NCBI GenBank assembly: GCA_963698025.1
Contig: OY969112.1
Location: forward strand, 5,445,200-5,509,199
DNA from: an uncultured Acidobacteriota bacterium
GTDB taxonomy: Bacteria > Acidobacteriota > Thermoanaerobaculia > Multivoradales > UBA5704
Reading direction: 5' to 3'
Length of the DNA: 64,000 bases
Under the pieces are notes generated by a model that made no database searches, was not told the origin of the DNA, and saw only the letters and a program-made list of their open reading frames with translations. Of the stretch, positions 1 through 64,000 are shown one piece after another (position 1 is the stretch's first letter; each line of letters opens with the position of its first letter). Position numbers and translations under genes: made by a program.

Positions 1-1128
1 GCGCGGGTGCACCTCGGAGAAGACCTTCGGCACCAGGCCGTCGTGGCTCATCGAGTAGAAGACGCGCGACTGGCCGAGGAGCATGACCAGGATCACCGAC
101 GAGAAGCCGGCGAGGATGGCGAAGGTCACGAAGTTCGAGAGCCACGCGTAGCCCGGCATGTACTTGGTGATCGCGTAGGCGACCGAGGCCTCGCGGCCGG
201 CGGTGCGGAAATCCTGGACCGTCGCGATGCCCGACAGCACGTACGAGAACAGCACGTAGAGCACCGTGCAGACCGCGAGCGAGCCGAGGATGCCGATCGG
301 CATGTCGCGCTTCGGGTTCTTCGCCTCCTGCGCCGTGGTGGACACGGCGTCGAAGCCGATGAAGGCGAAGAACACGACGCCCGCCGCGCCCAGGATGCCC
401 ATGATGCCGCCGTAGTTGTGCGTGATGCCGGTGGGCGTCACGTACTGGGTGGCCTCGGGGATGAAGGGCGTGTGGTTCGCCGGGTTGATGAAGCCCCAGC
501 CGAGCACGATGACCATGAGCACGATCGTGACCTTCGTGATCACGATGATGTTGTTGACCCACGCCGACTCCTGCGTACCCCGCACCAGGAGAGCGGTGAG
601 GACGAGCAGGATGCCGATCGCGGGCAGGTTCATGATGCCGTGCACGCTCGGATCGGCCGCCATGCGCTCCATCGGCGAGTGGCACCACTGGTAGGGGATG
701 GCGCCCAAGCCCACGAGGTGGAGCACCCGGTTGAAGTACTCGCTCCAGGCGATCGCCACCGTGGCGGCGCCGACGGCGTATTCCAGGCAGAGGTCCCAGC
801 CGATGATCCAGGCCACGAGCTCGCCCATGGTGGCGTAGGAGTAGGTGTAGGCGCTGCCGGCGATCGGCAGCATCGAGGCGAACTCGGCGTAGCACAGGCC
901 GGCGAAGGCGCAGCCGAGGCCCGCCACGAGGAAGGCGAGCACCACGGACGGACCGGCGCGGTCGGCGATCGCCGCGGCGGTTCGGACGAACAGACCGGCG
1001 CCGATGATGGCGCCGATGCCGAGCGCGACGAGCGCGCCCGGGCCGAGGGTGCGCTTGAGCGTCCCCTCGCCGGTCGCCGCTCCTTCGGCGATCAGTTGGT
1101 CGATCGATTTCGTTCGGGTCAGCGACAT
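1..1128 (-). CDS. APC-family amino acid permease (N-terminal part; gene continues past window start)
   Basis: Minus-strand frame is open from the ATG at 1128 to the window edge. The translation begins MSLTRTKSIDQLIAEGAATGEG and has many hydrophobic TM segments and APC-transporter-like motifs (e.g. FAFIGFDAVST, KNPKRDMP). A GGAGGA RBS lies upstream. It is absent from the ORF track only because there is no stop inside the window. Confidence 0.75.
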   Translation of the reverse strand, partial: MSLTRTKSIDQLIAEGAATGEGTLKRTLGPGALVALGIGAIIGAGLFVRTAAAIADRAGPSVVLAFLVAGLGCAFAGLCYAEFASMLPIAGSAYTYSYATMGELVAWIIGWDLCLEYAVGAATVAIAWSEYFNRVLHLVGLGAIPYQWCHSPMERMAADPSVHGIMNLPAIGILLVLTALLVRGTQESAWVNNIIVITKVTIVLMVIVLGWGFINPANHTPFIPEATQYVTPTGITHNYGGIMGILGAAGVVFFAFIGFDAVSTTAQEAKNPKRDMPIGILGSLAVCTVLYVLFSYVLSGIATVQDFRTAGREASVAYAITKYMPGYAWLSNFVTFAILAGFSSVILVMLLGQSRVFYSMSHDGLVPKVFSEVHPR

Positions 1129-1151
1129 CCGGTGGATCCTCCGTGGAAGGG

Positions 1152-2675
1152 TTAGCTGGACTTGCGGCGCCAGGCGAAATAAACGGGGATGCCGGTCAGC
1201 ACGATGGCGAGCCCCGGCAGGCTGGTCGCCGGCTTGTAGATCAGCAGCACGACGGCGATGGTGGAAGCCGCCACGATGTAGAGCGCCGGGATCACGGGAT
1301 AGCCGAAGGCGCGGTACGGCCGCTCCGCGTCCGGCTGCTTGCGCCGCAGCACGAACAGGCCGGCGATGGTCAGCACGTAGAAGATCAGCACCGCGAAGAC
1401 CACCCAGTCGAGCAGGGTGCCGTAGAGGTTGCCGTACGTCACGGCGCCGTCCGCGCCGACCGAGCGGGTGCGGGGGAGCACCAGCAGCGACGCCCAGACG
1501 CCTTGCAGGGCGAGACCGAAGGTCGGGACGTGGCGCGCGTTCAGCCCGCCGGTCCGGCGGAAGAACAGGCCGTCGCGGGCCATGGCGTAGTAGACGCGGG
1601 CGCCGGACAGGATCAGCCCGTTGTTGCAGCCGAAGGTCGAGATGATGATGGCGATCGCCATCATCGTCTTCCCGGTCGGGCCGAAGATCACCTCCAGGGC
1701 GGCGGTCGCCACCCGGTCGTCCGGCGCGGTCTGGATCTGGTGGAGCGTCAGGGTGCACAGGTAGGCCACGTTGGCCAGGATGTAGAGGGTGATCACCAGG
1801 CCGGTGCCGGCGGCGAGCGACAGCGGAATGTTCCGCTTCGGGTTCTTCACCTCGCCCGCCGTGAACGTGATGTTGTTCCAGGCATCCGAGGAGAAGAGGG
1901 ACCCCACCTGGGCGACGCAGAAGGCGATGAACAGCCCGAACGCGCCGGCCGTGGCGGCGATCGGAGCGGCGATGGCGAAGTCCGGCTTGATCGTCGAGAC
2001 GTCCTGGGGCGTCCAGAAGTCGCCGAAGTTGGCGCCGATGGCCGCGCTGTTGCGGCCCACCAGGATGCCGAGGACGATCAGGGCGAAGAGCGACAGCGTC
2101 TTGGCCGAGGTGAAGGTGTTCTGGATCAGCTTGCCGAGACGGATGCCGCGGGTGTTGAGCCAGGTCAGGAAGACGATCAGCAGGATGGCCACGAGCTGCT
2201 GGACCGAGAGGCTGACCGCATAGTTTTCCGTCAGCTTGACCGGCGGCAGGAGCCAGGACTCGGGGGAGACCGCCGGCACGAGCACCCCCAGAAAGCGGGC
2301 GAAGCCCACGGCCACGGCGGCGATGGTGCCGGTCTGGATCACCAGGAACAGCGTCCAGCCGTAGAGGAACCCCCAGAGCGGCGAGTAGGCCTCGCGCAGG
2401 TAGACGTACTGCCCGCCCGCCTTCGGCATCATCGCCGCCAGCTCGCCGTAGGAGAGGGCCGCGGCCACGGTCATCAGCCCGGTCACCACCCAGACCATCA
2501 GCAGCCAGCCGGCCGACCCTACCTGCCGCCCGATCTCCGCCGGGACGATGAAGATCCCCGAGCCGATCATCGAGCCGGCCACGATCATGGTCGAGTCGAG
2601 CAGCCCGAGCTCGCGGAGGAAGCCCGTCGAAGTTTCCTTGCTGCGGCCTGGAGTCGCGGCGGTGCTTTCCGGCAT
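1152..2675 (-). CDS. APC-family amino acid permease (paralog of the upstream gene)
   Basis: The track ORF is 1152..2687 (TTG start). ATG at 2675 is preferred because a GGGAGA RBS sits 4 nt upstream. The product is a 507-511 aa polytopic membrane protein with APC-permease motifs. It lies 23 bp from the next permease and 15 bp downstream of the GGDEF-EAL gene. Confidence 0.85.
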   Translation of the reverse strand: MPESTAATPGRSKETSTGFLRELGLLDSTMIVAGSMIGSGIFIVPAEIGRQVGSAGWLLMVWVVTGLMTVAAALSYGELAAMMPKAGGQYVYLREAYSPLWGFLYGWTLFLVIQTGTIAAVAVGFARFLGVLVPAVSPESWLLPPVKLTENYAVSLSVQQLVAILLIVFLTWLNTRGIRLGKLIQNTFTSAKTLSLFALIVLGILVGRNSAAIGANFGDFWTPQDVSTIKPDFAIAAPIAATAGAFGLFIAFCVAQVGSLFSSDAWNNITFTAGEVKNPKRNIPLSLAAGTGLVITLYILANVAYLCTLTLHQIQTAPDDRVATAALEVIFGPTGKTMMAIAIIISTFGCNNGLILSGARVYYAMARDGLFFRRTGGLNARHVPTFGLALQGVWASLLVLPRTRSVGADGAVTYGNLYGTLLDWVVFAVLIFYVLTIAGLFVLRRKQPDAERPYRAFGYPVIPALYIVAASTIAVVLLIYKPATSLPGLAIVLTGIPVYFAWRRKSS

Positions 2676-2702
2676 AAGGTCTCCCAAAAAATTCGCTTCA
2701 TC

Positions 2703-4526
2703 CTACAGGGGGACGGGGACGATGTCACCAGGGAGCGGCGGCCGCTCTTCCATCTCGGCCCCACCCAGCGGCCGGGGCGGGCTGATCCAGTTCCCCTGGG
2801 CGTAGTCGACCCCCAGCGCCTTCAGGCGCTCGACCACGGCGGCATTGGCGACCCCCTCGGCGACCGTCTCGATCCCCATCACGTGCCCCACCTGGTTGAT
2901 CGACTCCACCATCGCCCGGTCGAGCGAGTCGGTGACGATGTCCTTGATGAACTTGCCGTCGATCTTGAGGAAGGAGACCGGCAGCTCCTTCAGGTAGCTG
3001 TAGGAGGACATGCCGGTGCCGAAGTCGTCGAGCGAGAAGCGCACCCCCCGGGCCGCGAGCTGGCCCATCAGCCGCCGGGCTTGGCCGAGGTTCTCGATCG
3101 CGGCCGTCTCGGTGATCTCGAAGCAGAGCTTGGACGCCGGCACCCCCGAGGCGGCGAGCTCGCCCGCGAAGAAGTCGAGGAACCCCTCGTCCCCCAGCGA
3201 GACCGCCGAGAGGTTGATCGCGCAGAGCTGCAGCAGGTCGAGGAAGGGCGCCGGCTGGCTCATCAGGGTACGGATCGAGCTGCGGATCACCCAGCGGTCG
3301 ATCGCGCGCATCAGGCCGTAGCGCTCGGCGGCGCGGATGAAGTCCGAGGGGAGGTGGATCCGCCCGTCGTCCTCGACCATGCGCAGCAGCACCTCGAAGT
3401 AGAGCCCGGGGGGCGCCTTGGGCGAGAGCGGCTGGATCTGTTGCGAGAAGAGCCGGAAGCGGTCGGCCTCCAGGGTGCGCTGGATGCGCACCACCCAGTT
3501 CATCTCGCCGTGGCGGCGGACGAAGGTGGCGTCGTCCTCCTGGTAGACCTGGATGCGGTTGCGCCCCTTGTCCTTGGCCGCGTAGCAGGCGTGGTCGGCG
3601 GCCGAGAGGAGGTGGGCGACCGCGCGGAACTCGCGGGTGATCGGCACGATGCCGATGCTGGCGCCGACGGTGAAGGTCTTGTCGCGCCAGGTGAAGCGGA
3701 ACTGCTGGAGGGCCTGGTGGAACTCGCCGATCCGCCGCTCGGCGTCCGACAGGGTGCAGCGGGAGAGCAGCACGGCGAACTCGTCCCCGCCGAGGCGGGC
3801 CACCATGTCGGTGTCGCGCATCGAGTCCTGCAGCAGCGCGGTGACGCGGCAGAGCAGCTCGTCGCCGGCGAGGTGGCCGCAGGTGTCGTTGACCAGCTTG
3901 AACTGGTCGAGGTCCATGTAGCAGAGGGCGTGGGTGTTGGACGTCGCGCGGGCCTCTTCGAGGGCGCGCAGGAGATAGCCGTCGAAGGCTTGGCGGTTGA
4001 GCAGGCCGGTCAGCTCGTCGTGGGTCGCCTGGTGGGCGAGCTGGAGGGCCATCAGGCGCTTGTCGGAGACGTCCTGGAAGACGAGCACGGCGCCGACGAT
4101 CCGCCCGTCGTAGGCGCGGATCGGGGCGCAGGTGCTCTCGATCGCGTAGCTCCGGCCGTCGCGCCGCTCGAGGGTGACGCGCTCGGCCAGGCGGAAGCTA
4201 GCCCCCTCCTCCAGGCAGTGCCGCAGCAGCTCCTCGACATCCTCGCGCTCGCCGCCCTGCCCGCGGAGGTGGAAGATCTCGGGCAGCGGACGCCCCAGCG
4301 CCTCGGCGCGGTCCCAGCCGGTGAGCTTCTCGGCCACCGGGTTGAGGTACTTGACCGCCCCCTGCCCGTCGGTGGCGAGGACGCCGTCGCCGATCGACGC
4401 CAGGGTGACCTGGGCGAGCTCCTTCTCGGCGTAGAGCTCGGCCATCTGCGTCTCGTAGGCGCGCGTCACTTCCGCCAGCAGGTTGCGCAGGATCGCGTTG
4501 TCGAGCTCGAGCGGGCCGGCCGTCAC
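2703..4526 (-). CDS. PAS sensor - GGDEF diguanylate cyclase - EAL phosphodiesterase (c-di-GMP turnover protein)
   Basis: An N-terminal PAS-like region is present. An intact GGDEF motif is seen (RLGGDEFAVLL). The EAL domain has its hallmark motifs (FEVLLR = EVL variant, DDFGTGMSSYSYL, KIDGKFIKD, EITETAAIE). There is a 4-nt overlap with the upstream FIST gene. Confidence 0.9.
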   Translation of the reverse strand: MTAGPLELDNAILRNLLAEVTRAYETQMAELYAEKELAQVTLASIGDGVLATDGQGAVKYLNPVAEKLTGWDRAEALGRPLPEIFHLRGQGGEREDVEELLRHCLEEGASFRLAERVTLERRDGRSYAIESTCAPIRAYDGRIVGAVLVFQDVSDKRLMALQLAHQATHDELTGLLNRQAFDGYLLRALEEARATSNTHALCYMDLDQFKLVNDTCGHLAGDELLCRVTALLQDSMRDTDMVARLGGDEFAVLLSRCTLSDAERRIGEFHQALQQFRFTWRDKTFTVGASIGIVPITREFRAVAHLLSAADHACYAAKDKGRNRIQVYQEDDATFVRRHGEMNWVVRIQRTLEADRFRLFSQQIQPLSPKAPPGLYFEVLLRMVEDDGRIHLPSDFIRAAERYGLMRAIDRWVIRSSIRTLMSQPAPFLDLLQLCAINLSAVSLGDEGFLDFFAGELAASGVPASKLCFEITETAAIENLGQARRLMGQLAARGVRFSLDDFGTGMSSYSYLKELPVSFLKIDGKFIKDIVTDSLDRAMVESINQVGHVMGIETVAEGVANAAVVERLKALGVDYAQGNWISPPRPLGGAEMEERPPLPGDIVPVPL

Positions 4527-5659
4527 GGGCCCACCTCGCGGAGGAGCACCAGGATGGCGGTGAGGTTGTAGAAGGCGAGGTTGCCCCGCGGCGTGGGGCC
4601 GATCTCCCCGCAGGTGAAGAAGCCCGAGAGGGGGACGCCGCCGAGCGCCTTGCGGATCGCCTCGGACTCATCCCCGGAGCGGTCGCCCAGCACCGCCTCG
4701 CGCCCCATGCAGGAGTAGAGGATCGCCGCCTCCGGCTCCGGGCCGGCCGAGAGCTCCGAGGCGGTGCGCACCAGCGAGAGCTCGTTGCCCATGCCGAGCC
4801 GCACGTGGTCGCCGGTCTCGACGTCGCCCAGGAAGGTGACGGTGCCGGGGGGATCGTCGAACCGGCGCATGCTGCGGTAGAGCCCCTGGCGCTCCGGCCG
4901 CGGCCCCTCGACGATCAGGGGGAAGCGGTTGGCCGCGGCGGGCATCGGGGCGAGCTCGCCGTCGACGGTGAAGAAGCGGCGGTACCAGTCGGCCGCCGGC
5001 TCGCCGGCGATCTCGTGGACCACGCCCGCCTCGGCGCGGGTGACCGTGTAGACGGGGGAGGCCGGGGTCCAGCCGCGCACCACCTCCACCCGCATCGCGA
5101 CGCCGTGCAGGGTCACCACCAGGCAGGCGGAGGGGAGCACCCGGTCGCCCACGAACACCCGCGAGCCGGCCTGGGTCACCGGCTCGCGCTGTGAGGCGAG
5201 GCCGCCGGCCACGAACGGCGGCATGCTGACCAGCGTCCGCCGCAGCTCGGCGAGGAAGCGCTCGACGGGGAAGCGCAGGCCGTCGACCAGCAGCAGCGCG
5301 CCGTCCGCCGCGGCGATGTGGCGCGCCACCGCCTCGATCCGCCGGGCGGCAGGGGGCGCGCCGTGGGTGCCGGGGATCACCTCCACGGTGGCGTGATGGC
5401 GCGGGTCGTCGAACCAGAAGAGCTGGAGGGTGCCGGTGCTCGTCGTCTCCGCGTCGGCGAACTGCGTCACCGCCTCGCAGCCGAAGCGCAACGAGTCCGG
5501 CCAGACCGAGGTGATCATCGCCAGCGTCTCGCGCAGCCAGGCCTCGGGGGGGAGGAACGCGAGCACCATGTCGGGCGGACGTCCGCCCTCCTCGGCAGCG
5601 GCGAGCAACAGCTCCCGCGGGCAGGGACCCCCGGGCAGATGGACGGTTCGGCTCCGCAT
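4523..5659 (-). CDS. FIST-domain sensor protein (FIST_N + FIST_C)
   Basis: The 378 aa soluble protein has a C-terminal GFFTCGEIGP-type motif typical of FIST_C. Its stop overlaps the start of the GGDEF-EAL gene (translational coupling). It is the first gene of the operon FIST / GGDEF-EAL / permease / permease. Confidence 0.65.
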   Translation of the reverse strand: MRSRTVHLPGGPCPRELLLAAAEEGGRPPDMVLAFLPPEAWLRETLAMITSVWPDSLRFGCEAVTQFADAETTSTGTLQLFWFDDPRHHATVEVIPGTHGAPPAARRIEAVARHIAAADGALLLVDGLRFPVERFLAELRRTLVSMPPFVAGGLASQREPVTQAGSRVFVGDRVLPSACLVVTLHGVAMRVEVVRGWTPASPVYTVTRAEAGVVHEIAGEPAADWYRRFFTVDGELAPMPAAANRFPLIVEGPRPERQGLYRSMRRFDDPPGTVTFLGDVETGDHVRLGMGNELSLVRTASELSAGPEPEAAILYSCMGREAVLGDRSGDESEAIRKALGGVPLSGFFTCGEIGPTPRGNLAFYNLTAILVLLREVGP

Positions 5660-5788
5660 GGCAGCTAGAGGCCGCGCGGCCCGGTCGCCGGCGGCGGCGT
5701 TTTTCCCCCTCGTTTGTTCAATCTGTGCGGTTGGATTGTACGCCCGGGACAGGGCAGGGGGAAGAAGGGGGGGCTTTTCCGTTTTTTC

Positions 5789-7423
5789 CTACTCCAGCCC
5801 GGCCTCCCGGTACTCCCCGTAGACCTCCCGCAGAGCGTCCGAGATCTCCCCGAGCGTGACCTCGGCGCGCACGCAGTCGAGGATCGCCGGCATCAGATTG
5901 CGGTCCTCGCGAGCGCCGGCGGCGAGGGCGCCGACTGCCGCCGCGGCGCGCTCCGGGCTCCGCCGCTCGCGCACGGCGCGGAGCCGTTCCACCTGCCGGC
6001 GCTCGGCCTCGGGATCGATCCGCAGGACCTCCGTCGGCAGCTCCCCGTCCGCCGCATAGGCGTTGACCCCCACCACGATCTCCCGCTTCTCCTCGACCGC
6101 CATCTGGTAGAGGTAGGCGGCGTCGGCGATCTCCTTCTGCTGGAACCCCCGCTCGAGGCCGGCGAGGGCGCCGCCCATCTCGTCGATGCGGCGGATGTAG
6201 TCGCGCGAGCGCTGGACGATCTCCTCCGTCCACGCCTCGACGACGTAGGAGCCGCCGAGCGGATCGGCCACGTCGGCGATTCCGCTCTCGTTGGCGATCA
6301 CCTGCTGGGTGCGCAGCGCCAGGCGCGCCGCCTCCTCGGTGGGGAGCCCCAGGGCCTCGTCGAGCGAGTTGGTGTGCAGCGACTGGGTGCCGCCGCAGAC
6401 CGCGGCCAGGGCCTGCAGGGCCACCCGCACGACGTTGTTCTGCGGCTGCTGGGCGGTGAGCGTCGAGCCCGCCGTCTGGGTGTGGAAGCGCAGCCAGAGC
6501 GAGCGCGGGTCCTTCGGGGCGAAGCGCTCCCGGACCAGCTCGGCCCACAGCCGCCGGGCGGCGCGGAACTTCGCCACCTCCTCGAGGAAGTTGTTGTGGG
6601 CGTTGAAGAAGAAGGAGAGGCGCGGCGCGAACTCGTCGACCCCCAGACCCCGGTCGAGCGCCGCCTGCACATAGGCCAGCCCGTTGGCGAGGGTGAAGGC
6701 CACCTCCTGCACCGCCGTCGAGCCCGCCTCGCGCATGTGGTAGCCGGAAATCGAGATCGTGTTCCACTTCGGCACCCGCTCGGCGCAGAAGGCGATGATG
6801 TCGGTCACCAGCTTGAGCGACGGCTTCGGCGGATAGATGTAGGTGCCGCGCGCGGCGTACTCCTTGAGGATGTCGTTCTGGACCGTGCCCCCCACCTTCT
6901 CCCAGGGCACCCCCTGCTCCTCGGCCACCACCAGGTAGAGCGAGAGCAGGATGGCCGCCGTGGCGTTGATCGTCATCGAGGTCGTCACCCGGTCGAGGGG
7001 GATGCCGTCGAAGAGCAGGCGCATGTCGTCGATCGAGTCGATCGCCACCCCGACGCGCCCCACCTCGCCGCGGGCGAGGGGGGAGTCCGAGTCGTAGCCG
7101 ATCTGGGTCGGCAGGTCGAAGGCCACCGAGAGCCCCGTCGTCCCCTGGGAGAGGAGATAGCGGTAGCGCTGGTTCGACTCGGCGGCCGAGGAGTACCCCG
7201 CGTACTGGCGCATGGTCCAGTGGCGCTGGCGGTACATGTCCGGATAGAGGCCGCGGGTATAGGGGTACTGCCCGGGGTCGCCCAGCTTCTCCGGATACGG
7301 GAGGCCCGCCACGTCCCGCGGCGTATAGAAGCGCCGGACGGGGATCTCGGAAGAGGTCCGCCGCTCGTCTTCTTCGACGGGGGGGGCGGCGGGGCGGTCG
7401 GCGGTCTTCGTCTCGGTGGCCAT
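5789..7423 (-). CDS. Methylmalonyl-CoA mutase family protein, catalytic (TIM-barrel) domain only; no fused B12-binding domain
   Basis: The 544 aa product shows strong family signatures ([66 protein letters not shown]). It ends before the C-terminal cobalamin-binding domain of canonical large subunits. Confidence 0.88.
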
Positions 7424-7454
7424 GGGGGGATTCTATATAGATAAGGAAGGGAGA

Positions 7455-7559
7455 GGTGGCCTGCGTGGGCGACCGCAGGTCGCCCCTACAACCTTCGATC
7501 CAGGTATGAGGTTGGACGGAGGGTGTAGGGGCGACCTGCGGTCGCCCACGCAGGCCACC
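7455..7559. repeat. Perfect 36-bp inverted repeat (arms 7455-7490 and 7524-7559, 33-nt spacer), each arm containing a nested palindrome GCGACCGCAGGTCGC
   Basis: The second arm is the exact reverse complement of the first, verified base by base. It lies between the stop of the 7591..8214 gene and the start of the mutase gene on the minus strand. An AT-rich TCTATATAGATAAGG stretch sits between the hairpin and the mutase ATG. Confidence 0.9.
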
Positions 7560-7590
7560 GACGTCCCGATCATCGCTTCGTCCTTCCCCG

Positions 7591-8214
7591 CTAGGGGTTC
7601 GCCTTGCCGCTGTCCGACGTCTTCTGGAGCACCAGCGACTGCTTGCTGGTGGCGTCGGTGACGCGGATCTCCCCGGTCATCACCTCGAGCTGCCACTGGC
7701 CGACCTGCTGGCCGCCCATGCCCAGGGCCTTCACGCAGTTGCCCGGGTCCTGGGTAGTGCCGGTCCACCCCTGGCCGGAGGGTTGGAGGGAGAGATTGCA
7801 GGCCGCCCGCATCTCGGTCGACGAGACCTGGCCGGAGCCCTTCGCGGTCGCCTCCGGTCCCTGGGTGAGGCGGGGCGTGAGGGACATCAGCACCTCGGAC
7901 CCCTGGTTGTCCAGGTGGATGATCCCCTGCTGGTTCAGCTCCTTGCCCTGGAATCTCCCCGAGACGGTGGCGAGCAGGTTGCCGGAGTCGTCCGTGCCGC
8001 CGCTGCTCTCGATCTTCAGCCGGATGTCGGCGTCGTCGCGCTGGAGCCGGTAGGTGCCCATCAGGGCCGCGGCGACCCCGGCGGCGTCTCCGTGCCGGGT
8101 CGAAGAGCCCTTCTGGTCGTTCCCCTGGGCCGCCGCGGGGGCCTGCCGGCCCAGCCCTGCGGCGAGAGCCGCCAGGAGGACGAGAGCGAGTGTAGAATGT
8201 CCGTGTCGTTTCAT
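7591..8214 (-). CDS. Hypothetical secreted protein (signal peptide, Gly/Ser/Thr/Gln-rich)
   Basis: A GGAGGT RBS lies 7 nt upstream of the ATG. The N-terminus MKRHGHSTLALVLLAALAAGLG-AAAQG is signal-peptide-like. The amino-acid composition is non-shadow-like, in contrast to the overlapping 353-aa Arg/Pro/Gly-rich frame. No recognisable family. Confidence 0.5.
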   Translation of the reverse strand: MKRHGHSTLALVLLAALAAGLGRQAPAAAQGNDQKGSSTRHGDAAGVAAALMGTYRLQRDDADIRLKIESSGGTDDSGNLLATVSGRFQGKELNQQGIIHLDNQGSEVLMSLTPRLTQGPEATAKGSGQVSSTEMRAACNLSLQPSGQGWTGTTQDPGNCVKALGMGGQQVGQWQLEVMTGEIRVTDATSKQSLVLQKTSDSGKANP

Positions 8215-8273
8215 GGTTATACCTCCGGTCCCTGGCCGTTGCGAAAACGTTCCAAAGTAGGGAAAGGGAGAAA

Positions 8274-9122
8274 TTGGAGATGTCTCTGAGATTGAACAGG
8301 GTCAGTGTGCTGTCTTTCGTTCCGGTTCTCATCCTCGTTCTCCTCGCGGGGTTGCCGGCCGGCGCCGCCCCCGCCGCCAAGGCCGCCCCGGCCGCCACCG
8401 CCGCCGCGGCCGGCCCCGTGGACCTCAACGCGGCGACCCAGGCGCAGCTGGAGTCGCTCCCCGGCGTCGGCCCGGCGACGGCCAAGAAGATCATCGCTGC
8501 CCGCCCCTATGCCTCGGTGGCCGACCTCTCCAAGGCGGGTCTTTCTGCCAAGGGGGTCCAGAAGCTCACACCGCTGGTGACCGTGGGCGCCGCCCCGGCG
8601 GCTCCCGCCGCTCCGGCCGCCCCGAAGCCGGGCAAGGCCGCCCCGGCGGCCCTGGGCGGTCCCGTGGATCTCAACACCGGCACCCAGGCGCAGCTGGAGG
8701 CGCTCCCCGGCGTCGGTCCGGCGACGGCGAAGAAGATCATCGCCGGCCGCCCTTACGCCTCGGCGGCGGACCTCTCCCGGGCGGGCGTCCCCGCCAAGAC
8801 GATCACCAAGATCACGCCCATGGTGACCGTGGCGCGCGCTCCGCTCGCCTCGGGGAACTCGGCGGGCGTCGAGCCCATCCGCCCGCCCGCCGCTCCGAAG
8901 ACCGGCACGACCACGACGACGACGACGACCACCCAGACCGTGGCCCAGACGCCCCCCTCCCCGGGCATGGTGTGGGCCAACCCGGAGACCAAGGTCTTCC
9001 ACCGGGCGGGGGACCCCTGGTACGGTAAGACCAAGCGCGGCCAGTGGATGGCCGAGGCCGACGCGGTCAAGGCCGGCTACCGTGAGGCCAAGAAGGGCGG
9101 CAAGGCGAAAGCGCAGCCCTGA
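8274..9122 (+). CDS. Secreted ComEA-like DNA-binding protein with two tandem helix-hairpin-helix units, a poly-Thr linker and a basic C-terminal domain
   Basis: An RBS GGGAGA is present and a signal peptide. The two repeats are PVDLNAATQAQLESLPGVGPATAKKIIAARPYASVADL and PVDLNTGTQAQLEALPGVGPATAKKIIAGRPYASAADL. The DNA repeats 8410-8540 and 8657-8790 are about 88% identical. A T9 tract and a C-terminal Lys-rich tail follow. Confidence 0.8.
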   Translation: MEMSLRLNRVSVLSFVPVLILVLLAGLPAGAAPAAKAAPAATAAAAGPVDLNAATQAQLESLPGVGPATAKKIIAARPYASVADLSKAGLSAKGVQKLTPLVTVGAAPAAPAAPAAPKPGKAAPAALGGPVDLNTGTQAQLEALPGVGPATAKKIIAGRPYASAADLSRAGVPAKTITKITPMVTVARAPLASGNSAGVEPIRPPAAPKTGTTTTTTTTTQTVAQTPPSPGMVWANPETKVFHRAGDPWYGKTKRGQWMAEADAVKAGYREAKKGGKAKAQP

Positions 9123-9172
9123 GCGCCGAGCGGGCGCATGGCCGGCGCGCAAGCTTCAGGAAAGGAAGGTCT

Positions 9173-9460
9173 ATGAAATTAGTGCGTCTCTTCTCCGTTC
9201 TGTTCCTGTTCCTCGCCGTCGTGGCACCTTCGCGGGCGATCGAGTTCCCATGCTCGGAGATCTGCACCTGCGCCCGCGACTGCTATCAGGTCTGCATCAG
9301 CAAGACCGGCGGATTGACGAACTGCGGTTCAACCGGCCGATGCGTGGGAGGCTCCAAGTGCCCCTCGACGCATTCGGCCGACCTCGCCGCCAGCTTTCTG
9401 AGCCCGCGGGAAGCGACACCCGCGGTCTGTGCCCTGCCGGCGCCGAAGACACCGGTCTAA
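9173..9460 (+). CDS. Small secreted cysteine-rich protein (95 aa precursor, 10 Cys in ~50 aa mature core)
   Basis: GGAAGG RBS, signal peptide MKLVRLFSVLFLFLAVVAPSRA, and core CSEICTCARDCYQVCISKTGGLTNCGSTGRCVGGSKC. The third-position GC is lower than in neighbours (codons aaa, tta, gga, ttg, ggt, tca). A strong terminator lies 34 nt downstream. Confidence 0.6.
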   Translation: MKLVRLFSVLFLFLAVVAPSRAIEFPCSEICTCARDCYQVCISKTGGLTNCGSTGRCVGGSKCPSTHSADLAASFLSPREATPAVCALPAPKTPV

Positions 9461-9493
9461 AGGCCGCTCATCCCGTCGGCTTGCCTCGGCAAA

Positions 9494-9523
9494 GGGGCGC
9501 GGCGTGCCGCGCCCCTTTTCATT
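9494..9523 (+). terminator. Rho-independent terminator (9-bp GC stem GGGGCGCGG/CCGCGCCCC, 4-nt loop, then TTTTCATT)
   Basis: Seen directly: aaaGGGGCGCGGcgtgCCGCGCCCCttttcatt, just downstream of the Cys-rich gene. Confidence 0.8.
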
Positions 9524-9682
9524 GGGGGATCGGCGGATCGGCCGCCCTGGCCCATCATGCTGCGTCCTGCGCCTGTCCAAGCCCTACATATAGATTTCCT
9601 CAGGCTCCCGAGGGGACCGCGTAAATCCGGCTGTGGAAATCTTGTCGAGAAGATGTGGATTGTAAGACATTCCTTCGGAGCA

Positions 9683-9730
9683 TCCCCAACTCTTGGGGCG
9701 CCGACTGTTACAGTCCACAACATCTTGTGG
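9683..9730 (+). promoter_or_regulatory. Pair of candidate NrdR boxes (tCCCCAActcTTGGGG at 9683-9698 and CCACAAcatcTTGTGG at 9715-9730), centres ~32 bp apart
   Basis: Two 16-bp near-palindromes resemble the NrdR consensus acaCwAtATaTwGtgt. They are spaced by about three helical turns and lie immediately upstream of a TTGACA-17bp-TAGTTT promoter-like element and the nrdJ gene. Confidence 0.5.
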
Positions 9731-9738
9731 TTTTACCC

Positions 9739-9767
9739 TTGACAGGCAACCCGGGTGGGCGTAGTTT
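9739..9767 (+). promoter_or_regulatory. Sigma70-like promoter candidate (TTGACA, 17-bp spacer, TAGTTT) for nrdJ, followed by a ~215-nt leader
   Basis: Hexamers seen directly. The ATG of nrdJ is at 9983. Confidence 0.35.
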
Positions 9768-9982
9768 TGAAGAAGCGGACGTCATCGAATTTCATCCCAA
9801 ATGGACGAGAGCATCCAGTCGTTTGCAGGCGTGGTGATGCCGGGGACTCCGGTCCGCAGGGACGGCCCGCCAACCCTGATCTGTAGTCCTCCATTGGCAG
9901 AGAATGGTCTGTCGTGGGTGGGCCGCGCCCTTGGCGTGCCCGCTTGAAGGTCAACGAGCGAAACAATCATCGAGGAGAGAGC

Positions 9983-12808
<2,826 letters not shown>

Positions 12809-12828
12809 GGGGGGCGGCGGCGGTCGCC

Positions 12829-13485
12829 ATGAATCTGCTCTACACAGCCCACGTTCCCGCCGGGGACGGTCCGTTCCCGGCGATCATCACCCTCCATGGC
12901 TGGGGGGCCAGCGCTCACGATCTCCTGGGGCTCGCGCCTGTCCTGTTCGATGGCAAGGCCGTGATGCTCTGCCCACAGGGGGAGGTCACCGTGCCGTTCG
13001 GCGGCGGCCAGCACGGCTATGGATGGTTCCCGCTACGCGCGGGACAGCCGCCCGATGTCGAGGCGTTCCGGCGCGCGTCGGACTCCCTGAAGGGGTTCGT
13101 CGACACGGCGCTCGAACGCTATCCGATCGACCCGCGGAAGGTCATCGTCGCCGGCTTCAGCCAGGGGGGGATGATGGCCTACGAGCTGGCCCTGAGCGAT
13201 CCCACCCGCTTCGCCGGGCTCGTCGCCCTCTCCTCGTGGTTCCCGCCGCCCCTGGTCGAGCTGCTGCCGAAGCAACCCGAGCACGAGGGGTTCCCGGTCC
13301 TCGTCATCCACGGCACGCGGGACGACCGGATCGAGGTCGAGCGCGCCCGCGAATCGCGCGAGGCCCTGCGCCCCTACGGGGTGGCGATGACCTACCGCGA
13401 GTTCGACATGGGGCACGAGATCCGTCAGGACGCCCTGAAGCTCGTCCTGAAGTGGCTTGACGAGAAGGCGCTGAAGAAGGAGTGA
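12829..13485 (+). CDS. Alpha/beta-hydrolase, phospholipase/carboxylesterase family
   Basis: 218 aa, with ITLHGWGASAHDL, the nucleophile elbow GFSQGG, and a conserved HG...D...H arrangement. ATG at 12829, in frame within the spurious 11614..13485 ORF. Confidence 0.85.
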   Translation: MNLLYTAHVPAGDGPFPAIITLHGWGASAHDLLGLAPVLFDGKAVMLCPQGEVTVPFGGGQHGYGWFPLRAGQPPDVEAFRRASDSLKGFVDTALERYPIDPRKVIVAGFSQGGMMAYELALSDPTRFAGLVALSSWFPPPLVELLPKQPEHEGFPVLVIHGTRDDRIEVERARESREALRPYGVAMTYREFDMGHEIRQDALKLVLKWLDEKALKKE

Positions 13486-13494
13486 CGGTGAAGA

Positions 13495-13530
13495 GGATGT
13501 AGGGGCGCCCGGGAGGCTACCCCTACATCC
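13495..13530. terminator. Bidirectional terminator-like hairpin / REP-like palindrome (11-bp stem GGATGTAGGGG...CCCCTACATCC, 14-nt loop) between convergent genes
   Basis: Seen directly between the hydrolase stop (13485) and the stop of the minus-strand gene (13552). It shares the TGTAGGGGCGcC / CCCCTACA core with the 7455-7559 inverted repeat. Confidence 0.6.
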
Positions 13531-13551
13531 TTCCATCCTGCCGATCCGCGG

Positions 13552-14268
13552 TCAGGCGGTGGCGCCGGCCAGGACGGGCTCGGCGACGGGCAGCTCCTCC
13601 GTGCCGAACATCACCTTGCGCAGGCGGTCGAAGAAGCTGATCCAGAGGCTCCACATCTCTTCGGCGTTGGTGACGATGGCGTCGATCTCGGCGGCGGAGA
13701 AGTCGGGCTCGATCGCCTCGTTGACCTGGGCGACGTGGTCGGGCTCCTGCAGGATGTGGATGTCCACCCAGGGGAGCTCCTTGAGGCCGCTGACGCGGCG
13801 GACCGCGTGGCCGATGCCGCCCACCATCGCCAAGTCGGCGACCTCGGTGCCATAGACGAAGCCGAGGGCGCCCAGCCGCTCGCCCGAAGCCTCCTCGTAA
13901 CGCTGCACCAGCCGCGCGGTCTCCGCGAACGGCGCCGCCTCGGAGACCGTCGCGGCGTCGAAGCCGGCCTCCTCCATCGTCGTGACGTAGATCCGCTCGT
14001 GGGCCCGCGCGGGAGTGCCCTCGCCGAGCTCCTGGTAGAGGATCTTCGAGATCGCCGTCTTCATCTCGAGCATGGGCACCTGGTCGATGGTGCGGGAGAG
14101 GAAGTTCGGGAAGTAGTGAAGCGGGTGCCACCACTGGCCCAGAAAGATGCCGACCTTCTCCCGGTCCAGGGCCGCGGAAGACCGTACTTCCTTGAAGAAG
14201 GGGTGATGAATCAGCTGCTTGCGGAGGGGGTTCTCTTCCAACCGTTCGGTAATTCCAGTGCCGAGCAT
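13552..14268 (-). CDS. Heme-oxygenase-like fold protein (TenA/PqqC/CADD-like 'iron-containing redox enzyme' family); candidate non-heme diiron tailoring enzyme
   Basis: The 238 aa all-helical protein starts MLGTGITERLEENPLRKQLIHHPFFKEV...FLGQWWHPLHYFPNFLSR, typical of the PqqC/TenA/HDO superfamily. Several E...H pairs could form a diiron site. It is transcribed divergently from the NRPS. Confidence 0.65.
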   Translation of the reverse strand: MLGTGITERLEENPLRKQLIHHPFFKEVRSSAALDREKVGIFLGQWWHPLHYFPNFLSRTIDQVPMLEMKTAISKILYQELGEGTPARAHERIYVTTMEEAGFDAATVSEAAPFAETARLVQRYEEASGERLGALGFVYGTEVADLAMVGGIGHAVRRVSGLKELPWVDIHILQEPDHVAQVNEAIEPDFSAAEIDAIVTNAEEMWSLWISFFDRLRKVMFGTEELPVAEPVLAGATA

Positions 14269-14487
14269 GAGCTTTCCTTTCCTATTCAGTAAAACCGAGG
14301 GGCCGAAGATTAAAGATCAAAAGAACCTGAAGCATGTGGTGCCGTAGATCTGAAAACGCCTCCCAAGGCAGCGGGTTTCGCCCCACCTAATTCGTGCAGC
14401 TCGCCCCACGAGATGGGACAACAGAGGGGAGTGACGATCCTATTTCGTTGTCTCGGGAGGGGGAAGAACGGACACCTTATTTACGGT

Positions 14488-14503
14488 TGTGAAAGTTTGC
14501 ACA
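14488..14503 (+). promoter_or_regulatory. CRP/FNR-type site candidate TGTGAaagtttGCACA in the divergent promoter region between the HDO-like gene and the NRPS
   Basis: A 5-6-5 half-site arrangement with one mismatch to TGTGA-N6-TCACA. It sits in a 385-bp AT-richer intergenic region. Confidence 0.3.
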
Positions 14504-14653
14504 GGATCGCGCGGTCCATCCAGGTCGCCCGCCTTCGCTAAAAGATGTTGTTAAAAGATTACTAGTGAAAAATCAGATCTGCTTGAAGGTTGCGAAGTAT
14601 TTGCGGCGAGTCGTCTTCGCGACGGGAAGGCGTGAGCCAGAGAAGGGAGAGTC

Positions 14654-33091
<18,438 letters not shown>

Positions 33092-33111
33092 TCGCAAAGG
33101 AAGAATTTTCG

Positions 33112-34896
<1,785 letters not shown>

Positions 34897-35986
34897 GCGC
34901 CGCTGGAGCCGAGCGCCAGACCAATCTGCGCGCCCTGCTGCGCCGTGGCGAGCCCACGGACGAGGCCTCCCGCCGGCTCGCCCGCACCGAGCACGCGCAG
35001 CCCATCCTCTTCGCCGTCGAGTACGCGCTGGCGCGGCTGTTGATGGCCTGGGGCGTCCAGCCGCAGGCGATGATCGGCTACAGCCTGGGCGAGTACGTGG
35101 CCGCCTGCCTCTCCGGCGTCCTCTCCCTGGAGGACGCCCTGGCCCTGGTGGCGCGGCGCGCGAAGCTGATCCAGGAGCTCCCCGCCGGCGCCATGCTCGC
35201 CGTGCCGGCCCCTGAAACCGAGGTGCGGCCGCTGCTCGACGAGCGCCTCGCCGTCGCCGCCACCAACGGCCCGCACCTCTGCGTCGTCGGCGGCCCCGAG
35301 GAGGCGGTGGCGGAGCTCGAGAGCCGGTTGGCCGAGCGAGGGGTGACCAGCCTCCGGCTGACCACCACCCACGCCTTCCACACGCCGATGATGCAGCCGG
35401 CGGCGGCGGCGCTTACCCAACTTGCCGGTACGGCGCGGGTAGGGGCGCCGAAGATCCCCTACCTGTCGAACGTCACCGGCACCTGGATCACCGCCGCCGA
35501 CCTCCAGGACCCCGGCTACTGGGCGCGCCACATGGTCCAGGCGGTGCGCTTCGCCGAGGCGGTGGCCGAGCTGCTGCGCGATCCTGACCGCGTCATGGTC
35601 GAGGTCGGGCCGGGCGGGACCCTCTCCGCGCTGGTGCGCCAGCACCCCGAGGGGGGTGCCGGACGGCTCGCCGTGGGGACGATGCGGCGGTCGAGCGAGG
35701 CGGGATCGGATCTCGCCCTGCTGCTCGACGCCCTCGGCCGCCTCTGGGTGGAAGGCGCGCCGTTCGACCCCGCGGGGCTCTTCGCCGGCGAGCGGCGGCA
35801 TCGCGTGCAGCTGCCGACCTACCCCTTCGAGCGCCAGCGCTACTGGATCGATCCGCCGCGGGGGGGAGAAGCCCGGCCGGCCGCCGCCTCAGGGACGACG
35901 CCGGCGTCGACCGGCACCCGTCCCGACCCGGCGGACTGGTTCTGGGCGCCGGTCTGGAAGCAGGCGCCACTGGCGGCACCCGCCGC

Positions 35987-36853
35987 CGGGGGGACGGCGG
36001 CTGGCTGGTCTTCCTCGATCGCGGGGGTCTGGGCGGGCGGCTGGCCGAGCGGCTGCGGCGCGACGGCCAGACCGTGGCCACCGTCGCCGCCGGCGCCGCT
36101 TTTCACGCAGACGGCCACGTCGCCGGCGAGGCGTTCACCATCGATCCGGCCCGGCGGCAGGACTACGACAGCCTCGTCCAGCACCTGCGGGCCGGGGGCA
36201 GGGAGCTCCCCGCGAAGGTGCTCCACCTCTGGGGGGTGACCGGCGCCGAGCCCACCTTCGACGAGGCGCAGGCGCGGGGGCTGCTCAGCCTGATCTTTCT
36301 GGGGCAGGCGGTCACCGCCGCCGGCGGGGGGAGCTCGCCGGTGCACCTCGCCATGGTGGCCGACGGCCTGCACGACGTGGCGGACGGCGATCCGGTGCAT
36401 CCGGGCAAGGCGACGGTCCTCGGCGCCGTCAAGGTGATCCACCAGGAATCGACGCGGCTGACCTGCGCCTGCATCGATGTCGTGCCGCCCCCGGCGGGCA
36501 CTCCCGAGGAGGAGCGGCTGATCGGCGATCTCCTGGCCGAGGCGTCGCTCGGGGCCGACGGCCGGCTCGACGTCGCCGTCGCCTACCGCGGCCGGCGGCG
36601 CTGGGTGCGTCACTTCGAGCCGGTGCGGCTGCCGGCGGGCGACGCGGCCTCGCGCCTCGTCGCTGGAGGGGCCTACCTGGTCACCGACGGCGTCCACGGC
36701 GGCGGCGCGGCCGTCGCCGAGCTGCTGGTGCGGTCGATGGGGGTGCGGGTGGCGCTGGTGGTGCCGCCGCAGTTCCCGCCGCCCGAGCGTTGGGAGGGTT
36801 GGGAGGGGCTGCCGGCCGTGCCGCCGGGGGGGACGTCCTCGGCGCCGCGGTGA
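35987..36853 (+). CDS. PKS fragment 3: KR structural subdomain and start of the catalytic subdomain (frame 2)
   Basis: WLVFLDRGGLGGRLAERL ... GGAYLVTDGVHGGGAAVAELL. It stops at 36853 after the G7 run. Confidence 0.5.
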   Translation, partial: RGDGGWLVFLDRGGLGGRLAERLRRDGQTVATVAAGAAFHADGHVAGEAFTIDPARRQDYDSLVQHLRAGGRELPAKVLHLWGVTGAEPTFDEAQARGLLSLIFLGQAVTAAGGGSSPVHLAMVADGLHDVADGDPVHPGKATVLGAVKVIHQESTRLTCACIDVVPPPAGTPEEERLIGDLLAEASLGADGRLDVAVAYRGRRRWVRHFEPVRLPAGDAASRLVAGGAYLVTDGVHGGGAAVAELLVRSMGVRVALVVPPQFPPPERWEGWEGLPAVPPGGTSSAPR

Positions 36854-37893
36854 AGCGGCTGTCCGCTCTCGGAGCGGAGGAGCGGGAGCGCCTCCTGCTG
36901 GTGCGCGCCGAGTCTGGAGATCCGGCCGCGATCCGCGCGGCGCTGTCGCAGACCCGCGCCGCCTTCGGCCCGCTCCAGGGGGTGTTCCACACTGGGGGCG
37001 CTTTCACCGGCGGGCTGATCCAGCTCAAGACCGCCGAGGCCCTGCGCGCCACCGTCGATCCCGCGGCGCTGGGTGCCCAGGCCTGGCTGGCGGCCTTCGC
37101 GGCCGAGCCGGAGCCGCCTGCTTTCTTCCTCTTGATGTCCTCGACCCTGGCGTTCACCGGTGGGCTCGGGCAGCTCGACATCGCCGCCGCGGGCGCGTTC
37201 CTGGATGCCTTGGCCCGGCGCCATGCCGCCGGCGGCGGCCCGTTCACCGTGGCCGCGCATTGGGACCCCTACCAGTGGGATGGCTGGCTGCTCGCCGCCG
37301 CGGCCGGCGTCGTCGCCGGGTTGCAGCCGGCGGAGATCCACAAGAACCTGGAGGCCTGGGGCATCGCCACAGAGCGCAGCGGCGAGGCGCTGCGCCGGCT
37401 GCTCGCCGCCAGCCTGCCGCAGGTGATCGTGGCCTCGCGCGACCTGCCCGCCATGATCGCCGAGGCGGACTCGATCACCGCCGACACCCTGTTCGCCCAG
37501 ATGGCGCCGATGCACCGTGGCGAGAAGGCGCAGCGCCCCGGGCTCGCCACTGCCTACGTGGAGCCGCGCGACGAGCGCGAGCGGCACCTCGCCGCCCTCT
37601 GGGAGGAACTGTTCGGGATCGCGCCGATCGGCGCCGAGGACAGCTTCCTGGAGCTGGGCGGCCACTCCCTGCTGGCGATCCAGATGGTGACGCAGATCCG
37701 CGCCCTGTTCGAGGCCGACCTGCCGGTGACGGCGCTGTTCGAAGCGCCCACGATCGTCGAGCTGGCGAAGCTGATCGGGCGGGCGAAGGGGGAGGAGAGC
37801 CCCGAGGATCTCGAGGCCCTGTTGGCCCTGATCGAGGGGCTCTCGCCCGAGGAGGCGGCCGAGAAGCTGGCGTCCATGGAGGCCGCGCTGTGA
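36826..37893 (+). CDS. PKS fragment 4: KR catalytic subdomain remainder, carrier domain and C-terminal docking tail (frame 1)
   Basis: VFHTGGAF ... LMSSTLAFTGGLGQLDIAAAGAFLDALA ... [15 protein letters not shown] ... LASMEAAL stop. Confidence 0.55.
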   Translation, partial: GGDVLGAAVKRLSALGAEERERLLLVRAESGDPAAIRAALSQTRAAFGPLQGVFHTGGAFTGGLIQLKTAEALRATVDPAALGAQAWLAAFAAEPEPPAFFLLMSSTLAFTGGLGQLDIAAAGAFLDALARRHAAGGGPFTVAAHWDPYQWDGWLLAAAAGVVAGLQPAEIHKNLEAWGIATERSGEALRRLLAASLPQVIVASRDLPAMIAEADSITADTLFAQMAPMHRGEKAQRPGLATAYVEPRDERERHLAALWEELFGIAPIGAEDSFLELGGHSLLAIQMVTQIRALFEADLPVTALFEAPTIVELAKLIGRAKGEESPEDLEALLALIEGLSPEEAAEKLASMEAAL

Positions 37894-39362
37894 GCGTTGC
37901 CGAGCGCCTCTCCGCGCTCACCCCGGAGCAGCGCGCCCTGTTCGAGGCGCTGCGCCGCAGGCAGCAGGAGAGCCAGGCCGCGAAGCCCCTCCTGCCGCCG
38001 CCGGTGCTCCGGGTCACCGGCCCCACCGCGGCCGGCGACTGGCCGCTGTCGATCGATCAGGAACGGCTCTGGCGCATGCACCGGGAGAACCCCGCCCTGG
38101 TCTCCTGGAACGTCGACGCCGCCAGCCGCATGCGAGGGGAGATCGCGGTGCCGGCGCTGGCGGCGGCCCTGCGCGAGCTGATCCGCCGCCACGCCGCTTG
38201 GCGCGCGACCTTCCCGGTGGCCGGCGGCCGGCCGGTGCAGCGGATCGTGGAGTCGGTCGAGCTGGACTTCGCGATGATCGACGTGGCGGCCCTGCCGGCG
38301 GAGCTCCGCGAGGCCGCGGGGCGCCGCGCCCTGTTCGATCGCACGCGGGCGGTCTTCGACCTCGAGCGCGGGCCGCTGGTGCGCGCCGCCCTGGTGCGGA
38401 CCGGGGAGCGCGATCACTTCTGCCTGCTCACCGTGCACCACATCGCGACCGATTGGATCACCTTCCAGATCGCCTTCCAGGAGCTGATGGCGCTGTACGA
38501 GGCCGCCCGGACCGGAGCCCCGAGCCCGCTGCCGGAGCCCGCGTTGCAGTTCCCGGACTACGCCGTTTGGGAGCGCGAGCAGTGGAGCGGCGAGACGTTG
38601 CAGGATTACGCCGAATTCTGGGGTGCCGAGCTCGCCGGCTTCCCGCTCGCCTTCGACCTGCCCGGCGACCGCCCCCGCCCGCCGGTGCAGAGCCAGCGCG
38701 GCGGCATGATCCCGTTCACCTCCGGTCCCGAGCCGGCCCACCGGCTGCGCGCCCTCGCCCGCCGCGAAGGGGTGACGACGTTCATGGCCCTGCTCGCCGT
38801 CGTCGACGCCCTGCTCTTCCGCCTCTCCGGCCGGGAGAAGCTGGTGGTTGGCTCGAACAGCGCCAACCGGCCGCGGCCGGAGCTGGAGCCGGTCGTCGGC
38901 CTGTTTCTCACCCAGGTGCCGTTCGCCGTCGACCTCGCCGGCGATCCGACGTTCCGCGAGCTGCTCGCCCGCGTCAGGAAGTCCTCTCTCGCCGCCTACA
39001 CGCATCAGAACATGCCGTTCGACAAGCTGGTCGAGATCCTGGCGCCGGAGCCCGATCCGAGCCGCAACCCGGTGGTGCAGGTGCTGCTCCTCGTCCTCGC
39101 CGGGCAGAGCCACGGCGGCGGCGAGAGCGTCGACTCCGAGGCGGTGCCGCTGTTCGACGGCAACTCGCGCTGGGACCTGATGTTCGGCCTCTACGACTAC
39201 GACGACCTGGGGTTCTCCGGGCCGGTGGAGTTCAACGCCGACATCCTCGACCGTCCGACCGTGGAGCGCTGGCTCGGCCTGTTCCGCCGCATCCTCGACC
39301 GGGTGGTGGCCGACCCCGACGCGCGGCTGTCGTCGCTGCCGTCGCTCGCGGAGGGCGCATGA
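37890..39362 (+). CDS. Free-standing NRPS condensation-domain protein with N-terminal docking helix
   Basis: The GTG start at 37890 overlaps the PKS stop (GTGA). The 490 aa product begins VSVAERLSALTPEQRALFEALRRR, carries a variant active-site motif HHIATDWITF (HHxxxD with W for G), and has no A or T domain. Its stop overlaps the ATG of the next gene (ATGA). Confidence 0.85.
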   Translation: MSVAERLSALTPEQRALFEALRRRQQESQAAKPLLPPPVLRVTGPTAAGDWPLSIDQERLWRMHRENPALVSWNVDAASRMRGEIAVPALAAALRELIRRHAAWRATFPVAGGRPVQRIVESVELDFAMIDVAALPAELREAAGRRALFDRTRAVFDLERGPLVRAALVRTGERDHFCLLTVHHIATDWITFQIAFQELMALYEAARTGAPSPLPEPALQFPDYAVWEREQWSGETLQDYAEFWGAELAGFPLAFDLPGDRPRPPVQSQRGGMIPFTSGPEPAHRLRALARREGVTTFMALLAVVDALLFRLSGREKLVVGSNSANRPRPELEPVVGLFLTQVPFAVDLAGDPTFRELLARVRKSSLAAYTHQNMPFDKLVEILAPEPDPSRNPVVQVLLLVLAGQSHGGGESVDSEAVPLFDGNSRWDLMFGLYDYDDLGFSGPVEFNADILDRPTVERWLGLFRRILDRVVADPDARLSSLPSLAEGA

Positions 39363-42300
39363 GCGTCGCCGACCGCATCTCCGCCCTCACCCCGGAACAG
39401 CGGGCGCTGTTCGAGAAGCTGCGAGAGCAGCAGCGCCGGGCCGCGCGCCTTCATCAGCCGCCGCCGATCCGGAAGGTGAGCGGCCCCGACGGCGCGGGGG
39501 ACTGGCCGCTGTCGTTCGATCAGGAGCGCTTCTGGTTCGTGGAGCAGCTCTACCCCGGCAGGGCGGGGCTCAGCATCGTCGCCGCGACCCGCATGCGCGG
39601 CCCGCTCTCGGTGCCGGTGATGGCCGCGGCGCTCGCGGCGATCGCCCGCCGTCACGCCGCCTGGCGCACCACCTTCCCGGCGGTCGGCGGCGTGCCGGTG
39701 CAGCGGGTGGCCGCCGCCGCCGGGCCGCGGCTCGCGCTGATCGACCTCGCGGCTCTGCCGGCGCAGCGGCGCGAGGCCGAGGTGTCCCTCCTGGTCGGCG
39801 TGGACGCGGCCGCTCCCTTCGATCTGGAACACGGACCGCTCGTCCGTTCGAGCCTGCTCCGCGTGGGCGTGGAAGAGCACGTCTGCCTGTTCACGATCCA
39901 CCATCTGGTGACCGACTTCATCTCCTTCCAGATCGCCTGGGGGGAGCTGGTGGCGCTCTACGACGCGCTGTCGTCCGGGCGGCCGGCCGCGCTTCCGGAG
40001 CCGCCGGTCCAATACTCGGACTTCGCGATCTGGCAGCGCGAGTGGCTGCAGGGAGAGGTGCTGGAGGACTTGGTCTCCTGGTGGCGCGAGCGGCTGGACG
40101 GCTTCCCGCTGGCGCTCGACCTGCCGACCGACCGGCCGCGTCCGGCCGTGGCGAGAATGCGCGGCGAGCAGCTGCGCGTCGGCATCCCCCGCGAGCTGTC
40201 CGAGGGGTTGCGCGTCCTCGCCCGCGAGGAGGGGGCGACCCTCTTCATGACCGTGCTCGCGGCCGCGGCCGCGCTGTTCTGCCGCGACTCCGGCCAGGAA
40301 CGGATGATCCTGGGGGCCAACAACGCCAACCGCAACCGGCCCGAGATCGCGACCTTGCTCGGCTGCTTCCTCACCCAGGTGCCGTTCCCCATCGACCTGA
40401 CGGGAGATCCCCCCTTCCGCGAGCTGCTGGCACGGGCCCGCCAGTCGGCGCTCGGCGCCTACGCGCACCAGGACCTGCCGTTCGGCAAGCTGGTCGAGGC
40501 GGTGCAGCCGGAGCGCGACACCAGCCGCCAGCCGCTGGTCCAGGCGCTGGTCCAGGTGATCGACGGTCAGATCTCCGACGTGGCGCTCGCCGGCATCACC
40601 CTTGAGGGGGTCGACTCCTACGACGGCAACGCCCGCTACGACCTGATGCTGACGCTCTTCGACTACCCCGAGGGGATGGCGGGCTCGCTCGAATACGACG
40701 CCGACCTGTTCGAGGGCGCCACGGTCGAGCGTCTGTTCGCCCGTCTGCGGGCCTTGATGGCGGCCGCGGTGGCCGATCCCGGCCTGCGCCTCCAATCCCT
40801 CCCGCTGTTCTCCGCGGCGGAGCTCGACCAGCTCCGGCGCGACGAGCGGGCGCCCGCCTTCGACCCCGGGCCGGCCGCGGGGCTCTGCGTCCACGAGCTG
40901 ATCGCCGGGCGGGCGCGCCTCGCCCCCGATTCCGAGGCGGTGGTCTGCGGCGAAGAGCGGCTGAGCTACCGCCAGCTCGACCGGCGCGCCGAGGCGCTGG
41001 CGGGCCGCCTGCGAGCCCTGGGCGTCGGCCCCGAGGTGCCGGTCGCGCTCTGCGTCGAGCGGTCGGCCGGATTGGTGGTCGGCCTGCTCGGCATCCTCAA
41101 GGCCGGCGGCGTCTACGTGCCGCTCGAGCCGGAGGACTCGGCGTCGCGGCTGGCGTTCGTCCTCGCCGACTCGGGGGCGGCGGCGCTGGTGACGCAGGCG
41201 TCGCTCGGCCCCGCCCTGCCGGCGGTGGACGTCCCCCGCGTCCTGCTGGACGAGCTGGAAACGGCAGACGCGCCCATGACTTTCTATGCGGCCCCCTTGC
41301 CGGACAATCTGGCCTACGTGATCTACACCTCCGGCTCGACCGGCAGGCCCAAGGGGGTGGCCGTGACCCATGCCGCCGCGGCCGGGCACGCCCTCGCCTG
41401 CGTTCGGGTCCATGAGATCGAGCTGGGAGCCCGGGTGCTCCAGTTCAACTCCGCCAGCTTCGATCCCGCGCTCGAGCAGACCCTCTCGGCCCTGGTCGCC
41501 GGCGCCATCCTGGTGGTCCGCGGGCCCGAGCTGTGGGAGCCGGAGGACCTGACAGCGCGCATCGCCACGCTGGAGCTGACGGTCGTCGACCTCCCCACCG
41601 CCTACTGGGCGCGCTGGGCGGCGGCTGAAGGGCGGGCCGAGGCTCCGCCACGGCTCCGCCGGGTGATCGCGGGCGGCGAGGAGATGCGCGCCGAGAGCGC
41701 GCGTCAGTGGCACCGCACGCCGCTCGCCGGCGTGCCGCTGTTCAACGCCTACGGGCCGACCGAGGCGGTGATCTCCGCCACCTTGCACGAGGTGCGGCCC
41801 GGCGAAGGCGAGGCCGGACCGGTGCCGATCGGCCGGCCGCTGCCCGGCCGCGTCGCCCGGGTGCTCGGCCGCCGGGGAAGCCGCCAGCCGGCCGGCGTTC
41901 CCGGCGAGCTTGCCTTGGGTGGCCTGCTCGCCCGCGGCTACCTCGGCCGGCCCGATCTCACCGCCGAGCGGTTCGTCCCCGATCCGTTCGCCGGCCCCGG
42001 AGACCGCCTCTACCGCACCGGCGATCTGGTGCGCCGCAGGCCGAACGGCGAGCTGGAGTTCCTCGGCCGCGTCGACGACCAAGTCAAGATCCGCGGCTTC
42101 CGTGTCGAGCCGGGGGAGATCGAGGCGGCGCTGCTGGCACACCTGGAGGTCGCACGAGCCGTGGTGGTCGCGCGGGCCGCGGGGAATGGGGAGAAGCAGC
42201 TGGTCGCTTACTGCGTACCTGCCGGCGTACCTGCCGGCGATGCCGCGGCCTGCACGGCGTCCGGCCTGCGCGAGCACCTGGCGGCGCGCCTGCCGGCCTA

Positions 42301-45300
42301 CATGGTTCCCGCCGCCTTCGTGTTCCTGCCCGAGCTGCCGGTCGGCAGCACGGGCAAAGTCGACCGCGACCGCCTGCCCGCGCCCGAGCTCTCCGCCGGC
42401 GACCTGGGGGAGGCGCCGTGCACGGCCGCCGAGGAGATCGTGGCGGGAATCTGGTGCGAGGTACTGGGGTTGGCCCGGGTCTCCCGGTCGGCCAATTTCT
42501 TCGAGCTGGGCGGGCACTCCCTGCTCGCCACCCAGGTCGTGAGCCGTCTGCGCGCCGCCACCGGCGCCGAGCTGGCGCTGCGCGAGATGTTCCAGTCACC
42601 AACGGTGGCAGCCCTCGCGGCAGCCGTCGAGGCGTCGCTCTCGGTAGGGGTCTCCACCGCGGCGCCGCCGCCGATCCGACCCGTCCCCCGGGACGCCGGC
42701 CTGCCGCTCTCCTTCGCCCAGGAGCGCCTCTGGTTTCTGGACCGCCTGTCGCCGGGCAACGCCGGCTACCACATCCCGCTCGCCCTTGCCGCCCACGGCG
42801 AGCTCTCCCTGCCCGTCCTGGAGAGGGCGCTCGGCGCCATGGTGCGGCGCCACGAGACGCTACGCACCACCTATGGGGCACAGGCGGACCGGCCGGTCCA
42901 ACGGATCTCCCCCCCCGCCTTCTGGGCGCTCCCCCTGGTGGACCTCGCGGCGCTGCCGGAGGCGTCCAGGCGCGTGGAGGCGCGGCGCCTGGCCGATGGG
43001 GAGGTGGCGCGGCCTTTTGACCTGGAGCGCGATCCCGTGCTGCGCGCGAGCGCCCTCCGCCTCGCTCCCCGCGAGCACGTGCTGCTGCTGGTCGTCCATC
43101 ACATCGCGGCCGACGGCTGGTCGCTCGGCGTGATGGTGGAGGAGATCGTCGCCCTCTATCCTCCGATCCCACACCCGCCGGTCCCCGCGCTCGCCGTCCA
43201 GTACGCCGACTTCGCCGTCTGGCAGCGCGAGTGGCTGCGCGGCGAGGCGCTGGAGCGGCAGCTCGCCTACTGGCGCGAGCGGCTCGCGGGCGCGCCGGCT
43301 CTCGACCTGCCGACCGACCGGCCGCGGCCGCCGGCGCAGAGCTTCCGCGGTGCCACCCGGATGCACGCGATCGCAGCGGTGACCACCCGAGCCCTGGAGG
43401 CCCTGGCGCGGCGCCACGACGCTACCCTGTTCATGGTACTGCTCGCCGCGATGCAGACCCTGCTCGGCCGTTACGCCGGCCAGGAGGACGTGGTCCTCGG
43501 CTCGCCGATAGCCAACCGCACCCGTGCCGAGCTCGAGCCGCTGATCGGCTTCTTCGTCAACACCCTGGCTCTCCGCGGCGACCTGGCGGGCGACCCACCG
43601 TTCGGCGAGTTGGTGGCCCGCTCGCGGCGCGCGGCCCTGGAGGCCTACGCGCACCAGGACCTCCCCTTCGAGCGGCTGGTCGAGAAGTTGCGCCCCGAGC
43701 GGCGGCTGTCGCACAACCCGATCTTCCAAGTGATGTTCGCGCTCCAGAACACGCCGCTCCGCGCCATCGACCTGCCGGGTCTGACCTTCTCGCCGGTCGA
43801 GTTCGCCTTCCCGGCTACCCGCTTCGACCTCGAGGTCTTCTTCACCGAGGTGGCGGGCGGTCTCTCGGTCCAGCTCACCTACGCCACGGACCTGTTCGAC
43901 GCCACCACGATCGCGCGCCTGGAGAGCCATCTGGACGCCTTGCTCGCAGCGGCGGCCGCGGACCCGTCCCAGCCGCTGTCGGAGCTGCCGCTCCTGCCGG
44001 CGCCCGAGCGCCACCAGCTCCTGGTCGGCTGGAACGACACCGCGGTGGCGATTCCGCGCCAGGACGTGGCGTCGCTCTTCGCGGTGCAAGCGCGGCTCCG
44101 GCCGGACGCGGTGGCCGTCTCCGCCGAGGAGGGGGACCTCACCTACGCCGAGCTCGACCGCCGGTCGTCGCGGCTGGCGCGCCGGCTCGCCGCGGCTGGG
44201 GTCGGCCCGGAGGTCCGCGTCGCGCTCCTGGCGCAGCGCTCGCCGGCGATGATCGTGGGCCTCCTGGGCATCCTCAAGGCCGGCGGCGCCTACGTGCCGC
44301 TCGATCCGTCGTACCCCGCCGACCGGCTCGCCTGGATGCTCGCCGACTCCGAAGCCCGGGTCCTCCTCGGCCAGCCCGAGCTGCTCGCGGAGCTGCCGGA
44401 GGAGATGGGCGGGACATCGGTAATGGCGCTGACGGCCGATCCCGAGGTCGTCGAGGAGGCGGAGCCCCAGGGTCCGCTCCCCGGCGGCCTCGCCTACGTG
44501 ATGTACACCTCCGGCTCGACCGGTCGTCCCAAGGGGGCGGGCGTCACCCATCGCAACATCGTGCGGCTGGTGCGGGAGAGCGGCTTCGCCGACCTCGGCG
44601 CCGGGCAGGTCTTCCTCCAACTCGCGCCGATCTCCTTCGACGCTTCGACCCTGGAGATCTGGGCGCCGCTGCTCAACGGGGGACGGATCGCTATCTTCCC
44701 GCCGCGCCGCCCCTCCCTGGAGGAGCTAGGGGAGACGATCGCCCGCTTCGGCGTCACCTCCCTCTGGCTGACGGCGGGGCTCTTCCACCAGATGGTCGAC
44801 GAACGCCTCGAAGCCCTGCGGCCGTTGCGGCAGCTCCTGGCCGGGGGGGACGTGCTCTCGCCCCCGCACGTGCGCCGGGCCCTCCTCGGCCTTCCGGGGC
44901 TCACCCTGATCAACGGCTACGGACCGACCGAGGGGACGACCTTCACCTGCTGCTTCCCGATGACCGCCCCGGAGCAGGCGGGGGCGACCGTGCCGCTTGG
45001 ACGGCCGATCGGCAACACGCGGACCTATGTCCTCGGCACGGATCTGCGGCCGGTCCCCATCGGCGTCTGGGGGGATCTCTGCATAGCCGGCGAGGGCCTC
45101 TCGCGCGGCTATCTCGGCCGTCCGGACCTCACCGCCGAGCGCTTCGTTCCGGATGCGTTCGCGGCGGAGCCGGGAGGGCGGCTCTACCGGACGGGCGACG
45201 TCGTCCGCTTCCGTCCCGACGGTCTGATCGAGTTTCTCGGCCGGCGCGACGGCCAGGTCAAGCTGCGCGGCTTCCGCATCGAGCTGGGAGAGATCGAGAG

Positions 45301-47136
45301 CGCGCTCGCCCGCCACCCGGCGGTGCGCGAGGCGGTGGTGGTGGCCCGCGACGACGGCGGGCCGATCGGCCGCCGCCTGATCGCCTACGCGGTGCCGCAG
45401 CCGGCGGCGGCGGCGGGCGCCGGCGACGGGCTCCAGTACGTCGAGCAGTGGCGCGAGCTGTACGACCAGACCTACGCGCAGGGGGCGCCGCCCCAGGCGA
45501 GGGAGGACGACACCTTCAACCTCCAGGGTTGGAACAGCAGCTACACCGGCGAGCCGATCCCGGCCGGGGAGATGCGCGAGTGGCTGGACGGCACAGTCGG
45601 GCGCCTGCTCGCGCTGCCGCACCGCCGGGTGCTGGAGGTGGGCTGCGGCACCGGGCTCCTGCTCTTCCGCGTCGCCCCCGAGGCCGAGCGCTATCGCGGC
45701 ACCGACTTCTCGGGCGTGGCGCTGGCCCAGGTCCAGGCCGAGCTCGCCGGGCGCGGCCTGCCGCAGGTCGAGCTGGCCCAGGGGCTCGCCGATGACTGGG
45801 CCGGCGTACGGCCCGGCGATTTCGAGCTCGTCGTCCTCAACTCGGTCGTCCAGTACTTCCCCGGCGTGGAGTACCTGGTGAAGGTGCTCGAAGGGGCGGT
45901 AGCGGCGGTGGCGCCCGGGGGCGCGGTCTTCGTGGGCGACGTGCGCAGCCTGCCGCTGCTCGAGGCCTTCCACGCCTCGGTGCAGCTCCACCGCGCCGCG
46001 GACTCCCTTCCGGCGGCCGAGCTGGCGCGGCGGGTGGGGCGCCGCGTCGCGGACGAGGAGGAGCTGGTGGTAGATCCCGAACTCTTCCTGGCCCTGGCTC
46101 GCCGGCTGCCCGCGGTCTGCCGGGTCGAGGTGCTGCTCAAGCGCGGGCGCCACGCCAACGAGCTGACCCGCTTCCGCTACGACGTGATCCTCCACGTCGG
46201 AGGCGTGGAGAAGGGCGGGGACGAGTCCCGCCCCTACGTATGGGAGTCCCTCGGCGGGTTGGAGCGGCTCCTGGCGGAGCGCCCTGCGGCGGTCACCGTT
46301 TCGGGCATCCCCAACTCCCGGCTCGCCGGGGCGGCGATGGCTCTGGAGCTGCTCGCCGGCCGCGAGATGGAGATGGCCGGGGAGCTGCGCGCCGAGATCG
46401 AACGCCGGGCCGGCGCGGCGGTCGATCCCGAGGATCTCTGGGTCCTCGCCGACCGCCTGGGCTACGACGCCGACCTGACCGGGTCCGCCGCGGGGGGGGC
46501 GGACGGCCGCTTCGACGCCGTCCTGCGCCGCCGCGGAGCGGGCGTTCCGGCCGGCGTGTCGCCTGGGGAAGCGGGGGGCGAGGAGCTCCCCTGGAGCGCT
46601 TACGCCAACGATCCGCTACGCGCCGACCAGGCGCGGCGGCTGGCGCCGGAGCTGCGGCGCTTCCTGGAGTCCGAGCTGCCGGAGTACATGGTGCCGTCCG
46701 CCTTCGTTCTCCTCGACGCGCTGCCGCTCACCCCCAACGGCAAGGTCGACCGGGCGGCGCTCCCCGCGCCGGAGGGCGCGCTTGAGCCCTCCGAGGAGTG
46801 GATCGCCCCGGCCACGCCGCTCGAAGCGCTGCTGGCCGGGGTCACCGCGGAATTGCTCGGCCTCGAGCGGGTGGGTATGCGGGATAACTTCTTCGAGCTC
46901 GGTGGGCACTCGCTGCTCGCCACCCAGCTCGTCTCGCGCTTGGTCCAGGGGCACGGCGTCCCGGTGACGCTGCAGATGGTGTTCGACGCGAGCGATCTGG
47001 GAGGGCTGGCGGACCGCATCGTCGAGGCCGAGCTCGCGAGCGCCGACGACGGGCTCCTCGACGAGGCCCTGCGCGACATGGAGGGGCTCCCCCCCGAGGA
47101 GTTGCAAGCGATGCTCGAGCAGGTGGAGGGAGGAAG

Positions 47137-47140
<4 letters not shown>
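39359..47140 (+). CDS. NRPS, 2593 aa: [C-A-T]-[C-A(MT)-T]-docking (modules 6-7)
   Basis: The N-terminus MSVADRISALTPEQRALFEKLREQ is a docking helix. C1 carries the variant HHLVTDFISF and C2 the canonical HHIAADGWS. Both A domains have YTSGSTGRPKG cores. An embedded SAM methyltransferase ([21 protein letters not shown]) sits between the A8 motif ([13 protein letters not shown]) and A9/A10 (LPEYMVP, NGKVDR). The C-terminus is an acidic docking tail, EELQAMLEQVEGGS. Confidence 0.95.
45400..46600 (+). other. Methyltransferase domain embedded in the A domain of module 7
   Basis: As above. Boundaries approximate. Confidence 0.75.
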
Positions 47141-62040
<14,900 letters not shown>

Positions 62041-62299
62041 CGGCGGAGGCGTTCATCCCCGATCCGTTCGGCGGCCCGGGCGAGCGCCTCTACCGCACCG
62101 GCGACCGGGTACGCCGCCGGCCCGACGGCCGCCTCGACTTCCTGGAACGGATCGACGGCCAAGTGAAAATCCGCGGCTTCCGCATCGAGCTGGGGGAGAT
62201 CGAGCGGGTGCTCGAGCGGCATCCCGAGGTGGCGGCGGCGGCGGTGGTGGCGCGCGGGGAGGGGGAGGCCGCCGGGCTTCGGCTCGTCGCCTACGCCGT

Positions 62300-63560
62300 G
62301 CCGCGCGAGGGGCGGGAAGTCCAGCGGGATGGGGACGAGGATCTCGCCTACGTCGCCGAGTGGCAGACGCTGTACGAGGAGGCCTACGGGCGGGAGGACG
62401 CGGCCGGAGCGCCGGACCCGACGTTCGACATCAGCGGCTGGAACAGCACCTACACCGGCGAGCCGATCCCGGCCGAGCAGATGCGTGAGTGGATGGAGGG
62501 CACGGTCGAGCGGCTCCTGGCGCTGCGCCCCCGGCGGGTGCTGGAGGTGGGCTGCGGCACCGGCCTGCTGCTCTTCCAGGTGGCGCCGTCGACCGCGCTC
62601 TACCTCGGCATCGACTTCTCGTCGCGCGCCCTGGGGGGCATCCGGCGCCAGCTCGAGGTCCCCGGCCGGGAGCTGCCGCAGGTCGAGCTGCGGCAGGCCA
62701 TGGCCCACGAAGTGTTCGGGATTGCGCCGGAGCCGCTCGACCTCGTCGTGCTCAACTCCGTCGTCCAGTATTTTCCAGGCGTCGACTACCTGGTGAAGGT
62801 CCTGGAAGGGGCGGTTGCGGCGGTCGCCCCTGGTGGGGCGGTCTTCATGGGGGACGTGCGGAGCCTGCCGCTGCTGCCGGCGCTCCACGCCTCGGTCGAG
62901 CTGTTCCAGGCGCCGGGGGAGATGCCCGTCGCCGAGCTGCGGCGGCGGATCGGCCGTCGGCTGGCGGACGAGGAGGAGCTGGCGGTCGATCCGCGGCTCT
63001 TCTTCGCTCTCGCCCGCCGGCTTCCCGCGATCCGCCGGGTCGAGATCCTGCTCAAGCGGAGTCGCCACGCCAACGAGCTGACCCGTTTCCGTTACGACGT
63101 GGTCCTCCACACCGGTGAGGGGGGTGCGGGAGCGGAGCTCGTCTCCTGCGCCTGGAAGTCCCTCGCGGAGCTGGAGCGGCGGCTGACGGGGGAGGCTCCC
63201 GCGGCGCTCGCCGTCTCCGGTATCCCCAATGCCCGCCTCGCCGGTGAGGCGGTGGCCCTGGAGCTGCTCGCCGGCGCCAGACCTGGGACGGAGAGCGTGG
63301 AGACACTGCGGGCCGAGGTCGAGCGGCGGGCCGGTGCAAGCGGGGCGGTGGAGCCCGAGGAGCTCTGGACTCTCGCGGACCGCCTGGGTTACGACGCCGA
63401 CCTGACCTGGTCCGCGGCGGGGGGCGTGGACGGCCGTTTCGACGCCGTCCTGCGGCGGCGCGGAGCAGGCATTCCGGCCGGGTCGGCGATCGCTCCCGTC
63501 AGCGGCGAAGAGCCGCCGTGGAGCGCCTACGCCAACGAGCCGTTGCGCGCTGTCAGGGAG
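62300..63560 (+). other. Methyltransferase domain embedded in the A domain of module 11; paralog of the module-7 MT
   Basis: About 75% amino-acid and ~85-88% nucleotide identity to 45400-47140 over spot-checked stretches. Confidence 0.75.
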
Positions 63561-64000
63561 CGGCGCCTGCCGCCGGAGCTGCGGCGTTTCCTGGAGGCCG
63601 AGCTGCCGGAGTCCATGATCCCCGCCACCTTCGTCCTCCTCGACGCGCTGCCGTTGACGCCCAACGGCAAGGTGGACCGGGCGGCGCTCCCCGCGCCGGA
63701 GCGGGCGGCGGCCGCGGGCGAGTGGGTCGCTCCGGCCACGCCGCTGGAAGACCTGCTCGCCGGGGTCGTCGCCGAGGTGCTCGGCCTCGAACGGGCAGGC
63801 ATGCGGGACAACTTCTTCGCCCTTGGCGGGCACTCGCTGCTCGCCACCCAGCTCGTCTCGCGCCTGACCCAGGAGCACGGCATCCAGGTGACGCTGCAGA
63901 TGATCTTCGACGCCGCGAACCTCGGGGAGCTGGCCGACCGCATCGTCGAGGCCGGGCTCGCGAGCGCCGACGCCGGGCTCCTCGACGAGGCGTTGCGCGA

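Follow-up and report, generated by a model that had tools for sequence, protein, structure and literature searches.

A stand-alone heme-oxygenase-like protein, predicted to be a dimetal oxidase, at the edge of a FAAL-initiated NRPS cluster of an uncultured Acidobacteriota bacterium

The window analyzed here, a stretch of 64,000 nucleotides from an uncultured Acidobacteriota bacterium, encodes a small stand-alone protein of the heme-oxygenase-like (HDO) superfamily. On balance, we favor the interpretation that it would activate O2 at a site of two metal ions, most likely iron, as an oxidase or oxygenase and would serve as an accessory enzyme of the adjacent NRPS/PKS cluster, which is initiated by a FAAL (fatty acyl-AMP ligase) and at whose edge the gene is located. 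That the protein helps to make the NRPS peptide is very likely. The initial annotation had seen in it the best candidate within the window for a trans-acting tailoring enzyme of the NRPS, and this view gains support from the fold, from the ligand alignment, and from the adjacency to NRPS genes across phyla. The substrate would most likely be a free small molecule that is oxidized before it is loaded by an adenylating domain. The features under discussion are compiled in Table 1.

Table 1. Location of the HDO gene, its predicted metal-ligand codons, and the neighboring features in the window.
Feature	Position	Strand	Remarks
Stand-alone HDO (PF14518) CDS, predicted dimetal oxidase	13552..14268	-	238 aa, ATG start
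Six predicted metal-ligand codons of the HDO	13735..14022	-	E83 14020-14022; H90 13999-14001; E142 13843-13845; H171 13756-13758; E175 13744-13746; H178 13735-13737
Divergent spacer, HDO start codon to NRPS1 start codon	14269..14653	.	385 bp, 52% GC; RBS-like sequence before each gene
Conserved non-coding block (alignment of relatives)	14415..14488	+	inverted repeat 14415-14454; core 14462-14488
NRPS1	14654..33091	+	6145 aa; FAAL-T-C-A-T-C-A-T-T-C-A-T-C-A-T-C-A-T
FAAL loading domain of NRPS1	14654..16408	+	PF23024; NCBIfam FAAL models below curated cut-offs (E=1e-132 to 1e-114)
Tandem T-T, NRPS1 module 2 (Val-like code)	22811..23353	+	no correlation with HDO presence
A domain, NRPS1 module 4	27971..29533	+	Pro-like code DVQFMAHAA
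Abhydrolase_2 carboxylesterase/thioesterase-like gene	12829..13485	+	PF02230 E=1e-23; convergent with HDO

Protein family and predicted metal site

The codon-position GC of the HDO ORF (0.65/0.41/0.91) has the pattern typical of a real gene in a genome of 72% GC, and the ribosome-binding site GGAAAGGA, which lies 6 nt 5' of the start codon, is invariant among relatives. Membership in the HDO superfamily is solidly established by the profile score together with the all-helical heme-oxygenase-like bundle. PF14518 (Haem_oxygenas_2) is matched at E=7e-22 with 78.4 bits, where 28.9 would suffice, and over profile positions 3-176 of 177, and the AF2 model (pLDDT 86, pTM 0.84) is composed of 11 helices and zero strands. 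When this model was submitted to Foldseek, BesC, CADD, HrmI, PolF, and UndA were found to be roughly equidistant, with TM values of mostly 0.72-0.75 and a probability of 1.00, and BesC was the best sequence match of the profile search (E=1.2e-6). The HMM and structure-based searches that had been asked for in the initial annotation have thus been carried out and, with matches to PF14518 and to HDO-fold enzymes, bear out the heme-oxygenase-like fold assigned there.

Several housekeeping identities were ruled out. TenA/thiaminase II (PF03070) scores 17 bits and thus stays below its threshold of 22, and its catalytic cysteine is impossible in a protein that contains no cysteine at all. NCBIfam, searched at E<=1, returned no PqqC model, and pqq genes are absent from the window; the name PqqC given to relatives at JGI is an automatic label. 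The model of the CADD-family pABA synthases (TIGR04305) is matched with 33.1 bits, its cut-off being 200. Among 1.84 billion proteins, the search with the HDO retrieved 44 representative clusters at E<=1e-30, a rarity that is unlike that of a housekeeping gene. Domain fusions (Trp_DMAT, TIR, trypsin) occur in distant HDOs outside the subfamily and gave no functional lead.

Six putative metal ligands, E83, H90, E142, H171, E175, and H178, align with the BesC pattern E-x6-H, E, H-x3-E-x2-H, by which the 3-His/3-carboxylate set of the superfamily's three core helices (E..H / E / H-x3-[DE]-x2-H), named in the initial annotation as a feature to look for, is recovered at the level of sequence alignment. 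None of the six positions varies among 24 family members, nor does any of them among the full-length sequences from 15 further lineages. Other polar residues that are invariant across the family include E80 and D145 as well as H48 and H51, the latter two located upstream of the ligand stretch; the invariant motifs of the clade's own are QWWHPLHYFP and E80/D145. What separates the SznF/RohS subgroup from the substrate-triggered HDOs is a seventh, protein-derived Glu (SznF E189, RohS E98), which precedes the Glu of core alpha-1 by about 26 residues and resides on the auxiliary helix alpha-2 (PMC13133933). In the helix formed by residues 36-63 of the present protein, as judged by sequence offset and not by superposition, none of the acidic residues is conserved, with E37 and D62 differing by lineage. 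From the sequences, the family would be classified as devoid of a protein-derived seventh carboxylate, and substrate-triggered behavior would be expected. In such a scenario, two metal ions would be held by E83/H90, E142, and H171/E175/H178, a free carboxylate of the substrate would complete the metal site, and O2 would then be activated, as in BesC, UndA, and AetD. A substrate-triggered site of this kind would make a free small molecule the most likely substrate, and one that bears a free carboxylate would be favored over one tethered as a thioester or to a carrier (PMC13133933). Possible reactions would be C-H hydroxylation or desaturation, C-C cleavage, ring formation, and N-oxygenation; since no characterized HDO exceeds about 20% identity, the type of reaction is not transferable.

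Linkage to NRPS genes

In the coordinate order of the window, housekeeping genes only are found ahead of the HDO gene, and NRPS/PKS genes after it. The gene is divergent from a FAAL-initiated NRPS, as had been stated before; the 6145-aa ORF begins with a FAAL domain, which is recognized by PF23024 and, below cut-off, by the NCBIfam FAAL models. Its five nine-position A-domain codes are DVFCNGVVY, DAFWLGGTF, DVWHFGEVD, DVQFMAHAA, and DLYSLAFVW. The divergent spacer has exactly the length given in the initial annotation and is indeed AT-richer than its flanks, whose GC content is 62-75%. The conserved block within this spacer comprises an invariant inverted repeat, GGGACA...TGTCTC, enclosing a variable insert, and an invariant core, GGAAGA(N4-6)CACC(T/A)TATTT(A/G)CGGTT. 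The core was found exactly once in each of 14 divergently arranged loci of relatives (12 distinct contigs), where its distance upstream from the start of the HDO gene is some 190-200 bp. The block would probably constitute a regulatory site for the divergent HDO/NRPS1 pair. A sigma-70 or terminator consensus was not found in the 385-bp spacer, and a search of the spacer against Rfam gave no match; with regard to a structured RNA, the conserved element revealed zero compensatory pairs and weak fold z-scores.

Linkage was surveyed in 80 species-level genomes that carry a relative of the HDO. A stretch of 10 kb of each synthetase is visible in this survey, because the search for full-length NRPS1 orthologues returned, besides fragments, FAAL-NRPS proteins some 1800 aa long, and none of 6000 aa. 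NRPS domains are encoded in the fetched locus of 63 of the 80 genomes, and within 1 kb of the HDO gene in 50. At an identity of at least 69%, the NRPS adjoins the HDO gene in 33 of 36 orthologues; an orthologous FAAL start (60-88% identity) is the adjoining part in 31 of the 36 Thermoanaerobaculia orthologues, in either divergent or co-directional arrangement. The flip between these arrangements involves the HDO gene alone, and the co-directional gap to the NRPS amounts to 10-86 bp. The genes on the far side vary over at least five contexts, with NrdJ in the window and PseudoU synthase/M28, MOSC/amidohydrolase, penicillin amidase, or BNR elsewhere. The phyla in which the HDO gene is found next to NRPS genes are Acidobacteriota, Pseudomonadota, Myxococcota, Eisenbacteria, and Cyanobacteria; outside Acidobacteriota, it lies beside or within NRPS operons, and in two loci (L035, L045) NRPS genes are present on either side of it. 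As the adjacency survives rearrangements and differing flanks, the HDO gene is very likely a member of the biosynthetic cluster.

This synteny largely refutes the explanation that a housekeeping or otherwise unrelated gene of the TenA, PqqC, or CADD type has come to lie at the cluster border by chance, to which we would assign only a very small probability. Such a coincidence would agree with the border position beside housekeeping genes (nrdJ, esterase), with the weak resemblance to pABA synthases of the CADD type (TIGR04305, 33 bits; 9pj4, E=4e-4), and with orthologues that occur without an NRPS, that is, in ten Corallococcus/Polyangiaceae genomes, where no NRPS is found near the orthologue, and in L039 (72% identity), where none is found within 10 kb. 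It is, however, difficult to reconcile with an NRPS adjacency that is kept in 63 of 80 genomes, in several phyla, and through rearrangements, with the rarity of the family, and with the scores reported above, namely, TenA below cut-off and no catalytic Cys, no PqqC match and no pqq genes, and CADD far under its threshold. The orthology to TenA or PqqC with conserved synteny unrelated to the NRPS, which the initial annotation had named as the finding that would speak against it, was therefore not encountered; scores were sub-threshold and adjacency to the NRPS was retained.

Candidate substrates

The option ranked first, with chances that we regard as about even, is that an amino-acid precursor would be converted into a non-proteinogenic building block, with a Pro-like residue and unusual residues of small or basic type as candidates. 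The preference for an amino acid is founded on the fact that characterized HDOs act overwhelmingly on amino-acid-derived substrates (PMC13185094), on the invariant active-site residues E80, D145, H48, and H51, which would be more suited to a polar substrate than to an alkyl chain, and on the loci of the Dyella/Kofleriaceae group. There, the HDO gene is part of a cassette with aminotransferase, sulfotransferase, SDR, and methyltransferase genes, which is located immediately 5' of a module with a Pro-like code. Codes of the form DVQF[IV]A[QH]L[AV] are found in the HDO-nearest module of this group and of L045 and L078, and the A domain of NRPS1 module 4 could be a candidate acceptor of an imino acid made by the HDO. 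Within the visible 10 kb, there is no A-domain code common to all HDO-linked clusters; the recurrent ones are Pro-like and of the D[IV]WHFG type. Literature searches yielded nothing for the code DVQFIAQ. N-hydroxypyrrole formation in chalkophomycin depends on flavoenzymes and not on an HDO. In the Dyella/Kofleriaceae relatives, a family 3 encapsulin might accompany the HDO reaction; the gene list of the chloromyxamide family 3 encapsulin cluster does not contain an HDO.

A free fatty acid bound for the FAAL is ranked second, as a possible but distinctly less probable substrate. As an enzyme of the lipid tail, which we consider a rather unlikely role, the HDO would oxidize a free fatty acid by beta- or alpha-hydroxylation or by desaturation, and the FAAL would adenylate the product and load it as starter; the neighboring esterase may first liberate the fatty acid. 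A fatty-acid substrate would fit the Thermoanaerobaculia loci that carry the linkage (31 of 36), in which the FAAL-coding end of the NRPS is the one constant neighbor of the HDO gene in both gene orientations, while the specificities of modules 1 and 2 vary and the HDO remains 77-92% identical. The Abhydrolase_2 esterase, for which no NCBIfam model was matched at cut-off, adjoins the HDO gene in 26 of the 36 close relatives and in three distinct chromosomal contexts, and is probably a cluster member, though not an obligatory one; several loci are devoid of it, and in the window, where it begins 20 bp past nrdJ, it is seemingly co-transcribed with that gene. Features of lipo-initiation recur in Dyella-type loci, whose NRPS starts with a C domain and is accompanied by a stand-alone acyl ligase, and in Microcoleus, where an AMP-binding gene and then an 82-aa ORF precede the NRPS. 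In Corallococcus, the HDO orthologues (52-53% identity, identical motifs) form a divergent pair with the gene of a membrane fatty-acid desaturase. As a general HDO partner, the desaturase was rejected, since it is confined to Corallococcus, apart from a weak 25% match in L078. UndA provides the precedent of an HDO acting on a free fatty acid and is a structural neighbor at a TM of about 0.7, but it is undetected at the sequence level, and its chemistry strips the very carboxylate that is needed by the FAAL. To our knowledge, UndA is the sole characterized HDO that acts on a lipid. The polar residues mentioned above would also be less suited to an alkyl chain. The situation in Eisenbacteria likewise speaks against the lipid role, since the HDO gene is placed mid-operon there, its start overlapping the preceding gene of an NRPS/PKS operon and an internal C-A-T module following. 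Literature searches retrieved nothing that links an HDO to a FAAL lipopeptide.

A trans-acting role of the HDO on a residue or an acyl group bound to a carrier domain as a thioester, for instance, on the Val of the tandem-T module, is decidedly improbable. Tandem carrier domains often flag modules served by trans-acting enzymes. The tandem T of NRPS1, whose presence had been claimed earlier and is real, is located in module 2 and fits that general pattern; a tandem T is also present in the closest relatives (L010, L013, L017, L025) and, within module 1, in L016. The suggestion that a residue held there is the substrate is nevertheless not borne out, as the presence of the HDO does not track the tandem T, and HDO-linked synthetases mostly have the organization C-A-T-C-A-T-C without tandem T in the visible modules. 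We know of no characterized HDO with a carrier-tethered substrate. By analogy, a site without the seventh carboxylate of the SznF/RohS type would, moreover, not be served by a thioester, which offers no free carboxylate (PMC13133933).

Oxidation after assembly, of the released lipopeptide or of a short peptide intermediate, is improbable as well. MboA of mangotoxin biosynthesis is an HDO that acts on a tripeptide with a free C-terminus and would serve as precedent (PMC13185094), and the position of the gene at the cluster edge is compatible with late tailoring; MboA is, however, not among the sequence or fold neighbors of the present HDO, and the same active-site motifs recur in clusters whose peptides clearly differ in sequence and length and in genomes without an NRPS, which points to a common small substrate.

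Returning to a free small molecule as substrate, we consider it possible, though less likely than not, that the clade defined by QWWHPLHYFP and by the extra invariant E80 and D145 catalyzes an undescribed HDO reaction that may have been recruited repeatedly by NRPS clusters of several phyla. The product may be an imino or amino acid of cyclic or other unusual structure, which the atypical A domains with Pro-like (DVQF..) or D[IV]WHFG-type codes would load, or the fatty-acid starter may be oxidized with retention of its carboxylate.

Significance and comparison with known HDO systems

Much new oxidative chemistry has come from HDO enzymes, including N-nitrosation, the formation of alkenes, alkynes, and nitriles, and the formation of azetidine rings, and each clade characterized so far has led to a new reaction. 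The present clade is small, has no characterized member within about 20% identity, and is nearly always tied to NRPS clusters of little-explored phyla (Thermoanaerobaculia, other Acidobacteriota, Eisenbacteria); it would therefore provide a handle for a new building-block-forming reaction and for prioritizing lipopeptide clusters. As the gene falls into an expected category, nothing is overturned by its assignment.

The system most similar at the sequence level is BesC, the 4-chloro-allylglycine synthase of Streptomyces cattleya (PDB 7TWA), which is also the top Foldseek match (TM 0.72-0.78). BesC resembles the present protein in size and in being a small HDO that stands alone, and it has the same arrangement of ligands. 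It belongs to the substrate-triggered subgroup without a seventh protein carboxylate, where the present protein would also be placed. Nevertheless, identity is only about 20%, the clade-specific QWWHPLHYFP and E80/D145 are missing from BesC in the alignment, and the partners BesD, BesB, and BesA, that is, lysine halogenase, PLP enzyme, and ligase, are not encoded in the window, for which reasons a lysine-cleaving allylglycine synthase of the BesC type was rejected. UndA, the 1-undecene-forming fatty-acid decarboxylase of Pseudomonas (PDB 4WWJ), shares the HDO fold (TM about 0.67-0.72) and binds a free fatty acid with the carboxylate on the metal, which is relevant in view of the FAAL next to the present HDO; it differs by an identity of 10-13%, without a match at the sequence level, and by not being associated with an NRPS.

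The highest target-normalized TM (0.82) is obtained with the CADD-type pABA synthases (Chlamydia CT610, PDB 1RCW/8VA9; 9PJ4), which are of similar length, have nearly identical ligand numbering, and give weak full-length profile matches. Identity to them is, however, 13%, TIGR04305 is matched with 33 versus 200 bits, and the present context is an NRPS cluster instead of folate metabolism. The subgroup-1 N-oxygenases of the SznF/RohS type have the superfamily and the six core ligands in common with the present HDO, which differs from them in having neither the auxiliary-helix carboxylate, as far as can be judged by sequence offset (PMC13133933), nor a cupin partner, nor a sequence-level match.

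The role proposed here is found in the azetidine-forming PolF of polyoxin biosynthesis (PDB 9J3V, 9PRR) and in the lysine N6-oxygenases HrmI/BelK (PDB 9N1X), which are structural neighbors at a TM of about 0.72-0.75. These enzymes are longer (260-340 aa) and share 14-17% identity with the present protein, with a sequence match at E=0.26 for PolF and none detected for HrmI. Both, however, convert free amino acids into non-proteinogenic units from which peptide natural products are built, and the product of PolF is a proline-like cyclic imino acid, a type of building block that would suit the recurrent Pro-like A-domain codes.

Reading frame, fold and predicted metal site of HDO

The HDO reading frame was confirmed exactly where the initial annotation had placed it. 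Its GC contents by codon position (0.65/0.41/0.91) fit a genome of roughly 72% GC, so that HDO is regarded as a real gene; relatives align with it over the whole length, and the ribosome-binding site ahead of it, GGAAAGGA, is unvarying among them. The spacer towards the adjoining megasynthase NRPS1 likewise proved to be 385 bp long and AT-richer (52% GC versus 62-75% in the surroundings). Residues 1-585 of NRPS1, the domain order of which was mapped by motifs and Pfam, match fatty acyl-AMP ligase (FAAL) models at E=1e-132, with scores under the curated cut-offs of those models. Upstream of HDO, housekeeping-type genes are found, coding for methylmalonyl-CoA mutase, class II ribonucleotide reductase and, convergent with HDO, an Abhydrolase_2 esterase of 218 aa, and NRPS1 is followed by one PKS module and three further NRPS reading frames reaching the window end; HDO, therefore, stands at the border of an extensive hybrid cluster. 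Four reading frames in succession share the PKS module (KS, AT, middle region, KR/ACP), the frame changing near 34.6, 35.85 and 36.75 kb, and the last NRPS A domain shifts frame at the NRPS3/NRPS4 junction, either from long-read assembly indel errors or from pseudogenisation. Unlike these two, the HDO frame is intact.

Coordinates of features in the window and in relative loci
Feature	Position	Strand	Description
Esterase	window 12829-13485	+	Abhydrolase_2
HDO	window 13552..14268	-	238 aa, ATG start
Conserved non-coding element	window 14415-14488	+	inside the 385-bp spacer
NRPS1	window 14654..33091	+	6145 aa; FAAL-T-C-A-T-C-A-T-T-C-A-T-C-A-T-C-A-T
PKS module	window 33100-37900	+	four reading frames
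NRPS3/NRPS4 junction	window ~61880-62040	+	frame shift in A domain
Dyella choica operon (L063)	5126-19711		HDO orthologue
Corallococcus exercitus pair (L080)	8894-10663		HDO orthologue
Ntn hydrolase (L017)	10894-13860	+	penicillin-amidase family

In the conserved element of the spacer, an unvarying inverted repeat, GGGACA...TGTCTC, encloses an insert that varies (25-38 nt) and often folds as a hairpin of its own. Downstream of the repeat follows the unvarying core GGAAGA(N4-6)CACC(T/A)TATTT(A/G)CGGTT, of which each of 14 relative loci of the divergent type (on 12 distinct contigs) has exactly one copy, some 190-200 bp ahead of the start of HDO. An Rfam search of the element gave no match, a search for compensatory base pairs found none, and fold z-scores were only weak. 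It is probably an operator, a promoter element or a 5'-UTR hairpin serving the divergent HDO/NRPS1 pair.

HDO matches the Pfam family PF14518 (Haem_oxygenas_2) at E=7e-22, well over the threshold. With 24 relatives as input, AlphaFold gave a confident (pLDDT 86), wholly helical model, and Foldseek against the PDB returned BesC, CADD, HrmI, PolF, UndA and TenA homologues at TM 0.6-0.75; at 10-20% identity, the characterised enzymes are all remote. The heme-oxygenase-like assignment is borne out by these matches, and the fold is considered certain for the predicted structure. When the family profile was compared with PDB sequences, BesC ranked first (E=1.2e-6), FlcD second, the match being limited to the N-terminal half (3BJD/8W1Q, identified via PMC11363339), and a pABA synthase third (4e-4). 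In the alignment with BesC, E83/H90 correspond to E-x6-H, E142 to E, and H171/E175/H178 to H-x3-E-x2-H, and all six predicted ligands are invariant across the family. At the sequence level, the anticipated 3-His/3-carboxylate diiron site would, thus, follow the BesC pattern. Score, fold and ligand set all assign the protein to the HDO superfamily. Membership of the BesC, UndA, PolF, HrmI, SznF, CADD, TenA and PqqC families was rejected by every criterion testable here. NCBIfam returned CADD as the sole family, scoring 33 bits where the cut-off is 200, with no PqqC model among the matches. The TENA_THI-4 Pfam match is under its cut-off, and HDO is devoid of cysteine, and therefore is not a TenA-type thiaminase.

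Linkage of HDO to NRPS genes

HDO homologues of 73-92% identity are abundant in Thermoanaerobaculia metagenome bins, and long contigs reveal two gene arrangements. At 83-86% identity, esterase, HDO and divergent FAAL-NRPS are arranged as in the window, with differing genes beyond the esterase (pseudouridine synthase, DUF5818, M28 peptidase). At 77-80% identity, esterase, HDO and an NRPS of 6092-6216 aa are co-directional, with an HDO-NRPS gap of just 10-86 bp and yet another outer flank (MOSC, amidohydrolase, RF3, ClpS/ClpA). HDO is the only gene flipped between the two arrangements, relative to esterase and NRPS.

Scanning GTDB with a single genome for each species gave 125 carriers, with 80 loci returned; NRPS domains occur in 63 of the 80, at most 1 kb from HDO in 50. 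Where HDO is at least 69% identical (36 loci), an NRPS adjoins in 33, the esterase in 26, and an orthologous FAAL start in 31, by which the proposed pairing with a FAAL-initiated NRPS is upheld. Exceptions to NRPS linkage are six short contigs, a Corallococcus/Polyangiaceae clade, and L039 (72% identity), a robust exception neighboured by catalase, esterase-DinB and trehalose-phosphate synthase genes. In Dyella, Rudaea, Paraburkholderia, Kofleriaceae, Eisenbacteria and Polarisedimenticolia, HDO is found 80-200 bp upstream of a C-domain-first NRPS gene; two loci (L035, L045) have NRPS genes on both sides, and in Eisenbacteria HDO comes after a MupA-type luciferase-like monooxygenase and a PKS, its start overlapping the preceding gene. 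In all-against-all clustering of neighbour proteins, NRPS was the sole family common to different lineages. The family is rare, with only 44 representative clusters at E<=1e-30 among 1.84 billion proteins. Linkage across genomes and rarity together argue for a cluster-borne accessory gene, and the housekeeping TenA/PqqC with NRPS-unrelated synteny that the initial annotation had set against its proposal is rejected. HDO is very probably a cluster-dedicated dimetal oxidase.

In Dyella choica, the genes for a DegT aminotransferase, a sulfotransferase, an SDR, a methyltransferase and an encapsulin shell protein of the family 3 'natural-product' type (NF041188, E=1e-101, over cut-off) form one operon with the HDO orthologue; downstream of HDO are a C-domain-first NRPS with DVQFIAQLA as its first A-domain specificity code and a stand-alone acyl ligase. 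This gene order is repeated in Kofleriaceae (L069), Rudaea and Paraburkholderia, the orthologues of the group being 55-58% identical to HDO. Horizontal transfer is implied by the near-identity of the encapsulin-HDO operon between Gammaproteobacteria and Myxococcota. For the chloromyxamide encapsulin cluster, no HDO is listed in the literature description. In C. exercitus and eight other Corallococcus loci, an orthologue (52-53% identity) that shares the active-site motifs is divergent from a membrane fatty-acid desaturase (PF00487) across a 114-bp gap, with PhoU-like and PHO4 phosphate-transport genes next and no NRPS within 10 kb of the orthologue. Here the same enzyme may serve a lipid-related purpose.

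The esterase of the window begins 20 bp past the class II ribonucleotide reductase gene and, being so close, looks co-transcribed with nrdJ. In the 26 relatives it accompanies HDO and NRPS across three different chromosomal contexts; fatty-acid supply, an editing thioesterase function or an unrelated one are candidate roles. In one Thermoanaerobaculia relative devoid of the esterase, a penicillin-amidase-family Ntn hydrolase adjoins HDO, which hints at a possible post-assembly removal of the fatty-acyl starter in some such clusters; the hydrolase family includes the pyoverdine acylase PvdQ. The representative search also yielded distant relatives that are fusion proteins: P0223 and P0236 carry a tryptophan dimethylallyltransferase-like domain N-terminal to the HDO domain, and others are fused with TIR or trypsin-like domains; these fusions are outside the clade studied and apparently uncharacterised.

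Candidate substrates

The active-site motifs LGQWWHPLH[YF]F, QE.GEG.....AHE, YGTEVADL and WV.IH..QEP.H are the same in all lineages compared, the partial Microcoleus sequence excepted, and are identical in NRPS-less copies. Identical motifs, despite peptide assembly lines that clearly differ among the HDO-carrying lineages, favour a common small substrate over a cluster-specific intermediate. SznF and RohS possess a seventh ligand, a Glu on auxiliary helix alpha-2, 26 residues ahead of the core Glu; BesC, UndA and AetD are devoid of it, and the substrate carboxylate serves instead (PMC13133933). In contrast to SznF and RohS, helix 36-63 of HDO, the counterpart of alpha-2, has no conserved acidic residue. 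By analogy, we infer that HDO would need a substrate with a free carboxylate, which would disfavour thioester-tethered ones. The tandem T is limited to window-type NRPS1 variants and is missing in most HDO-linked synthetases, in the modules covered. The initial reading of HDO as a trans-acting tailoring enzyme is supported, with a free substrate favoured over a residue on the tandem-T module; action on a peptide or carrier-tethered substrate takes up most of the little probability left by the two free substrates considered below.

According to the full model, to which we incline slightly, HDO would oxidise, ahead of loading, a free precursor that bears a carboxylate, an amino acid being the likeliest kind. 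An amino acid as such is given about an even chance. It would accord with nearly all characterised HDOs, which act on amino-acid-derived substrates (PMC13185094), with four further unvarying polar positions of the site (E80, D145, H48 and H51), and with the aminotransferase/sulfotransferase/SDR/methyltransferase cassette in which HDO stands just ahead of the Pro-like DVQFIAQLA module in Dyella and Kofleriaceae; related Pro-like codes adjoin HDO in L045 and L078 and occur in NRPS1 module 4. A fatty acid is the distinctly less probable substrate. In its favour, the FAAL is the constant HDO neighbour in Thermoanaerobaculia, where module 1 and 2 codes vary, the esterase is usually beside HDO, and the Corallococcus orthologue is paired with a desaturase.

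Relation to characterised HDOs

No paper that couples an HDO with a FAAL-initiated lipopeptide synthetase, or that deals with this HDO clade, came up in a literature search. HDO is a new, uncharacterised superfamily member, and a specialist would have expected to find it next to an NRPS. Time and again, new HDO clades have been a source of new chemistry, and the present one cleanly marks a set of Acidobacteriota lipopeptide clusters that are still unexplored. BesC is nearest to HDO both in sequence and in the apparent lack of a seventh ligand; the closest likeness to the role proposed for HDO is found in PolF, HrmI and BesC, the products of which are peptide building blocks.
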